This document shows positions 1 to 64,000 of a DNA stretch of 64,000 nt, piece by piece (position 1 is the stretch's first letter; every line of letters begins with the position of its first letter). The stretch comes from an uncultured Chitinophagales bacterium (GTDB lineage Bacteria; Bacteroidota; Ignavibacteria; UBA10030; UBA6906). The notes under the pieces were generated by a model. The model was given only the letters and a program-made list of their open reading frames with translations, made no database searches and was not told the origin of the DNA. Both the position numbers and the translations under genes were made by a program. The stretch covers positions 1,032 to 65,031 of the forward strand of contig CAZBWR010000011.1 of the NCBI GenBank assembly GCA_964495695.1, written 5' to 3'.

Positions 1-768
1 GATCCGAGAGGTAATCTTGTTTGGGAGTTCGCTCGGATTGTCAAAGAAATCAAACCGAAGGCTTTCTTATTCGAAAATGTCGCCGGTCTTAAGACAATTC
101 ACAATGGCCAACTTTATCAGGAGTTGTTAGAAGACTTAAGTCTGAATGGTATGTACACGGTTTCTGATCATCTCTATCAGTTTGCAGAATATGGCATACC
201 TCAATTCAGACAGCGCATTTTCTTCATAGGGCATAAAGATGGTAAGCGTATTCCTCCAATGCTGCCAACACATGGAGACGATAGCCTCTTCTATGACCGA
301 CCGTTTGTGACCGTAGAAAAGGTTCTTGCGGACTTGCCAAAGCCAGGGGTCAACTCTGGACTAGCTAATCATGTCGGCCGAGAACATAGTGAAGCGATAA
401 TGACCAGATACAAGGACCTGCGGTTTGGTGAACGTGACTCTCGCACAAGGATCAATAAGCTAGATCCCAATAGGCCAAGTTTCACAATCGTTGTTGGATC
501 CGATGCCGGTGGAGGGAAGGGGCACGTCCACCCTTATGTTCCGCGAGAGGTTACACCTCGCGAATCTGCCCGCATTCAAACTTTCCCCGATTGGTGGGAA
601 TTTAGTGGAACGGGCCGCCATGTGATTCGGCAAGTCGGAAATGCTGTCCCCGTGCTTTTTGGGGCTATTTTCGGAGAATATCTCTTGAAATACCTATTTA
701 ATAAAAGGAAGAGACGATCATATGACGAGCTGGTCGGGATCATTGATCTGCATTTCTTGGCCAAATGA
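1..768 (+). CDS. DNA (cytosine-5)-methyltransferase, 5'-truncated by the window edge
   Basis: Frame is open from base 1 (DPRGNLVWEFARIVKEIKPKAFLFENVAGL). C5-MTase motifs VI (ENV), VIII (QFRQRIFFIG), IX (RESARIQTFPD) and X (QVGNAVP). AT-rich relative to the rest of the window. Confidence 0.93.
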   Translation, partial: DPRGNLVWEFARIVKEIKPKAFLFENVAGLKTIHNGQLYQELLEDLSLNGMYTVSDHLYQFAEYGIPQFRQRIFFIGHKDGKRIPPMLPTHGDDSLFYDRPFVTVEKVLADLPKPGVNSGLANHVGREHSEAIMTRYKDLRFGERDSRTRINKLDPNRPSFTIVVGSDAGGGKGHVHPYVPREVTPRESARIQTFPDWWEFSGTGRHVIRQVGNAVPVLFGAIFGEYLLKYLFNKRKRRSYDELVGIIDLHFLAK

Positions 769-2261
769 TCACGGATCTTTTTAGCCACAAAATTCACTCG
801 AGTGGTGCAGATTGGGAGGATAAGCTCATCGAGCTGGCATTCCTTTTTTCAGAATTCGACGGCCAAGTTTACAATAGAAAAAAAATTGAAGATAGGTTAA
901 CTCGGATTAGCCCTAGATCAGTTTATGTTGCAAGAGATCGTTCAAAGTTTCGAGATGAATATAGTGCATACCCCGCATATTTCGGGTTATATCACTTAAG
1001 GAAATCGGAGCATGGTTGGGTTGTCCAAATCAGTGAAACTACTAAGCGATGTTTGCTAAGAGAAGAACCTGACGTAGCGGCATTTCTTAGACTTCAGCTT
1101 TCTCTCTTTCAGTATCCGAATGGTATGGGGGCCGTATACAAGCCAGGAACTAACCACCTACGCTTGCAAGCAAACACCCGTAGACGAATGTTAGGCTTAA
1201 TCAAAAACAATATCCGTCTATCCCCTTTACGCCTTATAACGCGCGCTTTGATAGCGGATGCCTCACTCAGAGAAATGCCACTTTTTAAGGCAACAATTTC
1301 ATACAGTGAGATTTTCGCTTTAGCAAACACACAGAATATAAATTCCCTTGCGAGCCCACCCATTAATGACATCGCTAATAGTTTAACGAAGATCAGGCGA
1401 AATGAAATTAAGGGCCCCAGCCATTTCGAAAGCAGGTTCCACCTCTTGAAGCATCTCGACTTATTTAAAGTTGGCAAAAATGCCTTAGGTTTTCGCGATT
1501 ATGTTGATGAAGATGACAAGAAGGACATTGAGGCAAAGATTCTCGCGATTAAAGGCATATCAGCTTTTTTCGAAAAATTTGAAGGCGTGACTGATGGCTC
1601 CGAACTCGAAGAGCTAATCGGACATGGTTATTGGCCAGATTATTTCGATGGCGTAATGACCTTGCCTCCGGACGTGGTTTCTGTGCTCTTTTCTGATGCA
1701 GCAATTGGTGGATCAACGAAAAGGGAGCAAACTCAAATTCCCCCTCCACCACTACCGCTCCCGACTTTTCCGCTAAAGGAAAGAGAACCTCTGTTGCCAT
1801 TACCCAAGAGATCCGATAGAGTGGTCGATTCAGCGGATCCAGAGGTTACGCGCATAAAGCGCCAAAGAAGGAATCTAGCGCACAAAACGCTCTTAGATAC
1901 ACTAGATGATTTCCTGCGCACTAAGGGTGCTACACCATTGCAAAATCCTCATATAGACCTGTACGCCGCAATCCCCAATGATGGTTCATTCATATTCGAA
2001 GTAAAAAGTGGTGGCGAAAATCTACTCGATCAAATTCGTAAAGGTATTAGCCAACTTTATGAGTATCGTTTCAGGTACAGGGAGAACATTCCTAAAGAAG
2101 TGAAATTATGTCTCGTCCTTCCTGCTTCTCCGGATCAAATCCCTTGGCTGTCAGAATATTTGTGTGTTGATAGGGGGATTTGCATGTGCTGGTTCGACAA
2201 CGATGGGAGAATTAGAGTTCCTGTTCATTGTTCGGAGGATATGGCCCCGTTAGTGAATTAA
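765..2261 (+). CDS. Putative restriction endonuclease: large N-terminal domain, Pro-rich linker, C-terminal PD-(D/E)xK nuclease
   Basis: ATGA overlap with the MTase stop. C-terminal HIDL...FEVKS...ISQLYEY fits a PD-(D/E)xK/QxxxY nuclease core. Same low GC as the MTase. Confidence 0.7.
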   Translation: MITDLFSHKIHSSGADWEDKLIELAFLFSEFDGQVYNRKKIEDRLTRISPRSVYVARDRSKFRDEYSAYPAYFGLYHLRKSEHGWVVQISETTKRCLLREEPDVAAFLRLQLSLFQYPNGMGAVYKPGTNHLRLQANTRRRMLGLIKNNIRLSPLRLITRALIADASLREMPLFKATISYSEIFALANTQNINSLASPPINDIANSLTKIRRNEIKGPSHFESRFHLLKHLDLFKVGKNALGFRDYVDEDDKKDIEAKILAIKGISAFFEKFEGVTDGSELEELIGHGYWPDYFDGVMTLPPDVVSVLFSDAAIGGSTKREQTQIPPPPLPLPTFPLKEREPLLPLPKRSDRVVDSADPEVTRIKRQRRNLAHKTLLDTLDDFLRTKGATPLQNPHIDLYAAIPNDGSFIFEVKSGGENLLDQIRKGISQLYEYRFRYRENIPKEVKLCLVLPASPDQIPWLSEYLCVDRGICMCWFDNDGRIRVPVHCSEDMAPLVN

Positions 2262-2403
2262 GAGAGGTTGTGAATTCAATCTCGTCCCTAAGACCAGCTT
2301 TGCTCAATCACCTGCTTGCTTCTACCGCTCAGTCTCACTCACGAATCCGTTGCTTCTCGAGTACTTTAGTCCCCGCAGCCCCGCGATCTCTTACTTCAAC
2401 CCC

Positions 2404-2542
2404 GAATCGCCAAGGCTTTTTGCCGAGTATCGCCTCGGTTTCGTCGAGGTGGCCGGGTGTTGCGAGAAGTCCCTTCGTCTGGAAGGGCCGTACATGATGA
2501 CAAATACTTGATCATCCAGTCGGGTACCATGGCGCTTGCCGC
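2404..2542 (-). pseudogene. Frameshifted fragment homologous to the 3' end of the adjacent NmrA-family gene
   Basis: Manual alignment to 2855-2995 gives about 77% nt identity and two 1-nt deletions. Reframed it reads AASAMVPDWMIK..VIMY..FQTKGLLATPGHLDETEAILGKKP. Confidence 0.85.
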
Positions 2543-2815
2543 TGTGGCATAAGTATCATTCATGAATGCGCCGCCGAACATTTGCTCATTACCGCCATAA
2601 CAGTAATTTGTGCCTGCATCGGCAATTTCATCCCCCAAATCTTCACTCGTTACACACAATTATCGCTATAGCGGTAAATAGTTTGCGAATGAAATCCGCA
2701 TACAAACTGCTGGTGGCGGAACGGGCAGGCAGGCCGGGTCTTCATGCATGAATGCCCCAGCGTGTGATGAACACACCGGGCCCCGTTGAGTTGGAGTCCC
2801 CGGCATTGTTGCACA

Positions 2816-3676
2816 TCATTTCCACTGCGAGGTCACTTCGCGGGCAAAGTCTTCGAACTTGCGCGGCTTCTTCCCGGTAATGGCTTCCGTTTCGGCAAGG
2901 TGCTCCGGGGTTGCAAGAAGCCCCTTCGTCTGAAAATGCCGGTACATAATGACAAAATCCTTGACCATCCAGTCGGGCATCATGGCGCTTGCGGCTTTCG
3001 CCCATGCGTCGAGGTCGTCGCCGGCGTATACGATCTTCTTTCCGGAGAGCTGTGAATAGATGGCGGCTGTTTCATCCCCCGTCATTTTCTCCGGTCCCAC
3101 CAGATTATACGTCTTTCCTTCGTGCCCGTCGTTCATCAGTGCGTTGGCGGCCGCGGCGGCGATGTCCTGCACATCCACGCGGTGTATGCCGGTGTTGCCG
3201 ATGGGTTGCGCGTAGACTCCGTAGTCAAGCATCGGTTGTGTGAACCAGTAGTCGTTCTGGTAAAAGTTGTTCGGCCGGATGAGAGTAAACGGAATGCCCG
3301 AACTCCTGATGGCGTTTTCAATCACAACTTTGTCGGCGAAGTGGGGAGCATCGGGAATGTCCTCAACGCGATGGACGCTCATGTAGACGATCCGCTTTAC
3401 GCCGGCCTTCTTTGCCGCTTCGACGGCGTTCAGTCCTTCCTGTTTCTCCGTCGGGCTGAGCGGTGTTACGAGAAACACCCGGTCGATACCGGCAAATGCC
3501 GCGGTCAGCGAAGCGGGGTCCTTCAGGTTTCCTACTGCGCCCTCTGTTCCGCCGGGCAATGAAGAGAGTTTTTCTTTTGAGCTGGTCATAACACGCACGC
3601 GGGCTTTGCGGGCGATGAGCTGTTGGACAGTCTGGCCGCCGGTGTTGCCGGTGCCTCCGATAACAAGGATGTTCAT
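2816..3676 (-). CDS. NmrA-like / atypical SDR NAD(P)-binding oxidoreductase
   Basis: MNILVIGGTGNTGG Rossmann motif, LRPNNFYQN, VDVQDIA, TYNLVGPE. GGAG RBS before ATG 3676. Confidence 0.9.
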   Translation of the reverse strand: MNILVIGGTGNTGGQTVQQLIARKARVRVMTSSKEKLSSLPGGTEGAVGNLKDPASLTAAFAGIDRVFLVTPLSPTEKQEGLNAVEAAKKAGVKRIVYMSVHRVEDIPDAPHFADKVVIENAIRSSGIPFTLIRPNNFYQNDYWFTQPMLDYGVYAQPIGNTGIHRVDVQDIAAAAANALMNDGHEGKTYNLVGPEKMTGDETAAIYSQLSGKKIVYAGDDLDAWAKAASAMMPDWMVKDFVIMYRHFQTKGLLATPEHLAETEAITGKKPRKFEDFAREVTSQWK

Positions 3677-3887
3677 GGCTGGTCTCCGATGATGAGAGGG
3701 GGTTGATGTGCGCTGTGCGGGGTGTCCGCCGGCTGCATTGAGAACGAGGATGAGGGGAGATCGGTTCCTGTCATGGTTGAATAAAATCTCAGGGTTTGCT
3801 AAGTTCTTTGCGCGGGTCACGCTCCAACGGTTTTTTTGATCTGCCCGCCGCTCAAGTCCTTTCCATCACTAACTTCCGGAGGCCCGG

Positions 3888-4865
3888 ATGAAGACCGTTC
3901 TGAAGATTGTGGGGGCGATCGTAGGGTTGGTAATTCTCGCCGCAGTGGCGTTTCTCACCTACTTCAACATCAAATATCCCGATGTGGAACTCGCTCCCGA
4001 TATCACCATCGAAAGAACCCCTGAGCGGCTTGCCCGCGGTGCGTATCTGGCGAACAATGTTTCGGTGTGCATCGATTGCCACTCGACGCGCGACTGGACG
4101 AAATACTCCGGTCCGGTTGTTCCCGGCACGGAAGGGAAAGGGGGCGAAGAATTCCCGGAAGGCATCGGCACGCTCGTGGCATCGAACATCACTCCCGCCG
4201 CAATCGGGCAGTACACGGACGGCGAGTTGCTGCGGATGATCACGTGCGGAGTAACGCGTGACAACAAGGCGGTGTTTCCGTTGATGCCCTACCCGATGTA
4301 CAACAAGCTGACGCAGGAAGATGCGTACTCGATCGTTGCCTACATCAAATCGTTGAAGCCGATCGAGAACAGAGTAGAGGAGTCGACATTGAACTTCCCG
4401 CTTAACATGATTGTGAAGACCATTCCGCTGAAATCGTACACGCCCTCCCCCGAACCGGACAGGACCAACAGCGTGGAATACGGCAAATACCTGACGACGA
4501 TCTCCGCGTGCGAGGGGTGTCACACGCCGCGTGATGATAGAGGGGTTGACATTCCGGGGATGACACTGGCAGGGGGCAACGGATTCCCGTTTCCCGGCGG
4601 AACCGTGCGCGCATTGAACATCACGCCGGACGAGGAAACGGGCATCGGCAAGTGGACGAAAGCGGATTTTATCGCGAGGTTCCGGTCATTCATGGCTCCT
4701 GAGGTAATGGAAGCAACACTTGCCCCGACAGATTTCAACACGCCTATGCCATGGATGATGTACGGCGGCATGACGGACGAAGACCTCGGAGCGATCTACG
4801 ATTATCTCCGGACCGTGATGGCCGTGAGCAACCGGGTGGAGAAATTCACGCCGCACAAGAAGTGA
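3888..4865 (+). CDS. Membrane-anchored diheme c-type cytochrome
   Basis: N-terminal TM helix. Two CxxCH motifs (CIDCH, CEGCH), each followed by NITP and MP motifs. GGAGG RBS. Confidence 0.9.
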   Translation: MKTVLKIVGAIVGLVILAAVAFLTYFNIKYPDVELAPDITIERTPERLARGAYLANNVSVCIDCHSTRDWTKYSGPVVPGTEGKGGEEFPEGIGTLVASNITPAAIGQYTDGELLRMITCGVTRDNKAVFPLMPYPMYNKLTQEDAYSIVAYIKSLKPIENRVEESTLNFPLNMIVKTIPLKSYTPSPEPDRTNSVEYGKYLTTISACEGCHTPRDDRGVDIPGMTLAGGNGFPFPGGTVRALNITPDEETGIGKWTKADFIARFRSFMAPEVMEATLAPTDFNTPMPWMMYGGMTDEDLGAIYDYLRTVMAVSNRVEKFTPHKK

Positions 4866-4872
4866 CCATAAC

Positions 4873-4904
4873 AAAAAGGGGGAACCGTGGTTCCCCCTTT
4901 TTTT
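4873..4904. terminator. Bidirectional intrinsic terminator
   Basis: AAAAAGGGGGAACC-GT-GGTTCCCCCTTTTTTT between convergent genes. Confidence 0.9.
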
Positions 4905-4911
4905 CAAGCTC

Positions 4912-6459
4912 TTATCTGGTCCGGTAGAATTCGATTCTCCGGTTCCGTTGCCGTCCCTCCTCCGTCCTGTTGGTGTCAATCGGATAATCCTGCCCGAAGC
5001 CGACAGCCTTGATGCGAAACTCTTCGATGCCTTTGTTGACGAGCCAGCGTTTGACGGATTCCGCGCGTTGCAGGGAGAGCCGGTTATTGAAGGCGCGTGT
5101 TCCTGTATTGTCCGTATGCCCGTGAATCTCGACCGTCATTTCGGGGTGTTGGGAAAGCGTGTTCAATGCAAGTGTCAGTATCTGTTCGGATTCAGGAGAG
5201 ATCACGGCGCTGGCTGTGCGAAATACGATTCCTTCAAGTACAATCGCCTTGCCTATCTCTGCTTTCAGTTCGGGCTTGCGCGGTATGTCGTCCGACGGGT
5301 CAAGAGGATTCGTGCCGCGGCGGACTTCAATGCCGTCATCGATGCCTCCTCTGTCGGTGTCGCGGTTTCTCGGGTCTGTGCGTGTGACGTTCAGTTCTTC
5401 AGAGTCCGTAAGTCCGTCATCGTCGGTATCGGCTTTGAGGGGATTGGTACCGTACTTTCTGACCTCGTCCGTGTCAGTCAGCCCGTCCCCGTCTGTGTCG
5501 ATCTTGAGTGGATCGGTGAAATACACATGCACCTCATCGCCATCGGAGAGTCCGTCACCGTCCGTATCCGGTTTGTTCGGGAAAGTCGAGTAACGGCGTA
5601 CTTCTTCTCCGTCCCGCAAGCCATCCCCATCTGTGTCGAATCGTAAGGGGTCGGTATTGTAACGCCAGATCTCTTCGCCATCTTTCAGTCCGTCGCCATC
5701 CGTGTCGGGGTTGTTTGGGTTTGTGCCGTAGCGGCGCTCATCGCTGTTGGAGAGCCCGTCTCCATCATCGTCGTCATCATCACGGCTTCCGAGGTAGAAA
5801 ATGAATCCTGCTCTCACGGATGGATACCAGTCGACAAGTCCGGGTGTTGCGCTTTCGAGTGTGTTCTTTTTGTGTCCTTTCCAATCGTCGGTGTAATCAT
5901 CGAGAATGCGTCCGCTGAAGTCGATCGTGAACGATACCCGCCGTGATGTGGGTAGCTCGAACCCGAAGCCGACAGGAATATGCATAGATGTGTTTGTTTT
6001 CCTGACGCCGTCCGGCAGGTACCGGTCGAACAAATCCTGTCGTGTATATGCCATTCCACCGATGCCGATAAACGCGTACGGCCGGATCTCCATAGTCGGC
6101 GGGAAGTGGTACCAGAGCACCAGATCCGCGCTGAGCGCTTTCAGTCCGATATATTCGTTCTCGACGACGGTATTCAACTGTGGAGGATCGAAGGGATACT
6201 GGATGGAAATGAGTCTGTCGTATCCCATCATCAGACCGAGAGAGAGCCTCGGCGCAAAGCCGTACCGGATGAACAGGTCGCCCCCGGGGGAAGCCCTCCG
6301 TGTGTTGAGATCATTGATCCACAAGTTGACGCCTCCGTGAAAGCCGATTGCCCATCGGTTCTCGGTCGAAAATTGAGGGGGTCGTGGTATGCTGAACTGA
6401 GCAAAGCCCGCTGTAACCGTGACGGTGAACGTGGCCGCAAGCAAGAACGTGCGTAGCAT
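4912..6459 (-). CDS. OmpA-family outer membrane protein: N-terminal beta-barrel, Ca-binding DxDxDG repeats, C-terminal OmpA-like peptidoglycan-binding domain
   Basis: Signal peptide, alternating aromatic beta-strands, GHTDNTG..N..LS..RA..V and NRRIEF motifs. Confidence 0.92.
   Translation of the reverse strand: MLRTFLLAATFTVTVTAGFAQFSIPRPPQFSTENRWAIGFHGGVNLWINDLNTRRASPGGDLFIRYGFAPRLSLGLMMGYDRLISIQYPFDPPQLNTVVENEYIGLKALSADLVLWYHFPPTMEIRPYAFIGIGGMAYTRQDLFDRYLPDGVRKTNTSMHIPVGFGFELPTSRRVSFTIDFSGRILDDYTDDWKGHKKNTLESATPGLVDWYPSVRAGFIFYLGSRDDDDDDGDGLSNSDERRYGTNPNNPDTDGDGLKDGEEIWRYNTDPLRFDTDGDGLRDGEEVRRYSTFPNKPDTDGDGLSDGDEVHVYFTDPLKIDTDGDGLTDTDEVRKYGTNPLKADTDDDGLTDSEELNVTRTDPRNRDTDRGGIDDGIEVRRGTNPLDPSDDIPRKPELKAEIGKAIVLEGIVFRTASAVISPESEQILTLALNTLSQHPEMTVEIHGHTDNTGTRAFNNRLSLQRAESVKRWLVNKGIEEFRIKAVGFGQDYPIDTNRTEEGRQRNRRIEFYRTR
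5287..5781 (-). repeat. Seven tandem 22-23 aa DTDGDGLxDxxE...T(D/N)P repeats within the OmpA gene
   Basis: Directly visible in the translation. Thrombospondin type-3-like Ca-binding pattern. Confidence 0.9.
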
Positions 6460-6797
6460 GATGTGTCCCTTGAATGGGTTGAGAGCCCGACACTAATCGC
6501 AATGTTGCCGTGACCGGGCCGGGAATTCTGTATGTGAATAGAATGCGTCGTTTCCGGAGGAAGCGAGATGATCAGCCGGTGTGCGCTTGCGGGGGAAGTG
6601 CAGGAAAGCGTGATAACATCGAAGTGATGCCCGACTGCGTGATCCTACGGAAGGCACAGAGGAATGTGCCCGGGAATATGATACGAAGTTGCAGCATCGC
6701 GAATCGTGAAGCCGCGCAAGACAAAAGATAGTCTCACGGGTTACAGGTGGCTGCGCTTGCCTATCAGGCGAAGATTGTTTTCATTCGTGTGAGATGC

Positions 6798-6989
6798 TCA
6801 CCTGCCGCCGAGGACTCGCGAGGGAAGCAAGAACAGGGCCTTGATGAACCGGAACAGCGCATCGACTGTGATGCCAACGAGGCGGAACGGCAACATGAGA
6901 AGCCAGACGATTGGATAGAGAATAAGGGCAAGCAGGGCGAGCGGCCAGCAAAGGATTGCTAGAATCAGCCAGAGAATGAATGTCAACAT
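6798..6989 (-). CDS. Small hydrophobic membrane protein (63 aa)
   Basis: GGAGG RBS. Almost entirely hydrophobic: MLTFILWLILAILCWPLALLALILYPIVWLL. Confidence 0.75.
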   Translation of the reverse strand: MLTFILWLILAILCWPLALLALILYPIVWLLMLPFRLVGITVDALFRFIKALFLLPSRVLGGR

Positions 6990-7075
6990 GGGTAACCTCC
7001 AAAGTTCTGATGAAGCATACGTACATTTTGCGACAGTGTTTCTTCTCTGCCGGTATCATCCATTAATCACCCTGT

Positions 7076-8326
7076 TTGTCCGCTGAAGTGTCACTCACAC
7101 TCTACATATTCGAAGATCCCGCCTACGTCAAGCTCTATCCGCTGGCGTATACACGACCCGTTTATGACATGCGCTGCGGGATGCTCACGCTGCGTGAGAA
7201 GATTGTGCGTGCCTACCCGCGTGCCCGGACAGTGCTTCTCTGTCGTCCATATTTGGCGGATGTCATGAGGGAGCAGAACCCGAAGCTCCCCGTCAATGAA
7301 TTCGCCGGAGGAGACAGTCTCTTTATTAACGGAAGAGTCCTGGTTGATGCCGCATTCCGGAAGGCTGTGCCGCCGACCGGGAGGGATACCATCTATCTGT
7401 CGGGCGGTATAATCGTCGCGGTGCGGATGCACGCAACGGAGGATCATTCTGGCCGTTTTGTGGACGGGTTTGATGTCGAACAGTTCGAGCATTGCGCAAA
7501 AGAGGAGATCCAGGCGCGGCTTGTTTCGTACCCGTGGGATCTCGTCCATCTGAACGGAGAAGAGTTACTGAAAGACAATGCAGCTCTTCCAGGAAAGAAA
7601 CCGCCGCTCTCTCCCGCTAAGTACGCCGGCGTTCATTTTGTCAATAAGAAAGCGATCCGGCTCGGCAGAGATGTTGTCATCAAGCCGGGAGTTGTCCTCG
7701 ATGCAGAGAACGGTCCGATCGTCATTGACAAAGGAACGAAAGTGCTTGCCAATGCAGTGATCGAGGGACCTGTGTATATCGGTGCCGGCTCGACCATCAA
7801 AGCGGGAGCGAAGATTTATGGCAACACTTCAATAGGACCTGTCTGCAAGGTCGGGGGCGAAGTGGAAGGAAGCATCATCCATTCATACTCAAACAAACAG
7901 CATGACGGCTTTCTCGGGCACTCGTATGTTGGTATGTGGTGCAACCTTGGTGCCGACACGAATACGAGTGATCTGAAAAACAACTACAGCACAGTGCAGG
8001 CCTACTGCAACGGAACAATGATAGACACCGGACAGCAATTCCTCGGCTTGACGATGGGGGATCACTCGAAGAGCAGCATCAACACGATGTTCAACACCGG
8101 CACTGTTGTGGGTGTGTCGTCGAATGTGTTCGGAGAAGGGTTCCCGCCAAAACACGTGCCATCATTTTCGTGGGGTGGAAGTGGTGGTTTGACGAGCTAC
8201 GTGCCTGAGAAGGCGATTGAAGTGGCCCGGCTAGTTATGGCAAGGAGGTCTGTGAGAATGACAGCTGCTGATGCAGAATTAATGCTGAGGATCTTTGAGC
8301 TCACGCGGGAAGAGCGTGGAGCTTAG
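7076..8326 (+). CDS. Alternative GlmU-type sugar nucleotidyltransferase/acetyltransferase (Bacteroidota/Chlorobi type)
   Basis: LYPLAYTRPVYDMRCGMLTLREK N-terminus, hexapeptide repeats, NKQHDGFLGHSYVGMWCNLGADT. Start uncertain (TTG 7076 or GTG 7088). Confidence 0.85.
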   Translation: MSAEVSLTLYIFEDPAYVKLYPLAYTRPVYDMRCGMLTLREKIVRAYPRARTVLLCRPYLADVMREQNPKLPVNEFAGGDSLFINGRVLVDAAFRKAVPPTGRDTIYLSGGIIVAVRMHATEDHSGRFVDGFDVEQFEHCAKEEIQARLVSYPWDLVHLNGEELLKDNAALPGKKPPLSPAKYAGVHFVNKKAIRLGRDVVIKPGVVLDAENGPIVIDKGTKVLANAVIEGPVYIGAGSTIKAGAKIYGNTSIGPVCKVGGEVEGSIIHSYSNKQHDGFLGHSYVGMWCNLGADTNTSDLKNNYSTVQAYCNGTMIDTGQQFLGLTMGDHSKSSINTMFNTGTVVGVSSNVFGEGFPPKHVPSFSWGGSGGLTSYVPEKAIEVARLVMARRSVRMTAADAELMLRIFELTREERGA

Positions 8327-8344
8327 TCACCGAGAGTGTCCACA

Positions 8345-8374
8345 AAAGAAAACGCCTCCCATCGGGAGGCGTTT
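8345..8374 (-). terminator. Intrinsic terminator, U-tract on the minus strand (ends the Zn-ribbon gene)
   Basis: AAACGCCTCCC-ATC-GGGAGGCGTTT with an A-rich left flank. Confidence 0.85.
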
Positions 8375-8400
8375 GGAACAAGATAATCTCTCGTCAGAGA

Positions 8401-8589
8401 TTAACTATCTGTCTTGAGATAGAAGGGGAGCTGCTGACGCATACGCTCGCGCTTTGCGCGGTATGCCATTTCCTTTTTCTTGCAGCTCGGACAACGATAT
8501 GCGCCGACCTGGCCACGAAATTCGTTTCCGCAATCCCGACAGATAGTGGAACCGCGTTTCTTCATTCTTGCATCACCTTTGTAATTCAT
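8401..8589 (-). CDS. Small basic Zn-ribbon protein (CxxC-x12-CxxC)
   Basis: CRDC...CPSC, GAGGAG RBS, dedicated terminator. Confidence 0.7.
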   Translation of the reverse strand: MNYKGDARMKKRGSTICRDCGNEFRGQVGAYRCPSCKKKEMAYRAKRERMRQQLPFYLKTDS

Positions 8590-8650
8590 AGTGTCCCTTT
8601 CTCCTCAGACAATATAACTCTTTTTGCCAAAAAATGATTCATATTTTATT

Positions 8651-8672
8651 CGATTCCCAAGTTTGGGAATCG
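8651..8672. promoter_or_regulatory. Perfect 10-bp inverted repeat, candidate operator
   Basis: CGATTCCCAA-GT-TTGGGAATCG in an AT-rich divergent intergenic region. Confidence 0.5.
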
Positions 8673-8806
8673 CCAAAATGTCCGATTTTGAGCCATTTTT
8701 GATTAAAATTTTTTTAGTTGTCGCATTTTCCCATATTTGACATTTGAATCGGTAAAAATTACCGCAACGTTCCAGACTGTTTGACATACACGAAAGCACC
8801 TATCCA

Positions 8807-9259
8807 ATGCCGCTCCGCAAAAAATCAGGCCCGCAAATCGCTCCGTCCCTTTCGAGATCCCTGACCGATGCCGCGAACGACGCGAAGACGAAAGCGTACG
8901 CTCCTTACTCACGATTCAGAGTCGGATCGGCGTTGCTTGCTGAAGATGGTACCGTGTTTACGGGATGCAATGTGGAGAACAGCTCGTTCTCCCTCACAAT
9001 TTGCGCCGAGCGCAATGCATTGTTCAAGGCAGTAAGTGAGGGACATTCAGTGTTCCGTGCTATTGCGGTAACATCAGATGATCCCGGCTTTCTGACGCCG
9101 TGCGGTGCTTGCAGACAGGTTTTATCGGAGTTCGCGCCGGACATTGAAGTGATTCTTGCGACAGCATCAGGGAAGATAAAGAGAACGAATCTGAAGGAGC
9201 TTCTTCCCATGCCCGCCAATCTTAAGAAGCTCGGAAGATCCCGTCGCAGGCGGTCATGA
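8807..9259 (+). CDS. cdd: Cytidine deaminase (homotetrameric type)
   Basis: AYAPYSRFRVGSAL, GCNVEN, ICAER, PCGACRQ zinc motifs. Confidence 0.95.
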   Translation: MPLRKKSGPQIAPSLSRSLTDAANDAKTKAYAPYSRFRVGSALLAEDGTVFTGCNVENSSFSLTICAERNALFKAVSEGHSVFRAIAVTSDDPGFLTPCGACRQVLSEFAPDIEVILATASGKIKRTNLKELLPMPANLKKLGRSRRRRS

Positions 9260-9579
9260 GAGCTTCTCCCGACTCGTTTCGGGTGATCTGGCGGACGGTT
9301 GCCCGCATCCCGAGGGGAAAGGTCGCTTCGTACGGCGATGTAGCGCGGGCCAGCAATCTTCCCGGACGGGCTCGGCTTGTCGGCTACGCCCTCCGCGGTC
9401 TTCCTCCCGGCATGGAGATTCCGTGGCATCGCGTCATCAATTCGCAGGGAAGAATCTCCTTTCCACCCCGCTCGTCCCCGTACAACCGCCAAAGAGAAAT
9501 GTTGGTGAGTGAAGGAATCGTATTCAAGAATGGCAAGGTCGATATGAAACAATTCGGCTGGAAAAGGTATCGAAGATGA
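9256..9579 (+). CDS. atl: Alkyltransferase-like protein (ATL/YbaZ, O6-alkylguanine binding)
   Basis: IPRGKVASYGDVA, ARLVG, and PWHRV (Trp replaces the MGMT active Cys). ATGA overlap with cdd. Confidence 0.92.
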   Translation: MRASPDSFRVIWRTVARIPRGKVASYGDVARASNLPGRARLVGYALRGLPPGMEIPWHRVINSQGRISFPPRSSPYNRQREMLVSEGIVFKNGKVDMKQFGWKRYRR

Positions 9580-10523
9580 ACCGGACGGACAGACTGCTGG
9601 CAATTATCCTCGAGTTGCAGAGAAAGAAGGTGGTGCGCGCCGGGGATCTTGCTGCGACGTTTGAAGTGACAAAGCGCAGTATCTACAGGGATATTCAGGC
9701 GATCAGTGAAGCCGGAGTTCCTCTGGTCGCTGTCCCCGGTCGTGGGTATTCGATCATGGAGGGGTACTTCCTGCCTCCGCTCAGCTTTTCACAGGATGAA
9801 GCAATGATGTTGATTCTCGGGGCTGAGTTTGTCGGGACGAGGTTCGACTCCCAATACCGGAAAGCCGCAACAGAGGCTCGCGGAAAGATTGAGGCAGTGC
9901 TACGTCCCTCACTTCGAGCTGAGGTGGATTCGTTGCGTGAGAACATCCAGTTTGTTTCGTTCGAGTCCGGGCAATCCGCCACATTGATTGAGCATCTGCG
10001 ACTCGTGAGAACGGCGATCATAGAAAAACGCTCGATCACATTCAAGTATCAAAAGCGTTGGAGTACGAAAGAAAAGGAACCGAAGACCCGCACCGTGGAT
10101 CCGTACGCGCTGCTTCATCTCGGATCCAATTGGATGCTTGCGGGGTATTGTCATCTCCGACATGATATTCGCAGTTTCAGGCTGAACCGGATGACCGGAT
10201 TGATTATGACAAATCGATCTTTCGAACGAAAGCGTAACTTCAAACTTGCTCAGCTCGCCGAGGATCGTGACCTGAATTTCAATGCCAGAGTACATCTTGC
10301 ATCGGGTGCTGCACGATGGCTCGACGAATCACTTCCCTACAAGGTTGTTGGTAGGGAGAAACGGCGCGACGGTGTTGTTCTGCGCATCGCCACTTCTAAA
10401 GAAGAACAACTTGTGGCCTGGATCCGCAGCTGGGGCCCGGAAGCGACGGTGCTGGAACCTTCCTCGTTGCGTCAACGCCTTAAAGATGAGGCGCAAAGCG
10501 CTCTTCAACGGTACACAGATTAA
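9576..10523 (+). CDS. YafY-family HTH-WYL-WCX transcriptional regulator
   Basis: MNRTDRLLAI, FEVTKRSIYRDI HTH, RTVDPYAL..GSNWMLAGYCHLRHDIRSFRLNR WYL domain, WIRSWG..A.VLEP.SLR WCX tail. ATGA overlap with atl. Confidence 0.95.
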   Translation: MNRTDRLLAIILELQRKKVVRAGDLAATFEVTKRSIYRDIQAISEAGVPLVAVPGRGYSIMEGYFLPPLSFSQDEAMMLILGAEFVGTRFDSQYRKAATEARGKIEAVLRPSLRAEVDSLRENIQFVSFESGQSATLIEHLRLVRTAIIEKRSITFKYQKRWSTKEKEPKTRTVDPYALLHLGSNWMLAGYCHLRHDIRSFRLNRMTGLIMTNRSFERKRNFKLAQLAEDRDLNFNARVHLASGAARWLDESLPYKVVGREKRRDGVVLRIATSKEEQLVAWIRSWGPEATVLEPSSLRQRLKDEAQSALQRYTD

Positions 10524-10543
10524 TTTCTTGCCTGAAAAGTTGC

Positions 10544-10576
10544 TGACATAATGCTGTCACAAGGCGGTTGTATCTT
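10544..10576 (+). promoter_or_regulatory. Candidate WYL-activator-dependent promoter: TGACA-N6-TGTCA palindrome, TGTCAC-N10-TATCTT
   Basis: Perfect 5-bp IR at 10544-10548/10555-10559. -10 TATCTT at 10571-10576, the same hexamer as the mraZ and rplU promoters. No TTG -35. Confidence 0.7.
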
Positions 10577-10620
10577 CAAGGTGAAATTCATCACAAAAAG
10601 AACAACCCAAAGGAGGCAGT

Positions 10621-10938
10621 ATGGGCGACAGGAATTCTGTCGTTGAATTGGCAATCATCAGAATGAAACCGGAAGCGGTAAGTTCGATGCCCGAAATGAG
10701 ACAGTTGCTGCAGAAGTGGCTTGAAGGAGTTCCCGGATTTCTGAAGTACGTGCCGTATCAGTCATTTGAGGATTCATCAGTCTTTGCTGATTACTTGGAG
10801 TGGGATTCACTCGAGAGTGCAAAGGGAGCGGCCAAGCATTTTGCAAACTCGGCGGCGGGGGCGTCTCTTATGTCAGGTGTCGAGGCGACACTCTTCTTCG
10901 GCCACTTCGTTCCCACACCGATGAAGGAGCAAGTATGA
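10621..10938 (+). CDS. ABM-like dimeric alpha/beta-barrel protein
   Basis: AAGGAGG RBS. PGFL...S......DYLEWDSLESA pattern. Confidence 0.7.
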   Translation: MGDRNSVVELAIIRMKPEAVSSMPEMRQLLQKWLEGVPGFLKYVPYQSFEDSSVFADYLEWDSLESAKGAAKHFANSAAGASLMSGVEATLFFGHFVPTPMKEQV

Positions 10939-11513
10939 GCGGAAAAAAATCCGGAAAGCGGGTCCGTTGTTCGTGGTGTGGAACCGATCCCGTGTATGTC
11001 CTGTATCATGACAGGGAGTGGGGAGTCCCTGTCCATGATGACCGCAAGCTTTTTGAGATGCTGATATTGGAAGGGGCTCAAGCGGGCCTGAGCTGGATCA
11101 CCATTCTGCGGAAACGGGAAAACTACAGAAAGGCATTCGATAATTTTGACCCGGTAAAAGTTGCCCGGTATGATCGCCGGAAGCTTGCGACGCTCTTGAA
11201 GGATGAAGGAATCGTACGCAACAGGCTGAAGATCCAGGCTGCGGTGACGAATGCCAGGGCGTTCCTTGCAGTGCGGAAGGAGTACGGGAGCTTCGACCGC
11301 TATATCTGGCAGTTCGTCGGGGGGAAGCCGAAGAAGAATTCTCCGAAATCCCTCAAAGATGTACCCTCAAAATCACCGGAGTCGGATGCTATGAGTAAGG
11401 ACCTGCTGAAGCGTGGCTTCAAATTCGTCGGGTCGACGATTTGCTACGCATTTATGCAAGCAACGGGGATGGTAAATGACCACACGGTCGACTGTTGGAA
11501 GTACAAACGGTGA
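10935..11513 (+). CDS. tag: DNA-3-methyladenine glycosylase I
   Basis: RCSWC, YHDREWG, LEGAQAGLSW, IVRNRLKI, GFKFVGSTICYAFMQATGMVNDH. ATGA overlap with the upstream gene. Confidence 0.97.
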   Translation: MSGKKSGKRVRCSWCGTDPVYVLYHDREWGVPVHDDRKLFEMLILEGAQAGLSWITILRKRENYRKAFDNFDPVKVARYDRRKLATLLKDEGIVRNRLKIQAAVTNARAFLAVRKEYGSFDRYIWQFVGGKPKKNSPKSLKDVPSKSPESDAMSKDLLKRGFKFVGSTICYAFMQATGMVNDHTVDCWKYKR

Positions 11514-11524
11514 GCCATCGGGGC

Positions 11525-12514
11525 TCAGTTGTACGGTTTCCGATCAAACATAATCCGGTTGAGCCTCCGTTGTTCATCATAATAGAATTCCATGATGAAT
11601 GGCTGTGGAGTGTCAGTCATGCCAAATCGCTCCAGTAGCTCCGGTCTTGTCGAGAACTGCAAATCACGCAGAGTCACCACGGTATAATTTGCCTCGTTTC
11701 GCATCGTGACGTAAGGATGTCTGGCGAAAGTCAGATATCGTCGCACAAGTTCATGACTCATTGTAGTATCAACGAGCGGTCCACTTGCATTGATGTGTAT
11801 CGAAAAGGAAAGAGAGTCATCAAACACCGAAAAGAACGCCTGGTGCACGCCCCTCTCAGTCTGCACGAGTCCATTCCACCTGAAGATGCTGAAGGGTTGG
11901 GGTAGAGCGGAAGAGTAAACGGGAACAACTGCGCGCTGCGCCGCTGCTTCATGTACACGTTTCAAGGCAATCGTCTGTAGGAATGCCTCAAGGCTGAGAT
12001 ATGCGATCACAAACACTAACGTGATCCGGACAAGGATTCGTGCGCGCCGCTTCAAGATCTTGGCTGACAAGAGAAGGAGCGCCATGCTGCCGGTAAACAC
12101 CGGGTCGATGATGAACATCCAGTCGAGCGCGAAGCGCTTGTCGCTGAGAGGGTAGAGAATTCGTGTGCCGAACGTTGTGATCAGGTCGAAGAAGATGTGA
12201 ACGCAAATCCCGATAAGCGCAAAGCTCCAGAGAAGGCGGAAGTTCTTTACGGACCCCAGCTTGTAGGTGATCGCTGCCGGCAACAGGGCAAAGACCGGGG
12301 CGAAAACCAGGGAGTGCGTCAGTCCACGGTGGTGCATCACGTAGGAGAAATAGTCGGTAAACAGCCGTAGTGCCGCATCGATATCGGGGAGGTTTGCGCA
12401 CACGACGGTTAACCAGAACAGGGTCCGGTGGTGCTGCCCGGGCACGATGCCGGAGGAGGAGGTGAGCACTTTCGCGGCTACAGCGCCTGTCAGGGAATGT
12501 GTAATATTGTCCAT
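11525..12514 (-). CDS. YdjM-like membrane-bound metal-dependent hydrolase
   Basis: MDNITHSLTG, NLPDID, HRGLTHS, HIFFDLITTFGT, FIIDP motifs. Confidence 0.88.
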   Translation of the reverse strand: MDNITHSLTGAVAAKVLTSSSGIVPGQHHRTLFWLTVVCANLPDIDAALRLFTDYFSYVMHHRGLTHSLVFAPVFALLPAAITYKLGSVKNFRLLWSFALIGICVHIFFDLITTFGTRILYPLSDKRFALDWMFIIDPVFTGSMALLLLSAKILKRRARILVRITLVFVIAYLSLEAFLQTIALKRVHEAAAQRAVVPVYSSALPQPFSIFRWNGLVQTERGVHQAFFSVFDDSLSFSIHINASGPLVDTTMSHELVRRYLTFARHPYVTMRNEANYTVVTLRDLQFSTRPELLERFGMTDTPQPFIMEFYYDEQRRLNRIMFDRKPYN

Positions 12515-12694
12515 AATAAAGATGAAGCAGAATTAATTGAGCGGTACGCAAACAGAAGAGGAAATCGCTTGCGTCGCCGAAATCAGAGCCGTGCGCAGGT
12601 TGTATTCTCCAGCCGAATCGCGTATTTTGAGCATTCTTAGTTCAAGGAACGGGCGTTCCATTCACATATGTATCATAAAAAGGAAATCGATCAG

Positions 12695-13384
12695 ATGAAA
12701 TACGCGTTGAGTGTGTTGATGAGCGTTGTGCTGTTGGCGTGTCAGGGCAATACACAGAATAAGACCGAGTTGAAAAGCACACAGGATAGTGTGAGCTACG
12801 TGATCGGGATGAATATCGGCCAGAATATGAAGGCCCAAAACGTTGATGTCACGATCGGGGCGCTGGCGCGCGGTATTCAGGATGTTCTCGACAGCAATAA
12901 GACACTCATTACCGACGAACAGGCTGATGTGTTGATGGGCGCGTTCCAACAGCGAATGATGGCCAAGCAAGAGGAAGAAGCAAAAGCCTCAGGAGACAAG
13001 AACAAGATGGAAGGCGATGCGTTTCTTGCTGCGAACAAATCGAAGCCGGGCGTTAAGGTGACGGAAAGTGGATTGCAATACAAGGTTATCACGATGGGCA
13101 ATGGGCCGAAGCCGAAAGCCGACCAGACGGTGACAGTGCACTATCGCGGCACAACCATCGACGGCACGGAGTTCGACAGTTCGTACAAGCGCGGACAACC
13201 GGCGAAGTTCGGAGTCGGTCAGGTAATCAGAGGTTGGACGGAAGCAATGCAGATGATGCCGGTAGGTTCGAAGTGGGAGCTCTACATCCCCTCCGAGCTA
13301 GCGTATGGCGAGCGTGGTGCGGGTGGGTCAATCGGACCGAACGCTACATTGATTTTTGAAGTTGAGTTGCTCTCAGTGGAGTAA
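12695..13384 (+). CDS. FKBP-type peptidyl-prolyl isomerase (FkpA/Mip type), lipoprotein
   Basis: LLAC lipobox, DSVSYVIG FKBP_N domain, SGLQYKV, VHYRG, FDSS, VIRGWTE, YGERG. Confidence 0.95.
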   Translation: MKYALSVLMSVVLLACQGNTQNKTELKSTQDSVSYVIGMNIGQNMKAQNVDVTIGALARGIQDVLDSNKTLITDEQADVLMGAFQQRMMAKQEEEAKASGDKNKMEGDAFLAANKSKPGVKVTESGLQYKVITMGNGPKPKADQTVTVHYRGTTIDGTEFDSSYKRGQPAKFGVGQVIRGWTEAMQMMPVGSKWELYIPSELAYGERGAGGSIGPNATLIFEVELLSVE

Positions 13385-13407
13385 TTCCACTGTTGCCGAA
13401 AAGTGAA

Positions 13408-13446
13408 GCCGCCGGGTCTTGGGACACGGCGGCATTAGTTTTTTTG
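13408..13446 (+). terminator. Probable intrinsic terminator
   Basis: GCCGCCG...CGGCGGC followed by a T-run, between convergent genes. Confidence 0.55.
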
Positions 13447-13465
13447 GGTCACGGGTTCAGTGCAG

Positions 13466-15772
13466 TTAACGTCCTTGTGTACCGCTTCGCAAAGCGTGAA
13501 GTAGCGCATTTGCCTCGGGAAAATCGGGTCTGATGTACAGCGCTTGCTGCGCTGCCCGTTCTGCGCTCTGAAGGTCACCCCGGCGCGCAAGAAGCGTTGC
13601 GAAGTTGAGCCACGCTGCGGGGTTTCCGGGCACCATGGAGACTACCCGGCGCATTACAGTGTCGGCTTCTGCCAGCCGGTTCAGCCTCATGAGGCATACT
13701 CCCCAGTCGGCCCAGATGTCCGGTTTTGCCGGTAAGAGATTCGCTGCAGTACGGAAATAGTGCTCGCTGTCGCCAAGCTTTCCGCTTGCCGCCAGGGCCC
13801 GCGCAATACCGTGATGCGACTTTGCTCTAAGAGTATGCAAGTCCTCACCGAACTGTTCCTTTTCGGTGCCGATGGAATATTCAGGTTGTGTTGCATCTTC
13901 CACTCTTCGCAGAACGTTCCTGTACATGGAATCAGCCGACGCAAGCCGTCCAGTTTGCAAGTGAATTCCGGCAAGAAGATAATCACCGTACAGAAAGTCC
14001 TCCCCACACGCCTCTCTCCCGCGCTTCAACGCTAGTTCCGCCTCAATCATGTTGTGGTCGACCAGATGGGTCTTTGCCGAGATAATATAACCTCCCGGAG
14101 CGAAGGGGCGTGAGCGTATCGCTTGTCCGGCATAGAAGGCCGCAGAGTCAGTCTGCTGCTCGTTGTAGAAGAGATGTGCAAGATTGACTTGCGCAAGGTA
14201 CGGATTTCCTGAAGAGGCGGCACGAAATGCGTCGGCAGCCTCGGAAGTTCTTCCCAGTCGCCACAGAGTGGCGCCGTAGTTGATCTGGGTGCTTGAGTTC
14301 AGCGGATCAAGTTGCGCAGCCCGGCCAAGAAGTTCAGCCGCCGTCCGTAAGTCACCCGATTCAAGAGCGGCACGTCCTTTAATCCCGTCATCTCCGGCCC
14401 CCACGTCGCGTTGTACTCCTGCGAGGTTTGTGTTGACGAGAAAAATCCCGACGAGGAGGAAAAGAACTGCAACAGCAAACTGCTGCCAGCGGCGCGCACG
14501 CAGGAGCTCCCATCCTTGACTGACAGCGTATCCGGCAAACAGACACAGCACCGGAATTGCGGGAACACGGAATCTGTCTGCAACAAAGAATGCACTCGTT
14601 ACGAGCCAATAGAGTAGAAGGAAAACCAGGAGGAGCCACGCTCGATGATTGGTTCTGGAGAGGAGTGCGCCGGCAATGCCTAGCGGTGCGACGAGCCAGA
14701 ACCCGACCGGAAGGAATGACAAAACCCTTGATTCCCGTTCGAACCAATAGTAACTCAAGTTATTGGGAATCTCGATACGCGTCCAGAAGAGGTAGAGTTT
14801 CTTCAATTGAAGCTGAATGAACTCCAGCGGCTGATTACGTGCGAAGGACCAAGCCTTTGAATACCAAAAGGAAGAAACCTGGGAAGGAGTTAGATCGTTT
14901 TGCCCGGTTTCACGCTTGGCTGCGAACTCGACCTCCTTGTTCTGTCCCCATACCTCTCCGAGCTCAGGAATCCAGGAACTCATCCCATCGGCCTGAGGAT
15001 TGTTTCCAATGTAATAGTTGATGCCCCCTTGCGAGGCAATCAGCACGAAATCCCCGCCGACCATACCGTTCCTGAGTGTCACGACCGCAATGGGTACTAA
15101 AAAGGAGACAACCAGTGCTGCGAGAGATGGTAACCGTTGCCGGGAGGTCCGAATCTGAAACCAAAACAGTAAGAAGAACAGAAATGGAGCCAGAACGAGG
15201 AACGTCGGTCTCATGATGCAAATGAGACCCGCCAATCCACCTGACATCGCCATGCGTTTCCAGTCCGGTTTACTCTGTGTGTGTATTGCCAGGGCAAGCC
15301 AAAGCAGTACAAGGAAAGCAAGGGGAGAATCAAACAGGAGCCGCCCCTCGAAGAAGATCATCACCCCGTAGAAGGCAAGAAGAAGCGATCCGACTACAGC
15401 TGCGGTTTTGCTGAATAGCGAACGCGCGATGACATACACAAGAAACACGGATGCGGCACCGAGCAAATGCTGGAGTACACGAATAATGTCCGCCGTATGG
15501 CCGAACAGCGAATAGATAATCCCTACCGCGTAGGGATAGAGCGGGGCGCGGAAAAAGACCTGCGAGCCGACGAAGTCCCCTGCGGCAATGGACTCCGCCC
15601 ACCGGTCGTGATACAGCTCGTCGAGTTGGAGATGTTCGACAAGCGGGTTGCCGCGCATCTCAACGTGATATGCAACGCGAAGAGTTAAAGCGAGCAGGGC
15701 AATGCCGAATGCGGTCATCAATTCTCGCGGCGTGAGCTTGAGAGATTTGGATACAGAATGTAGTATGCTCAT
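13466..15772 (-). CDS. GT-C membrane glycosyltransferase (ArnT/PMT_2-like) with C-terminal TPR repeats
   Basis: LDELYH, FFRAPLYPY, multiple TM helices, GGINYYIGNNP, FVADRFRVP, then helical TPR repeats. Confidence 0.85.
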   Translation of the reverse strand: MSILHSVSKSLKLTPRELMTAFGIALLALTLRVAYHVEMRGNPLVEHLQLDELYHDRWAESIAAGDFVGSQVFFRAPLYPYAVGIIYSLFGHTADIIRVLQHLLGAASVFLVYVIARSLFSKTAAVVGSLLLAFYGVMIFFEGRLLFDSPLAFLVLLWLALAIHTQSKPDWKRMAMSGGLAGLICIMRPTFLVLAPFLFFLLFWFQIRTSRQRLPSLAALVVSFLVPIAVVTLRNGMVGGDFVLIASQGGINYYIGNNPQADGMSSWIPELGEVWGQNKEVEFAAKRETGQNDLTPSQVSSFWYSKAWSFARNQPLEFIQLQLKKLYLFWTRIEIPNNLSYYWFERESRVLSFLPVGFWLVAPLGIAGALLSRTNHRAWLLLVFLLLYWLVTSAFFVADRFRVPAIPVLCLFAGYAVSQGWELLRARRWQQFAVAVLFLLVGIFLVNTNLAGVQRDVGAGDDGIKGRAALESGDLRTAAELLGRAAQLDPLNSSTQINYGATLWRLGRTSEAADAFRAASSGNPYLAQVNLAHLFYNEQQTDSAAFYAGQAIRSRPFAPGGYIISAKTHLVDHNMIEAELALKRGREACGEDFLYGDYLLAGIHLQTGRLASADSMYRNVLRRVEDATQPEYSIGTEKEQFGEDLHTLRAKSHHGIARALAASGKLGDSEHYFRTAANLLPAKPDIWADWGVCLMRLNRLAEADTVMRRVVSMVPGNPAAWLNFATLLARRGDLQSAERAAQQALYIRPDFPEANALLHALRSGTQGR

Positions 15773-15964
15773 GTGCTGATTCTGTGGCTGCTATTCTTCC
15801 AACCAAGTTAACGACCGGAGGGTGCGGTAGATTCCAATCTATCCAACAAGCCTGCAAGATTCAATCTTCAATTCCGGATGCCGCAGGAGGGTTTGTTCGG
15901 ATTGATACTGGTGAGCCAATTCCGTACCTTGCCATCTCATAAACAGTTTTGCCGGGTAAATGTG

Positions 15965-17347
15965 ATGAGAGATGCATCGGCGGATGATACGATAGCCGCA
16001 TTGGCGACTCCTCCCGGTGAGGGAGCGATCGCTGTAATCCGTTGCAGTGGCAATAATGCAATAACGGCAATAGATTCGGTGTTCGCGGGGCGACGGCCTC
16101 TTTCAGTGGCTGCGGGCTACACTGTCCATCACGGCACATTGCGTTCGGCAGCAGGCGAAATGATCGATGATGTTCTCGTGACGGTCTTCCGCAAGCCCCA
16201 CTCCTATACAGGAGAGGACTCCATCGAAATCAGTTGCCACGGGGGAAGGATTGTGGCAAACGAAGTTCTCTCCCTCATCCGCTCGCTCGGAATCCGAATG
16301 GCGGAGCCGGGGGAGTTTACGAAGCGCGCTTTCCTGAACGGAAAGCTAGACTTGTCCCAAGCAGAAGCGGTTGCAGAGCTGATTTCCTCTAAGAGCAAGG
16401 CAAGCTATCGCGCGGCCATAGACCAGCTTGAAGGTCGATTCTCGGCTGAGCTCCGTTCTCTTCGTGATGAAATTCTCCAACTTACCTCCCTGCTTGAGCT
16501 GGAATTGGACTTCAGCGAAGAGGGAATAGACCTGCTGCAAAAGTCGGAACTGCGCATGCGAATTAGTAAGACGAGGGCTCGCATCAGAGGCATGATCGAC
16601 ACCTATAAGAACGGGCGGGTCTACAGGGAGGGTGTCAAAGTTGCAATCGTCGGCAAGCCTAACGCCGGTAAGTCGAGCTTGTTCAACGCGCTGCTTCGCG
16701 AGAACCGAGCTATCGTGGCAGAGATCCCCGGAACAACGCGGGACTTTCTTGAAGAGAATGTGTATCTCGATGGTGTCCAATTCAGATTAACCGATACAGC
16801 GGGCTTGCGTGACTCACTAGACCCCGTAGAGACGGAAGGCGTAGCACGCGCCAAAAGCCTCTTGGGGAGATCTGACCTTGCTGTTCTTGTAGTGGATCCG
16901 AGTGACCCGGTTACAGTCGAAGATGTATCCAGAATTTCGAACTCTGTCGGCGACGAGACGCGTGTTCTCGTGGCGCTCAACAAGTCCGATCTTTCTCAGG
17001 ATAATGTTCTTAAGGATGAATTTCCGGAAGAGATTCGAGTTGTAAGGGTATCGGCAAAGACGGGATCGGGATTGACTGACCTAAGGTCGGCCCTTATTCG
17101 TCTTGGGTTGGGCGACCACCATCATCAGGATGGCGTCTTGGTGACCAGTGATCGTCACAAAGGCCTTCTCGTGAGGGCTGAGGTTTTCCTGACGCAGATG
17201 GAAGTTGCCGCCGGATCAGGTCTTTCGGGCGAGTTCATTGCTGTCGAAGCCCGTGGCGCAGCTGACAGTCTCTCGGAAATAATCGGCGAAGTTACAACAG
17301 ATGACGTGCTAAGCAGTATATTCCAGAAATTTTGCATCGGGAAATGA
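15965..17347 (+). CDS. mnmE: tRNA modification GTPase MnmE
   Basis: [55 protein letters not shown]-terminus. Confidence 0.98.
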
Positions 17348-19248
17348 GGTTTCACGTGAAACGGGGTCTTGTGTCGGTTTTTAGAGGTTCTTATGATGTC
17401 GTTGTGGTTGGGGCTGGACACGCAGGAATTGAAGCCTCACTTGCTGCAGCGAGAATGGGGTGTAATACCGCTCTCTTCACGATGGACCTTGATGCCATTG
17501 GGAGAATGTCCTGCAACCCAGCAATCGGTGGCTCGGCAAAGGGGCATCTGGTCCGGGAGATTGACGCCTTGGGTGGAGAGATGGGGAAGCTGGCGGATGC
17601 TACAGGTATTCACTTCCGGATGCTGAATAAGTCCAAGGGTCCCGCAATCTGGTCCCCCCGCTGCCAAAGCGATCGGGAGTGGTACAGCAGAGAGGCGGCT
17701 CGTCGAGTATTGGCAGAGGAGAAAATCACATGCATTCAAGACACAATCGTCGATGTTCAGATCGAAGGTGGCACTCTAACAGGTGTCGTTACGGGCAGGC
17801 ATGGGGTCATCCAATGCAATTCCCTGGTGATCTGTAGTGGGACTTTTCTCAATGCAATCATGCACACAGGATGCAGCTCGTCGGTTGGCGGCAGGTTTGG
17901 AGAGCCGGCATCGGGAGGACTCTCGGATAGGCTCGCCTCTTTAGGTCTGGTCACCGGACGTCTGAAGACAGGAACCCCGCCAAGGGTTGACCGCTACTCA
18001 ATCGATTATGGTCAGACGGAAATTCAAAACGCTGACGACCATCCTCAGCCATTCTCCTTCTCGAACAAGAGTATCTGGAACTATCAGATCCCGATGTATC
18101 TTACATACACGAACGGGAAGACTCATGACGCTTTGCGTCGCGGCTTTGATGATTCGCCTATGTTCACCGGTCGCATCAAAGGGGTCGGACCGAGGTACTG
18201 TCCGTCCATCGAAGACAAGCTGTTCCGCTTCGCCGACAAGGAAAGGCACCAGATATTTCTCGAGCCGGAGGGTTACGAATCAAACATTGTTTATGTCAAT
18301 GGCTTCTCCACGAGTCTTCCTGCCGAAGTACAACTCGATGGCCTGTCAACCATCCCGGGTTTGGCGCGCGCGAAGATGATCAGACCCGGCTATGCGGTTG
18401 AGTATGACTACTTCCCACCTCACCAACTGGAACATACTTTGGAGTCGAAGTTTGTGGCAGGGCTTTTCTTTGCAGGACAGGTCAACGGAACCAGCGGGTA
18501 TGAGGAGGCAGCAGCTCAAGGTTTGATTGCCGGAATCAACGCGGCGCTGAAAGTCCGGCAAGAGGATCCCCTCATCCTCAAGAGAAGTGAGTCCTACATC
18601 GGCGTGTTAATCGATGATCTTATCAACAAGGGGACTGATGAACCCTATCGGATTTTTACCTCACGAGCCGAATACCGGCTTCTGCTACGGCAGGATAACG
18701 CTGATAGCCGGTTAATGCGTGTAGGTTACCGTATTGGTCTTGTTTCACGTGAAACGATCGACCAACTTGACCAAAAAGAAAAGGCAATTGAACTTGCTCG
18801 CGGGGAATTGGAGATTAATGTCAAGGCAGGAGACGTAAACCACATTCTTGAGAGATGTGGTAGCCAGCCGATCATTGAGGCTCAATCCCTTGCGCAGCTT
18901 TTGAGAAGACCGGAGATGAGCCTACGCAACTTGTTAGAGTCACCGGCCGTCGCCCCAGACTCAAACCTTAAGAAGATTGCAGGCAACCGCGAGGTGTTTG
19001 ATAGGGTGGAGATAGAAGTAAAGTACGAGGGATACCTCAAGCGGCAAGAGGAGCAAATCAGGTTGCTTGCAAAGAGCGAGGCCATAACTATCCCCCGGGA
19101 TTTTGACTTCACCATGCTCAAATCGCTTAGCCGTGAAAGTCAGGAAAAATTCCATCGGGTTCGACCCCGGACCTTGGCGCAGGCCTCTCGGATCAGCGGC
19201 GTTACGCCTGCAGATATTTCTGTCCTGATGATTGCTCTGAGGAACTGA
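17344..19248 (+). CDS. mnmG: tRNA uridine 5-carboxymethylaminomethyl modification enzyme MnmG (GidA)
   Basis: [45 protein letters not shown]. Start is either ATG 17344 (overlapping the mnmE stop) or GTG 17371. Confidence 0.98.
17349..17362. promoter_or_regulatory. parS centromere-like site 1
   Basis: GTTTCACGTGAAAC perfect palindrome, 14/16 to the consensus TGTTTCACGTGAAACA. Confidence 0.85.
18741..18756. promoter_or_regulatory. parS site 2, inside mnmG
   Basis: TGTTTCACGTGAAACG, 15/16 to consensus. Encodes V-S-R-E-T. Confidence 0.9.
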
Positions 19249-19253
19249 GCCCG

Positions 19254-19946
19254 ATGACTGAAGAGCTAAGGTTCAGGTCCATCTGCCAGGCTAACGGACT
19301 GTTGCTTGACGACGAGACAGTTGGTAAGCTCTCGAGCTTTGTCGGCTTGCTTTCCGGGTGGAACACAAAAATCAACCTTGTCTCCCGGCTCGATGCGCAG
19401 AACCTTTGGCTGACCCATCTTCTGCATTGCGTGTCTCTTCTCTTCTTTGTAAAGATACCGCAGAGTGCAAGGGTGCTGGATTTGGGAACGGGCGGCGGTC
19501 TTCCGGGGATACCTTTGGCGATCATTCGTCCGGACTTGGATATTACGCTTCTCGATTCAATCAAGAAGAAGACAATGGTCGTTGAAGATATCATCGACAA
19601 ACTTCTCTTGAAGAACACCCGGGTCTTAACGGGAAGAGCCGAACAACTTGGTGTCAGAAACGACTTGTCGGGAAGATTTGACATCGTAACTGCGCGCGCA
19701 GTGGCTCCGCTCCATGAACTTCTGAAATGGTCAAGACCGTTTCTCAAGACCAGAACAAGTGACGATATGAACAATACCTTGCCCGAGCCCCCATACTTGA
19801 TTGCAATGAAGGGGGGAGATTTGAAAGAGGAGATCCGGACAGCAACGATAAAAACAAATCTGAAGTACCACACTATAATCGACCTTGTCTTCAAGGGCTC
19901 AGACGAGTTGAACCTTCAGGACAAGAAACTTGTAATCGCATACTAA
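19254..19946 (+). CDS. rsmG: 16S rRNA m7G527 methyltransferase
   Basis: WNTKINLVS, VLDLGTGGGLPGIPLAI, LLDSIKKK, TARAVA. Position after mnmG. Confidence 0.96.
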   Translation: MTEELRFRSICQANGLLLDDETVGKLSSFVGLLSGWNTKINLVSRLDAQNLWLTHLLHCVSLLFFVKIPQSARVLDLGTGGGLPGIPLAIIRPDLDITLLDSIKKKTMVVEDIIDKLLLKNTRVLTGRAEQLGVRNDLSGRFDIVTARAVAPLHELLKWSRPFLKTRTSDDMNNTLPEPPYLIAMKGGDLKEEIRTATIKTNLKYHTIIDLVFKGSDELNLQDKKLVIAY

Positions 19947-19959
19947 TAGCCGTTATTGC

Positions 19960-20880
19960 ATGAGCACACAAAAGGCACTTTCCGAACAGCTTGCAACGCT
20001 GATGACCGAGCAACGAAATCCGGTCTCTCGCGAGATAGATCTCGAGTCTACCGATGGCATACTTCGAATAATAAACTCGGAGGACAAGAAGGTGGCGCTT
20101 GCCGTCGAGAAAGAGATCCCTTATATCACACAGGCCGTCGACATCATTGTCGACTCTTTCAAGAAGGGAGGGCGCCTTCTTTACTTCGGGGCAGGGACCA
20201 GCGGCAGGCTTGGAGTCGTGGACGCGTCCGAGTGTCCCCCCACGTTCGGCACACCGCAGGGGATGGTGTCAGGGTTCATAGCCGGAGGTGAGGCCGCAAT
20301 GTTCAAGGCACAGGAAGGTGCCGAGGATAATCGGGAGCTTGCCCGCAATGATGTCGATGCGCAGAGCGTCGGACCGAATGACACCGTTTGCGGGATCGCC
20401 GCGAGCCGCAGGACTCCTTACGTTGTTGCAGCCGTGGAAAGAGCGAAAGAACGGGGAGCCAGGACACTCTACGTCACGACAAACCCGAGGGCAACCTTCG
20501 ATCTTGACGTCGATGTCGCCATCTGTCCCGAGGTCGGCCCTGAAGTGATTATGGGATCTACCCGGATGAAATCAGGCACAGCGCAAAAACTTGTGCTCAA
20601 CATGCTTACGACTGCCGCGATGGTCAAGCTCGGAAAGGTCTACGAGAACATGATGGTTGACCTCCAACTCACCAACGCGAAGCTGGTCGAGCGATCAAAA
20701 CGCATCATCATGATGGTGACGGGTGTTGAGTATGAAGTCGCCGCAGAATATCTCGAGAAATCGGGCGGACACGTGAAAACGGCGATTGTCATGGTTGCCA
20801 ACGGCATGACCCGTGACGAAGCAAAACAGTGTGTCGAGCGATCAAACGGCTTTGTCCGCGTGGCAATAGGAAAGAACTAG
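19960..20880 (+). CDS. murQ: N-acetylmuramic acid 6-phosphate etherase
   Basis: TEQRNP, GAGTSGRLG, DASECPPTFG, EGAED, GPEVIMGSTRMKSGTAQK. Confidence 0.97.
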   Translation: MSTQKALSEQLATLMTEQRNPVSREIDLESTDGILRIINSEDKKVALAVEKEIPYITQAVDIIVDSFKKGGRLLYFGAGTSGRLGVVDASECPPTFGTPQGMVSGFIAGGEAAMFKAQEGAEDNRELARNDVDAQSVGPNDTVCGIAASRRTPYVVAAVERAKERGARTLYVTTNPRATFDLDVDVAICPEVGPEVIMGSTRMKSGTAQKLVLNMLTTAAMVKLGKVYENMMVDLQLTNAKLVERSKRIIMMVTGVEYEVAAEYLEKSGGHVKTAIVMVANGMTRDEAKQCVERSNGFVRVAIGKN

Positions 20881-20955
20881 GGGATTCACTTATCATTTCA
20901 CCCCGCAATCCGGACTTCCTGTCCCGGTTGATGGGGTTGGTCTGTTTGTACTGTT

Positions 20956-23900
20956 ATGATCGAAACGCTAAAAGAGCAGATTCTTCTCTCGGACAACTTT
21001 ATTGCGCTGAGCAGCCGACTTACAGAATCGCAATCCGGTGATATTCGTTCCATCAGCGGTGTCGCGGGATCATTACGAGCGGTCCTTGTCGGCACAGTTG
21101 CCGAAACGCTGCGTCGTCCCGTCGTTGTCGTGACGGCCGATGAAGAGGAGGCCCGGAAGAAAACAGACGACTTGAACCTCATAATCGGGCAGCAGTTCGT
21201 CCGGATGTTCACGGGCGAGAAGCACGGCGAAGGGGACGGGTCTGGAATTGTGGACGACATAGAAACCCTCAAGGCCCTCATCGACAAGTCTGCAAAGGTA
21301 ATCATCACGACACCCCGAGGTTTGGCTGCTCCGCTCCCCACCCCCGCGTCATTGAAGCACCAACTTATTGAGCTCGAGCGCGGGCACGATGTTCCGTTCG
21401 AGCGGCTCCTCGGTCAACTTGTTGAATTCGGTTTCGAGAAGGTTCAGTTTGTCGAGACCGTCGGGGAGTTTTCGGTCAGAGGCGGTATTCTCGACATATT
21501 TCCCTTTGTGGGGGAGCATCCTCTGCGCATTGAATTCTTTGGCGATACCGTTGAGTCGCTGCGTGAGTTCGATTCCATCTCTCAACGTTCGATAAAAGAA
21601 CTTCAGAAAGCCAGCATCGTTCCCAATCTCGTCGGAGGAGGTGACGCATCGGCCGGCCGCTCATCATCACTCCTCGATTTTGTTGACGCCGGAAGCATAG
21701 CAGTCGTAGAGGAGCCAGAGCTCATCAAGAAGGAACTTGACGACCTCGGCGCGGCCGCCCCCCTTACCTGGAGTCAGGTGTCGGAACAACTGCAGTACCT
21801 TCCCCGACTCGATATTTTATCCTTCTCCGGATCCGACAGTCACGCACTGCAGTTTGAAACCACCCCCCAGCCCGCAGTGAATGGCAGCATCAAGATGCTT
21901 CGCAAGCATCTTGCAACGCTTCAGGAGCAGGGATACTCGATCTATATCACCAGTGACACTGAGACAGAGCGTGACCGGCTGAAAGACCTGTTAGCCGAAA
22001 TAGAACCGCTTGCTGAAGATGAAGAACGGCAAGCACATGAGGAGGAACATCATCTTGTTGTTGAGGACATTCAGTTCTCGCTTGATTCATTGCACGAGGG
22101 ATTTGTCTTCCCCGGCTTGCGGGTTGCGGTATTTACAGAGCACCAGATATTCAACCGGCTCAAGCGCCGTGGTAAACAGCGGCGAACTCGCTTCAAAGCA
22201 ATTTCGCAACGTGAGCTGCATGAGCTTCGCAAGGGCGATTATGTTGTGCATGCAGACTACGGTATCGGGCGCTTTGACGGGCTCAAGAAGATCAAGGTCA
22301 GGGATGTCGAACAGGAGGTAGTCAAACTTCTCTACGAAGAGAAGGATACGCTGTATGTCAACCTCAACTACCTCACCAAGGTACAGAAGTACTCCTCAAA
22401 GGAGGGACATGTCCCGAAACTCACGCGCCTCGGCAGCGGAGAGTGGGACAGACTCAAGGCTCGCGCCAAGAAGCGTGTTAAAGATATTGCGCGTGACCTT
22501 ATCAAACTGTACGCGAAGCGCAAACACTCAGCCGGAATCACGTTCGGCAAAGACACGTTGTGGCAGCGGGAACTGGAAGCTTCATTCATGTATGAAGATA
22601 CACCCGACCAGGCCAAGGCAACATCAGATATCAAAGAGGACATGGAAGCTACCTTCCCGATGGATCGCCTCATTTGCGGTGATGTCGGGTTCGGGAAAAC
22701 GGAAGTTGCCGTGCGGGCCGCATTCAAAGCAGTCATGACCGGAAAACAAGTTGCGGTTCTCGTTCCCACAACGATTCTCGCGCAGCAGCATTACCACACA
22801 TTCCTCGATCGTCTTGCCAAGTACTCGACGCGCATCGAGGTTATCTCCCGCTTCAAAACGAAGAAAGAGCAAAGCGAAACGGTTGCCCGTCTTAAAGCCG
22901 GCACGACCGACATTATTATCGGGACACATCGTCTACTATCAAAAGATGTGGGCTTCAAGGATCTCGGGTTGCTGATCGTGGACGAGGAGCATAGGTTCGG
23001 CGTGTCGGCGAAGGAAAAACTCCGCCAGATGCGCGTCAATGTCGATACATTGACCCTGACTGCAACGCCAATTCCCCGGACACTTCACTTTTCGCTCATG
23101 GGCGCCCGCGACTTGTCCATAATCGCGACACCGCCACCCAACCGGCGGCCCGTCATTACCGAGATCTCGGAGTTTCATGAAGACCAGATACGGGACGCCA
23201 TTCTGCGTGAGGTACATCGGGGGGGACAGGTGTTCTTTGTACACGACCGGGTGAACAACATCGAGGAGCTTGTCACGAAACTGCAGCAGTTGCTGCCACA
23301 GGTGCGTTTCCGGTATGCACACGGGCAAATGCACGCGCACGAGTTGGAAGAGGTGATGCTTGCATTTCTTGAAAGACGGTTCGATGTTCTGGTCGCCACG
23401 AAGATCATCGAATCGGGCATCGACATACCGAGTGTCAATACCATTGTTATAAACAGAGCGGACCGCTTCGGCATGGCGGAGTTGTATCAATTGCGGGGAA
23501 GGGTCGGCAGATCGAATGTACAGGCATATGCGTTTCTTTTGACGCCTCCCATTTCGACTTTGCCGCGCGAAACGATACGCCGGCTTCAGGCAATCGAAGA
23601 GTTCACTGAACTCGGCTCGGGCTTCAACCTTGCGATGCGTGACCTTGAAATCCGAGGTGCAGGGAATCTACTCGGCGCCGAACAAAGCGGCTACATCGAA
23701 TCGATGGGATTCGAACTCTACACAAAAATTCTCGAGGAGGCTGTTGCCGAGTTGAAAGAGGAAGAGTTCCGCGATCTCTTCGCAGGCGAGGAGCAGCCCG
23801 CTCGACGCGATGTCCCGACAATGGTCGAGGCGGACATTGACGTCAGGATTCCCGAAACATATATTCAAAGCGATAACGAGCGTCTGAGCATCTACCGCAG

Positions 23901-24315
23901 ACTCTACTCACTAACTTCCGAAAAAGAACTTGTCGAAGTCTCGACAGAACTCACCGACAGGTTTGGTGATCACCCGGTTGAAGTGCGACATCTCATCAGT
24001 CTCGTCCGCATCCGCTTGAAGGCTTCAACTGCTGGATTCAAGAGAGTGAATATCGACGCCGCAGGACTCCAAATCGAATTCCCGCCGGAATCGGAAAGAG
24101 CATTTTACGAAAGTGAATCATTCCAGCACCTGATGACATTCATCTCCCGGCAGCATGATAAGCGAACAGCACTCTCCCAGAGTGGCAAGACACTAATACT
24201 ATCGACGAAGTTCAGAGAACGCAATCTGCTAAATTCGCTCAAAAACGCCGATTTGTTCATTGATGAGCTACTTGAAGCATCCAGATCCGGCTCTTCTGAG
24301 ACAGTGCCTGTGTAA
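20956..24315 (+). CDS. mfd: Transcription-repair coupling factor
   Basis: VRGGILDIFP, GDYVVHADYGIG, GDVGFGKTEVA, DEEHRFGV, QLRGRVGRS, DLEIRGAGNLLG. Confidence 0.98.
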   Translation: MIETLKEQILLSDNFIALSSRLTESQSGDIRSISGVAGSLRAVLVGTVAETLRRPVVVVTADEEEARKKTDDLNLIIGQQFVRMFTGEKHGEGDGSGIVDDIETLKALIDKSAKVIITTPRGLAAPLPTPASLKHQLIELERGHDVPFERLLGQLVEFGFEKVQFVETVGEFSVRGGILDIFPFVGEHPLRIEFFGDTVESLREFDSISQRSIKELQKASIVPNLVGGGDASAGRSSSLLDFVDAGSIAVVEEPELIKKELDDLGAAAPLTWSQVSEQLQYLPRLDILSFSGSDSHALQFETTPQPAVNGSIKMLRKHLATLQEQGYSIYITSDTETERDRLKDLLAEIEPLAEDEERQAHEEEHHLVVEDIQFSLDSLHEGFVFPGLRVAVFTEHQIFNRLKRRGKQRRTRFKAISQRELHELRKGDYVVHADYGIGRFDGLKKIKVRDVEQEVVKLLYEEKDTLYVNLNYLTKVQKYSSKEGHVPKLTRLGSGEWDRLKARAKKRVKDIARDLIKLYAKRKHSAGITFGKDTLWQRELEASFMYEDTPDQAKATSDIKEDMEATFPMDRLICGDVGFGKTEVAVRAAFKAVMTGKQVAVLVPTTILAQQHYHTFLDRLAKYSTRIEVISRFKTKKEQSETVARLKAGTTDIIIGTHRLLSKDVGFKDLGLLIVDEEHRFGVSAKEKLRQMRVNVDTLTLTATPIPRTLHFSLMGARDLSIIATPPPNRRPVITEISEFHEDQIRDAILREVHRGGQVFFVHDRVNNIEELVTKLQQLLPQVRFRYAHGQMHAHELEEVMLAFLERRFDVLVATKIIESGIDIPSVNTIVINRADRFGMAELYQLRGRVGRSNVQAYAFLLTPPISTLPRETIRRLQAIEEFTELGSGFNLAMRDLEIRGAGNLLGAEQSGYIESMGFELYTKILEEAVAELKEEEFRDLFAGEEQPARRDVPTMVEADIDVRIPETYIQSDNERLSIYRRLYSLTSEKELVEVSTELTDRFGDHPVEVRHLISLVRIRLKASTAGFKRVNIDAAGLQIEFPPESERAFYESESFQHLMTFISRQHDKRTALSQSGKTLILSTKFRERNLLNSLKNADLFIDELLEASRSGSSETVPV

Positions 24316-24438
24316 ACAAACAACCTACAGACCCACGGGTGGGAGACCACTCCAATCAACCTCAAAACCACACTTCCAACGCATCTTCCAGTCGCAGAGT
24401 TTTTTGGCTAAAATGAGCCAAAAATCCCAATTATTAAC

Positions 24439-24466
24439 TTGACTTTCCTAATATATTGCGTATCTT
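24439..24466 (+). promoter_or_regulatory. sigma70-type dcw (mraZ) promoter
   Basis: TTGACT-N16-TATCTT. Confidence 0.65.
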
Positions 24467-24477
24467 AGCACACATTG

Positions 24478-24502
24478 GTGGGTAACTGCGGGTTATAGGG
24501 GA
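24478..24502 (+). promoter_or_regulatory. MraZ-binding direct repeats
   Basis: GTGGG / GCGGG / GGGGA at an exact 10-bp period, just downstream of the promoter. Resembles the known MraZ DCW box. Confidence 0.65.
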
Positions 24503-24546
24503 GTACTGTCCCAGTTCCTATCACCTAAGAAACCTCAGAGGGAGCA

Positions 24547-24999
24547 GTGTCTGCGTTTAAGGGCTCATACGAATACTCGGTTGATAGCAAGGGGCGCATC
24601 AACATCCCCGCGAAGCTGAGGAAGAGCGTTTCGCCGGACGCGAATGAAACGTTCACCATAACGCGCGGCTTCGAGAAATGCCTCTTCATCTATCCTCAGG
24701 ATGAATGGCTGCAACTCGAGGAGTCGATACGCGCGCTCTCGCCGACAAATCCGCAACACCGGTTCTTCATGCGTGTGCTGCTGCAACAGGCGGTTGACGT
24801 CCAGCTTGACACGCAATCGCGCATTACTATTCCAAGAGACTTGCTGCAATTTGCCGACATCGCTTCTGATGTGTTGATTCTTGGCGTTCTCGAACATATC
24901 GAGTTATGGAATCCTAAGGAATATGCACAATATCTGGCTTCGCAGCAGAACAGTTATGAAGATGTTGCGCAGACTGTTCTCCAGAAACCGCAGACGTGA
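24547..24999 (+). CDS. mraZ: Division/cell wall cluster transcriptional repressor MraZ
   Basis: VDSKGRINIP and LDTQSRITIP duplicated motifs, IELWNP. GTG start. Confidence 0.97.
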   Translation: MSAFKGSYEYSVDSKGRINIPAKLRKSVSPDANETFTITRGFEKCLFIYPQDEWLQLEESIRALSPTNPQHRFFMRVLLQQAVDVQLDTQSRITIPRDLLQFADIASDVLILGVLEHIELWNPKEYAQYLASQQNSYEDVAQTVLQKPQT

Positions 25000-25919
25000 C
25001 TGGATCATTTCATACACCAGTTCTCTTTCATGAAACGTTGCATCACCTCATCACCGACCGTGACGGGACATATGTTGACGGAACACTCGGCGGTGGCGGG
25101 CACGCGGAGGGTGTATGCGAGCAGCTGGCAGCGGGCCGCCTGATTTGTTTCGACGCTGATGCCGATGCGATCAGGTTTGCGTCGGAGCGTTTAAAGCGCT
25201 TCACGAACGTCACCTTTGTGCATCAGAATTTCAGGGAGTTAAGGCGCGCGTTGCAGGACCTCGGGATCGGGAGTATCAACGGACTTCTCCTCGACCTCGG
25301 TGTTTCGTCGTACCAGATCGATGCAGAAGAAAAGGGGTTTTCATTCCGCGGAGATGAGAGGATTGATATGAGGATGGACAGGCGAAGGGAGCGAACAGGC
25401 TGGCATGTAGTGAATGATTATGAGGAAAAGCGACTTGCCGACATTATCTGGAAGTTCGGCGAAGAACGGAATGCAAGAAGAATCGCCCGGCGCATCAGTT
25501 ATGCGCGGCCGGTGAATACAACCGGCCAACTCGCCTCGGCGGTCGAAGCCGCCGTGGGGAAGCAGTTTCTCACCAAGACATTGGCCCGCGTGTTCCAGGC
25601 AATACGGATCGAGGTGAACGATGAACTCGAAAGCCTGGACCGGGCACTTGCCGACAGTGTGGAGATCATGGCGCCGGGGGGGCGCATTGTGGTGATAGCC
25701 TATCATTCGTTGGAAGACAGGATTGTGAAGACATTCTTCAAGAACGAATCAGCGACAACGATTCCTTCCGGACACAAATACATACCCGACACAGTTGTGT
25801 CACCGCGGTTGCGTACCCTGACGAGGTCCCCGATCACGGCAACGGAGGAAGAAGTGGTGCGAAATCCTCGTTCGCGCAGCGCGAAGCTCCGGGTTGCCGA
25901 ACGCATTGCAACGGCTTGA
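24996..25919 (+). CDS. rsmH: 16S rRNA m4C1402 methyltransferase
   Basis: HTPVL, VDGTLGGGGH, DLGVSSYQID, FQAIRIEVN, HSLEDRIVK, NPRSRSAKLR. Confidence 0.98.
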   Translation: MTGSFHTPVLFHETLHHLITDRDGTYVDGTLGGGGHAEGVCEQLAAGRLICFDADADAIRFASERLKRFTNVTFVHQNFRELRRALQDLGIGSINGLLLDLGVSSYQIDAEEKGFSFRGDERIDMRMDRRRERTGWHVVNDYEEKRLADIIWKFGEERNARRIARRISYARPVNTTGQLASAVEAAVGKQFLTKTLARVFQAIRIEVNDELESLDRALADSVEIMAPGGRIVVIAYHSLEDRIVKTFFKNESATTIPSGHKYIPDTVVSPRLRTLTRSPITATEEEVVRNPRSRSAKLRVAERIATA

Positions 25920-25927
25920 GGTGACTG

Positions 25928-26407
25928 ATGGGACAGAAATACCCGGATGATGTTGAGGAGTTGCTCCGACGCGCCACCGGACACAGGCCCAAGGCCAAAA
26001 AGGAAGCGACGCAGTCGGGACGGCGGCAGATCTACAACGGCGATTCACAGAACAAATCGCCGGGTTACGCAGTCCCTCCGGCAAACCGGCGGCACCAGCA
26101 ACCCAAGAGGCGTCGCTCAACCTTCAACATCGTGATGGTGCTGTTCGGTATCGCGGTGGGGCTGGTCGCATACATCAGCAACATCCTTGCGGTCAAGCAA
26201 CTTGTCGTGGAAGTACACCAGCTGCGGAATGAACATACGGCAATAGTGGAGAGAAACAAGCTGATTGATGCCGAGCGGACGCGCAAAGCCTCGCTCGCGC
26301 GCATCAAGCAACTGGCACAAGAACAGTTGGGTATGATAGACGCCCGCTCAGCCGAAATTCCATTTGATGTTGACAACAGCAAGCTCGAAGACTTTAAGGT
26401 CCGGTAA
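25928..26407 (+). CDS. ftsL: FtsL-like cell division protein with long basic N-terminus
   Basis: Single TM helix plus coiled coil ending RIKQLAQEQLGM. Position between rsmH and ftsI. Confidence 0.75.
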   Translation: MGQKYPDDVEELLRRATGHRPKAKKEATQSGRRQIYNGDSQNKSPGYAVPPANRRHQQPKRRRSTFNIVMVLFGIAVGLVAYISNILAVKQLVVEVHQLRNEHTAIVERNKLIDAERTRKASLARIKQLAQEQLGMIDARSAEIPFDVDNSKLEDFKVR

Positions 26408-26412
26408 AACAC

Positions 26413-28605
26413 ATGAGATTGCGTAACACATCGGCAACACAAGCATCCCGTCCCGTGCCCGTCCGGCACGAGGGCTGGCGGCGTGTTCTTGTGTTGAAGA
26501 TTGCGTTGCTTCTGTTTTTCGGGCTGGTGGCGATGCGCCTCGTGCAGATCCAGGCGATAGACGCTCCTAAGTACAGGGCAATTGCAAAAAATCAATATCA
26601 ATCGGAAGTTCCGCTGCTGGCGTCGCGCGGCAGCATCTACGACCGCAATGGCAACATCCTCGTCTCAAATGCCGTTACGGTATCCTTCGGTGCCGATCCA
26701 ACCCTGGTGGGCGACAGGGCAGGCGCCCTTGCGGAGCGTTTCGCCCGCGTCTTCAAGAAACCGAAAGAAGAATATCTTGAAAAACTCCGTCCCAAGACAT
26801 TTGTGGGGAAGGATGGAAAGCGGCGGCCGAAGCGGTTCGAGTGGCTGGAGCGTAGGGTCAGGGCCGATGTCGCCGCGCTCATCAACGTGAGCGACATCGA
26901 CGGCGTCGTCAAAACGAACGAGCCGATGCGCATTTACCGGTACGACGCTGTCGCAGGGCAGGTTCTCGGGTATACGGATATTGATAATAATGGATTGAGC
27001 GGCATCGAGCTGGAATTCAACGAGCAGCTGAAGGGAACAAACGGTTACATCATCATGCAGCGCGACGGACTTGGTCGCCGTCGACCAACGGTGGATTATC
27101 CACGTGTCGAACCGGTGAATGGAAATGACCTTGTTCTCACCCTTGATCTCGCCGTCCAATCAGTGGCGGAAGAGGAGTTGCGAAAAGGAATCGAAAAGAC
27201 GAAAGCCGAAAGCGGACTAGTCGTCATTCTTGAGCCCGTCACCGGTGAGGTGCTTGCGATGGCGAGCTATCCCGGCGTCAATCCCAACCATTACTCACGA
27301 ATGGATCCCGCACGCGCGAAAAACCGGGTTATCGCGGACGTCTTTGAACCGGGATCAGTATTCAAGGTTGTCACAGTAGCATCGGCAATCGATAAGCAGA
27401 TCATCTCCCCGGATCAGAAGTTCTATGCCGAGAAGGGTAAATATATCGTCAGAGGAAGACCCAAGCCCATCACGGATGTGCATGAATACGGCAACCTTAC
27501 ATTTCGTGACGCCGTCGAACTCTCCAGCAACATCGTCATGGCAAAGGCTGCGGACCTGATTGGTGCAGAGAACCTCTACACTTCTGCAAGGGATTTCGGG
27601 TTCGGCATTCGCACCGGACTTGAACTGCCGGGGGAAGTGAGCGGACAGCTCAAGAAGCCAAAAGAATGGTCGCGCACCACTCTGCACACGATGGCGTACG
27701 GGTATGAAGTGGGTGTCACGCCGTTGCAGATTGCCGCTGCGTATGCTGCGATTGCCAATGGCGGAACGTTGATGCGTCCGTACATTGTGAAACAGATTGT
27801 GAGGGACCAAAGTGAAATTGTCTCTGAAGCCAATCCGCAGTCGATCAGGAGGGTGATTTCGAAAGCATCTGCGGATACGCTGCGGACTTTCTTCCGCGGC
27901 GTAGTGGAACGAGGGACGGCAATGACCGCTAAAAGCCAGGTGGTCAAGATTGCGGGAAAGACAGGGACATCGCGCAAGATCATTGACGGGAAATACTCGA
28001 TGTCGGAGTACACGGCGTCGTTTGTCGGAATGTTCCCCGCCGATGATCCGCAAATGGTGTGTCTGGTGATGCTGGACAAGCCGAGAGCGACGGGATACTA
28101 CGGTGGCGTTGCCAGCGCGCCTATAGTCAAGAACATTGCAGAAAATGTCACGAGCAAACTTGCAGCGCCGCGAACGCAGTTGCAAGATCAGAGATCGGGA
28201 GAGGATCTCGTCGCCATGCCCGACGTCCGGACTCTTGAGCTTGGGGCGGCGTCATCGATGCTCTCTTCGTTGGGACTGAATGTGAGTACTGAAGGGGAGG
28301 GAAACCTTGTGCTTTCGCAAACTCCGGCGCCGGGTACACGCGTAACCCGCAAGAGCGACGTAAAGCTTTCCACGACCGCACTTGGCAGCTCGTCTGTAGC
28401 GGGAAATACAGTTGTGCCTGACCTTAGCGGGCTGACCTTGCGCAGGGCCTTGAACAGATTGACAATTGCAAGACTTGATGTGCGCGTTGAGGGTTCCGGC
28501 GTTGTCGTGTCGCAATCCCCGTTGCCGGGCGAGCAAGTAAAAGGAGGCACACGAGTGGTCGTACGATGCGAGCCGAAACAACACACAACTGTGGCGGGTC
28601 TATGA
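26413..28605 (+). CDS. ftsI: Class B PBP (FtsI/PBP3) with two C-terminal PASTA domains
   Basis: RGSIYDRNG, FEPGSVFK (SxxK), SSN, KTGT, then two PASTA repeats. Confidence 0.95.
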   Translation: MRLRNTSATQASRPVPVRHEGWRRVLVLKIALLLFFGLVAMRLVQIQAIDAPKYRAIAKNQYQSEVPLLASRGSIYDRNGNILVSNAVTVSFGADPTLVGDRAGALAERFARVFKKPKEEYLEKLRPKTFVGKDGKRRPKRFEWLERRVRADVAALINVSDIDGVVKTNEPMRIYRYDAVAGQVLGYTDIDNNGLSGIELEFNEQLKGTNGYIIMQRDGLGRRRPTVDYPRVEPVNGNDLVLTLDLAVQSVAEEELRKGIEKTKAESGLVVILEPVTGEVLAMASYPGVNPNHYSRMDPARAKNRVIADVFEPGSVFKVVTVASAIDKQIISPDQKFYAEKGKYIVRGRPKPITDVHEYGNLTFRDAVELSSNIVMAKAADLIGAENLYTSARDFGFGIRTGLELPGEVSGQLKKPKEWSRTTLHTMAYGYEVGVTPLQIAAAYAAIANGGTLMRPYIVKQIVRDQSEIVSEANPQSIRRVISKASADTLRTFFRGVVERGTAMTAKSQVVKIAGKTGTSRKIIDGKYSMSEYTASFVGMFPADDPQMVCLVMLDKPRATGYYGGVASAPIVKNIAENVTSKLAAPRTQLQDQRSGEDLVAMPDVRTLELGAASSMLSSLGLNVSTEGEGNLVLSQTPAPGTRVTRKSDVKLSTTALGSSSVAGNTVVPDLSGLTLRRALNRLTIARLDVRVEGSGVVVSQSPLPGEQVKGGTRVVVRCEPKQHTTVAGL

Positions 28606-30110
28606 CGCTTTCGCGATTGCTCGAAGGCGTGGCGGTGACGAAGATGTTCCAGACGATGTACGGGAAAATGGTCGTCACACATGACGTGGAAGTCAGCAAT
28701 ATTCAGTACGACTCCCGTAAGGTTGGACGCGGGGATGTGTTTGTGGCTATGAGAGGCACAAATACCGACGGACACGCGTTCATTGGCAACGCAGTAAGCA
28801 ATGGAGCCAAGGTTGTTCTCCTTGAAGACGATAGCGCGCTTCCCGATGCATTCTTCATGCATGCGGGTGTCGTAAAGGTTGTGGTACCGGATGCACGGAA
28901 AGCGCTCGCCGTCATGTCGGCGAATTTCTTCGGACATCCGGACAAGGAGCTCATACTGGTGGGAGTCACGGGCACAAACGGCAAGACATCGACAACACAT
29001 CTTATCAAGTCGATTCTGGAAGCAAACGGAAAAAAGACCGGCTTGATCGGCACTATCGAATACAGGATTGCGGATACGGTGATACCGGCAACACATACGA
29101 CACCTGAGTCCCTTGAACTCTGCGGGTTGCTCCGGCAAATGGTCGATGCAGGATGTGACGCTGCGGTTATGGAAGTCTCCTCCCACTCGCTGGCGCTTCA
29201 CCGCGTGCACGGGCTGAGGTTTGCCGCAGGGACGTTCACAAACCTGACGCAGGATCATCTCGATTTCCATCAGACGATGGAAAAGTACTTCGAGGCGAAA
29301 CAGATGTTGTTCAACCAGCTTGGTTCTGAAGCCGTTGCGGTGACGAACGCGGACGATCCGAGGGGCCATGCTATGGTGGAAGCATCCCATGCGAGAACCC
29401 TTACGTACAGCATCGGCGGGAAGGCAGACGTAGTCGCAGACGATATTTCGTTGAGCATGTCGGGCACACAGTTTAAGGTCACATACCGGCATCAGACACA
29501 CACGGTCACCGCTTCTCTGATTGGAAGGTTTAATGCTCAGAACATCCTTGCAGCATACGCAACAGGAATCGGCCTTGGCATTCAAGAGGATGTAATCGTG
29601 GAAGGGATACGTGGGATGAAATCGGTGGCAGGACGTTTCCAGCAGTTCACCTCTCCCGCCGGATGGACGGCCGTTGTGGATTATGCGCATACGCATGATG
29701 CACTCGAGAACTGCCTCCGGGCAATTCACGACATCGCCCCGTCGGACAAGCGTGGAAAAATTATCACGGTATTCGGGGCGGGTGGCAATCGTGACAAGAC
29801 GAAGAGGCCCAAAATGGGGAACGTAGCGGCGCAGTACAGTGATGTGCTCGTCCTGACGTCAGACAACCCGCGGCACGAGTCGCCTGACACAATTATAAGC
29901 GATATCCGTGCAGGGATTCCCCAGGGGACGACGGTTCACGTCAATCCCGACCGCCGTGCAGCAATTGCAATGGCATTGGGAATGGCTCAACGTAGCGATG
30001 TCATTCTGATCGCAGGGAAGGGACACGAAGACTACCAGGTCATCGGAGACCAAAAGTCACATCTCGATGACCGGGAAGAAGTAGAACAGTTCATACGGAA
30101 CATGCAATGA
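28602..30110 (+). CDS. murE: UDP-MurNAc-Ala-Glu--meso-DAP ligase
   Basis: DSRKV, GVTGTNGKTS, MEVSSH, DYAHT, SDNPR (DAP-specificity motif), AGKGHEDYQ. Confidence 0.98.
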   Translation: MTLSRLLEGVAVTKMFQTMYGKMVVTHDVEVSNIQYDSRKVGRGDVFVAMRGTNTDGHAFIGNAVSNGAKVVLLEDDSALPDAFFMHAGVVKVVVPDARKALAVMSANFFGHPDKELILVGVTGTNGKTSTTHLIKSILEANGKKTGLIGTIEYRIADTVIPATHTTPESLELCGLLRQMVDAGCDAAVMEVSSHSLALHRVHGLRFAAGTFTNLTQDHLDFHQTMEKYFEAKQMLFNQLGSEAVAVTNADDPRGHAMVEASHARTLTYSIGGKADVVADDISLSMSGTQFKVTYRHQTHTVTASLIGRFNAQNILAAYATGIGLGIQEDVIVEGIRGMKSVAGRFQQFTSPAGWTAVVDYAHTHDALENCLRAIHDIAPSDKRGKIITVFGAGGNRDKTKRPKMGNVAAQYSDVLVLTSDNPRHESPDTIISDIRAGIPQGTTVHVNPDRRAAIAMALGMAQRSDVILIAGKGHEDYQVIGDQKSHLDDREEVEQFIRNMQ

Positions 30111-31510
30111 TACTATCCCCCGACGATCTCTGCGAAATTCCCCATGTGGAATTCCGGAATGTGGAGAAGTTGAAGGGGGAAAAGATTCTCGGTATTTCAA
30201 CCGACTCGCGCACGGTAGCTGAAGGTGACTTGTTCATTGCTCTGCGAGGCGAGAATTTTGACGGACACAGATTTCTTGGGGACGCGTTTGCACGTGGCGC
30301 GGTTGCTGCTATCGTCGAGATCGGTTCATGGATCGATCCGGTTGAAACAATGCCGCTTCTCTTCGTCAAGGATTCGGCAAAGGCACTCGGAGATCTTGCG
30401 CGATGGTACAGGTCGGGATTCTCGCTACCGGTGTTGGCAGTAGGCGGCAGCAACGGAAAGACGACCACAAAGGATATGATAGCTGCGGTTCTGTCCACCC
30501 GCTACCGTGTTCTCGCGACGAAGGGCAATCTCAACAACCATATCGGCGTGCCGCAGACGCTCTTCAGGCTTGAAAAGCAACACCAGGTTGCGGTTGTGGA
30601 GATCGGGACGAACCATCCGGGAGAAATCGAGTATCTCTGCGGCATTCTCGAGCCGACACATGGTATCATCACGAATGTCGGCAAAGAACATCTTGAGTAC
30701 TTCCGGACGTTGCGGGGTGTTGCGAAGGAAGAAGGTGCGCTGTTCGATGCATTGAAGTCGCGCAAAGGCTCGGTGGCCTTTGTCAACGCCGATGATCGCT
30801 ACGTGTCGGAGAAGGCGGCGAGATTACGGGGGAAAGTCACCTACAGCTTGAAAACAAAGCGGGCTTCGGTGTACGGTGAACTGCTGGGGATGGATGATCA
30901 AGGATATGTCACGTTGGGTTTTGCTGCAAAAAGCAACAAGCGCGCAACAACGGTGACATTGAAAGTCCCCGGCCTGCACAATGCAATGAATGCCCTTGCG
31001 GCCGCCGCAGTGGGATTGACATTCAAGGTTTCAGCTCAAAAAATCAAGAAGGCACTGGAAGGGTTCACGGCTACGAGCAAGCGGATGGAAACACTTGATA
31101 TCAACGGCATAGTAGTGTACAACGATACATACAATGCAAATCCGGATTCGATGATCGCTGCTTTGCGAACTCTCGCAGCGGCAAAAGTTCCGGGCAAGAA
31201 AATCGCAGTCCTTGCGGACATGAAGGAGCTGGGCGAAACCTCCGTCCAGGAACATACGCGCGTTGGAAAAGAAGTCGGGGCGCTCGGTCTCGAGTATCTG
31301 CTGACGTTCGGCGACCATGCAAAGATCCTGAACGACGCCGCACGGTGCGGCTTCAAAGTACATTACGAACAAAAGAACATGCTGGCAGAATATCTTGCCG
31401 AGCTCGTTATTCCGGGAGACGCAGTCCTGATCAAGGGCTCACGCAGCATGCAGATGGAAGATGTGGTGGCGTTCCTTCAGGAACGATTCAAATCACGGCC
31501 ATTGGGATAA
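30107..31510 (+). CDS. murF: UDP-MurNAc-tripeptide--D-Ala-D-Ala ligase
   Basis: GENFDGH, GSNGKTTTK, NLNNHIGVP, NDTYNANP, IKGSRSMQME. Confidence 0.98.
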   Translation: MILSPDDLCEIPHVEFRNVEKLKGEKILGISTDSRTVAEGDLFIALRGENFDGHRFLGDAFARGAVAAIVEIGSWIDPVETMPLLFVKDSAKALGDLARWYRSGFSLPVLAVGGSNGKTTTKDMIAAVLSTRYRVLATKGNLNNHIGVPQTLFRLEKQHQVAVVEIGTNHPGEIEYLCGILEPTHGIITNVGKEHLEYFRTLRGVAKEEGALFDALKSRKGSVAFVNADDRYVSEKAARLRGKVTYSLKTKRASVYGELLGMDDQGYVTLGFAAKSNKRATTVTLKVPGLHNAMNALAAAAVGLTFKVSAQKIKKALEGFTATSKRMETLDINGIVVYNDTYNANPDSMIAALRTLAAAKVPGKKIAVLADMKELGETSVQEHTRVGKEVGALGLEYLLTFGDHAKILNDAARCGFKVHYEQKNMLAEYLAELVIPGDAVLIKGSRSMQMEDVVAFLQERFKSRPLG

Positions 31511-31514
31511 TCGG

Positions 31515-32639
31515 ATGTTGACGTATCTCTTCGACATCATCGAAAAAGTCTATGCGCCGCCCGGATTCGGCGTTGTCCGGTACATCACGTTTCGGGCGGC
31601 GGCAGCGGCCGTTACTGCGCTGCTCATTGCCTTCTGGCTCGGTCCGAAAATCATAGCTGCACTCAGGCGTCACCAGATAGGCGAAGCGGCAAAGACCGAG
31701 GCGCCGAAGACACATCTTGCAAAAGCCGGTACACCGACGATGGGTGGACTGATCGTTCTTGCGGCCATCCTTGTCCCGACCGTGTTGTGGGGGACGTTGA
31801 CCAATACATATGTTCTCTTGATCATTTTTGTGACAGTTATGCTGGGCGGCGTCGGATTTCTTGATGACTATCTGAAAGTTGTGAAGAAGAAACCGAAGGG
31901 CTTGATCGGCCGCTACAAAATTGTAGGACAGGTGTTTGTAGGATTGGTGGTGGGTGGAATCATTTACTTCTTTCCGTCGTGGATTGATCCCGATCTATGG
32001 AAGATCAATTCATCGACAACGGTTCCCTTTTTCAAGAATCGTGAGATCGATTTCGGTCTCTTCTACGTGCCGATGGTGATATTTGTGATCGTTGCGACAT
32101 CAAATGCCGTGAATCTCACGGACGGGCTCGACGGGCTCGCAATCGGAACGACAGCCATTGTTGCTCTCACGCTTGCAGTCATTACGTATGTATCCGGCAA
32201 TTCCTTACTCAGCAACTATCTTACCATTCCATTTCTGCGGGGAAACGGGGAGTTGGCAATCTTTTGTGCCGCGATGTTCGGCGCGGCGATCGGATTCCTA
32301 TGGTTCAATGCGTACCCCGCACAAGTGTTCATGGGGGATACCGGGTCACTTGCGCTCGGTGGTGCGATCGGAGCTCTTTGTGTACTGATAAAAAAAGAAC
32401 TCCTGTTGCCGACTCTCGGTGGAGTGTTCTTCGTGGAAACGCTCTCCGTTATCATGCAGCGGGGATATTTCAAATACACGAAGAAGAAATACGGCGAAGG
32501 GAGAAGAATTTTCAAAATGGCACCGTTGCATCATCATTTTGAGATGCTCGGATGGCCGGAACCGAAAATCGTCACCCGCTTCTATATCGTTGCGATCCTG
32601 CTGATGATTGTCAGTCTCGCGACATTCAAGGTGAGGTAG
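31515..32639 (+). CDS. mraY: Phospho-MurNAc-pentapeptide transferase
   Basis: KAGTPTMGG, GFLDDY, NAVNLTDGLDGL, VFMGDTGS, APLHHHFE. Confidence 0.98.
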   Translation: MLTYLFDIIEKVYAPPGFGVVRYITFRAAAAAVTALLIAFWLGPKIIAALRRHQIGEAAKTEAPKTHLAKAGTPTMGGLIVLAAILVPTVLWGTLTNTYVLLIIFVTVMLGGVGFLDDYLKVVKKKPKGLIGRYKIVGQVFVGLVVGGIIYFFPSWIDPDLWKINSSTTVPFFKNREIDFGLFYVPMVIFVIVATSNAVNLTDGLDGLAIGTTAIVALTLAVITYVSGNSLLSNYLTIPFLRGNGELAIFCAAMFGAAIGFLWFNAYPAQVFMGDTGSLALGGAIGALCVLIKKELLLPTLGGVFFVETLSVIMQRGYFKYTKKKYGEGRRIFKMAPLHHHFEMLGWPEPKIVTRFYIVAILLMIVSLATFKVR

Positions 32640-34007
32640 GTGAAGAAGGAGGAGTTGAACGGCAAACGGGTGAGCATCATCGGGGCGGCCCGCAGCGGCA
32701 TAGCTGCTGCCGCTCTCCTGAAATCAATGGGTGCCGAAGTGTTTGTCAGTGACAGCGCCTCGCGTGAAAAGCTGGCTAAAGCCATCGCCGAACTTGAAGC
32801 GATGAATGTGCGTCATGAGGCGGGGGTGAACTCCGAAGAAGCTCTGAACGCCGATCTGATAATCCTGAGCCCGGGTGTTCCCTCCGACGTGCCCATCATC
32901 AAACGGGCACACGCGGCGGGAATCAAGGTTGTGGGAGAAATAGAACTTGCGAGTTGGTTTTGTCCCGGTCCGATTGTTGCAATCACCGGAACAAACGGAA
33001 AAACAACAACCACAACGCTTGCGGGCCGCATGTTTACTGACGCGCGAAAGCCATGCATTGTGGCCGGAAATATCGGCGAGGCGTTCTCGAAGGCTGTCGG
33101 AGACATGACTCCGGAGCATGCGGCGATATTGGAAGTCAGCAGTTTTCAACTCGACACGATCGGGACGTTCAAACCAAGAGTCGGGGTGTTGCTTAATATT
33201 ACACCTGATCACCTCGACCGGTATGATCACTCGATGGAGAAATACATTGCCTCGAAATGCCGCTTGTTTGAAAATCAACGTGAGGGCGACATCCTCATCT
33301 ACAATATGGATGATGAGATTGTGAAAACACATGTCGAAAGCCGTGTGCACAGTGCCGTACGGTTGCTGCCGTTCAGCACGCAACAGAGCCTTACTGAGGG
33401 CGCGTTCGTCAAAGACAATGTCTTGACTGTCCGTTTGAACAATACGGACACTTCTGTGATTACCGTTGGCGATATCAGTATCAAGGGCATGCACAACCTG
33501 ATGAATGCCATGGCGGCAACCCTTAGCGCGACCGCGCTGGATGTTCCATTCGCAAGCCTTCGAGCGACCCTGCGGAACTTCAAGGGTGTCGAGCACAGGC
33601 TGGAGTTCGTCCGCGAGCTCGACGGTGTCAGCTACGTGAATGACTCGAAGGCGACGAACGTGGACTCGGTCTGGCATGCGTTGCAGAGCTTTCAGTCGCC
33701 GATTGTTCTATTGCTTGGCGGGCGGGACAAAGGGAATGATTACTCGCCTCTTGTCCCCCTGGTGAAATCAAATGTGCGGGCTATCGTTGCACTCGGGGAG
33801 TCGGCGGCGAAAATTGATGAGACATTCAAGGGCGTTGTGCCGCTGAGCTTGGCGACTTCAATGCAGGAAGCAGTGGTGCAGGCCCGCACCCACGCACACA
33901 CGGGGGACGTAGTTCTTCTTTCGCCCGCGTGCGCATCGTTTGATTGGTTCGAGAACTACGAACACCGCGGAAAGGTGTTCAAACAAGAGGTAGCGAAACT
34001 TCAATGA
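32640..34007 (+). CDS. murD: UDP-MurNAc-Ala--D-Glu ligase
   Basis: ITGTNGKTTT, EVSSFQL, DHLDRY, VEHRLE, NDSKATN, LSPACASFD. Confidence 0.98.
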   Translation: MKKEELNGKRVSIIGAARSGIAAAALLKSMGAEVFVSDSASREKLAKAIAELEAMNVRHEAGVNSEEALNADLIILSPGVPSDVPIIKRAHAAGIKVVGEIELASWFCPGPIVAITGTNGKTTTTTLAGRMFTDARKPCIVAGNIGEAFSKAVGDMTPEHAAILEVSSFQLDTIGTFKPRVGVLLNITPDHLDRYDHSMEKYIASKCRLFENQREGDILIYNMDDEIVKTHVESRVHSAVRLLPFSTQQSLTEGAFVKDNVLTVRLNNTDTSVITVGDISIKGMHNLMNAMAATLSATALDVPFASLRATLRNFKGVEHRLEFVRELDGVSYVNDSKATNVDSVWHALQSFQSPIVLLLGGRDKGNDYSPLVPLVKSNVRAIVALGESAAKIDETFKGVVPLSLATSMQEAVVQARTHAHTGDVVLLSPACASFDWFENYEHRGKVFKQEVAKLQ

Positions 34008-35176
34008 AGATAAAGCGGAACCATATTGATCTCAAGACGCTGAGTAGCGTGCTCGTCCTGATGGTGCTCGGGCTTGCTGTAGTGTATAGTGCGAGTTCAA
34101 CGCGTGCGCTCGAGAGAAGCGGCTCTACGGAAGCGCTTCTCTTTCTCCATGCGATCAAAGTCCTGGTGGGGTTCGCAGCAATCTTCATTGTCATGAATAT
34201 CGACTACAAAAAATACAAGAAGATCAGCAAAGCAGTGCTGATCGGGTCGATCGGCCTCCTGTTACTGACCCTTGCCTTCGGCGGCGAGATGAAAGGTGCG
34301 ACGCGTTGGATCCGGCTCGGCGGTTTTGGGCTTCAACCGTCGGAGATCGCGAAGTACGCGCTCATCTTTCACATTTGCACACTCATCGCCACGAAGGGAG
34401 AGAAGATCGGGGATTTCAAGAAGGGCTTCCTGCCGATGATAATCTGGATCGGCATGGTGACCGGGCTGGTGCTGTTGCAGCCGAATTTCAGCACCGGTGC
34501 CATGATTGTCGCCATCAGCTTTGTGCTGCTCTTCGTCGGGCAGACGAAGCTGTCGCACATCGGGCTTACGGTTCTGACTGTTGTGCCGCTGCTCGGCCTC
34601 TACATGATCAGCGCACCGTATCGCATGAAGCGCATCATGTCGTATATCGGTTTTGCCGAAGATGGCATCAATACTACCAATCATCAGTTGCGCCAGGGAA
34701 TCATTGCATTCGGGAACGGCGGCATCTTCGGAGTCGGACCGGGTGAAAGCCGGCAGCGTGACTTCTTCCTGCCCGAGTCATATGGCGACTTTGTTTTTTC
34801 GATCGTGGGGGAAGAATACGGCTTGATCGGCACGCTGGTAATGATGACGCTCTTCCTCATCATCATGCTGAGGGGAATAAAGATTGCAAAGCACGCCCCC
34901 GATGCCTTCGGCAAGTATCTTGCTATCGGGATAACGGCGTCCATCACCCTGTATGCGCTTATCAATGCGTCGGTTACGCTCGGGATCCTCCCAACGACAG
35001 GTCTGCCGATGCCGTTTGTAAGTTATGGAGGATCGTCGATGCTGTCTTCGTCGGTGGCGATCGGTGTGCTGTTGAACATCTCGTCGCAGACGGATCTGAA
35101 TCCCAGGTTCGTTCTGCCGGGTTTCGGTCGAAAGCAGACACCACCGCCGGCGCCTGCAGTCGGGCAGGTGTATTGA
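34004..35176 (+). CDS. ftsW: SEDS peptidoglycan polymerase FtsW
   Basis: GATRWI, QPSEIAK, LPESYGDFVF, TGLPMPFVSYGGSS. Confidence 0.96.
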   Translation: MKIKRNHIDLKTLSSVLVLMVLGLAVVYSASSTRALERSGSTEALLFLHAIKVLVGFAAIFIVMNIDYKKYKKISKAVLIGSIGLLLLTLAFGGEMKGATRWIRLGGFGLQPSEIAKYALIFHICTLIATKGEKIGDFKKGFLPMIIWIGMVTGLVLLQPNFSTGAMIVAISFVLLFVGQTKLSHIGLTVLTVVPLLGLYMISAPYRMKRIMSYIGFAEDGINTTNHQLRQGIIAFGNGGIFGVGPGESRQRDFFLPESYGDFVFSIVGEEYGLIGTLVMMTLFLIIMLRGIKIAKHAPDAFGKYLAIGITASITLYALINASVTLGILPTTGLPMPFVSYGGSSMLSSSVAIGVLLNISSQTDLNPRFVLPGFGRKQTPPPAPAVGQVY

Positions 35177-35186
35177 TGCAGGCGGT

Positions 35187-36302
35187 ATGATGGCCGCACG
35201 GCCGTTACGTGTGATCTTTGCGGGGGGCGGAACCGGTGGGCATTTGTTCCCGGCGCTGGCTATAGCCGATGAGATTCGTAGCAGATACCCGGATGCTGCA
35301 ATCACGTTCATCGGAACGAAAACCAAAATCGAAGCAAGGGTCGTTCCCCGACGCGGATACAGCTTCGAGGCGATCTGGATAAGCGGTATCAGGCGGTCAC
35401 TCTCGATCAGCAATCTGTTGTTTCCGGTGAAGCTGGTTGTGGCGTTGATGCAGGCGCTCTTGATCATGAAACGCCTGAAGCCTGAGGTCGTGGTCGGAAC
35501 CGGAGGGTACGTGTGCGGGCCTCCGCTCTATGTTGCGACGTGGCTCGGTATTCCGACGCTGATCCAGGAACAGAACAGTTATCCCGGTGCAACAACCCGG
35601 GCGTTGGCAGGGAAAGTCGACGAAGTGCATATCTCCTTTGAAGCTTCCCGCAAGTGGCTTAAAGGAGGAAACGTCAAGCTCAGCGGTAATCCCACGGGGA
35701 GACTGCTCGGCACAGTAGACAGAAATATGGGGATATCATTCTTCTCGCTTGACGAGAAGAGGCCCGTTCTGCTGGTGTTCGGCGGAAGCCTCGGGGCAGC
35801 GTCGATCAATACTGCTTTGGAGAATGCACTGCCGGAAATAGTCCGACGGGGGATCCAGGTTATCTGGCAGACAGGGACATCGGATTATGAACGATTGGAA
35901 ATGAGAGTGTCAGGGAAAAGCGAAGTGGAAAAAAGCGTCCGCATTACGAAGTTCATAGACACGATGGAACATGCATACGCTGCAGCAAATCTGGCAGTCT
36001 GCCGTGCCGGCGCAAGCACGCTTGCAGAATTGGCGGTGTGCGGCGTACCGGCGGTGCTTGTTCCGTATCCGCATGCGGCAGCGGATCATCAGACTGTCAA
36101 CGCGCGGACGCTTGTTGAACAAGGGGCTGCCGTGATGATACCGGACAGAGATATTCGAGATCGCCTCCTTCCGGTTGTGAGCGGGTTGTTGGAAAACAAA
36201 GAGGAACTCGCTTCGATGTCGATGCGTGCGCGCAGCCTTGCAAAACCCGACGCCGCATCAACTCTGGCCGATGCAGTCGTGAGAATCGCAGGAGTATCAT
36301 GA
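35187..36302 (+). CDS. murG: Lipid II GlcNAc transferase
   Basis: GGGTGGHLFP, GTGGYV, EQNSYPG, GGSLGA, RAGAST, HQTVNA. Confidence 0.98.
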   Translation: MMAARPLRVIFAGGGTGGHLFPALAIADEIRSRYPDAAITFIGTKTKIEARVVPRRGYSFEAIWISGIRRSLSISNLLFPVKLVVALMQALLIMKRLKPEVVVGTGGYVCGPPLYVATWLGIPTLIQEQNSYPGATTRALAGKVDEVHISFEASRKWLKGGNVKLSGNPTGRLLGTVDRNMGISFFSLDEKRPVLLVFGGSLGAASINTALENALPEIVRRGIQVIWQTGTSDYERLEMRVSGKSEVEKSVRITKFIDTMEHAYAAANLAVCRAGASTLAELAVCGVPAVLVPYPHAAADHQTVNARTLVEQGAAVMIPDRDIRDRLLPVVSGLLENKEELASMSMRARSLAKPDAASTLADAVVRIAGVS

Positions 36303-36811
36303 TGACAGAAGCATACGACAGGACGTTCAAATACAAGCTGGACTTCTACTATCAATCGGCGTTGATCTATCTCGTGACACTTGTCCTGTACGGCGGCATC
36401 AAGGGCAGTTTCGTCGAGAAGGAATTCATCTACGTCATGAATGACCCGATCCTCTATGTTATCATTTTCTTTGTGGTGATATCGTTCGGGGCGCTTATTC
36501 TCAATCGTATCCGGAACCGCCGTCTGATCATCGGGGACGATGAGTTGACGTTCAAGACACGATTCCGCGAGAGGGTCATCAAAGTGTCAGACATAGAATG
36601 GATGCACATCGGGCGGGAGACACGCGTCAGGACGAGCGGACGTTTCCAGGTGATCATTTACAAGCTCAAGGGTAAGAGGAGGCTGTTTCGTATACGCGTG
36701 GGACGGTACGAGAGGGATAAAGAATTGATTGTCGAAATGGAGCGCATTGCGCAACGGGTACCGAAGAGGAAGCGCTCCCGGTGGCGTCGTCGCAACTTTA
36801 CTGATCGTTAA
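36299..36811 (+). CDS. Hypothetical membrane protein (2 TM helices plus a beta-rich, basic cytoplasmic domain) inside the dcw cluster
   Basis: Overlaps the murG stop and fills the murG-murC gap. Two hydrophobic segments. Confidence 0.8.
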   Translation: MMTEAYDRTFKYKLDFYYQSALIYLVTLVLYGGIKGSFVEKEFIYVMNDPILYVIIFFVVISFGALILNRIRNRRLIIGDDELTFKTRFRERVIKVSDIEWMHIGRETRVRTSGRFQVIIYKLKGKRRLFRIRVGRYERDKELIVEMERIAQRVPKRKRSRWRRRNFTDR

Positions 36812-36827
36812 GGAACAGAATCATTTA

Positions 36828-38216
36828 ATGTTTTCATCAATCCGGAAATTACATTTTGTCGGCATCGGGGGTATCGGCATGAGCGGCATCGCCGAGATCC
36901 TGATCGACCAGGGCTTCACGATCACCGGTTCGGACAAAGCCGAGAGCGATAACACGGAGCGCATAGCCTCCCTCGGGGCAAAAGTGTTTATCGGCCATAG
37001 TGCCTCGAACCTTGATCCTGACGTCGATGTGTTGGTCTACTCATCGGCGCTGTCGCTTGACAATCCGGAGATTGTGGAGGCGCTCAACAGAAAAATCCCC
37101 GTTATCCGCAGGGCCGAGATGCTTGCCGAAGTCATGAGGCTGAAATACGGCATCGGTATAGCTGGAACGCACGGCAAAACAACCACGACATCGATGGTCA
37201 GTCTTGTGTTGATGGAAGGCAACGTCGACCCGACCGTGATTGTAGGCGGACGCCTGCGAGGACTTGCCGGCTCGAATGCGCGCTTGGGCAAGGGGGACTT
37301 CATCGTCGTTGAGGCTGATGAGTATGACCGGTCCTTCCTTTCTATCACACCAACGATTGCGGTGTTGACAACTCTGGAGACCGATCATCTTGATTGCTAC
37401 CGCGACCTGGAGGATATCAAGTCTGCCTTTATCCAGTTTGCGTCAAAGGTCCCGTTCTACGGCTTTGTGGTTCTCTGTCTCGACGAGCCCGAGTTGCAGA
37501 ACATCATGCCGAAGATCAAGAAGAAGATCATAACGTATGGATTGAACGGCCAGGCGGATCTGCAGGCTGTTGACATCCGCCACAAGGAACACACAACATC
37601 CTTCATGGTGCTGCGCGATGGCAAAGAGCTTGGCGAGGTGGTCTTGCAGATTCCGGGGAAACACAATGTGCAGAATGCCCTTGCGGCGATAGCCGTCGGG
37701 CTGGAGCTTGGTGTTCCGTTCGAGAAGGCAAAGACCGGCATTGGAAAATTCAGCGGGGTCTTCAGGCGTTGGGATGTAAAGGCTGAGGTCAATGACATTA
37801 TGGTGGTGGACGACTATGCACATCATCCGACAGAAATTGCGGTGACGTTGGCTGGTGTGAAAGCGGGGTGGCGCCGTCGTGTTGTGTGCGTGTTTCAGCC
37901 CCACCTCTATTCGCGGACAAGGGACTTCTACGAAGAGTTCGGGCGTTCGTTCTTCAACGCCGATATGCTTGTGATAACGGATGTGTACCCGGCAAGGGAA
38001 GAACCTATACAGGGAATAACGGGCGAGCTCATCGCAAACACTGCGCGGGAATTCGGCCACAAGAACGTCCACTATGTTGAAAACAAGAAAGAGGTTCCCT
38101 CGTTCCTCAAGCAGAATATGCAGCCGGGGGATATCATCATAACGATGGGCGCGGGGGACATATGGCGATACGGCGAGGAGTTTATCAAACAACTACAACA
38201 AACATCCTCTAGATAA
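36828..38216 (+). CDS. murC: UDP-MurNAc--L-Ala ligase
   Basis: HFVGIGGIGMSGIA, AGTHGKTTTT, EADEYD, DDYAHHPTE, FQPHLYSRT. Confidence 0.98.
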   Translation: MFSSIRKLHFVGIGGIGMSGIAEILIDQGFTITGSDKAESDNTERIASLGAKVFIGHSASNLDPDVDVLVYSSALSLDNPEIVEALNRKIPVIRRAEMLAEVMRLKYGIGIAGTHGKTTTTSMVSLVLMEGNVDPTVIVGGRLRGLAGSNARLGKGDFIVVEADEYDRSFLSITPTIAVLTTLETDHLDCYRDLEDIKSAFIQFASKVPFYGFVVLCLDEPELQNIMPKIKKKIITYGLNGQADLQAVDIRHKEHTTSFMVLRDGKELGEVVLQIPGKHNVQNALAAIAVGLELGVPFEKAKTGIGKFSGVFRRWDVKAEVNDIMVVDDYAHHPTEIAVTLAGVKAGWRRRVVCVFQPHLYSRTRDFYEEFGRSFFNADMLVITDVYPAREEPIQGITGELIANTAREFGHKNVHYVENKKEVPSFLKQNMQPGDIIITMGAGDIWRYGEEFIKQLQQTSSR

Positions 38217-38217
38217 C

Positions 38218-38742
38218 ATGATTTTGCTGAGTGAGATTCAGTCGTTCTTCAGAGGTTCAATCAGATTGGGTGAAGCACTTTCACGTTACACCACAATGCG
38301 GATCGGCGGGCCGGCTGACTATCTTCTGACTCCTGCGGATGATCAGGAACAAGAAACACTCATCCGCTATCTCGAACGGACCGGGTTCCCCCATTTCATT
38401 CTTCAGCCGGAAATGCTTGCAAGCGATGACGGGTTCCGTGGAGTGATCATCAATCCCCCAGGTGGTGCGTCAGCTTCGGGGGAACGCCGGTTGGAGATGT
38501 TCGAGCCGGTCGCAGAGGCTTCGGTTGAGGAACTGGTGAATCGTGTGCAGTTGAACGGTCGCACGTGGGGCGACACGGAAATAGACGGCGCTTACATCCG
38601 GAACACCGGGTACGCGCGCGCTTCGGATGTGCTCACGCTTGTACAGCACGCACAACGCACGATACTCCGTTCAACAGGTGTGCACCTTGACATAAAATTT
38701 CCTCGTGTTGGATTCAATCAAAGAATAACGCAGGTAGTGTAA
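38218..38742 (+). CDS. Internally deleted, catalytically degenerate MurB-like protein (174 aa)
   Basis: EALSRYTTMRIGGPADY and ARASDVLTL...TGVHL match the MurB N- and C-termini. GxGSN, GIPG/MNAG and the central region are absent. Confidence 0.8.
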   Translation: MILLSEIQSFFRGSIRLGEALSRYTTMRIGGPADYLLTPADDQEQETLIRYLERTGFPHFILQPEMLASDDGFRGVIINPPGGASASGERRLEMFEPVAEASVEELVNRVQLNGRTWGDTEIDGAYIRNTGYARASDVLTLVQHAQRTILRSTGVHLDIKFPRVGFNQRITQVV

Positions 38743-38743
38743 G

Positions 38744-39517
38744 ATGGCGGCGGTACAGGAAGAGAGCAAACAGGGCAAAAGCCACAAGCTTCAGTATGCG
38801 TTGATGACGTTGCTCGTCTGCGTCCTGACGGGAATGGCCTTTTACGCGAACAAGTGGAAGGAGGATCGTCGTGTATCGCAGGTGATGGTCGACAACAACC
38901 GGCTCGTACAGACGAAAGACATTCTCGCGCTTGCTGCCATTCCGCCGGACAGCAAGTTGTTCGATCTGGATTTGTATGCGATTGAACAGCGGCTACTCAA
39001 GAATCCGTTCATTCGCTCGGTTGGCGTTCACCGCGATCTGCCGAACAGAATACGGCTTTCCATTACGGAACGGGTGCCTGTCGCTGCGATTCTTGCGGAT
39101 GGCATGAAGTACGTTGATGACGAAGGATTCGTCCTTCCTCCGATACGTTCACAGCACATTTTTGATTTGCCCGTCTTGACAGGGACCATTCCGGCAAATG
39201 ACCTTGTGCAAGGAAAAAGAACCGGGAATAATATGATTCATGAAGCACTTGCGTTTCTTCGACTCGCGCAGGAAGTGAATCGTGATCTTTACAGCAACAT
39301 CTCAGAGGTTCGGCTCGCATCCGGCGGCGACCTGCTGTTCTATACGGCGGAGTTCGGTATCCCCGTCATCCTCGCTAAAGAGAATCTCGGGGCGCGGTTG
39401 GTAACATTCGAAGGATTCTGGAAGGAGATAGTTGTGCGCGAAGGTGCGCACAGGCTTCAGTATATTGATTTACGTTTTCAGGACAAGGTTGTGGTTCGCT
39501 GGTCACAGGCATCATAG
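38744..39517 (+). CDS. ftsQ: Cell division protein FtsQ/DivIB
   Basis: TM helix, POTRA domain (LPNRIRLSITERVP), C-terminal IDLRF. Position before ftsA. Confidence 0.92.
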   Translation: MAAVQEESKQGKSHKLQYALMTLLVCVLTGMAFYANKWKEDRRVSQVMVDNNRLVQTKDILALAAIPPDSKLFDLDLYAIEQRLLKNPFIRSVGVHRDLPNRIRLSITERVPVAAILADGMKYVDDEGFVLPPIRSQHIFDLPVLTGTIPANDLVQGKRTGNNMIHEALAFLRLAQEVNRDLYSNISEVRLASGGDLLFYTAEFGIPVILAKENLGARLVTFEGFWKEIVVREGAHRLQYIDLRFQDKVVVRWSQAS

Positions 39518-39561
39518 AGCTGCAACGGCAAGGACTTCACTTTCTCATAAAGGACTGCATT

Positions 39562-40827
39562 ATGGATAATATCATCGTCGGGTTGGATATCGGGACCACA
39601 AAGGTCTGTGCTGTAGTGGCTGGAACGGATGAGAACGGGCGCATCAACATCCTCGGTTTGGGAAGAGCACCGTCGGAGGGGATGATGCGGGGTGTTGTGA
39701 CGAACATCGATCGGACAATCAGATCGATTCGCGCGGCGGTGGATGAAGCGAGTTCGCAATCCGGCGTGAATATTCAGGACGTCATCGTCGGAATCGCCGG
39801 CGATCATATTCAGAGTTTCCAAAGCCGCGGCGTAATCGCCATCAGTGGTCCCGACCATGAAGTCACCCAGGCGGATATCGACCGTCTGATCGAGGATACC
39901 AAGCGTGTCGCGCTCCCGTCAGACAGAAAGATCATACATGTCATCCCTCAGGAGTTCATTATTGACGGGCAGGATGGCGTGTACGATCCTCTGGGCATGT
40001 CCGGCGTTCGCATGGAGGCGAATGTTCACATCATTACGGGACTCGTTACGGCTGCCCAGAACATCTACAAATGTGTGCAGCGGGCAGACCTACAAGTGCA
40101 GGATATGGTTCTCGAACCGCTCGCATCAAGCTATGCTGTTCTTGACGACCAGGAGAAGGAAGTCGGTGTTGCACTGCTCGATGTCGGCGGGGGAACGACG
40201 GACCTGGCAGTGTTCGAAGAGCGGACCATCAGACATACGGCCGTTATAGGCATCGCCGGACGCAAAGTGACAGACGACGTCCGGAAAGGGCTCGGCATAC
40301 TCAACGAGCAGGCTGAGAAGTTGAAGAAAGAGCATGGTTTTGCATTCCTCCCCGCGGTGGTCGATAATGATCCGATAGTGCTTCCCGGTGTTGGCGGCCG
40401 TCCCCCGATAGAGATCGACAAGCGACTTCTCGCTCAAATCATCCAACCGCGCATGGAAGAGATCTTCGAAATCGCCGCATTGGAAATCAAACGGTCAGGT
40501 TATGCCAAACATCTCTCCGCCGGTGTTGTGCTCACGGGCGGCGGTGCGTTGGTGAAGGGGACCGCTGAACTGGCAAGAGAAGTCCTTGGTATGCCAGTCA
40601 AAATCGGAATACCTTCAGGTTTCGCCGGCGGACTTATTCGGGAGATCGAGAATCCTGTCTACGCAACAGCGGTAGGACTTGTCTATCACGGCCTGAAGAC
40701 GCAGGAACAGACCGGCAACGATATGGGAGAACCCGCAACGGAAACTAGCGGAAGCAAGGTCCGCCGGGTGCTCGATGGCGGTGGAGGTTTCATGGGAAAA
40801 CTGAAAAACTGGTTTGACGAACTGTAA
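39562..40827 (+). CDS. ftsA: Cell division protein FtsA
   Basis: GLDIGTTKV, DVGGGTT, LTGGGA, YATAVGL, C-terminal amphipathic KLKNWFDEL. Confidence 0.98.
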   Translation: MDNIIVGLDIGTTKVCAVVAGTDENGRINILGLGRAPSEGMMRGVVTNIDRTIRSIRAAVDEASSQSGVNIQDVIVGIAGDHIQSFQSRGVIAISGPDHEVTQADIDRLIEDTKRVALPSDRKIIHVIPQEFIIDGQDGVYDPLGMSGVRMEANVHIITGLVTAAQNIYKCVQRADLQVQDMVLEPLASSYAVLDDQEKEVGVALLDVGGGTTDLAVFEERTIRHTAVIGIAGRKVTDDVRKGLGILNEQAEKLKKEHGFAFLPAVVDNDPIVLPGVGGRPPIEIDKRLLAQIIQPRMEEIFEIAALEIKRSGYAKHLSAGVVLTGGGALVKGTAELAREVLGMPVKIGIPSGFAGGLIREIENPVYATAVGLVYHGLKTQEQTGNDMGEPATETSGSKVRRVLDGGGGFMGKLKNWFDEL

Positions 40828-40899
40828 GGGAAATCAACTAATGAGAATGAACCGCAACGAATGTATAATCAACCACACACACTTTAAGGAGGAACTCCT

Positions 40900-42093
40900 G
40901 TGATTGAACTCGACAACCAATTCGAGACCGGCGCGAAGATTCGTGTCGTTGGAGTCGGTGGCGGAGGAGGCAATGCCGTGCACAGTATGATCGAGCGTGG
41001 CATGCAGGGGGTGGATTTCTTCGCCATCAACACAGATATGCAGGCGCTCGAGCGCAACGCTGCTAAAAACAAGGTTCAGATCGGCAAGAGCCTGACTCGC
41101 GGACTCGGCGCCGGGGCTGATCCTATTGTCGGACATCGAGCCGTGGAAGAGGATCGTGACGAAATTGCCCGTGCGCTTGCCGGCAGCGACATGGTGTTCG
41201 TTACCGCCGGCATGGGTGGTGGAACGGGAACCGGAGGCGCACCTCTCGTGGCAAACATCGCCAAGAGTGTCGGAGCGCTCGTCGTCGGCATCGTGACCCG
41301 CCCGTTCACGTGTGAAGGGAAGAAGCGCAACGCGCAGGCAGACATGGGCATCGAAGAAATGCGCAAGCAAGTTGACACGCTTATCGTGATTCCCAATCAG
41401 AAACTCCTGACGATCGTCGAGAGAACAACGCCGTTGCAGGCCGCGTTCGATATCGCCAATGATGTGCTGTACGGCGCGACGCGCGGCATCTCCGAAGTCA
41501 TTACCGTTCCCGGCCTGATCAATGTGGACTTTGCCGATGTCAGGACGGTGATGAAAGAGATGGGCGATGCCGTCATGGGTACCGGAATCGCAAAGGGCGA
41601 GAATAGGGCCATCGAGGCGGCTAACCTCGCAATCTCAAGTCCGCTGCTTGAAGATGTTTCGATTGCAGGTGCTCAGGGAGTTCTCGTGAACGTTACGGGC
41701 GGTTCGGACATGTCGCTTATTGAGATCGAAGAAGCGACAGAAATCATCCACGAAGCCGCTGGCGAGGATGTGAATGTCATACTCGGAGCAGTTATCGACG
41801 AAAAGATGACGGATGAACTGATGGTGACAGTGATTGCCACGGGATTCAACCGCAGAGGACCCGCTTCACAGGCTACAAGCATCCGCCCTGCGGTGAAAAC
41901 ACCGAAGGTCGTTGAGCGCATTCCGACGGGTGTGACGGAATTGAAGGGATACGAACCGCCGGCGTACGAACGAAGGGGCATTCCTATCAACTTCCAGGCG
42001 TATAATTCACCCGGGGAGAAGACCGAGGATAGACAGAAGATAGACAAGAACGATCCTGAGAAACCGGCATTTCTCAGGAAGATCATGGATTAA
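40900..42093 (+). CDS. ftsZ: Cell division protein FtsZ
   Basis: GVGGGGGNAV, GMGGGTGTG, INVDFADV, C-terminal PAFLRK. GTG start with AGGAGG RBS. Confidence 0.99.
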   Translation: MIELDNQFETGAKIRVVGVGGGGGNAVHSMIERGMQGVDFFAINTDMQALERNAAKNKVQIGKSLTRGLGAGADPIVGHRAVEEDRDEIARALAGSDMVFVTAGMGGGTGTGGAPLVANIAKSVGALVVGIVTRPFTCEGKKRNAQADMGIEEMRKQVDTLIVIPNQKLLTIVERTTPLQAAFDIANDVLYGATRGISEVITVPGLINVDFADVRTVMKEMGDAVMGTGIAKGENRAIEAANLAISSPLLEDVSIAGAQGVLVNVTGGSDMSLIEIEEATEIIHEAAGEDVNVILGAVIDEKMTDELMVTVIATGFNRRGPASQATSIRPAVKTPKVVERIPTGVTELKGYEPPAYERRGIPINFQAYNSPGEKTEDRQKIDKNDPEKPAFLRKIMD

Positions 42094-42097
42094 TTTT

Positions 42098-42142
42098 CAA
42101 CGCACAGCCCATCTGTGAGCGTGTGGGCTGTGTTGCTTCTTG
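42098..42142 (+). terminator. Hairpin after ftsZ
   Basis: CACAGCCCA...TGGGCTGTG followed by a pyrimidine tract. Confidence 0.6.
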
Positions 42143-42150
42143 CCTTCCCT

Positions 42151-42189
42151 AAAATAAAAACACCGTCGGGCGTTCGCCGGACGGTGTTT
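42151..42189 (-). terminator. Intrinsic terminator of the atp operon
   Basis: AAACACCGTC...GACGGTGTTT with TTTTTATTTT on the minus strand. Confidence 0.8.
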
Positions 42190-42216
42190 CTTTCTGTCTT
42201 CCGAGTATCTATCTCA

Positions 42217-43101
42217 CTAACCCGCCTGCTGCAGGGCCTCCGCTCCACCAACGATTTCCAGGAGTTCGCTCGTGATCGACGCTTGTCTCGCCTTGTTGTA
42301 AGAAAGCTGGAGGGCCGAGATAAGCTCCGAGGCGTTCGATGTGGCATTTTCCATAGCCGCCATACGCGCTCCCTGCTCCGATGCGTTGCTTTCAAGCAGC
42401 GCTTTCCAGACAACGAAGTTCAAATGTTTCGGAACGAGCGAATCCATGATTGCGAGATCCGACGGCTCGTAAATGTAATCTACGTTGCGTTGCGTTGATG
42501 CTTCCATCTCCGCCTTCGGGATAGGGAGAAATTGTTCGATGACCCCCTTCTGCTGGGCAACGGATTTGAATTCGTTGTAGATGATGTCCACCTGATCAAA
42601 CCCACCCTTGAGATACCCGTCCAGGACGTCCCGGGCGACACTCTGCGCCTGGCTAAAGACGAGGTTGTTGTACACGCCGATGTACTTGCCGGCGATAGTG
42701 TACCCCCGCTTCGTGAAGTAATCCGCGCCTTTCTTTCCAACGCAGAAAAGTCTCACTTTTCCCTGTGCATTCAACTCCGCGTAATTTGCTTGGATATGCC
42801 GCTCGGCCAATTTCACAAGGTTCGAGTTGAATGCGCCGCACAACCCGCGGTCGGACGTCACCACAACCACCGCAACGGCATGAACGGGCCTGATGGCGAT
42901 GAAAGGGTTCATTGCCGTCGCAGGATTGGCGGAAAGCAACTGCAGCAACTCCTTCATCTTGCCCGCGTACGGCCGGGCCTGGACGACGTTGCTTTGCGCC
43001 CGCCGGAGCTTTGCCGCGGCGACCATCTTCATCGCCTTGGTGATCTTCTGCGTCTTCTTCACGCCGACGATGCGCCCGCGTATTTCGCGTAATGATGGCA
43101 T
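42217..43101 (-). CDS. atpG: ATP synthase gamma subunit
   Basis: KITKAMKMVAAAKL, SDRGLCGAFN, RMAAMENATSNA, NKARQASIT. Confidence 0.99.
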   Translation of the reverse strand: MPSLREIRGRIVGVKKTQKITKAMKMVAAAKLRRAQSNVVQARPYAGKMKELLQLLSANPATAMNPFIAIRPVHAVAVVVVTSDRGLCGAFNSNLVKLAERHIQANYAELNAQGKVRLFCVGKKGADYFTKRGYTIAGKYIGVYNNLVFSQAQSVARDVLDGYLKGGFDQVDIIYNEFKSVAQQKGVIEQFLPIPKAEMEASTQRNVDYIYEPSDLAIMDSLVPKHLNFVVWKALLESNASEQGARMAAMENATSNASELISALQLSYNKARQASITSELLEIVGGAEALQQAG

Positions 43102-44657
43102 TATTTTTTCACTGTCACTTTGAATGAGTCCGTAAACTGCTGGAGAACAGTCTTCAGTCTGGCAGTGATATCATCTGTCAGGTCTTTCTTCTCGGAGATC
43201 TGAGTGAGAAGATCGGCATGTTTCATTTCCAGCATTTCAAGCAACTCGTGCTCGTAGCGACCGACGTGCTCGACGGGAATTTCGTCAAGGTAGCCGTTTG
43301 TTCCCGCGTAGATCGACACAACCTGCTTCTCGACGGTCATCGGGACATACTGCCCCTGCTTCAGCAACTCCACGAGGCGAGCCCCGCGGCGTAACTGCTG
43401 GAGTGTTGCCTTGTCGAGGTCGGAGCCGAACTTTGCGAAGGCTTCGAGTTCACGATACTGTGCAAGTTCCAGGCGGAGACGTCCGGCGACCTTTTTCATC
43501 GCCTTGATCTGGGCGTTGCCGCCGACGCGGGACACCGAGATACCGACGTTGATCGCAGGCCGGATACCCGCGTTGAACATACTTGCTTCGAGATAGATCT
43601 GTCCGTCAGTGATCGAGATGACGTTTGTAGGGATATACGCAGAAACGTCACCTGCCTGCGTTTCAATGACCGGGAGAGCCGTAAGGCTTCCGCCGCCAAG
43701 CTGATCGTTGAGCTTTGATGCGCGCTCGAGCAGGCGCGAATGCAAATAGAACACATCCCCGGGGTATGCTTCACGTCCGGGAGGCCGGCGAAGGAGAAGA
43801 GAAACCTGGCGGTATGCCTGCGCTTGCTTTGTCAGATCGTCATACACAACAAGGGCATGGCGTCCACTGTCGCGGAAGAACTCACCGAGCGTCGCGCCGG
43901 AGTACGGAGAGACAAATTGCATCGGTGCCGGATCGGTCGCAGTGGCTGCAATAACCGTTGTGTAGGCCATTGCGCCTTCCTGCTCGAGCTTGTCAACAAC
44001 CTGGGCTACGGTGGAGCTCTTCTGGCCGATGGCAACGTAGATGCAGTACACCGGCTTTACCCCTTCTTTCTTCGCCTTCTCGGTGTGCGTATGCTTCTGG
44101 TTGATAATGGTGTCAATGGCGATTGCCGTTTTACCGGTTTGCCGGTCGCCGATGATCAACTCGCGCTGTCCGCGGCCGATAGGAATCATGCCATCTACCG
44201 CCTTGAGGCCCGTTTGCAAGGGCTCTTTCACCGGAGCGCGGGCCACAACGCCGAGTGCCTTCCGTTCAATCGGGAGGATTTTCTCGGTTTTAATAGGGCC
44301 GCGGCCGTCGATGGGCTGGCCAAGTGCGTTGATGACGCGGCCCAGCATGCTTTCGCCGACGGGAATTGAGGCAACGCGTCCCGTGCGTTTCACGGTGTCG
44401 CCTTCCTTGATTTCGCTGCTTTCGCCAAACAGGATGCATCCGACATTGTCTTCTTCGAGATTGAGGACCATGCCGAACACGCCGTGCGGGAATTCGATGA
44501 GCTCGCTCATCACAGCCTTTGAGAGGCCGTAGACGCGTGCAACACCGTCACCGATCTGAAGCACGGTTCCAACATCATAGACATCCGTCTCCTTCTCGAA
44601 TCCTGCAAGCTGCTTGCGGAGTATCGCCGAGACTTCGTCCGGTCTAACTTCTGCCAT
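43101..44657 (-). CDS. atpA: ATP synthase alpha subunit
   Basis: [24 protein letters not shown]. Confidence 0.99.
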
Positions 44658-44700
44658 AACGTATGCCTTCGTAATTCTTTGTGAGTTTCAAACCAGGGTT

Positions 44701-45252
44701 TTAGTTCAATGCGTGTCCGTGTGTGAACCGCTCGCGCATCACCTCAAGCTGGTGCTTCACGCTTGCATCAAGCACCGTGTCGCCTATCCTGACCAGCAAT
44801 CCTCCCTGCAGCGCTTTGTCCTGCGAAAACCGTATACGCACTTTCTTCTTCGTGAATTGCTCCAGTCTGGATGCGAGACTCTCCTGCTGCTGCTTGGTGA
44901 TCTCGACAGCCGACGAGACGTCAACGTTCACAATGCCATACTTCTCGTCACGCAGGGCAAGGAAACGGTCTACAATCGCAGGCAGCGCCTGTTCGCGCCC
45001 CTTGTATGTGACCATCTCAATGAACTCCATAGTTGCCTTGCCAATCGTTTTGCCGAAGAGTTCACGAAACACCTGAATCTTCTTTTCGGCCGGCACTATA
45101 GGGCTGTTGACAAACTGCTTGAATGTGCGCTCGGTATCAAAGAGACGCTTGATGGTTTCCAGGTCCCCGGCGAGCTGGTCGATTGCCTTGGTCGATTCCG
45201 CCGTCATCATCAGCGCCTTTGCATAGCGGCGTCCCACGCGAGTGTTCTTCAT
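44701..45252 (-). CDS. atpH: ATP synthase delta subunit
   Basis: RRYAKAL, GGLLVRIGDTVLDASV. Confidence 0.96.
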   Translation of the reverse strand: MKNTRVGRRYAKALMMTAESTKAIDQLAGDLETIKRLFDTERTFKQFVNSPIVPAEKKIQVFRELFGKTIGKATMEFIEMVTYKGREQALPAIVDRFLALRDEKYGIVNVDVSSAVEITKQQQESLASRLEQFTKKKVRIRFSQDKALQGGLLVRIGDTVLDASVKHQLEVMRERFTHGHALN

Positions 45253-45257
45253 GAGGC

Positions 45258-45743
45258 TCAGCTCGCTCTGATGTCTTTGATGACCGTGTCCACCAACTGG
45301 CGGTGCTTGTTGACGTCGAGGTTCGCGTCGATGATCTTGCCGGCGGCAAGGACTGCGAGATCCGCCACCTCGCCGCGCAGTTGTTGCAATGCGGCATCCT
45401 TCTCACGGCGGATTTCATCCTTTGCCTGCTCGATCATGGTACGCGAGGTGGCGCTTGCCTTGTCGAGGATTTCCGCTTTCAGCTTTTCGCCCATTTCTCG
45501 CCCTTCACGGATCGCCTGCTGTGCGTGCGCCTCGGCTTGTGCAAGCTGCCGTTTGTTTTCCTCGAGCAACTTCTTCGCTTCGGCTTGTGCTTCCTCCGCT
45601 TGCTGTAACGCCGTGCGGATTTGCTCTTCACGCGAAGTGAGTGCGTGCGTCAAGGGCTTCCAGGCAAATTTGCCGAGCGCCGCCATCGTGAGGAGGAACG
45701 TCACGATCGTCCAAAAGATCAAGCCCGTGTTGAGTTCTAACAT
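45258..45743 (-). CDS. atpF: ATP synthase subunit b
   Basis: GLIFWTI TM helix, KFAWKP, long coiled coil. Confidence 0.96.
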   Translation of the reverse strand: MLELNTGLIFWTIVTFLLTMAALGKFAWKPLTHALTSREEQIRTALQQAEEAQAEAKKLLEENKRQLAQAEAHAQQAIREGREMGEKLKAEILDKASATSRTMIEQAKDEIRREKDAALQQLRGEVADLAVLAAGKIIDANLDVNKHRQLVDTVIKDIRAS

Positions 45744-45768
45744 GGTTGTTCCTTTACGTGGGAGTCTG

Positions 45769-45996
45769 TTACTTCAATGCGAGAAGGATGCAGATAACGA
45801 GCGAAAAGAAGGTTGCGCCTTCGATAAGGGCTGCCGCAATAATCATCGATGTACGGATTGCGCCCGCTGCCTCCGGCTGACGTCCGCTTGCTTCCATTGC
45901 CGCCGCTGCAAGCTTGCCGATGCCGAGTCCCGCCCCGATGATCGTGATGGCTGCTCCGAGACCTGCTGCGAGATATGCCCAACCTAATGCTTCCAT
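45769..45996 (-). CDS. atpE: ATP synthase subunit c
   Basis: GAGLGIG, RQPE, ALIEG (proton-binding Glu). Confidence 0.98.
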   Translation of the reverse strand: MEALGWAYLAAGLGAAITIIGAGLGIGKLAAAAMEASGRQPEAAGAIRTSMIIAAALIEGATFFSLVICILLALK

Positions 45997-46053
45997 GTGT
46001 TTCTCCTAACGAATGATATGATGATTTGTGGTGTGTTCTGTGTACTTCGAAAC

Positions 46054-46983
46054 TTAGTGTGCGTGTTCTTCACCGTGTCCCTCGCCGTGCCCTGCTTGCA
46101 TGCCGAGACCCATGAAGATGCATGTCAGCATTGTGAAAACATACGCTTGGAGGAATGCCACGAACAACTCCAGAAAGTTGATGGCTACGATAAAGCCGGC
46201 TGCCAAAACCCCGATGGCGTAACTCTTGAACAAGAAGATCAGTCCGATGAGGGAAACGATAACAAGATGGCCCCCCGTCATGTTCGCAAAAAGACGGATG
46301 CAGAGCGCAAACGGCTTCGTGAACAACCCGAGAATCTCAATCGGGATCATAATGGGCCAGAGGAACACCGGTACACCGCCGGTGAGGTGTGCAAGATAGT
46401 GCTTCACTCCTTGCGCGCGGATAGCGGAAACCTGAATCATGATGAACGCGATTGTCGCAAGACCTGCCGTGACGCTGATATTGCCAGTCGCAGAGGAGCC
46501 CCACGGCACAAGGCCGAGGAGGTTCATGATCAGGATGAAGAAGAATGTTGTAAGCACGTACGGCATGTAGCGCAACCCGTCGCGGCCCATGTTCGGCACA
46601 ACGATCTCATCCCGCACAAACTTGACGAATACCTCGACGACATTTCCCCAACCTTTCGGAACGCGGCTCTTTGTGTTCTGGCGTGCCGCCAACACGGCAA
46701 GGACGAACAGGATTACAGCCGCAACCCAGAGAAACACGACGTGTTTTGTAATGGAAAGGTCGATGCTGATGCCGGCGATTTCTATCGGAGCGAACTGCGG
46801 AAGATGAACATGAGCAAAGGGAAGGTGAAGCTCTTTCTCGTCCTGCACGTGTGAGAAGAGCTTTTGGAACATCTCTCCGACACTCATTTCACCGGATTTG
46901 GCGGCGAGGGTGTCCGGTAGCGCGGGAGCAGCGGAATGCGCTGTGGCAGTGTCTGTTCCTTGAAAAAATGTCAGCAGATTCAC
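46054..46983 (-). CDS. atpB: ATP synthase subunit a
   Basis: KPFALCIRLFANMTGGH, LQAYVF. GTG start. Confidence 0.97.
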   Translation of the reverse strand: MNLLTFFQGTDTATAHSAAPALPDTLAAKSGEMSVGEMFQKLFSHVQDEKELHLPFAHVHLPQFAPIEIAGISIDLSITKHVVFLWVAAVILFVLAVLAARQNTKSRVPKGWGNVVEVFVKFVRDEIVVPNMGRDGLRYMPYVLTTFFFILIMNLLGLVPWGSSATGNISVTAGLATIAFIMIQVSAIRAQGVKHYLAHLTGGVPVFLWPIMIPIEILGLFTKPFALCIRLFANMTGGHLVIVSLIGLIFLFKSYAIGVLAAGFIVAINFLELFVAFLQAYVFTMLTCIFMGLGMQAGHGEGHGEEHAH

Positions 46984-47375
46984 GTAAAACTCTTTTCTGT
47001 GTTTGAAACTTTTTTCTGTATGTAGAGAATCTCGAGCACCAGATAGACTGCATGATACCCGAGAACCGAAACTGCTAAACCGACCATGTGCATTCCTGCA
47101 AACACGATCAGGACAACCATCAATCCCAGCGTCACAACCATCCGTATTCCCATGCCGCCGAGAACGGCCTTCATGAATGTGTTGTGGGATTTATCGAGGG
47201 AATATTCGATTGCAAAAAAGCCGGCCATGACATTGATCGTGCTGATGACCGCGCCTGTGATAACAGCAAGAGCGATATCAACAGAGCCGATTTTGGCGAG
47301 CGGGATTGCCGCAATCAGCAGTCCTGCCACGAAAGTCACAGCCACCTGGATCGGGAAGCGTTTGTTGATATTCAT
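46980..47375 (-). CDS. atpI: ATP synthase protein I (4-TM)
   Basis: Four hydrophobic helices, GMGIRM motif. Overlaps the atpB start. Confidence 0.75.
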   Translation of the reverse strand: MNINKRFPIQVAVTFVAGLLIAAIPLAKIGSVDIALAVITGAVISTINVMAGFFAIEYSLDKSHNTFMKAVLGGMGIRMVVTLGLMVVLIVFAGMHMVGLAVSVLGYHAVYLVLEILYIQKKVSNTEKSFT

Positions 47376-47650
47376 GTCTCGCGCTCCCGCTTGTCGGACT
47401 CTTTGCCGAGCCGCATTGCATCACGAATGAACTTGAAAAGGCCACCTGCAGCGCCCAAAAAAGCTCCGCCGATAGTCAGCCACGGCGAAGTGCCGAATTT
47501 TCCGTCCAGCCAGTACCCGATGAAGAAGAAGACCACTACCCCGATCGCCAGCTGCATTCCCATACCGACGAATGGGCCGAAGTCCTTCAGAACTTTGTTC
47601 AGGTCGCCGCGCTTTTTTGAGGATTTCTCCGTTTGAGCAGGCGGCGCCAT
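47372..47650 (-). CDS. atpZ: AtpZ/AtpI-family protein
   Basis: GYWLDGKFGTSPWLTIGGAFLG signature. Confidence 0.88.
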   Translation of the reverse strand: MAPPAQTEKSSKKRGDLNKVLKDFGPFVGMGMQLAIGVVVFFFIGYWLDGKFGTSPWLTIGGAFLGAAGGLFKFIRDAMRLGKESDKRERET

Positions 47651-47654
47651 TGTG

Positions 47655-48020
47655 CTACTCCTTCTTGCCGGCAGTCGACCCGGTGCCCTGCTTCATGTCG
47701 CACCTGCCGTCGAATACAGCGCCTTCATCGACGACGAGCCGCGTCGCCTTGATGTCGCCGTGCAGCACGGACTTCGCCTCAAGGACGAGCTTCTCGGAGG
47801 CGTGCACTGTTCCGCTGATCTTTCCGGCTACTGTAACGTTCCGCGCCGATATATTGCCCTCGATGACGCCGCTGAGGCCGATGGCCGCATTCGCCTTGGC
47901 GTTCACTTCGCCAACGAACTTCCCGTCAATGCGAATGTTTCCCTCGGTTTTGATCTTTCCTTCGAATACGGTGTTTGCTGCGACGAGCGTAAGCTCGCCT
48001 GATTGTTGTTTATCTGCCAC
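47655..48020 (-). CDS. Bactofilin (polymer-forming cytoskeletal protein)
   Basis: FEGKI..EGNIRIDG.F.G...VTVAG.I.G...GDI....L.VDEGAVFDG beta-helix repeats. Confidence 0.93.
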   Translation of the reverse strand: MADKQQSGELTLVAANTVFEGKIKTEGNIRIDGKFVGEVNAKANAAIGLSGVIEGNISARNVTVAGKISGTVHASEKLVLEAKSVLHGDIKATRLVVDEGAVFDGRCDMKQGTGSTAGKKE

Positions 48021-48063
48021 TGTATTGTCCTTTCATCGTTCCCTTCCATCCACCCCTTCATGA

Positions 48064-48927
48064 TTACAAACTCGTTTTCAGATTCAGTAATAGCGGCACA
48101 GGGTTCTGTGGCACGCCATCTCTCAACACTTCAAAATGCAGATGGGGCCCCGTGCTTGTCCGGCCCGTGCTTCCTACGAGGGCAATCGGCTCTCCCCTTT
48201 GCACGCTTGCGCCGGTGTTTTTAAGTAGTGCCGAGTTGTGCTTATACGCCGTTACGATCCCGCTGCCATGCGAGAGGATGATCGTATTTCCTTCGTCATA
48301 TGTCCATCCCGCAAACACAACATAACCGTCCGCGGCCGCGCTCACGGAGCTACCAACTGGTGCGGCGAAGTCCACCCCATAGTGTGCCGCATCCGGCTCA
48401 AATCCCCGGGAAACAGCTGCGCTCACCGGCGAAAAGAGAGGTAGGGCAAACCGCAACCCGGAAAAATTCGTGACCGGTTGCAATGGTGCTGACGTCGTTA
48501 CGGCTTCCTCGCGGACACTCTGCTGAGGGGCTGGTTCTTCTGCGCGCAGTTGTCGCTGTGGTGGAGCCTGCTGCGATGCGTTTATACTCGTGTTCTCGCC
48601 CAGTGCCTTGCGCAATGTCGCGTTATAGTCTTTCAGGATCTCGAGTTCATCCGCAAGGGCCGCGATACGGCGTTCGGTCTCGGCTTCAGTTTTCCGCCGG
48701 GCTTCCATCTGTTCAGGATCAAGCCCGACAAGCCGGCCGAATGGTGTATAGCGAAACGCCATGAGATATAGCAGGAAGAAAACCGCGGCTAGAGCTCCTC
48801 CAGCAAGACCCAGCTTCAGAAAGCTCCCCTTGAAGCTGCGGGTGGTTCCACCATCTCCCTGAGGGATGATGAGGACTTCGTACTGCTTGGACTTTTTCCT
48901 CCTTCGGTTCCCCACGGGAGACTTCAC
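48064..48927 (-). CDS. M23 (LytM) peptidase with N-terminal TM helix and coiled coil
   Basis: HYGVD (HxxxD), YKHN, STGPHLHFE. Confidence 0.93.
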   Translation of the reverse strand: MKSPVGNRRRKKSKQYEVLIIPQGDGGTTRSFKGSFLKLGLAGGALAAVFFLLYLMAFRYTPFGRLVGLDPEQMEARRKTEAETERRIAALADELEILKDYNATLRKALGENTSINASQQAPPQRQLRAEEPAPQQSVREEAVTTSAPLQPVTNFSGLRFALPLFSPVSAAVSRGFEPDAAHYGVDFAAPVGSSVSAAADGYVVFAGWTYDEGNTIILSHGSGIVTAYKHNSALLKNTGASVQRGEPIALVGSTGRTSTGPHLHFEVLRDGVPQNPVPLLLNLKTSL

Positions 48928-48953
48928 CTCATCTGCAGAAAAATTGGCTGAAA

Positions 48954-48982
48954 AATATAGTGAAAAGCGATTGGAATGTCAA
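48954..48982 (-). promoter_or_regulatory. Near-consensus sigma70 promoter upstream of the M23-bactofilin-atp genes
   Basis: Minus strand TTGACA-N17-TATATT. Confidence 0.8.
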
Positions 48983-49002
48983 CGAAGAATTCCCCTAAGA
49001 TA

Positions 49003-50178
49003 TTATTTCCCCGCAAGTTGGGGGGATGTGCGGAATGTTTCCCAGCGGCTATTGATATATTCAGCCATCGCCGTTTTGTATCGCTCTTTATCGAACTTGA
49101 GTGCGTGATCGCGGAGTTTTGCGTGATCGAAATCCAATGTCTCAAACCGCCGCAATGCTTCCAAAAGTGATTCCACGGACTGTTCCTGGAACAGGACACC
49201 ACTCCTGAAATCATTCGTCTCAATTACTGTTTCGAGCGCTCCCCCCTTTCCATAGGCAATGACCGGCTTTCCCGATGCCATAGCCTCGACGGGGACAATT
49301 CCGAAGTCTTCCTCACCCGGAAAAATAAGCGCGCGGCACCCGCCATAAGCTTCCTTGAGCACATCATCGGGCTGCCAGCCGAGGAATTCGATGTTGTGAC
49401 CCGCTATTCTCCGGAGACGGACACCTTCGGGCCCGTCCCCGATGATACGAAGTGCTTGTCCGGTTCTGTTGAATGCCTCAATCGCAATGTCCAGACGCTT
49501 GTAGGGAACAAACGCGCTGACGATCAGAAAGTATCCGTTGTTCCTTGTCGACGGTGTGAAGAGGGAGCAATCAACCGGTGGATAGATCACGTCGGACTCG
49601 CGTCCGTAGATCGAGCGGATACGCTTGCGGACGTTCTGTGAGTTGGCAATGAAGTGATGGGGATTGCGTGCAGTTCTGATATCCCACCGTCTCAGATAAT
49701 TGACAAAAATCCTCATTGCCGAACGGGTGAGAAACCCTGCCTTATCCTTTCCGAAATATTCGTCGTACAAATTCCAGATGTACCGCATCGGGGTATGACA
49801 GTAGCAGATATGCAGCGTTTGCGGACTTGTCCTCACTCCTTTTGCGACTGCGTGATGGGACGTGATGACTATGTCATACTCGCGGAGGCCAAGCGTCCGG
49901 ACTGCGGTTGGAAACAGCGGGAGATAGTTTCTATACCGTGTTGCGGAGAAGGGGAGATGCTGGATGAAGGAAGTGGTGATGGGCATACGTTCGATCGTCG
50001 GCGACACGGAGCCCGGCACATGAACAAGTGCGAAAAGATGGGCATCCGGAAACACTTCACATAGCGCCTCGACACACTTCTCCCCTCCGCGCATACTTGC
50101 GAACCATTCATGCACGATTGCAATGCGGGGTCTTTTCTGTCGGTCGGAGTTCATGTGCGGAGAATATAACCACAACAC
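49003..50178 (-). CDS. GT4 family glycosyltransferase
   Basis: RGGEK, YCHTPMRYIW, YKRLD, EEDFGIVPVEAMASG. Confidence 0.93.
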   Translation of the reverse strand: MLWLYSPHMNSDRQKRPRIAIVHEWFASMRGGEKCVEALCEVFPDAHLFALVHVPGSVSPTIERMPITTSFIQHLPFSATRYRNYLPLFPTAVRTLGLREYDIVITSHHAVAKGVRTSPQTLHICYCHTPMRYIWNLYDEYFGKDKAGFLTRSAMRIFVNYLRRWDIRTARNPHHFIANSQNVRKRIRSIYGRESDVIYPPVDCSLFTPSTRNNGYFLIVSAFVPYKRLDIAIEAFNRTGQALRIIGDGPEGVRLRRIAGHNIEFLGWQPDDVLKEAYGGCRALIFPGEEDFGIVPVEAMASGKPVIAYGKGGALETVIETNDFRSGVLFQEQSVESLLEALRRFETLDFDHAKLRDHALKFDKERYKTAMAEYINSRWETFRTSPQLAGK

Positions 50179-50282
50179 AAAGTAGATACAACGACGCCCG
50201 ACTGCTCCGGTTTGCTTCCCTATGCCCCGCTACCTATATTTATCAACCATTTTCATCTGTTCAACGAAAGTCCTGTGCCGGC

Positions 50283-51188
50283 GTGAATCTTCTGCTCGTC
50301 CTCATACTTGTGGTGGTGGTGTTCATGGTGCTTGTGTCGCTTGTGTTGCTTGTGATCGGGCCGGTGATGCTGTTGCAGCCCAAGCGCCGCACGCTGGACT
50401 GGTACAGGGAGAGGACGTCCATTCTTTCACCGGGCGACCTCCACCTTCCCGCCGAAAATTTTCTTCTCAACACGAAAGAAGGTTTCGCCCTCAGCGGCTG
50501 GCTCATTCCGGCCCGGAACGCCCGGGGCACGGTCATTATTCTCCACGGTGTGAGTGAATCGAAAATTGTCGGCCTTCCGATGGCAAAGGAACTTCACGAA
50601 CGGGGCTATAACGTCTGCATGTACGACTCCCGCTGTCACGGTGAAAGCGGCGGCAAGCTCTGCACTTACGGCTACCATGAACGGCATGATACTGTAATGG
50701 TGATGGAGTTTCTGCTGTCGCGCAAGGACTTGCACGTCGGAAAGATCGGTCTGTTCGGCTGGTCAATGGGGGCGGCCGTGGCGATTCAGGTTGCGGCAAT
50801 CGACACGCGTGTGGCTGCCGTCGTTGCCGAAAGCAGCTTTGCTTCGCTCCGTACAGTTTTTGACGATTATCAGAGGCGGATGATCAAACTGCCGTGGCAT
50901 TATCTCCGGAACATCGTCATCAAGCGGTCGGAGTATCTGGCAAAATTCAAAGCAAACGACGTAGCCCCTGCCGAATCCGTCAAGAGTGTTCATGTTCCGA
51001 TTTTTCTGTTACACGGAACGGAAGACAATCTTGTCAAGTACAGCTATTCTGAAAAAGTCTTCGCTTCGGCGAACGAACCCAAGGAACTCTGGCTCATTCC
51101 CGGCGCCCGCCATCACGATATGATGGAAGTCGGGGGAGAAGAGTATACGCGGCGCATCACCGAGTTTTTCGACAAGTATCTACGCTGA
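50283..51188 (+). CDS. Membrane-anchored alpha/beta hydrolase
   Basis: N-terminal TM helix, LHG, GWSMG nucleophile elbow, HGTED, GARH. Start assigned to GTG 50283. Confidence 0.9.
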   Translation: MNLLLVLILVVVVFMVLVSLVLLVIGPVMLLQPKRRTLDWYRERTSILSPGDLHLPAENFLLNTKEGFALSGWLIPARNARGTVIILHGVSESKIVGLPMAKELHERGYNVCMYDSRCHGESGGKLCTYGYHERHDTVMVMEFLLSRKDLHVGKIGLFGWSMGAAVAIQVAAIDTRVAAVVAESSFASLRTVFDDYQRRMIKLPWHYLRNIVIKRSEYLAKFKANDVAPAESVKSVHVPIFLLHGTEDNLVKYSYSEKVFASANEPKELWLIPGARHHDMMEVGGEEYTRRITEFFDKYLR

Positions 51189-51205
51189 TTCAACCCGGCG
51201 GCACC

Positions 51206-53662
51206 ATGAACGTTATGAAATTCGGCGGATCGTCAGTTGCGACGCCTGAACGCATCAAAGCTGTTGCGCGTATCGTGCGTGCAAAAACTGAATCCGGGCG
51301 AGTGATTGTCGTTCTCTCGGCCTTTCAGGGAGTGACCAACCAGTTGCTCGAATGTGCCCGCCTTGCAGAGCAGGGGGGCGATGCGTGCGACAAGCTCTAC
51401 GCTGAGATCGCAGCGCGTCACCGTGACGCACTCGATACACTTCTCGGCAAAAGACAAGGAGGATCTGTCCGCGCTGCTGTGGAGGGACTGTTGAGTGAAC
51501 TTCAGGAAGTATTGCACGGAATTCGTTTGCTTCGCTACTCGCCGCCGCGCGCAATGGACCTTGTCGCAAGTTTCGGTGAGCGGCTCTCGGCTCTTATAGT
51601 TGCCGCATATCTTGATAAACATACTCCCGCCGTTTTCGTCGACTCCCGCCAGTGTATTGTCACGGATGATCATTTCATGAATGCCGGAGTCAATTTTGAA
51701 CTGACCAATTCCCGCATAGCGTCGTACTTCAGCGAATTCTACCGCAAGCACTCCAGGAAGACGATAGCTGTTGTTACAGGCTTTCTGGGCGCAACCGAAG
51801 AGGGTCTGACGACAACCATCGGGAGGAACGGCTCGGATTATTCGGCGGCGATCATCGGAGGGGCGCTGCAAGCGGATGTGATTGAAATCTGGACGGATGT
51901 TGACGGCGTTCTGAGTGCCGATCCTCGCGTCGTCCAGTCGGCATTCGTTCTCCCGCAACTTTCTTATGAAGAGGCAATGGAGATGTCCTTCTTCGGCGCA
52001 AGTGTTCTGCACTCGGCGACGATTGCCCCGGCGGTAGCGAAACAAATTCCCATTCTCATCAAGAACACGTTGAACCCCGACACGCCGGGAACACTCATCT
52101 CGAAGGAAATCGACATGCGGTTCGGGGCCGCGAAGGGCATTACATCCGTCGAGAACATCACGCTTCTGACCTTGCGAGGAATGAGCATGGTCGGTGTGCC
52201 CGGGACGGCGGAACGGCTTTTCGGTGCGCTCGCCGCTGCATCGGTGAACGTCATCCTCATCTCGCAGGCTTCTTCCGAACATACGATCTGTTTTGCGGTA
52301 CGGAGCGAAGATGCACCCCGGGCCCGCAAAGCCATTGCCCGCGAGTTCCGTTATGAATTGCAGTCGAAGCTCACAGCACTCGATGAGCGTTCCGCTCAAA
52401 CGATTGTCGCAGTTGTCGGTGAGGGGATGCGCGGTACCCCCGGTATTGCAGGTACCGTGTTCGAGACATTGGGACGCCACTCGGTAAACGTCAGCGCGAT
52501 CGCGCAAGGGGCATCCGAACGGAACATCTCATTCGTGATTGATTCGGATCAAAAGCCGCTTGCCCTGAACGTTATTCATAATGAGTTCTTTTTCCCGGGA
52601 ACAATGGTCTCGCTCGTGCTTGTCGGTCCGGGGAATGTCGGAGCAGAAGTGTTAAACCAGATCCGTCTGCAACAGGATGAGCTGCGTGCACGAGGATGTA
52701 CACTCCGGGTCATTGCCATCGCCAATAGCCGGCAGGCGATCATCAACGCGGCTGGAATCCGTCTTGAGGATTGGCAGCCAATGCTTGCTTCGGCACGGAC
52801 GAGAATGATGCCGGCCGAGCTTGCGTCCGCGTTACGCGGGTTGCATGTCTCCAATCCCGTGTTGCTTGATTGCACGGCAAGCCCCACAGTTGTGGACGCG
52901 TACGCAGCCTTCATTGCGGCAGGATGTCACATCGTCACCCCGAACAAACTTGCCAACGTGCTTCCGGCGAAGCGTCATGCAGAACTGCTGAAGATGTTCT
53001 CACAGCACAACAAGCTTTTTTACTATGAGGCGAACGTTGGTGCGGGACTACCGGTCATCTCCACGCTGAAAGATTTAGTGGGGACAGGCGACAAGGTGCA
53101 TTCAATCGAAGGACTGCTTTCCGGGACACTCAGTTTCTTGTTCAACTCGTTTGACGGCACGAAGCCGTTCAGCGAGCTTGTCCGGGATGCGCAAGAGGCG
53201 GGTTTTACGGAGCCCGACCCGCGCGAAGATCTGGGTGGAAAAGACGCCGCGCGAAAACTGCTGATTCTCGCACGCACGATCGGTCAGGAAATGGAACTCA
53301 GGGATGTCCGTGTTGAGAGCCTTGTTCCGGTCCCGTTGCGCAAAGGGAAATTTACAAACCGGTTCTATGATGCGTATGCCAGGCATGACGCTGCAATGCT
53401 GAATCGGCTTGAACGTGCAAGGAAGAACGGACGAGTCCTCCGGTACGTTGCCGCCCTGCGTGGATCTGTCGCATCCGCGCGTGTTGAAGAACTTCCGCCT
53501 GACCATCCATTTGCACAGGTGAAGGGGAGTGAAAGCGTGCTGATGTTTTCAACTGCACGCTACGGAAACCAGCCGCTCATCATCAAGGGTCGCGGTGCCG
53601 GGGCCGAAGTGACTGCGATGGGAGTGTTTGCCGATCTTCTCAGATTGATCGAGCGTCTGTGA
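51206..53662 (+). CDS. thrA: Bifunctional aspartokinase/homoserine dehydrogenase I
   Basis: MKFGGSSV, GRNGSDYSA, two ACT domains, GPGNVG, YEANVGAGLP, EPDPREDL. Confidence 0.97.
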   Translation: MNVMKFGGSSVATPERIKAVARIVRAKTESGRVIVVLSAFQGVTNQLLECARLAEQGGDACDKLYAEIAARHRDALDTLLGKRQGGSVRAAVEGLLSELQEVLHGIRLLRYSPPRAMDLVASFGERLSALIVAAYLDKHTPAVFVDSRQCIVTDDHFMNAGVNFELTNSRIASYFSEFYRKHSRKTIAVVTGFLGATEEGLTTTIGRNGSDYSAAIIGGALQADVIEIWTDVDGVLSADPRVVQSAFVLPQLSYEEAMEMSFFGASVLHSATIAPAVAKQIPILIKNTLNPDTPGTLISKEIDMRFGAAKGITSVENITLLTLRGMSMVGVPGTAERLFGALAAASVNVILISQASSEHTICFAVRSEDAPRARKAIAREFRYELQSKLTALDERSAQTIVAVVGEGMRGTPGIAGTVFETLGRHSVNVSAIAQGASERNISFVIDSDQKPLALNVIHNEFFFPGTMVSLVLVGPGNVGAEVLNQIRLQQDELRARGCTLRVIAIANSRQAIINAAGIRLEDWQPMLASARTRMMPAELASALRGLHVSNPVLLDCTASPTVVDAYAAFIAAGCHIVTPNKLANVLPAKRHAELLKMFSQHNKLFYYEANVGAGLPVISTLKDLVGTGDKVHSIEGLLSGTLSFLFNSFDGTKPFSELVRDAQEAGFTEPDPREDLGGKDAARKLLILARTIGQEMELRDVRVESLVPVPLRKGKFTNRFYDAYARHDAAMLNRLERARKNGRVLRYVAALRGSVASARVEELPPDHPFAQVKGSESVLMFSTARYGNQPLIIKGRGAGAEVTAMGVFADLLRLIERL

Positions 53663-53913
53663 ACAATTCCCGCTTCTTAGAAACTGATCCAGGTATCACA
53701 GCATCAGAGGACCTTCCTTGGCGCGTGACGGAGATTGCTGTACAACTCCGATGGAGTTCGCGAAGGCAGGTTGTGGTTACTCAATAAACGATTCTTGAGT
53801 GGTACCTTAGTCCATTCGCAACCCTTGACCCTCCACACGCCGTTTCGTAGCTTGTCATCGAAGGAAGCCTCTTTGTCGCGGAAGTAACCCGGCGAGGCGA
53901 CATTACTCATCAA

Positions 53914-54861
53914 GTGAAATTCGAAGTGCAGCCCAAATCAGTTAAAGTCTTTGCTCCCGCCACCATCGGTAATGCCGGTTCGGGTTTCGACGTACTGGGC
54001 GTGGCGCTGGAAAAGCCCGGCGATGTTGTGATTGCCCGACGCACCCGTGAGCCGGGATTGCAATTCTCCCTTGTAAACAAAGGTGGGCAGACTGATCTGC
54101 CCGCCGACGGCAGGAATCTCGCCGCACACGTTGCTCAACTGATGATGCATGAACTGAAGCCGAAGTTCGGTATTGCACTTACACTCTACAAACACATGCC
54201 TGTCGGTTCGGGCCTCGGCAGCTCTGCTGCGAGCAGTGTCGCTGCCGCAGTGGCTGTGAACGCTCTTCTCACAAAACCGCGACGGCGACGGGATCTGCTG
54301 CGCTACGCGCTTGAAGGGGAACGTCTTGCCACCGGCTCTGCACATGCAGACAACGTTGCCCCGTGTCTCCTCGGGGGGGTACAGCTTGTTCGAAGCTACG
54401 AACCATTGGAGGTTGTGCCGTTGACCGTCGCGAGCACCATCTGGTGGGTTGTGGTGCACCCCCACCTCGTTGTGCACACGGAGGAGGCGAGGAGCGTGTT
54501 ACCGAAGGACGTCCCGCTGCAAACGGCAATTGCGCAATGGGGGAATGTTGCCGGCCTTGTAGCAGGCCTCGCGCGCGGCGACGCTGCTCTGGTCGGCCGC
54601 TGCACCGAGGATGTAATCGCAGAGCCGTATCGCGCCCGACTTGTAAAGGGATTTGCCGAAGCGCAGCAGGCGGCACTGGATGCCGGTGCGTACGGGTGTA
54701 CGTTGTCGGGCTCGGGACCTTCAGTGTTTGCGGTGACTGATTCGGCGAGGGCAGGACGGGAAATCGGCAATGTCGTCGCGGCGGCGTTCCGGCGGACGGC
54801 CGGTGTCAAGAGTGACATCATCGTCTCCCGCACTAACATGCATGGCGCAGTTGTACAATGA
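53914..54861 (+). CDS. thrB: Homoserine kinase
   Basis: PATIGNAGSGFD, PVGSGLGSSAAS, HADNVAP, SGSGPS. GTG start. Confidence 0.97.
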   Translation: MKFEVQPKSVKVFAPATIGNAGSGFDVLGVALEKPGDVVIARRTREPGLQFSLVNKGGQTDLPADGRNLAAHVAQLMMHELKPKFGIALTLYKHMPVGSGLGSSAASSVAAAVAVNALLTKPRRRRDLLRYALEGERLATGSAHADNVAPCLLGGVQLVRSYEPLEVVPLTVASTIWWVVVHPHLVVHTEEARSVLPKDVPLQTAIAQWGNVAGLVAGLARGDAALVGRCTEDVIAEPYRARLVKGFAEAQQAALDAGAYGCTLSGSGPSVFAVTDSARAGREIGNVVAAAFRRTAGVKSDIIVSRTNMHGAVVQ

Positions 54862-54895
54862 ATTTTTCCCTCCCGATCATCACGCCCGGCAATCC

Positions 54896-56200
54896 ATGAG
54901 GTTTATCTCGACAAACAGGCAGGCTCCTGCCGTCGGATTTCGTGACGCGCTCGTTTCAGGACTTGCTCCGGACGGGGGACTTTATGTTCCGGAGGCACTC
55001 CCGGCGCTTTCTGAGAGCTTCATTGATTCCCACGCAAACGGCACGCTCCACACAATCGGAACTGAAATCCTCTCACATTTCATTGAAGATATTCCTCCGG
55101 TCGCTCTGCACGAGTTGGTGCAGCGGGCATGGGACTTTCCCATCCCGGTCGCCAGACTGGATGAGGGGATCTCGTTGCTTGAGCTCTTTCACGGACCCAC
55201 ACTTGCTTTCAAGGATGTCGGCGCGCGGTTCATGGCGCAAGCGATGTCGTATTATCTTGCGGGTGAAGAGCGTGAGCTCACAATCCTCGTTGCAACGTCC
55301 GGCGACACGGGAAGCGCTGTTGCACATGGCTTCTTCAATGTTCCGCATATAAACGTCTTTGTTCTATACCCTTCGGGAAAAATCAGTCCCTTGCAAGAGC
55401 AACAAATGACAACGCTCGGAGGAAACATCGCTGCCGTTGAAATTGAAGGAACATTTGATGATTGCCAGCGACTCGTGAAGACTCTGCTCAATGATTCAGA
55501 CCTTCAGGCAAGGCGTCCGCTAACAACGGCAAATTCCATCAATCCCGGCAGGTTGCTTCCACAGATTGTGTACTATGCATGGGGATTGGTGCAGATGCAT
55601 AATGAGAGAAAAACAGTTACGCCGCCGCTGGTTGTTGTGCCGAGTGGAAATTTTGGCAACCTGACCGCTGCTGCGTATGGGAGAAGCATGGGGCTCCCGA
55701 TCAAGGGTTTTGTGGCGGCCACCAACGCCAATGACGGCGTGTTGCAGTATCTTCATGACGGCAAGTTTCACCCGCGCCCGGGCATCCACACGTACTCCAA
55801 TGCGATGGATGTGGGTAACCCGAGCAATCTGACAAGACTTCAGGCATTGTATAAGAATGACTTGAAGACTATCAGGGAGAACATCGACGCCGTGAGTATT
55901 TCAGATGAAGAGACGCTCCGATCGATTGCAGAGACGTTTGAAGCGAGCAGTTATATTGCAGACCCCCACACGGCGGTCGGCATTGCCGCGGCGCGCAAAG
56001 CACAGGCATGGACGACAATGCCGCCGCCAGTCATTGTCGCCGCAACTGCGCATCCCGCAAAGTTTCCGGATGTCGTGAAACGTGCCATCGATATCGATGT
56101 ACCTCTCCCGCCGGCACTGGCAGAGGCTGCCGGGCGTCCGAAGCACGCCATCAAGATCAAGGGAACTTACAGTGAGATGAAAGAAATTCTTTTGAGTTGA
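54896..56200 (+). CDS. thrC: Threonine synthase
   Basis: GLAPDGGLY, ELFHGPTLAFKD, ATSGDTG, NSINPGR, PSGNFGN. Confidence 0.98.
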   Translation: MRFISTNRQAPAVGFRDALVSGLAPDGGLYVPEALPALSESFIDSHANGTLHTIGTEILSHFIEDIPPVALHELVQRAWDFPIPVARLDEGISLLELFHGPTLAFKDVGARFMAQAMSYYLAGEERELTILVATSGDTGSAVAHGFFNVPHINVFVLYPSGKISPLQEQQMTTLGGNIAAVEIEGTFDDCQRLVKTLLNDSDLQARRPLTTANSINPGRLLPQIVYYAWGLVQMHNERKTVTPPLVVVPSGNFGNLTAAAYGRSMGLPIKGFVAATNANDGVLQYLHDGKFHPRPGIHTYSNAMDVGNPSNLTRLQALYKNDLKTIRENIDAVSISDEETLRSIAETFEASSYIADPHTAVGIAAARKAQAWTTMPPPVIVAATAHPAKFPDVVKRAIDIDVPLPPALAEAAGRPKHAIKIKGTYSEMKEILLS

Positions 56201-56213
56201 TGATTTATTGAAG

Positions 56214-58793
56214 ATGACAGCCACACGAACATTTATCGTCATTGCCGCGTTGCTATTCCCTTTCGCAGGCGGATGTGAGCGGGACATGACGCTGGAGCGG
56301 GAACGCGCTGCGGAAGTATTTGAACGAGCAAAGGACGCTATCCAGCGAAATGACCATCAGGACAGCCGCCGCCTCTTGCTGGAAGTGGCACGTCTTGACA
56401 ACAAACTCGGAAACCGGGCGCGACTTGCCGAAACGCTTGTTCTGCTCTCGGAGAATTACACTGCAGGTGGACGTTTCGATTCGGCCGCCCAGCTCGCTTC
56501 GGAGGCGCAGGCACTGTACGCGAGGCTTGGTGACAAGCCGGGTGTTCGGACGGCTGTGCTCGCCCTTGCGCGTGTGCACGAACTGTGCGGTGAGGCGGAG
56601 GAAGCGTATGCGCTTCTGCTTGGCGCATTGCAGGTTGAAGAGGCTCTTGGTAACCGCTTTGCGGCCCAGGAGTTGAAGTGGAAGATCATTCCCGTTGCGC
56701 GGAGTGCGGGTAATCCGGAGGCGGAGCGCCGGTATCTGAAGCAACTCATCGCGGAATACTCCTCTTCGGGCGACCGGATGAAGCAAGCGCGTGCGATCTA
56801 TGAACTGGGTGTTTCGTTTCTTTCTGCAAACCAGATACAATCGGCACGCAAACATTTCGGTGATGCCCGCGTACTTGCGCAGACCGGTTCTGACACTCTT
56901 CTCGTTATAGAAATCATGCAGATGCAGGGAGTGACCGCGCGGAGAGAGGGGAATGTCTCTCAATCATTGCGTCATTATTCAGAGGCAATGCGCCTGTCGG
57001 ACGCTACGCGGGGTGCCCAACGCGTTCGCGAAGAGCTGTTGCTGCGCGCCGGTAATCTTCTACTCGAACAGCAGCGGTATGCGGATGCAATAAAGTACTA
57101 CAACGTGGCACTGAGGTCGGCGATCCGGACCCAGCACAGACTCGTTGAGGCATACGCATTGCTTCAACTCGGCCATTGCAGTTCCGGCTTGAATAGCGAC
57201 AACGCTCGGAAGGAATACGAGGCAGGCGCAGAGTTGATGGCGCATATCGGCATTCCGGCAGCCAACGCGTACGCCGCCGCCTGTCTGGGACGTCATGCCT
57301 TGGCAAGTGGTCAGCCGTCGCGTGCTTTGGAGTACTTCCAACAGGCTGTGGAGGCGTTTGATTCGTCCCTCTCTGCCTGGGGACCGCTTGATGTGTTTAC
57401 CGAATGCGAGGAGACCCTTTTCGGCGAGGACAAATCAACGCCGTACGATGATCTTGTCGGGATGTATCTCCAACTCGGCAAGGCGGAAGATGCCTTCCTT
57501 GCGGCCGGGCGGAACAATCGGACAGATTTGCTTCGGAACATCAGCCGTTTGAGGATTCGATTGCGCAGCGCATCAGCAACGGCCGGGCTTGCAAGCTACC
57601 GAAAACTACTCGGCATGTACGGAGGTGTCGAACGCCAACTCGCCGTTGCCTTTTCGGAGCGTGCTGAATCCATTCCACTGACTGCAGAGTTACGACAATC
57701 TCTTCGCACGACGCGCATGCGTCTGCGAGACAAAGGGGATTCCCTCGTGGTTACGCTCAAGGCGTTCCGGGAGATTCTTGCACCATCCCACCCGACTCTT
57801 GCGGAGATTCAGCAAAAGATTCCTATTGATGCTGTTCTGATTGCGTATCATCCAGGCCCGCGTTCGCTCCACATCTTTACCGTCTCCCGAAACAGTTTTA
57901 GCAGTGATATCGGGGCTGTCGGGCGGGAAGCCCTGCAGACGATGATTGGCTCGCATCTCGCCAATCTGCAACGGCTGGCTAAGGTCGAAGCAGATATCCC
58001 GCAAAAGGACAAGAATGAACTGGCCGAGCAGACGATCAAATTGTATGCGGCGATGTTACTTCCCGCTGAGCATCATATCCGTGAGACGGGAAGATTGATC
58101 GTTATGCTGCCGGCAGATATGCCGCTCGTTCCCCTGCATATCCTTTCAAGGGACAAACTTTCCGGTCCGGTCTTGGAGAAGCATGCTGTCAGATACATTT
58201 CAGATGCGGGCATGCTGGCAGGGTCCGGGAAGCGCGTTGGTGCATCTCCAACGGGAGTGGCGTTTGGCAACAGAGGCGCTACAGCTTGGGATGTTGATTA
58301 CGAGTTGAGTGATGTGCGGATCTTTGTCAAAGAATCCCGGTTCTACATTGACAACCTTGCGATGGTTTCGGCGTTACGCAATGCGGAGGGGGATGTGTTG
58401 CACGCAGTACTGGATATCCGGAGCAATTGGAGGCATCCCTACCGGTCGTATTTCATTCTGAATAGCGGTCCCGGATATGCATCGTTGCAGTATCGCCGCT
58501 TCGGAGAACTCTTTTCAATGGCTCCGTTTCCCAACATCATTCTTTCCAATATTTCCGAGGTCCAGCTTCACCCCATTGTGCCGCGGATCTTCCACATCAA
58601 CGGTACGTCCGACATTGTGTTGAATTGCTTTGTTCCCTCACGCAAAGCGAAGAAGCAGTTTGCAGAATTGTATTATTCTCTGCTTCTATCGGGAAACCCG
58701 GTTGAACAGTCCGTCAGGCAGGCGGCGTTGATGATGCGGCAGAATCCGGAGTTTGCCGATCCCCGTGCATGGGGGGCATTCATGGTGTGGTAA
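56214..58793 (+). CDS. Lipoprotein with TPR repeats and a C-terminal CHAT domain, catalytic dyad degenerate
   Basis: Lipobox FAGGC and helical repeats. CHAT landmarks LAEIQQKI..., LLPA...RLIVM...LVPLHIL, DPRAWGAF. HxxxHG reads HAVLDI and LSAC reads LSNI. Confidence 0.8.
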   Translation: MTATRTFIVIAALLFPFAGGCERDMTLERERAAEVFERAKDAIQRNDHQDSRRLLLEVARLDNKLGNRARLAETLVLLSENYTAGGRFDSAAQLASEAQALYARLGDKPGVRTAVLALARVHELCGEAEEAYALLLGALQVEEALGNRFAAQELKWKIIPVARSAGNPEAERRYLKQLIAEYSSSGDRMKQARAIYELGVSFLSANQIQSARKHFGDARVLAQTGSDTLLVIEIMQMQGVTARREGNVSQSLRHYSEAMRLSDATRGAQRVREELLLRAGNLLLEQQRYADAIKYYNVALRSAIRTQHRLVEAYALLQLGHCSSGLNSDNARKEYEAGAELMAHIGIPAANAYAAACLGRHALASGQPSRALEYFQQAVEAFDSSLSAWGPLDVFTECEETLFGEDKSTPYDDLVGMYLQLGKAEDAFLAAGRNNRTDLLRNISRLRIRLRSASATAGLASYRKLLGMYGGVERQLAVAFSERAESIPLTAELRQSLRTTRMRLRDKGDSLVVTLKAFREILAPSHPTLAEIQQKIPIDAVLIAYHPGPRSLHIFTVSRNSFSSDIGAVGREALQTMIGSHLANLQRLAKVEADIPQKDKNELAEQTIKLYAAMLLPAEHHIRETGRLIVMLPADMPLVPLHILSRDKLSGPVLEKHAVRYISDAGMLAGSGKRVGASPTGVAFGNRGATAWDVDYELSDVRIFVKESRFYIDNLAMVSALRNAEGDVLHAVLDIRSNWRHPYRSYFILNSGPGYASLQYRRFGELFSMAPFPNIILSNISEVQLHPIVPRIFHINGTSDIVLNCFVPSRKAKKQFAELYYSLLLSGNPVEQSVRQAALMMRQNPEFADPRAWGAFMVW

Positions 58794-58794
58794 G

Positions 58795-59670
58795 CTACTC
58801 GCGGCGGATACGAACGCTTCCGAGTCCTGCCTCGATGCGGACATTGACGCGGTGGGCGGCGCTTGCGTAATTGTCCGAAAAGTAAAGGTTCTCCCCGCTT
58901 GAGAAGATCCCCTTTCCGTAATCAATCCGCGAGACGATACTCTTCTCGTAGAATATTCTCGCCCCGACTTCTTTGGGGAGATAGATGGTGCAAAGGCCGA
59001 GTCCGACGGCAATGTCGATATCCGCATCGTGCTTGATTGTACCGCTGAAATCAAGCGTCGCTGTTCCCAGTCCCCCCTCGAACCGGAAGCGTTTGAAATT
59101 GGCGTTGCCGAGATTGCGCCCCTCAAATTTTCCGACACCGCATTCGATATTCAGTTCATTCATCTGTATCGTGTTGGGCTTGTCGAATGAGATCGTCACA
59201 TCGCTGGCGCCGCACGAGAGGTTGAAATCCTTCACCTGCAAGTCTGTAAGATCAAAATCAACCCGAGAGACTCCCAGTTCGACATCGAAGGTGATCGGAA
59301 TAGCGTTGCTGAAGTTGAGAACCCAATTGCCGCTCCCGAGACGGGAGACGTTGAACGAACCTTTCCGTCGGCCTTCTTCGACTCGCCCCGGCTCGAATGC
59401 GATATCAAGATAACCGACGCGATTGCGGATGCTGTAATCGTACGTAAATGGGATCGCGTCCTTCTCCGCCCCTGCGGTCCGGCCGATCACAATTTTCTCC
59501 GGTTCGCCCCTTGCGATTGCGAGTCTGCCGAACGACGACGAGATAACAACCTTCACCTCACGCTCAGTAGTTCTGCCGATTTCGCGGGTAATGCCTTGGG
59601 GCGGTTGAGCACTAACAGAGGCTACTCCGAATGCCAGTGCGGCTACGATATGGAAGGTTGTAGATTTCAT
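58795..59670 (-). CDS. Secreted beta-rich DUF2154/LiaF-like (toast-rack) protein
   Basis: Signal peptide. Repeating xGxG..hDh beta-motifs (ELGVSRVDFDLTDL, EGGLGTATLDF, EAGLGSVRI). Confidence 0.65.
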   Translation of the reverse strand: MKSTTFHIVAALAFGVASVSAQPPQGITREIGRTTEREVKVVISSSFGRLAIARGEPEKIVIGRTAGAEKDAIPFTYDYSIRNRVGYLDIAFEPGRVEEGRRKGSFNVSRLGSGNWVLNFSNAIPITFDVELGVSRVDFDLTDLQVKDFNLSCGASDVTISFDKPNTIQMNELNIECGVGKFEGRNLGNANFKRFRFEGGLGTATLDFSGTIKHDADIDIAVGLGLCTIYLPKEVGARIFYEKSIVSRIDYGKGIFSSGENLYFSDNYASAAHRVNVRIEAGLGSVRIRRE

Positions 59671-59719
59671 GGCTGCATTCTGATACGCCCGTTTCGCCGC
59701 TTAGTTGCGATATAGTGTC

Positions 59720-60436
59720 TCAATAATGGCGTATGCGGTCCTTGAGCGATTTGTAGAGCATTTCACGTGCACGGAAGATGTGAGCCTTGACGGTGCCGAT
59801 CGGAAGGTTCAACTCATCGGCGATTTCCTCGTAACTCTTTTCTTCGACGTGACGTAGGTGAATTACCTTATGGTATTTCTCAGGGAGCTCTTCAATGGCG
59901 GCCCGCAGCATCTTCGTGCGCTGCCCGGATATCATCTCCTTGTCAGGTTCGTAGGTATCGTCCGGAAGCTCAAATGAGTATTCCCCGTCTTTTGATTCGA
60001 TGGGTTTGTCAATGGAATAGGTTTGCAGCTTGCGCTTCCGGATGTAATCGATGCAGTTGTTTGTCGCAATCTTGTAGAGCCAGGTGCTAAAGGCATACTC
60101 CTCGTTGAAGCTCGCAAGAGAGGCAAAAGCCTTTATGAATGCCTCTTGCGTGAGGTCTTCCACCTGCTGCTTGTCGTGAATCATTCTGTAGATGAAGTTG
60201 TAAATGGGGTCGCGATACTTCTTCATCAGCTTTTTGTAGGCCGTGTTGTTCCCTTTGAGGGCGGCGTGGATGAGGCGCGAGTCTTCGGCACGAGACTCGG
60301 CCTTCTGTTGCTCTTTCGTGTCGAGGTCGGTGGATGGTGAGGCGGGGGAATTCCTTGTATGTTGGTCGCCATCCTGCGCTTGGCCTTGGGGCTGCTTCGC
60401 AGCGGGGCGACTCGACGAACCTGCGCGCTTTGACAT
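59720..60436 (-). CDS. ECF sigma factor (RpoE/SigW-like)
   Basis: EDLTQEAFIKAF, FSTWLYKIATN region 2; SYEEIADELNLPIGTVKAHIFRAR region 4. Start uncertain. Confidence 0.95.
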   Translation of the reverse strand: MSKRAGSSSRPAAKQPQGQAQDGDQHTRNSPASPSTDLDTKEQQKAESRAEDSRLIHAALKGNNTAYKKLMKKYRDPIYNFIYRMIHDKQQVEDLTQEAFIKAFASLASFNEEYAFSTWLYKIATNNCIDYIRKRKLQTYSIDKPIESKDGEYSFELPDDTYEPDKEMISGQRTKMLRAAIEELPEKYHKVIHLRHVEEKSYEEIADELNLPIGTVKAHIFRAREMLYKSLKDRIRHY

Positions 60437-60591
60437 TGAGCGGGTAAGTGAGACTTCTTTTCGCTGATTACACGGGCAAAGTAGTGAAAACACGCCTAAG
60501 TAGCAATTGATTCGGGCATCTGAAATATGTATGTTGACAACAACAACGCATCGCACCATAAGAGTGTGGCGGTGCACGCAAAGGAAACGGC

Positions 60592-61221
60592 ATGTTCATC
60601 ACATTCGAAGGGCTCGACTTCAGCGGTAAGTCCACGCAAGCCCGGCTGCTGGTAGAGAAACTGAAACGCAGCGACCGCACAGTACATTTCTTACGCGAGC
60701 CGGGGGGCACCGCAATCTCCGAAGCTATCCGCACAGTTCTCCTCGACACGAAACACCTCGATATGACAGAAGCCGCCGAGATTCTGCTCTTTTCGGCAAG
60801 CAGGGCACAACTCGTCGCGCAAGTTGTCCGGCCCGCGCTCGCAAAAGGCGAAGTTGTGGTTTGCGACCGGTACTGCGATTCAACGACTGCATATCAGGGC
60901 TACGGGCGGGGTTTGGATCTCGACGCAGTTCAGTCCATCAACACATTCGCAACCGGCGGGACGATGCCTGACGTGACATTCCTGGTTGAAATTCCCATCG
61001 ATGAAATTGAGAGAAGAAAAATCAGCGCCGGCCTTTCATTTGACCGCATGGAAAGTTCCGGGCGGGACTTCTACGAACGCGTAGCGGAGGGATACCGCAC
61101 ACTGGCGCGCAGCGAGCCTGACCGCTGGCATACGATAAACGGAACGAAGAGAGTCCAGGAAATTGAAGATGAAATCTGGAAGAGAGTCGAGCCCGCATTA
61201 CTACGGCAGACAGTACGATAA
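60592..61221 (+). CDS. tmk: Thymidylate kinase
   Basis: FITFEGLDFSGKST, REPGGT, CDRY, AYQGYGRG. Confidence 0.98.
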   Translation: MFITFEGLDFSGKSTQARLLVEKLKRSDRTVHFLREPGGTAISEAIRTVLLDTKHLDMTEAAEILLFSASRAQLVAQVVRPALAKGEVVVCDRYCDSTTAYQGYGRGLDLDAVQSINTFATGGTMPDVTFLVEIPIDEIERRKISAGLSFDRMESSGRDFYERVAEGYRTLARSEPDRWHTINGTKRVQEIEDEIWKRVEPALLRQTVR

Positions 61222-61255
61222 GAACGTTGAAGTGAAAACACAGAGGGAGAAGTGC

Positions 61256-62920
61256 ATGCAATATCTGAGGAAACACAGCCGTTTCGCATTAATCGCGCTC
61301 ACGCTTGTAGTGTTCGTTGCCGGAGCCGGGTTCACGACGCTGCAGGAGGGTGATTTCTACTTCAAGATCAACAAGAGCATTGATCTTTTCGGGCAAGTGT
61401 ACAAGGAAATTGCCTCGAACTATGTTGATGAAGTCGATCCAGAAAAATTCATGCGGGCAGGCATAGATGGCATGCTCGGCACGCTCGATCCTTATACAGT
61501 TTTCATTGACAAGGAAGACGGTGACGAAGTTGATCTTCTCACCAACGGAAAGTACGGCGGCATCGGCGTAACGATAGGTGTCAGGGAGGGAGCGATCCAG
61601 ATCATTACAGTGATGGATGGTTATTCAGCGTCGCGCGCCGGTATTCTCCCCGGCGACAAGATTGTAGAGGTTGACGGAGTGCCTGTGGTGTCAAAGCGCC
61701 CTGACGATGTACGGTCGTTGACGCGGGGTGAACCCGGAACAGAAGTAAAAGTCCTTGTCGACCGGGAAGGAGAGAAGAAGCCCTTGCTCTTCGTGTTGAT
61801 ACGTGAGGAGATTCAGGTAAAGAATGTCACATACGCCGATCTCCTTCCCGACGGCGTGGCCTATGTTCGTCTTGAGCGCTTTTCGCGCAGAGCTGGCGAT
61901 GAATTGCGCCAGGCTATCAGAGACATCAGAATCAAGGGTGATATCAAGGCGTTCGTGCTTGACCTTCGTGGAAACCCCGGTGGATTGCTCGATGCGGCTG
62001 TTGACGTTACCAGCAAATTCGTTTCGAAGGGCAGCCTTGTTGTCTCAACCAAGGGCCGGAAGGCGGAATCCGAGAAGCAGTACACCTCCATCGAAGAGCC
62101 GATGCTTCCGGATGTGCCCCTCGTAGTTCTTACCAACCGGAGCAGCGCAAGCGCCAGTGAGATTGTGGCGGGTGCCGTACAGGATCTCGACCGCGGTCTC
62201 GTCTTAGGGACGCGCAGTTTCGGGAAGGGATTGGTACAAACAATTCAGCGCCTGAACTACGACGCGCAATTGAAGATTACCACGGCCCGCTACTATACGC
62301 CGAGCGGGCGCAGCATCCAGGAGATCGACTATATGCACAAAGACAAGAACGGGGTCTTCGCGACCGTGCCGGACAGCCTCCGCCGTGCATATAAGACGAA
62401 AGCAGGGAGAACCGTTTACGAATACGGCGGCATCACGCCGGACTCCCTTGTCGAGCCGCAGGACCCGGGCCCGATGGTGCGCGAGCTGTACCGGAAATCC
62501 CTCTTTTTCAAGTTTACGAACAAGTACTTTGCAGAGCATAAAGGGGAGCAGTTCGCCGGGGTAAACGATGGGGTCATGTCGGAGTTCAAGAAATTTCTCG
62601 ATGACCAGAAGTTCGACTACAAAGAAGAAAGTGATGGCAAGGTCGCCGAGTTACGGCAGATTGCTGAACGCTCCCACTTCAGCAGAGAGGTTTTGGCTGA
62701 TCTCGATCTGCTCTCTACGGCTCTTGAGAAGGAGAAGGAGCGGGGCTTTGAACGGTACAAGGATCATATCAGGCGGGAATTAAATATCGAAATGACAGCC
62801 AGGATAAAAGGTGAACAGGGTCGGATAAAGGCCTCCCTCGCGGGCGATAAGCAGCTTGAGACGGCACTGTCTGCCCTCAAGAAACCCGATGTTTTTCAGA
62901 AGAAATTAAAGCGGGGCTGA
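61256..62920 (+). CDS. ctpA: S41A carboxyl-terminal processing protease (PDZ)
   Basis: LDPYT, YGGIG, DLRGNPGGLL, SASASEI, SFGKGLVQ. Confidence 0.93.
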   Translation: MQYLRKHSRFALIALTLVVFVAGAGFTTLQEGDFYFKINKSIDLFGQVYKEIASNYVDEVDPEKFMRAGIDGMLGTLDPYTVFIDKEDGDEVDLLTNGKYGGIGVTIGVREGAIQIITVMDGYSASRAGILPGDKIVEVDGVPVVSKRPDDVRSLTRGEPGTEVKVLVDREGEKKPLLFVLIREEIQVKNVTYADLLPDGVAYVRLERFSRRAGDELRQAIRDIRIKGDIKAFVLDLRGNPGGLLDAAVDVTSKFVSKGSLVVSTKGRKAESEKQYTSIEEPMLPDVPLVVLTNRSSASASEIVAGAVQDLDRGLVLGTRSFGKGLVQTIQRLNYDAQLKITTARYYTPSGRSIQEIDYMHKDKNGVFATVPDSLRRAYKTKAGRTVYEYGGITPDSLVEPQDPGPMVRELYRKSLFFKFTNKYFAEHKGEQFAGVNDGVMSEFKKFLDDQKFDYKEESDGKVAELRQIAERSHFSREVLADLDLLSTALEKEKERGFERYKDHIRRELNIEMTARIKGEQGRIKASLAGDKQLETALSALKKPDVFQKKLKRG

Positions 62921-62966
62921 AAGATGCCCCGATCCATTGAGATTAAGCATTCTTCATCCGCTGCCG

Positions 62967-62995
62967 TTGCATCTTTACGGGCGAATTACTATCTT
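62967..62995 (+). promoter_or_regulatory. sigma70 promoter of rplU-rpmA
   Basis: TTGCAT-N17-TATCTT. Confidence 0.7.
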
Positions 62996-63045
62996 CTACT
63001 CCCTCAAAATTCAGGAATGAGTAGTCTTTTTCTATAGGAAATTCG

Positions 63046-63357
63046 ATGTACGCAGTAGTCGACATTGCCGGCAAGCAATTCAAAGTCGCCCAGGACGACA
63101 AAATCCTCGTCCCTACCCTCAAGCAGGACAAAGGGACAAAAATCACGTTTGACAAAGTGTTGCTGCTCGGCGGCGACAAAGAAGTGAACGTCGGCAACCC
63201 GACCGTGGCCGGTGCCAGCGTGCAAGCCACCGTGCTGGATCATGTTCAGGGTGACAAAGTGATCGTGTTCAAGAAAAAGCGCCGCAAGGGATACCGTGTG
63301 AAGCGGGGTCACCGGCAGGCATACACGCAAGTTCAAATTACCAAAATCGGGAAGTAG
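63046..63357 (+). CDS. rplU: 50S ribosomal protein L21
   Basis: [26 protein letters not shown]. Confidence 0.99.
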
Positions 63358-63359
63358 CC

Positions 63360-63617
63360 ATGGCACATAAAAAAGGTGTTGGAAGTTCGCGCAACGGACG
63401 CGACAGCAATGCGCAACGCCTCGGCGTGAAACGGTTCGGGGGCGAAATGGTGACAGCTGGGAGTATCATTGTGCGGCAGCGCGGCACACGGTTCCGTCCG
63501 GGACAGAATGTCGGGGTTGGGGGCGATGACACGCTCTTTGCAACTTCCGACGGCGTTGTCCATTTCAAGAAGTACAGCAAGTCAAACAAAATCGTCAGCG
63601 TACTTCCGAAGAACTGA
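63360..63617 (+). CDS. rpmA: 50S ribosomal protein L27
   Basis: [23 protein letters not shown]. Confidence 0.99.
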
Positions 63618-63631
63618 GTGTTTCAGTCAGG

Positions 63632-63670
63632 CAGCCCGCCACTTTGGCGGGCTGTTCTGTGTTGTTCCTT
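63632..63670 (+). terminator. Intrinsic terminator after rpmA
   Basis: CAGCCCGCC-ACTTT-GGCGGGCTG followed by a T-rich tract. Confidence 0.75.
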
Positions 63671-63713
63671 CCCTTCTGATCTTTTCAATCCGCAGTAAGC
63701 ATTCTCAAACTGA

Positions 63714-64000
<287 letters not shown>

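Follow-up and report, generated by a model that had tools for sequence, protein, structure and literature searches.

The 64-kb window, which is the whole stretch of DNA analysed here, carries a WYL-domain transcription factor that, judging from sequence conservation, very probably controls the two-gene unit downstream of it, consisting of a gene for an ABM-fold protein and tag, the gene for DNA-3-methyladenine glycosylase I. The regulator adds a new relative to mycobacterial SiwR and PafBC, and the kind of system it belongs to is not new. Five forward-strand genes follow each other in the order cdd, atl, HTH-WYL-WCX regulator, ABM-fold gene and tag, with ATGA start/stop overlaps at positions 9256, 9576 and 10935 and an intergenic gap of 97 bp (10524–10620) between the regulator and the ABM gene. 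ORF calls and direct reading of the sequence confirm the gene order, coordinates and three overlaps given in a preliminary description of this DNA, and profile and PDB sequence matches bear out its ATL, YafY-type WYL regulator and tag identities. A single 11.2-kb metagenome contig covers 9186–12600 without gaps or joints, and both junctions are spanned by contigs from metagenomes of independent origin (bioreactor, wastewater and rhizosphere), which rules out an assembly artefact as the source of the gene arrangement. Rfam searches of 8300–11800 returned sub-threshold noise only, and none of the RNA runs searched for the locus contains it.

The regulator (9576–10523, 315 residues) is a SiwR/PafBC-like member of the YafY family with the class A WYL architecture, consisting of an N-terminal winged helix-turn-helix domain (HTH_11), a central Sm-like WYL domain and a C-terminal WCX domain (Pfam matches PF08279, 1.8e-13; PF13280, 5.5e-20; PF25583, 7.9e-15). 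Its best sequence matches in the PDB are PafBC (6sj9), PafC and PafB (7p5x), which makes the PafBC proteins of mycobacteria and other Actinobacteria (PMC8635444, PMC11804915, PMC6789036) its best solved sequence relatives. In the same search CapW is marginal (4e-4), BrxR is absent and DriD, in this respect unlike PafBC, gives no significant match. The five arginines with which PafB contacts single-stranded DNA (R181, R204, R208, R211 and R214; PMC11804915) are all conserved as R172, R195, R199, R202 and R205 with identical spacing, PafC R201 and R204 align with R202 and R205, and the ligand-groove positions are invariant or R/K among 31 family members. This retention of the ssDNA-sensing arginines of PafBC supports, at the level of sequence, the earlier placing of the regulator among ssDNA-sensing WYL factors. 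The two GTC-reading arginines of PafB, R46 and R50, are conserved as R34 and R38, and the same R-x3-R pair is found in the recognition helix of SiwR (R38/R42), with which the regulator also shares the RxxR arginines of the WYL β4/β5 loop. [quoted passage not shown] PafBC consists of two chains, either paired as a heterodimer or fused in one protein, is encoded at the Pup-proteasome locus with pafA and controls ~150 genes. The window regulator, unlike PafBC, has neither the two chains nor the proteasome locus: it is the product of one gene, without a paralogue and without paf or proteasome genes among its neighbours, and has one exact site in 64 kb.

That site is the operator CTGACATAATGCTGTCAC (10543–10560), which contains the inverted repeat TGACA-N5-TGTCA (10545–10559) and is conserved beside orthologous WYL genes. 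Its 14 fixed bases, CTGACATA....TGTCAC, occur as 60 exact matches adjoining such genes within 0.90 Mb of sequence, where chance predicts 0.007, and the ~60 operator-bearing loci come from Ignavibacteria, Acidobacteria and Chloroflexi. The operator lies at a median of 9 nt past the WYL stop codon and 60 nt ahead of the next gene; where the spacer is long, it keeps with the cargo gene. Its 3′ half, TGTCAC (10555–10560), is the predicted −26 element, and the predicted −10 hexamer TATCTT (10571–10576) follows 10 nt past the operator, which would place the transcription start near 10583. A TAnanT sequence stands at a fixed register to the operator in 61 of 64 aligned sites, and operator and promoter together take the form CTGACATAnnnnTGTCAC-N10-TAnnnT. 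A Shine–Dalgarno sequence, AAGGAGG (10610–10616), precedes the ABM start codon by 4 nt. The preliminary description had proposed WYL control of ABM-tag through 10524–10620, and the conservation of operator and promoter across phyla in exactly this interval argues for it. No second operator that could serve autoregulation was found upstream of cdd, the other matches in the window carrying two mismatches, which is the chance level. Sigma-70 promoter and terminator scans were uninformative, and a candidate terminator at 10553–10568 is merely an operator half-site.

The predicted promoter has the organisation of PafBC targets, whose motif is tGTCgg(N10)tA(N3)T with its 5′ part, at −23 to −28, replacing the −35 box (PMC8635444). 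TGTCAC-N10-TATCTT (10555–10576) reproduces the frame (t)GTC..-N10-TAnnnT identically, with the upstream element again at −23 to −28. None of 64 aligned promoters has a TTGACA-like −35 hexamer at a spacing of 16–18 nt, as scored against the sigma-70 consensus, since no promoter rules have been established for ignavibacterial sigma-A. The PafBC site is non-palindromic, whereas here the −26 element is embedded in a palindrome. A palindromic operator within the promoter, at about −38 to −23, would also suit a repressor that, like BrxR and CapW, bars RNA polymerase until released by a ligand; ABM-tag would still be inducible, with the opposite polarity. The homodimeric WYL factors known from defence loci, these two among them, act as repressors (PMC10693628), none of SiwR, DriD, BrxR and CapW requires a ligand to bind its DNA site (PMC11804915), and generic WYL models of PADLOC match the regulator. 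Nevertheless, we consider a repressor quite unlikely: a promoter without a −35 hexamer at usable spacing should be weak when free, its geometry is that of the motif recognised by the activator PafBC, the solved structures nearest in sequence to the regulator are PafB and PafC rather than CapW or BrxR, and the damage-linked WYL factors described to date are all activators (PMC10693628). Nor does the regulator adjoin BREX, CBASS, CRISPR or another defence system, as expected of BrxR- and CapW-like factors. PADLOC has no defence-system match on any of the neighbouring genes and the cargo of the 60 loci is enzymatic or detoxification-type, and a defence-system reading of the locus was rejected. 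An activator finds a further parallel in DriD of Caulobacter crescentus (PMC9186387, PMC10853764, PMC13004042), a homodimeric WYL factor that ssDNA turns on and whose dyad sites extend over the position of the absent −35 box, at a constant spacing to the −10 box (PMC13004042). DriD differs in its small, dispersed regulon (didA, bapE and others), with no adjacent cargo operon.

The first cargo gene (10621–10938) encodes a protein of 105 residues with a predicted ABM (dimeric α+β barrel) fold. Its direct match to PF03992 (17.8 bits, E = 0.004) falls under the cut-off of 23.1, but nine of its ten nearest remote homologues match this family, and among the PDB matches listed by Foldseek for its AF2 model (pLDDT 70.6) ABM/dimeric α+β-barrel proteins predominate overwhelmingly (TM 0.55–0.63). 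No close homologues are present in an index of 5.8e9 proteins; remote ones were obtained only by exhaustive HMMER search. The protein is homologous (26%, E = 8e-12) to 128-residue cargo proteins of two other loci, L001 and L093, which bear a signal peptide. The last cargo gene, tag (10935–11513), matches TIGR00624 with 261 bits (cut-off 232) and PF03352 with 1e-85. Inspection shows C12, H25 and a C-terminal NDH..C in its product, which we take to be the Zn-snap residues by their positions in the E. coli enzyme. The gene is 71–84% identical to tag of both WYL-linked and atl-linked loci.

Across the family, in a non-redundant set of 60 loci, the gene directly past the operator is most often a glyoxalase/VOC gene (27 loci) or a DinB/DinB_2/MST gene (23), followed by SDR (five), and the cargo includes seven Ble-like_N matches. 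The window's own cargo, ABM and Tag, contains neither DinB nor VOC. The tag gene is last and tightly coupled in no fewer than five operon layouts of Ignavibacteria-type genomes: ABM-tag, DinB-ABM-like-DUF1801-tag, DUF1801-DinB_2-tag, SDR-(DUF1801)-tag and VOC-DinB_2-tag. At least seven other genomes have tag at the end of a WYL-controlled cargo operon with no cdd-atl upstream, and its coupling there is often a 4-bp overlap or a gap of 2–18 bp despite reshuffled cargo and different flanks.

This organisation is best compared, by features and operator, with SiwR (MSMEG_1359) and the dinS operon of Mycobacterium smegmatis (Keller, Flattich & Weber-Ban 2023, PMC10693628). Both regulators are single HTH-WYL-WCX chains that act locally on an adjacent small operon, and DinB_2, MST/DUF664 and glyoxalase-like cargo is common to both, for the present regulators at the level of the family, whose typical locus is an adjacent DinB/VOC operon under a palindromic operator. 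SiwR-type regulators are further characterised as ssDNA-binding homodimers that activate after H2O2, zeocin or MMC. SiwR recognises a palindromic site that lies between −35 and −10, and the −26 region is indispensable (PMC10693628); both operators are imperfect palindromes in this interval, their two inverted GTC/GAC cores separated by roughly one turn of the helix, TAGGAC-N7-GTCCTA for SiwR (from the primer table of that paper) versus TGACA-N5-TGTCA here. The two differ in gene order, which is divergent for SiwR and tandem here, the regulator preceding its cargo; in distribution, SiwR orthologues being reported only in Actinobacteria and the present family occurring in Ignavibacteria, Acidobacteria and Chloroflexi; in the bona fide repair enzyme, Tag, that ends the cargo in Ignavibacteria; and in the translational coupling of the window regulator to atl.

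The nature of the cargo suggests another reading, a switch for resistance to a xenobiotic or genotoxin, in which the regulator would sense a small molecule or a damaged nucleotide instead of ssDNA, the VOC/bleomycin-resistance-like, DinB thiol-transferase-like, SDR, ABM and SRPBCC proteins would detoxify the compound and Tag would remove leftover adducts. Small detoxification-type folds, the Ble-like_N proteins included, and the signal peptide on the ABM cargo of L001 and L093 fit such a switch, as does the diversity of ligands bound by WYL domains from one protein to another (PMC10693628). The reading appears unlikely in view of the fully conserved and identically spaced ssDNA-contacting arginines of PafB, and SiwR, with the same cargo types, binds ssDNA without preference for lesion-containing oligonucleotides (PMC10693628). 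It is partly compatible with the ssDNA-driven activation that we favour.

The upstream genes have a history of their own. The first, cdd (8807–9259), encodes a tetrameric-type cytidine deaminase (PF00383; TIGR01354, 148 bits, cut-off 114). The second, atl (9256–9579), overlaps its neighbours by ATGA at both ends and encodes an O6-alkylguanine-binding alkyltransferase-like protein of 107 residues with PF01035 as its sole domain. In this protein PWHRV replaces PCHR and the active-site cysteine is absent, as in ATLs, which are also its best PDB sequence matches (vpAtl, 2kif, 1.4e-21; S. pombe Atl1, 3gva, 5e-18). By tblastn, neither cdd nor atl stands beside an orthologous WYL gene in any of 85 loci. 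Of the WYL-atl/tag linkage named in the preliminary description, the WYL-tag part recurs, in the Ignavibacteria-type layouts above, and the WYL-atl part does not; the coupling of cdd-atl to a WYL gene is private to this lineage. Both genes are neighbours by local history and lie outside the conserved module.

Some relatives carry atl and tag without a functional WYL module. The cdd-atl-tag trio is kept in the nearest relative, L086/L087, and in L088, which has no WYL gene at all, and atl-tag linkage without WYL is found in L086, L088 and L089. Colinearity of L086/L087 with the window in blastn breaks at 9592/10802, defining a clean in-frame deletion of 1,209 bp (window 9593–10801) that removes WYL codons 7–315, the operator, the promoter and ABM codons 1 to ~60. 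The junction, GTG AAC CGG ACC GAC AGG | GAC TCA TTG..., creates an in-frame fusion ORF of 49 codons, and this ORF retains the overlap with the tag ATG. Since this relative keeps tag without the regulator and its promoter, tag is not strictly dependent on the regulator. These loci are consistent with an adjacency that has no regulatory meaning for tag, which would be transcribed by constitutive read-through from the cdd-atl promoter, the regulator serving ABM alone or nothing here. Tag is constitutive in E. coli, and no convincing terminator separates the WYL and ABM genes. We regard this as quite unlikely, as tag closes WYL-controlled operons in genomes that have no cdd-atl upstream and, because ABM and tag overlap by ATGA, any transcript from the operator-promoter includes tag.

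Taken together, the regulator is probably a homodimeric activator of the SiwR/PafBC/DriD kind, driven by DNA damage through ssDNA and transcribing ABM-tag. It would be made, probably constitutively, as the product of the last gene of the cdd-atl-WYL unit, and its two HTH domains would bind the inverted repeat ahead of the −10 hexamer, in a promoter without a −35 box. DNA damage would generate ssDNA, which the WYL domains would bind through their conserved arginine groove; the ssDNA-bound regulator would then recruit or adapt the housekeeping RNA polymerase, through sigma adaptation as in PafBC or through assembly as in DriD, and the polymerase would transcribe ABM-tag. Tag would become damage-inducible on top of a basal supply by read-through from the cdd promoter. 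Alkylation may be one of several inputs, through gaps at forks blocked by 3-methyladenine or through base-excision repair intermediates. The usual cargo of the family is DinB or glyoxalase/VOC, as for SiwR, and the signal is therefore probably generic genotoxic stress. The alkylation-specific response envisaged at first does not agree with this cargo, with atl-tag pairs that lack WYL or with the natural WYL deletion that keeps tag; the best reading is a general activator responding to ssDNA and genotoxic stress that boosts tag.

Like Ada and the constitutive Tag of E. coli, the locus deals with O6-alkylguanine, through an Ogt-fold protein, and with 3-methyladenine, through Tag. It differs from the Ada system, in which a methyl-accepting Ada controls alkA, alkB or aidB, in its ATL without the transferase cysteine, in the absence from the locus, by profile searches, of an Ada-type methyl-acceptor regulator, and in a predicted signal that is ssDNA rather than a methylated regulator. 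A link between a WYL factor and Tag has a precedent in PafBC, as deletion of pafBC in M. smegmatis lowers the level of TagA 1.8-fold (PMC5656591). The kind of system had been described before, with SiwR in 2023, with PafBC, which already influences TagA, and with DriD. A search of the literature for WYL factors connected with tag or atl found nothing beyond the PafBC proteome table. More tentatively, and with considerable doubt, the family may represent a single-chain, homodimeric WYL activator with a PafBC-like −26/−10 hybrid promoter and a single invariant operator of 18 bp, present in at least three non-actinobacterial phyla including a lineage of the FCB group, that makes Tag damage-inducible in Ignavibacteria as an Ada- and LexA-independent, ssDNA-triggered form of base-excision repair directed at alkylation damage, and that was spliced here into an ancestral atl-tag operon.

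To our knowledge, DriD of Caulobacter is the only ssDNA-sensing WYL activator outside Actinobacteria shown to replace the −35 contact. The present family, with one regulator, one invariant 18-bp site and a fixed −10 register, provides a test bed for the generality of this replacement; three phyla supply dozens of natural cargo exchanges for comparison, and L086/L087 offers a natural in-frame knockout of the regulator. Where a gene annotated as "YafY family" precedes DinB or VOC genes, the group can in many cases be interpreted as a SiwR-like module, and the Ignavibacteria operons suggest damage-inducible expression in these bacteria for Tag, a glycosylase that textbooks describe as constitutive.

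The locus consists of two gene units divided by a 97-bp gap (10524–10620). The first carries cdd (8807–9259, + strand; TIGR01354 above the cut-off), atl (9256–9579, +; PF01035, the Ogt-fold DNA-binding domain alone) and the gene of a 315-residue regulator with HTH_11, WYL and WCX domains (9576–10523, +), and the second carries the gene of a 105-residue ABM-like protein (10621–10938, +) and tag (10935–11513, +; TIGR00624 above the cut-off). The start/stop overlaps (ATGA at 9256, 9576 and 10935) noted in the preliminary description are exact in the sequence, and its gene names are upheld by domain and family searches. In the atl product, PWHRV replaces the transferase PCHR, and the closest solved structures are the ATL proteins 2kif and Atl1 3gva. 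Taken alone, the 105-residue protein matches Pfam ABM below threshold (E = 0.004). An exhaustive HMMER search finds 142 remote relatives, with Pfam ABM matched by 9 of the 10 nearest, and its AF2 model (pLDDT 70.6; beta-alpha-beta-beta-alpha-beta) gives structure matches that are overwhelmingly ABM or dimeric alpha+beta-barrel. The cdd–atl–WYL–ABM–tag order is genuine; both of its junctions are covered by contigs of independent bioreactor, wastewater and rhizosphere metagenomes, and a single 11.2-kb metagenome contig covers 9186–12600 with neither gap nor joint.

Even the nearest homologues, from Ignavibacteria, Acidobacteria (Blastocatellia) and Chloroflexi, share just ~50% identity with the regulator. 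Among solved structures, PafBC, PafC and PafB are its closest relatives by sequence. R34 and R38 of its recognition helix are invariant; in PafB, R46 and R50 read the GTC triplet of the PafBC motif (PMC8635444). R172, R195, R199, R202 and R205 are counterparts, at identical spacing, of PafB R181, R204, R208, R211 and R214, which are required for ssDNA binding (PMC11804915), and are invariant or R/K in 31 family members. Beside these arginines, a small-molecule ligand is the less probable reading.

Regulator orthologues were collected from 80 genomic loci and several metagenomic loci, and listing the DNA 3' of each WYL stop codon revealed a common motif. All 14 fixed bases of CTGACATAnnGnTGTCAC are matched exactly 60 times across 0.90 Mb of loci, where chance predicts 0.007 such matches. 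The median distance from the WYL stop to this operator is 9 nt, with overlap in some loci, and that from the operator to the next gene is 60 nt. With a long spacer, or with an opposite-strand gene in between (as in several Ktedonobacteraceae loci), it keeps with the downstream cargo gene and is therefore the cargo promoter rather than a WYL-gene 3' element. The consensus of 64 distinct aligned sites is aaAa.gCTgCTGACATAa.GtTGTCACtcggct....TA.a.Tg; in 61 of the 64 a −10-like TAnanT stands at a fixed register 10 nt 3' of TGTCAC, and none has a TTGACA-like hexamer at 16–18 nt. The window contains one exact operator copy (10543–10560), followed by a −10-like TATCTT (10571–10576), AAGGAGG (10610–10616) and the ABM start codon ATG (10621).

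Some loci depart from this layout. Extra sequence places the operator ~600 bp past the WYL stop in Ktedonobacteraceae and Aggregatilineales loci L012, L022, L044, L072 and L050, four of which have a GC-rich hairpin and an opposite-strand ORF in between; in all five the operator still adjoins a VOC cargo gene. In locus L083, a tandem array of ~50-bp repeats (GGGGCGAACCGTTGTTCGCCCTGGCAA...; 6948–7190) lies 3' of the WYL gene, and the exact operator occurs twice (7189 and 8902), suggesting that the cargo promoter was duplicated.

Systems of this type are already known from SiwR, and PafBC and DriD are mechanistically resolved. The in-vivo PafBC motif is tGTCgg(N10)tA(N3)T, the 5' part of which, at −23 to −28, stands in for the −35 box via 'sigma adaptation' (PMC8635444). 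The window sequence TGTCAC-N10-TAnnnT has the same 22-nt frame, but the window regulator is one gene and its site is a dyad. A single gene together with the dyad TGACA-N5-TGTCA (about −38 to −23) suggests a homodimer, by analogy with SiwR and DriD. SiwR recognizes an imperfect 19-bp palindrome located between −35 and −10 and requires the −26 region (PMC10693628), and the DriD dyad site covers the position of an absent −35 box, at constant spacing to the −10 box (PMC13004042). We infer binding, polarity, ligand and induction from these features, and propose that ssDNA would activate the homodimeric regulator, which would switch on the ABM–tag promoter. The opposite polarity, with the regulator acting as a repressor, has a lower probability. 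Read as alkylation-specific and as Ada- and SOS-independent, the response inferred in the preliminary description exceeds the evidence: the signal predicted here is generic ssDNA, atl is a local neighbour, and what bears on Ada or LexA comes from a single window.

The WYL protein SiwR, described in 2023, activates a neighbouring DinB operon in response to genotoxic stress, via ssDNA; its authors found orthologues in Actinobacteria only, with the cargo families DinB_2, DUF664/PF04978 and, in some Actinobacteria, glyoxalase-like PF18029 (PMC10693628). The cargo families found after the operator (DinB, glyoxalase/VOC) match these. Among 60 non-redundant loci, the first gene 3' of the operator encodes a Glyoxalase/VOC protein in 27 (7 Ble-like), DinB/DinB_2/MST in 23, SDR in five, and DUF1801 and SRPBCC in one each; in the window it is the ABM protein, a homologue of a 128-residue cargo of L001 and L093. 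The ABM-like cargo proteins of L001 (6723–7109) and L093 (1617–2003) have an N-terminal signal-peptide-like segment, which the window protein lacks, and in some genomes this cargo family may therefore have an extracytoplasmic role.

In the Ignavibacteria-type loci, tag invariably closes the cargo operon, in at least five layouts: ABM–tag (window); DinB, ABM-like, DUF1801, tag (L001); DUF1801, DinB_2, tag (L002/L006); SDR, (DUF1801), tag (L018, L049, L057, L076); and VOC, 47 residues, DinB_2, tag (L090). The Tag proteins are 71–84% identical to each other, and tag is coupled to the preceding gene, either overlapping it by 4 bp or following it closely. Because the flanks differ among layouts, the recurrence of WYL–cargo–tag is more than mere inherited synteny, and a WYL gene adjacent to tag with no regulatory meaning for it is the less probable interpretation. 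In M. smegmatis, TagA abundance depends on PafBC (1.8-fold; PMC5656591).

The expected recurrence of a WYL–atl/tag linkage holds for tag in Ignavibacteria-type layouts and fails for cdd and atl, which lie near the WYL gene in 0 of 85 WYL loci. A comparison started from the atl side identified the nearest relative, L086/L087 (~78% nucleotide identity), which is colinear with the window (OmpA-like, GlmU-like, 62-residue zinc-ribbon gene, cdd, atl, then tag, FKBP and TPR gene). Here only 146 bp separate atl and tag. This spacer is a 49-codon ORF (L086 6322–6473; L087 1239–1390), in which the six initial WYL codons, (V)NRTDR, are fused in frame to ABM codons ~61–105, and its stop still overlaps the tag ATG. 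The allele reflects a clean deletion of 1,209 bp (window 9593–10801) that took out the regulator, operator, promoter and half of ABM. The fusion makes cdd–atl–WYL–ABM–tag ancestral to both strains, and tag therefore survives without the regulator. Translational coupling of the fusion ORF to tag may be kept by selection. In L088, a more distant Ignavibacteriae MAG, cdd–atl–tag genes overlap with no WYL trace, and in L089 atl and tag are ~1 kb apart. Thus, the clade has atl–tag as an independent repair pairing and WYL–cargo–tag as a second recurrent one, and the two are joined in the window. The simplest account is that a cdd–atl–tag operon acquired a WYL–operator–ABM cassette, by insertion or by recombination through tag.

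A gene for a YdjM-family membrane hydrolase (11525–12514, −), transcribed towards tag, represents an indel confined to the window lineage; it is absent from L086 (27 bp instead of window 11516–12483) and from L088, where tag is directly followed by the FKBP gene. Upstream, a 62-residue zinc-ribbon-like protein with two CxxC pairs (8401–8589, −) is 100% identical in L086, L087 and L088, compared to 57–92% for neighbouring proteins. The adjacent intergenic segment 8590–8720 shares ~95% identity with its L086/L087 counterpart, compared to ~78% for the whole locus; it contains a 10+2+10 palindrome (CGATTCCCAA-GT-TTGGGAATCG, 8651–8672) and may be a conserved leader, operator or small RNA. An OmpA-family outer-membrane protein (4912–6459, −), which has a poly-Asp run and numerous calcium-binding repeats of the thrombospondin type-3 (TSP3_bac) kind, keeps its position in L086 and L088.

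What is new is a non-actinobacterial lineage for the SiwR-like WYL module, an operator of PafBC-type geometry that is invariant across phyla, a fixed tag cargo in Ignavibacteria, a WYL module spliced into atl–tag, and a natural deletion allele of it (L086/L087).

Follow-up and report, generated by a model that had tools for sequence, protein, structure and literature searches.

The window (the whole 64,000-nt stretch of DNA that was analysed) carries an operon of cdd, atl and a WYL regulator gene, followed on the same strand by a composite operator-promoter element and two further genes, encoding an ABM-fold (dimeric alpha+beta barrel) protein and Tag (Table 1). The cdd stop overlaps the atl start, and atl is translationally coupled on both sides, to cdd upstream and to the WYL regulator gene downstream. 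Atl comprises the MGMT DNA-binding domain only, and its score against the NCBIfam ogt superfamily (45.7 bits) was below the 46.4-bit cut-off. Because PWHRV (EIPWHRV) replaces the catalytic PCHRV, Atl was classed as an alkyltransferase-like damage sensor and not a transferase. Past the element, the tag start overlaps the ABM stop (ATGA), in an arrangement of translational coupling. The 105-aa ORF gave a weak Pfam ABM match (E = 0.0038). A word-indexed homologue search with this ORF returned no relatives, and an exhaustive HMMER search returned approximately 140 remote relatives; ABM was matched by nine of the ten that were tested, three of them above the cut-off. The AF2 model of the ORF (pLDDT 94.5) aligned with ABM structures in Foldseek at a TM of 0.7-0.8. 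No defence genes were found beside the regulator, where the neighbours are cdd, atl, the ABM gene and tag, and PADLOC returned generic WYL models only.

Table 1. Coordinates of the regulator, the operator-promoter element, the target genes and two reference promoters in the window.
Feature	Position	Strand	Remarks
cdd, cytidine deaminase	8807..9259	+	first gene of regulator operon; Pfam dCMP_cyt_deam_1, E = 3.4e-18
atl, alkyltransferase-like protein, 107 aa	9256..9579	+	Pfam DNA_binding_1, E = 4.5e-23
HTH_11-WYL-WCX (YafY-type) transcription factor, 315 aa	9576..10523	+	presumed operator binder; Pfam
A-tract	10535..10538	+	6-9 nt 5' of palindrome; ~-48 to -45 from predicted start
Operator 5' flank TTGC	10540..10543	+	family consensus C-T-R-C; conserved columns
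Composite element, 33 bp	10544-10576	+	TGACA-TAATGC-TGTCAC-AAGGCGGTTG-TATCTT, direct reading
Promoter-distal half-site TGACA	10544..10548	+	~-39 to -35
Asymmetric spacer TAATGC	10549..10554	+	family TA-nn-G-n; fills -35 slot, unlike TTGACA
Promoter-proximal half-site TGTCAC	10555..10560	+	GTC at ~-27 to -25 ('-26 element')
N10 spacer AAGGCGGTTG	10561-10570	+	between TGTCAC and TATCTT
-10 hexamer TATCTT	10571..10576	+	TAnnnT at fixed offset across loci
Predicted transcription start, G	10583	+	7 nt past -10; promoter geometry only
Shine-Dalgarno GGAGG of ABM gene	10612..10616	+	direct reading
First target: divergent ABM-fold protein, 105 aa	10621..10938	+
Second target: tag, 3-methyladenine DNA glycosylase I	10935..11513	+	Pfam Adenine_glyco, E = 1.2e-85
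mraZ promoter	24430-24466		TTGACT-N16-TATCTT; TATCTT at 24461
rplU promoter	62961-62995		TTGCAT-N17-TATCTT; TATCTT at 62990

The regulator gave Pfam matches to HTH_11 (E = 1.8e-13, residues 6-58), WYL (E = 5.5e-20, residues 139-209) and WCX (E = 7.9e-15, residues 236-310). An AF2 model of moderate confidence (pLDDT 74, pTM 0.40) placed the domains in the order wHTH, linker, three helices, WYL beta-domain and WCX. The modelled wHTH comprises three helices and a two-strand wing. The three-helix bundle between wHTH and WYL (helices 73-89, 92-108 and 111-123) was modelled with a regional pLDDT of just 50-65. The best Foldseek matches were DriD (3.7e-16, with full-length alignments) and PafBC (1.8e-15), whereas CapW and BrxR, which are repressors, scored approximately 1e-9. 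A family profile search again ranked activators ahead of CapW and BrxR, with PafBC as the best match (2.7e-29). Residues R34 and R38, both invariant in the family, were aligned by phmmer with PafB R46 and R50. Five of the eight DriD ssDNA contacts are conserved, with Y168, R178, R204, W206 and R207 of DriD corresponding to Y158, R172, R199, F201 and R202; of the others, R176 corresponds to K170, Y192 to Met187 (a position at which the family consensus is Tyr), and R189 is without a counterpart.

A search of 60 genomes from the host's family, six of them of the same genus, detected no orthologue of the regulator at E <= 1e-20. Relatives at approximately 50% identity are abundant in other lineages, and the nearest ones are in other phyla; this distribution suggests that the cassette was probably acquired horizontally. 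The only other WYL-domain ORF in the host genome is a weak fragment (28.8 bits) at the start of contig 58 (C58:19-207). The host MnmG has homologues of approximately 70% identity in Bacteroidota and Ignavibacteria MAGs, which places the host in the Bacteroidota/Ignavibacteria lineage. The initial annotation had described the locus as PafBC-like but from a distant phylum, and this lineage is indeed far from Actinobacteria.

The composite element starts 21 nt past the stop of the WYL regulator gene and ends 45 nt ahead of the ABM-fold ORF. Direct reading confirmed a perfect TGACA/TGTCA inverted repeat with its right half, TGTCAC, 10 nt 5' of TATCTT, as first annotated. Counted by script, the spacing is GTC-N12-TATCTT. 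With the start at G10583, the operator would cover approximately -39 to -24. At 16, 17 and 18 nt spacers the -35 slot of the window reads TAATGC, ATAATG and CATAAT, respectively, none of which contains TTG, and an extended -10 is also absent. CTGACA was considered as a -35 hexamer and rejected, since it would demand a 22-nt spacer. The recurrence of TATCTT as a -10 hexamer at the mraZ and rplU promoters was likewise borne out by direct reading. As these promoters carry TTGACT or TTGCAT together with TATCTT, the organism uses canonical -35/-10 promoters. Both are of sigma-70 type and provide useful references for an uncultured host lineage.

Homologous loci were retrieved by means of regulators with approximately 45-53% identity (aligned). 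The 80 loci obtained came mostly from Ignavibacteria/Bacteroidota, Acidobacteriota (Blastocatellia) and Chloroflexota; four were labelled Heliomicrobium. Exact TGACAT-N5-TGTCA was located directly past the regulator stop in 51 loci, 50 of which had enough flank for analysis. A position weight matrix (PWM) scored an element of at least 26 bits in 58/80 loci, every time on the strand of the regulator and downstream of it. When the PWM was built without the window sequence, the window site scored 41.6 bits. None of the 80 loci had an operator 5' of the regulator gene. The element was within 200 nt of the regulator stop in 52 of the 58 loci. In five others (L007, L013, L029, L049 and L032) one opposite-strand gene lies between regulator and operator, and in L078 the element is 1,527 nt downstream of the regulator stop. 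The inserted opposite-strand gene in Ktedonobacteria loci resembles a PPOX-type flavoprotein, and the operator is then in a divergent intergenic region.

Conservation was measured in columns free of the search pattern. On the 5' side, C at -1 and R at -2 were found in 50/50 loci, T at -3 in 49/50 and C at -4 in 44/50; within the spacer, A at +6 and G at +9 were each found in 50/50. C at +16 was present in 47/50 loci. The columns flanking the element carry approximately 0 bits, so the conservation does not derive from recent common ancestry. A was enriched at PWM positions -9, -8 and -7 (34, 40 and 32 of 50 loci), and the A-tract upstream of the palindrome is possibly UP-element-like. TAnnnT was located exactly 11 nt past TGTCA in 48/50 loci, against a background of 0.9% per position, and the predicted start position is a purine in 39/50. 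The missing TTG -35 of the original description was found to extend to the family: with spacers of 16-19 nt, a TTG -35 was present in 0/50 loci, and an extended -10 TG in just five. The spacer between the half-sites is conserved yet asymmetric (T5, A6 and G9 invariant), unlike a -35 box. For the clade as a whole the composite motif is AAA-n2-CTRC-TGACATA-nn-G-n-TGTCAC-N10-TAnnnT.

The proximal TGTCA was present in the best site of every locus, the sole exception being the weaker second site of L018. This second site (28 bits, TGACATATTGTGGTCAC-N10-TATATT) lies approximately 834 nt past the WYL stop, and some genomes may hold more than one target promoter. The distal half is TGCCA instead of TGACA in ten loci (L008, L030, L034, L041, L051, L055, L067, L072, L074 and L078), and this variant has T instead of C before the distal half (ctgtTGCCATAATGGTGTCAC). 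The proximal TGTCAC-N10-TAnnnT was kept in nine of the ten, and L055 gave just a weak 10.8-bit match. The loci with the TGCCA variant are mostly Aggregatilineales or other Chloroflexota.

The -10 slot varies with the host label while the operator and its spacing to the -10 are constant. In three low-GC loci labelled Bacteroidota/Ignavibacteriales (L002, L064 and L073) the slot is TAnnTTTG (TATATTTG, TAAGTTTG and TATGTTTG), and in a fourth, L018, it reads TAACTTTA. TAnnTTTG is the Bacteroidetes -7 consensus. Chloroflexota and Acidobacteriota loci mostly have TAnnnT followed by G or C. A slot that follows its host in this way is as expected if the housekeeping sigma factor of each host reads it.

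The exact palindrome TGACA-N6-TGTCA occurs once in the window (approximately 0.06 expected) and twice in the 4.2-Mb genome, compared with three times in a reversed control; the frequency of the bare 10-base palindrome alone is at chance level. The significance of the element therefore derives from its position directly 3' of the WYL regulator gene and from its conservation in homologous loci, which together argue for a real conserved element and not a chance match. A genome scan for further sites had been proposed at the outset. With the PWM it gave the window site alone: no other site of at least 12 bits was found in the 4.2-Mb genome, and the maximum for shuffled sequence was 8 bits. The regulator is thus predicted to serve one promoter in the host genome, unlike a PafBC-like regulon. 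The other exact copy, at C10:67272-67287 (L082 1973-1988), is a perfect 16-nt palindrome, TGACATCATGATGTCA, followed by TTTTT. It was rejected as a target, as it lies between two minus-strand genes, has no +6 A and no TAnnnT and scores below 12 bits, and it is probably unrelated to the family operator.

The first gene past the element was classified in 44 loci. VOC/glyoxalase/bleomycin-resistance proteins accounted for 21 and DinB-family proteins for 12, and the others included small numbers of SDRs and GyrI-like proteins and a single HhH-GPD glycosylase. As judged by these annotations, the targets share a genotoxin/electrophile theme with the neighbours of SiwR. In the window, atl, tag and the ABM protein gene together make up a candidate module for responding to alkylation or genotoxins.

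The element was compared with the promoters of known WYL systems. The PafBC-dependent consensus, tTGTCRgtg-N8-TannnT, equals GTC-N12-TAnnnT (PMC5656591). In that mycobacterial system, as described for sigma adaptation at the RecA-NDp promoter, PafB R46/R50 read the GTC of the '-26 element', sigma region 4 is held by the wHTH of PafC, and the promoter lacks a -35 (PMC8635444). The PafBC-like spacing claimed for the window was upheld: TGTCAC-N10-TATCTT equals GTC-N12, fits TGTCR and is kept across at least three phyla with the -35 always absent. The likeness covers the proximal half-site, the spacing, the lack of a -35, the correspondence of R46/R50 with R34/R38 and the best profile match. PafBC differs in being composed of two WYL proteins, as a heterodimer or a fusion, where the window has a single regulator gene, and in having a non-palindromic element with one wHTH on DNA, where the window family conserves both half-sites. 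The PafBC regulon comprises approximately 150 genes and its DNA binding occurs only with RNA polymerase, compared with one site in the window genome.

DriD of Caulobacter crescentus binds as a homodimer to the pseudo-palindrome ATACGAC-N7-GTCGTAT over an absent -35, at a constant distance to the -10 in all its promoters; its R37/R41 read guanines, the two wHTHs of the dimer sit on the DNA, and alpha-CTD and beta are contacted through its three-helix bundle (PMC10853764, PMC13004042). The window protein shares with DriD the wHTH-linker-three-helix-WYL-WCX order, the best Foldseek match, the R-x3-R pair and most ssDNA-contact residues, at a sequence identity of approximately 18%. DriD has several targets (didA, bapE, recJ and dnaG), and the window genome has one site.

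SiwR (MSMEG_1359, Mycobacterium smegmatis) also binds as a homodimer, to an imperfect palindrome of 19 bp that lies between the -35 and -10 positions; it depends on the -26 region and switches on neighbouring genes of the DinB family (PMC10693628). Compared by description and probe, it resembles the window regulator as a single-gene HTH-WYL-WCX protein with DinB-family and glyoxalase-like neighbours. Its operator is TAGGAC-N7-GTCCTA (GAC-N7-GTC), where that of the window is TGACA-N6-TGTCA (GAC-N8-GTC). The SiwR target is divergent, whereas the window target is co-directional and downstream and consists of the ABM gene and tag. SiwR is reported mainly in Actinobacteria, and the window clade is found in Bacteroidota/Ignavibacteria, Acidobacteriota and Chloroflexota.

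Spacings in published oligos were counted by script, and the -10 hexamers of the DriD and SiwR promoters were assigned by our own reading of these oligos. The counts were GAC-N7-GTC-N12-CAATCT for the DriD CCNA_03891 promoter, GTC-N7-GGC-N12-CAAGGT for DriD didA, GAC-N7-GTC-N12-CAGGGT for SiwR and GAC-N8-GTC-N12-TATCTT for the window. CAATCT was read as the DriD -10 because the engineered TTGACA of the DriD authors sits 17 nt before it. The -10-like hexamer of SiwR ends 7 nt short of the end of the 62-bp upstream region. On this reading of the DriD and SiwR -10 hexamers, the GTC-to-(-10) distance appears identical in PafBC, DriD, SiwR and the window.

Two further systems were compared. DdaA (Acinetobacter/Moraxellaceae) is also a homodimeric WYL DNA-damage activator, with the palindrome CGWCA-N5-TGWCG and GWC cores; it differs in its GAC-N7-GTC spacing and in being a global regulator that replaces SOS, and its authors report a promoter arrangement unlike that of PafBC (PMC12392091, PMC13010146). 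The motif of MbpR, a WYL transcription factor of Lactiplantibacillus plantarum, is YAATGGTGCCA and resembles the window spacer plus proximal half (PMC11880434). The tested MbpR sites are CAATGGTGACA and GAAAGGTGTCA, where many clade loci have ATAATGGTGTCA, and the A that is critical for MbpR corresponds to the invariant A at +6 of the clade. MbpR differs in that it is reported to be monomeric, to bind c-di-GMP and to act as a repressor from sites that are mostly within coding regions, and it has no composite promoter (PMC11880434).

No description of a TGACA-N6-TGTCA WYL operator or of its regulator clade was found in the literature searched. A homodimeric WYL activator that replaces the -35 is not a new idea, since DriD and SiwR precede it, and by analogy the regulator and its operator are most likely a cross-phylum addition to the known WYL DNA-damage activators. 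As far as the sequences indicate, the distinguishing features are the N8 core spacing, the asymmetric TA-nn-G spacer, the co-directional layout and the single-promoter regulon in the host genome.

We consider it probable that a homodimeric WYL activator, itself probably ssDNA-sensing, recruits RNA polymerase to this -35-less promoter. In the following scheme, DNA binding, the sense of the regulation, the ligand and the point of transcription initiation are all inferred. The YafY-type protein would bind TGACA-N6-TGTCA as a homodimer, and each wHTH would read a GAC/GTC core via Arg34 and Arg38, so that the operator would cover the slot of the absent -35 hexamer. Having a good -10 (TATCTT) and neither a -35 nor an extended -10, the promoter would need the bound regulator for use by the housekeeping-sigma RNA polymerase. 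The regulator would act as the upstream anchor, most likely in a DriD-like manner, with the two wHTHs bound to DNA and RNA polymerase contacted by the three-helix bundle and the core. Docking on RNA polymerase may differ from that of DriD, SiwR and DdaA, the half-site cores being 8 bp apart compared with 7. DNA damage is the likely trigger, because the WYL domain keeps most DriD ssDNA-binding residues. The product would be an ABM-tag transcript starting near 10583; the regulator most likely switches on the ABM-fold and tag genes. Several points count against this reading. The tyrosine of the WYL motif is Met187 in this protein, DriD R189 has no counterpart and the AF2 model is of only moderate confidence; moreover, transcripts running on from the cdd-atl-WYL operon could be another source of target-gene expression.

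Repression is the most credible of the alternatives, although we regard it as unlikely. The WYL protein on the palindrome would block the ABM-tag promoter until a ligand (ssDNA, a nucleotide or a small molecule) freed it. Such a role has precedents in BrxR and CapW, HTH-WYL-WCX repressors that act on palindromes, of which CapW is reported to derepress on sensing ssDNA (PMC11662680), and in MbpR, which is reported to repress and binds a related motif (PMC11880434). The overlap of the operator with the core promoter (-39 to -24) is also compatible with a block. A repressed promoter should be strong alone, yet the family has a TTG -35 in none of the 50 loci and an extended -10 in only five. A distance from operator to -10 that is held this rigidly across phyla is typical of activators, namely DriD and PafBC, and both the sequence and the fold are nearer to activators than to CapW and BrxR. 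The locus also has no adjacent defence system and no operator upstream of the regulator gene, hence no autorepression layout.

Literal sigma adaptation as in PafBC, with one wHTH on the proximal TGTCAC and the second holding sigma region 4 lifted off DNA, was judged improbable, more so than repression. The proximal half-site fits TGTCR at the identical GTC-N12-TAnnnT distance and is invariant where the distal half varies (TGACA or TGCCA), and PafBC is the best sequence-profile match. Against this, the high conservation of the distal half-site and 5' flank implies that both wHTHs would be on DNA, as in DriD; there is a single regulator gene and no PafB/PafC pair; PafBC sites are non-palindromic; and in DriD structures the homodimer is bound with sigma region 4 still docked on DNA (PMC10853764, PMC13004042). 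Recruitment in the DriD/SiwR mode is therefore favoured, given the conserved distal half-site and flank and the single regulator gene. The initial proposal, that a single-gene YafY protein uses the same sigma-adaptation geometry, stands for the geometry; the literal mechanism is a poor fit with a single-gene regulator and a two-half-site palindrome.

A chance palindrome, or an RNA/DNA hairpin such as a WYL gene terminator, either of them without a protein-operator role, is suggested by the lack of genomic enrichment of the bare palindrome and by a weak terminator-like hairpin at 10553-10568 in a simple scan, but both readings are effectively refuted by the comparative data and have a negligible probability, as conservation in 58/80 loci is at the level of sequence and compensatory changes are absent, pairing in the stem is broken by the TGCCA variant, the stem is just 5 bp with no U-tract after it and a fold z-score of -1.9, and the weak hairpin uses positions that are variable between loci.

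Among DNA-damage regulators that act independently of SOS, WYL activators are coming to be seen as the main group. To our knowledge, all characterised WYL activators come from Actinobacteria or Proteobacteria. A widespread, uncharacterised YafY clade is now defined by a precise composite motif, which can be used to predict targets of the clade in Chloroflexota, Acidobacteriota and the Bacteroidota/Ignavibacteria lineage. The locus is also a compact test case for a homodimer that replaces -35 recognition with sigma factors of differing specificity. By our count, four systems that have been studied by experiment obey the GTC-N12-(-10) rule. A more tentative extension, to which we give somewhat less than even weight, is that a GTC 12 nt 5' of the -10 represents an ancient rule of docking that WYL activators follow universally, in every bacterial phylum, with PafBC, DriD, SiwR and the window clade all included. 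If true, regulator, operator-promoter and target would form a self-sufficient, host-independent induction cassette that needs only the near-universal recognition of a -10 and could be transferred between phyla even where their sigma factors differ in the -35/-33 boxes that they recognise. The absence of the regulator from 60 related genomes and the TAnnTTTG -10 slot of Bacteroidota/Ignavibacteriales-labelled loci fit this reading of the locus as a mobile cassette.

Follow-up and report, generated by a model that had tools for sequence, protein, structure and literature searches.

To our knowledge, MurB is regarded as a universally essential enzyme with a single function, and as an antibiotic target. 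The dcw cluster analysed here, in which the murB slot is occupied by an intact gene for a 174-aa protein lacking the FAD domain and the catalytic residues, raises the question of what this protein, termed mini-MurB, is and why it has been kept. The searchable literature yielded no account of a MurB that is truncated or dead.

The window, that is, the whole 64,000-nucleotide stretch of DNA that was analysed, contains a complete dcw cluster comprising mraZ, mraW, a small ORF, ftsI, murE, murF, mraY, murD, ftsW, murG, an unnamed gene (unk170), murC, the mini-MurB gene, ftsQ, ftsA and ftsZ. An ATP synthase operon lies after the cluster on the opposite strand. The mini-MurB reading frame runs from an ATG at 38218 to a TAA at 38740-38742 with no internal stops. 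As an earlier note on this DNA had described, it is packed 1 nt from both murC, which ends at 38216, and ftsQ, whose ATG is at 38744; mini-MurB and MurC are separate ORFs across this 1-nt spacer and not a fusion (Table 1). The longest murC ORF begins at a TTG at 36729 and extends to 38216 (+), overlapping unk170 by 83 nt, and the start conserved in relatives is the ATG at 36828. A promoter and terminator scan around the mini-MurB gene gave no signal above the shuffled background.

Table 1. Features of the mini-MurB gene and its neighbours, in window coordinates.
Feature	Position	Strand	Description
Mini-MurB ORF	38218..38742	+	174 aa plus stop; MurB-derived, without FAD domain and catalytic residues
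Domain 1 remnant, aa 1-79	38218..38454	+	PRK13905 match at aa 10-79; pLDDT 82-95; residues in common with catalytic clade I copies
QPE, aa 63-65	38404..38412	+	Where GxGSN, the FAD pyrophosphate loop, would lie; abolished by substitutions and a 2-aa deletion
Linker, aa 80-91	38455..38490	+	Short, variable, 12 aa; stands in for about 126 aa of MurB; pLDDT 74 (block 81-90)
Domain 3 remnant (MurB_C), aa 92-168	38491..38721	+	Pfam MurB_C at aa 101-158 (sub-gathering score); TIGR00179
Glu93, ex-catalytic Ser position	38494-38496	+	Alignment with full-length relatives
Lys160, ex-catalytic Glu position	38695-38697	+	Alignment with full-length relatives
C-terminal tail, aa 169-174	38722..38739	+	Predicted disordered (pLDDT <50); ends V-(V/A)
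murC	36828..38216	+	462 aa from conserved ATG; stop 1 nt upstream of mini-MurB start
ftsQ	38744..39517	+	257 aa; start 1 nt downstream of mini-MurB stop
unk170	36299..36811	+	Between murG and murC; conserved; hydrophobic N-terminal half; no family match

Elsewhere in the window, an ORF covering the C-terminal portion of a C-5 cytosine DNA methylase (124..768, +) precedes an ORF of 498 aa for which no family matched (765..2261, +), and the two may form a restriction-modification pair. The window also encodes a transcription regulator with HTH, WYL and WCX domains (9576..10523, +) and a protein of 861 aa that combines TPR and CHAT domains (56208..58793, +); both architectures are often tied to defence or signalling systems. 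A 457-aa ORF without family match (44614..45987, +) is antisense to genes that are called in relatives as ATP synthase delta, b and c, and is almost certainly spurious.

Profile matches connect mini-MurB to MurB at both of its ends. The NCBIfam model PRK13905 aligns aa 10-79 with profile positions 11-82 of 303 (E 4.4e-17), bearing out the MurB-like N-terminus proposed in the earlier note, and TIGR00179 aligns aa 103-158 with positions 225-283 of 290 (E 5.4e-10). The Pfam model for the C-terminal domain (PF02873, MurB_C) gives 24.2 bits for the protein of the window, just under the gathering score of 27, and 46.8-63.4 bits for other short forms. By these profile scores, the homology of mini-MurB to MurB is far beyond chance. 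The equivalog cut-offs are nevertheless missed by far (NF010480, 61.9 bits vs 259; TIGR00179, 39 vs 144.5), and a profile search with FAD_binding_4 (PF01565) returned no match in mini-MurB. The domain 1 remnant retains GGPADY as well as the conserved N-terminal sequence M-I-x-L-x-E-I-Q-S-F-F-R-G-S-I.

When mini-MurB was aligned with the nearest full-length relatives, three in-frame lesions became visible, namely deletions of 2, about 126 and 3 aa. The 2-aa deletion turns GRGSN into QPE, in agreement with the earlier reading that the GxGSN loop for FAD had been excised. The large deletion corresponds to domain 2 of MurB and removes GIPG, MNAGA and YRxS, which holds the catalytic Arg; that a middle part with GIPG/MNAG and the Arg is missing had been seen correctly, although its size, then put at 140-150 aa, comes to about 126-131 aa (305 to 174 aa). 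The 3-aa deletion converts (E)KHANF into GAY, GS(I)F has become LEMF (catalytic Ser to Glu) and LELEI has become LDIKF (catalytic Glu to Lys), so that the reported changes of GSVF to LEMF, the loss of KHANF and the LDIKF at the C-terminal Glu site are all visible in the alignment. Neither the ex-catalytic Ser position nor the ex-catalytic Glu position is constant across the 11 species whose short form is described below. Judged by these residues, mini-MurB should be unable to bind FAD in the manner of MurB or to reduce enolpyruvyl-UDP-GlcNAc, because domain 2, the GxGSN loop and the Arg, Ser and Glu positions are absent or unconserved. Against the definition of a MurB reductase (EC 1.3.1.98), the FAD motifs, the catalytic residues and the equivalog score are lacking, whereas the fold of the C-terminal domain and the orthologous dcw position are present. 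Column statistics show that the short forms keep the glycines and hydrophobic residues common to catalytic MurB and have lost essentially all active-site and ligand positions. Only six conserved positions are specific to them (L48, F73, V142, H144, Q146, V173), and no new functional motif stands out, since their conserved residues are almost all fold residues of canonical MurB.

An exhaustive profile search together with a word-indexed search yielded 18 distinct short forms of 174-200 aa, which sit in the murC-x-ftsQ slot in every context examined. They include, besides the protein of the window, two 174-aa orthologues (71% and 66% identical), which recur with unchanged synteny and 1-nt spacers in over 15 contigs, each assembled independently. 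The earlier note had asked that misassembly be excluded; as independent assemblies of many samples contain the short form, in more than 20 contigs altogether, an assembly collapse is excluded.

The clade around the window was collected with unk170 as a synteny marker, taking one genome per GTDB species, which gave 143 confirmed loci. The best 80 of these 143 were kept, all of them Ignavibacteriota MAGs under various NCBI labels, and together with the window and two further loci (L001 and L005) they form the set of 83 loci in which the murC-ftsQ slot was classified. The slot holds a full-length protein in 31 loci and a mini-MurB in 11, is empty in 30, and is undeterminable in 11, at contig ends. 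A slot was counted as empty where murC abuts ftsQ and no MurB-like sequence lies within 10 kb on either side; the spacers range from -4 to 52 nt where the start codon could be placed. The 30 empty-slot loci fall among L021-L035, L041, L045-L047, L050-L053, L059-L061, L064, L067, L070-L075 and L081, and some of them lie on contigs of 1.6-3.75 Mb.

The marker is a family in its own right. Proteins of the unk170 family have 164-170 aa with an Arg/Lys-rich C-terminus, are found in 143 Ignavibacteriota species genomes and are highly conserved, at an omega of 0.04-0.06, without any Pfam or NCBIfam match. The homologues examined are L001, L005, L011, L015, L018 and L021-L100, and unk170 has the appearance of a dcw gene that is specific to this phylum and so far undescribed. 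In one of these loci (L011, 2444..3816, in GCA_964627485.1), murC is split into two overlapping calls of 288 and 184 aa, followed by a full-length murB that is intact; a frameshift or an error of assembly in this MAG is the probable cause of the split.

Neighbour-joining trees built from two or three proteins (MurC and FtsA; MurC, MurG and MurD) separate clade I from clade II in 100 of 100 bootstraps. Clade I, the outgroup, with an Ignavibacterium album MAG among its members, has the complete set of FAD and catalytic motifs in 28 of 28 slot proteins, while no slot protein of clade II has them intact. Within clade II, the monophyletic subclade IIa (100/100 bootstraps) consists of exactly the 11 species with the 174-180 aa form, the window among them, so that the conservation of the short form in relatives, which the earlier note had proposed to check, holds in the same slot throughout IIa. 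The rest of clade II is a grade, IIb, with the 30 empty-slot species and, scattered among them, six species with a degenerate full-length protein, in which SNKSN stands for GRGSN and MNRRS for MNAGA, for example. Such degenerate full-length slot proteins (L072, L078, L086, L036, L030 and L079; P0017-P0024, P0173, P0193, P0198, P0200 and P0204) are 296-329 aa long with intact reading frames, and may form another class of MurB pseudoenzyme, one that has been trimmed less.

A 200-aa form (P0049, P0170) also occupies the slot, in a lineage inside IIb that is sister to IIa in 0 of 100 bootstraps. It is without the 2-aa and 3-aa deletions, and its deletion boundaries differ from those of the IIa proteins. 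Since this form lies inside IIb, is never sister to IIa and has other boundaries, domain 2 was excised at least twice independently, and both excisions preserved domains 1 and 3. The slot gene was catalytically dispensable at the base of the larger clade, because full-length sisters have decayed and 30 sister species have deleted the gene. The gene was released from catalytic constraint at the base of clade II or close to it, and its later fate was several deletions in IIb and one trimming followed by retention in IIa. The earlier note's picture of a clean in-frame loss of exactly the functional motifs is right as to the frame but not as to a single clean excision, for the motifs of the full-length sisters decay as well. 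It had also allowed that full-length relatives in this slot, with dN/dS near 1, would point to simple decay; the catalytic full-length copies belong to a different, intact clade, and they are no evidence of recent decay.

Mini-MurB is under purifying selection and is kept in every sampled IIa species. Among three 174-aa lineages no indel has occurred at 63-67% nucleotide identity (dN 0.19-0.28; neighbouring genes dS 1.2-3.5); synonymous sites are saturated in these comparisons, and dN/dS was therefore taken from the closest pair of species available (L037/L038). In this pair mini-MurB has a dN of 0.137, a dS of 1.03 and an omega of 0.13, below 1 as the earlier note had anticipated for a selected protein. 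The values for ftsQ, murG, murC and ftsA in the same pair are 0.155, 0.164, 0.046 and 0.023. Catalytic clade I murB shows an omega of 0.035-0.053, about a third of that of mini-MurB, and the degenerate full-length copies one of 0.22-0.36. Mini-MurB thus combines the loss of catalytic residues with the purifying selection and cross-species conservation by which pseudoenzymes are recognized.

The protein is also predicted to fold. An AlphaFold2 model based on an alignment of 18 short forms has a mean pLDDT of 89.8 and a pTM of 0.82, with the last six residues alone disordered. Domain 3 is the best conserved part (pLDDT 93-97). A Foldseek search of the PDB placed MurB structures in all of the top 15 matches (including 3tx1, 4pyt and 1hsk), and the superposition on 3tx1 reaches a query-normalised TM score of 0.80. 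On this superposition, at a TM of about 0.8, domains 1 and 3 would keep their native mutual arrangement. The model points to a confident, compact fold made of domain 1, a 12-aa linker and domain 3, at a pLDDT of about 90; AlphaFold was among the checks that the earlier note had suggested. The 200-aa form (P0170) is predicted with the same two domains and a longer disordered linker (AlphaFold2 pLDDT 85.2).

These results lead us to give a probability of roughly 0.6 to the reading that mini-MurB is a pseudoenzyme remnant of the dcw murB, catalytically unneeded since the clade II ancestor, which has kept a non-catalytic job. The earlier suggestion of a small, folded, non-enzymatic protein under selection accords with the conserved relatives, the omega of about 0.13 and the AlphaFold2 fold. 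That the short gene is an artefact of assembly or gene calling, from a collapsed or chimeric contig, is refuted by ORFs of 174-180 aa with the same synteny in independent NCBI, JGI and Logan assemblies and in long-read MAG contigs. A more serious rival is that mini-MurB is a functionless relic on its way out, with the ORF kept since its loss would disturb the coupling or stoichiometry of murC and ftsQ. Repeated gene loss in sister lineages and the relaxation of selection relative to catalytic murB would fit such a relic, and where murB lies within the dcw cluster reportedly matters for growth and sporulation in B. subtilis, in work attributed to Real and Henriques in 2006, which would lend the idea some weight. 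We consider it unlikely, however, given that omega is 0.13 and not near 1, that the hydrophobic core and the glycines are conserved in a confidently predicted fold, and that the ORF is kept in 11 of 11 IIa species despite saturated synonymous sites (dS >1.3) in neighbouring genes. The independent second excision of domain 2 also retained the same two domains. Because empty-slot species couple murC directly to ftsQ, at the spacers given above, a spacer ORF is not needed, and this direct coupling together with selection on the amino-acid sequence makes a purely cis role as a coupling spacer unlikely.

Two other explanations would leave mini-MurB with more of its ancestral chemistry. Domain 3 is the substrate-binding domain in MurB, and the protein could be a ligand sensor in which this domain still binds a UDP-sugar (UDP-MurNAc or enolpyruvyl-UDP-GlcNAc) and regulates MurC, MurA or the real reductase. 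The strong conservation and confident prediction of domain 3, its MurB_C scores of 46-63 bits in relatives and the existence of regulatory pseudoenzymes in peptidoglycan precursor synthesis, such as CwlM acting on MurA, are in line with a sensor; yet the positions that contact the substrate in MurB (GSxFKNP, KHANF, the Lys/Arg of LKGKR and the C-terminal Glu) are unconserved among the short forms, and most of the binding cleft needs domain 2 and FAD, both absent, which makes this role rather improbable. Far less probable is that mini-MurB remains an active enzyme, be it as one half of a split MurB with the FAD domain supplied in trans or with a different cofactor. The native mutual orientation of domains 1 and 3 in the model could speak for a split enzyme, but the Ser and Glu positions vary freely, the Arg lay in the deleted segment, and no ORF resembling MurB domain 2 occurs in the window or in any retrieved locus. 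As the candidate for the FAD half, unk170 was rejected: it has no family match and a hydrophobic N-terminal half, and it is also present in catalytic clade I.

Retention of a dead MurB across the clade means that UDP-MurNAc is made in some other way. At least 47 species-level lineages of clade II with a mini, degenerate or empty murB slot are represented among the retrieved loci. A second murB is absent from the 64-kb window, and from the 10 kb on either side in the best 80 of 143 related loci. The default expectation is a second murB elsewhere in the genome, and a non-orthologous enzyme or salvage is a possible source. A murB located outside the dcw cluster and adjoining sua5 (P0006-type) was considered as a relocated active clade II gene, and no link to clade II could be established. 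Its loci have nothing in common with the window except the MurB match itself, and no clade II contig was recognised among the best 120 relatives listed, which is not evidence that the gene is absent. The best-sampled relative of this type (P0289) proved to be an ordinary slot murB in a lineage without unk170.

Two other genes of the window bear on the precursor pathway. A MurNAc-6-phosphate etherase, MurQ, is encoded a short way upstream of the dcw cluster, its gene flanked by rsmG and mfd (19960..20880, +; TIGR00274, 378 bits vs a cut-off of 302) and indicates MurNAc or muropeptide recycling or catabolism; MurQ does not itself yield UDP-MurNAc. An alternative bacterial GlmU (7076..8326, +; TIGR03991, 439 bits) is also present, and UDP-GlcNAc is probably made de novo. 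It is conceivable, though doubtful, that clade II is without any functional MurB homologue and obtains UDP-MurNAc through a non-orthologous reductase or salvage, with the IIa mini-MurB docking the replacement activity or its product onto MurC at the division site.

Within our preferred reading, that of a pseudoenzyme with a retained non-catalytic job, the ancestral MurB would have had a second, structural role, and IIa would have kept that role alone. UDP-MurNAc would be supplied by an enzyme encoded elsewhere, most simply by a second murB. Mini-MurB could then act as an accessory subunit or adaptor, docking onto MurC or onto the product of another gene of the cluster (FtsQ, FtsA, MurG or unk170); we hold such a role towards MurC or another cluster protein with modest confidence, by inference from the surrounding observations. 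Docking might use ancestral surfaces, namely the conserved N-terminus, domain 3 and the disordered GF-x7-VA tail. The slot MurBs of the phylum, catalytic or not, have an unusually conserved N-terminus in common, and they share the C-terminal extension GF-x7-VA, which typical MurBs are without. As this tail is disordered in the model, it resembles a short docking motif. The product of MurB is the substrate of MurC, and the gene spacing points to translational coupling of the mini-MurB gene to murC in 11 of 11 IIa species, in which both spacers measure -4 to +8 nt. Close relatives can do without whatever function the remnant has, as is seen from the 30 IIb sister species that have deleted the slot gene.

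A conserved and selected mini-MurB would be the first pseudoenzyme derived from the MurB step. It points to a non-catalytic role of domains 1 and 3, perhaps hidden in active MurB as well, such as docking in a Mur complex; the existence of a Mur enzyme complex is still debated. The dead, trimmed or missing dcw murB across this Ignavibacteriota clade amounts to a natural experiment on MurB replacement, with three outcomes side by side, in which the slot gene has been kept at full length but degenerate, trimmed and retained, or deleted altogether. The excision of domain 2 on two independent occasions offers clean constructs for testing a non-catalytic role. The appeal of mini-MurB is tempered by the likely mundane source of the missing activity, and if the replacement is an ordinary second murB, the clade would still provide a well-resolved case of enzyme-gene decay.

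Among known systems, the closest is canonical MurB of the short form (L. monocytogenes 3TX1, S. aureus 1HSK; TIGR00179, PF01565 and PF02873), to which mini-MurB is homologous, with domains 1 and 3 superposing at the TM of 0.80, and which fills this position between murC and ftsQ in the Ignavibacteriota of clade I. Canonical MurB has about 305 aa with domain 2, the FAD loops and the Arg, Ser and Glu residues, whereas mini-MurB has 174 aa without these. The degenerate full-length slot MurB resembles mini-MurB in its slot, its place in clade II, its lost motifs and its retained GF-x7-VA tail, but it retains a decayed domain 2 and evolves faster (omega 0.22-0.36 vs 0.13). Other cell-wall pseudoenzymes are CwlM, which activates MurA, and the LytM-type proteins EnvC and NlpD, which activate amidases. 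Like mini-MurB, they are homologues of cell-wall enzymes without catalysis, and they have been retained as regulators or adaptors; their folds are unrelated to that of mini-MurB, and their partners are experimentally established. Natural MurC-MurB fusion proteins exist (PMC10214165), as in Verrucomicrobia, and were also seen among the retrieved proteins (P0129, P0141). In these fusions a complete and presumably active MurB is part of a single polypeptide, whereas here the ORFs are separate and the MurB part is dead. The order of MurC then MurB is the same in both, and by analogy with the fusions hints that MurC and MurB may operate next to each other.
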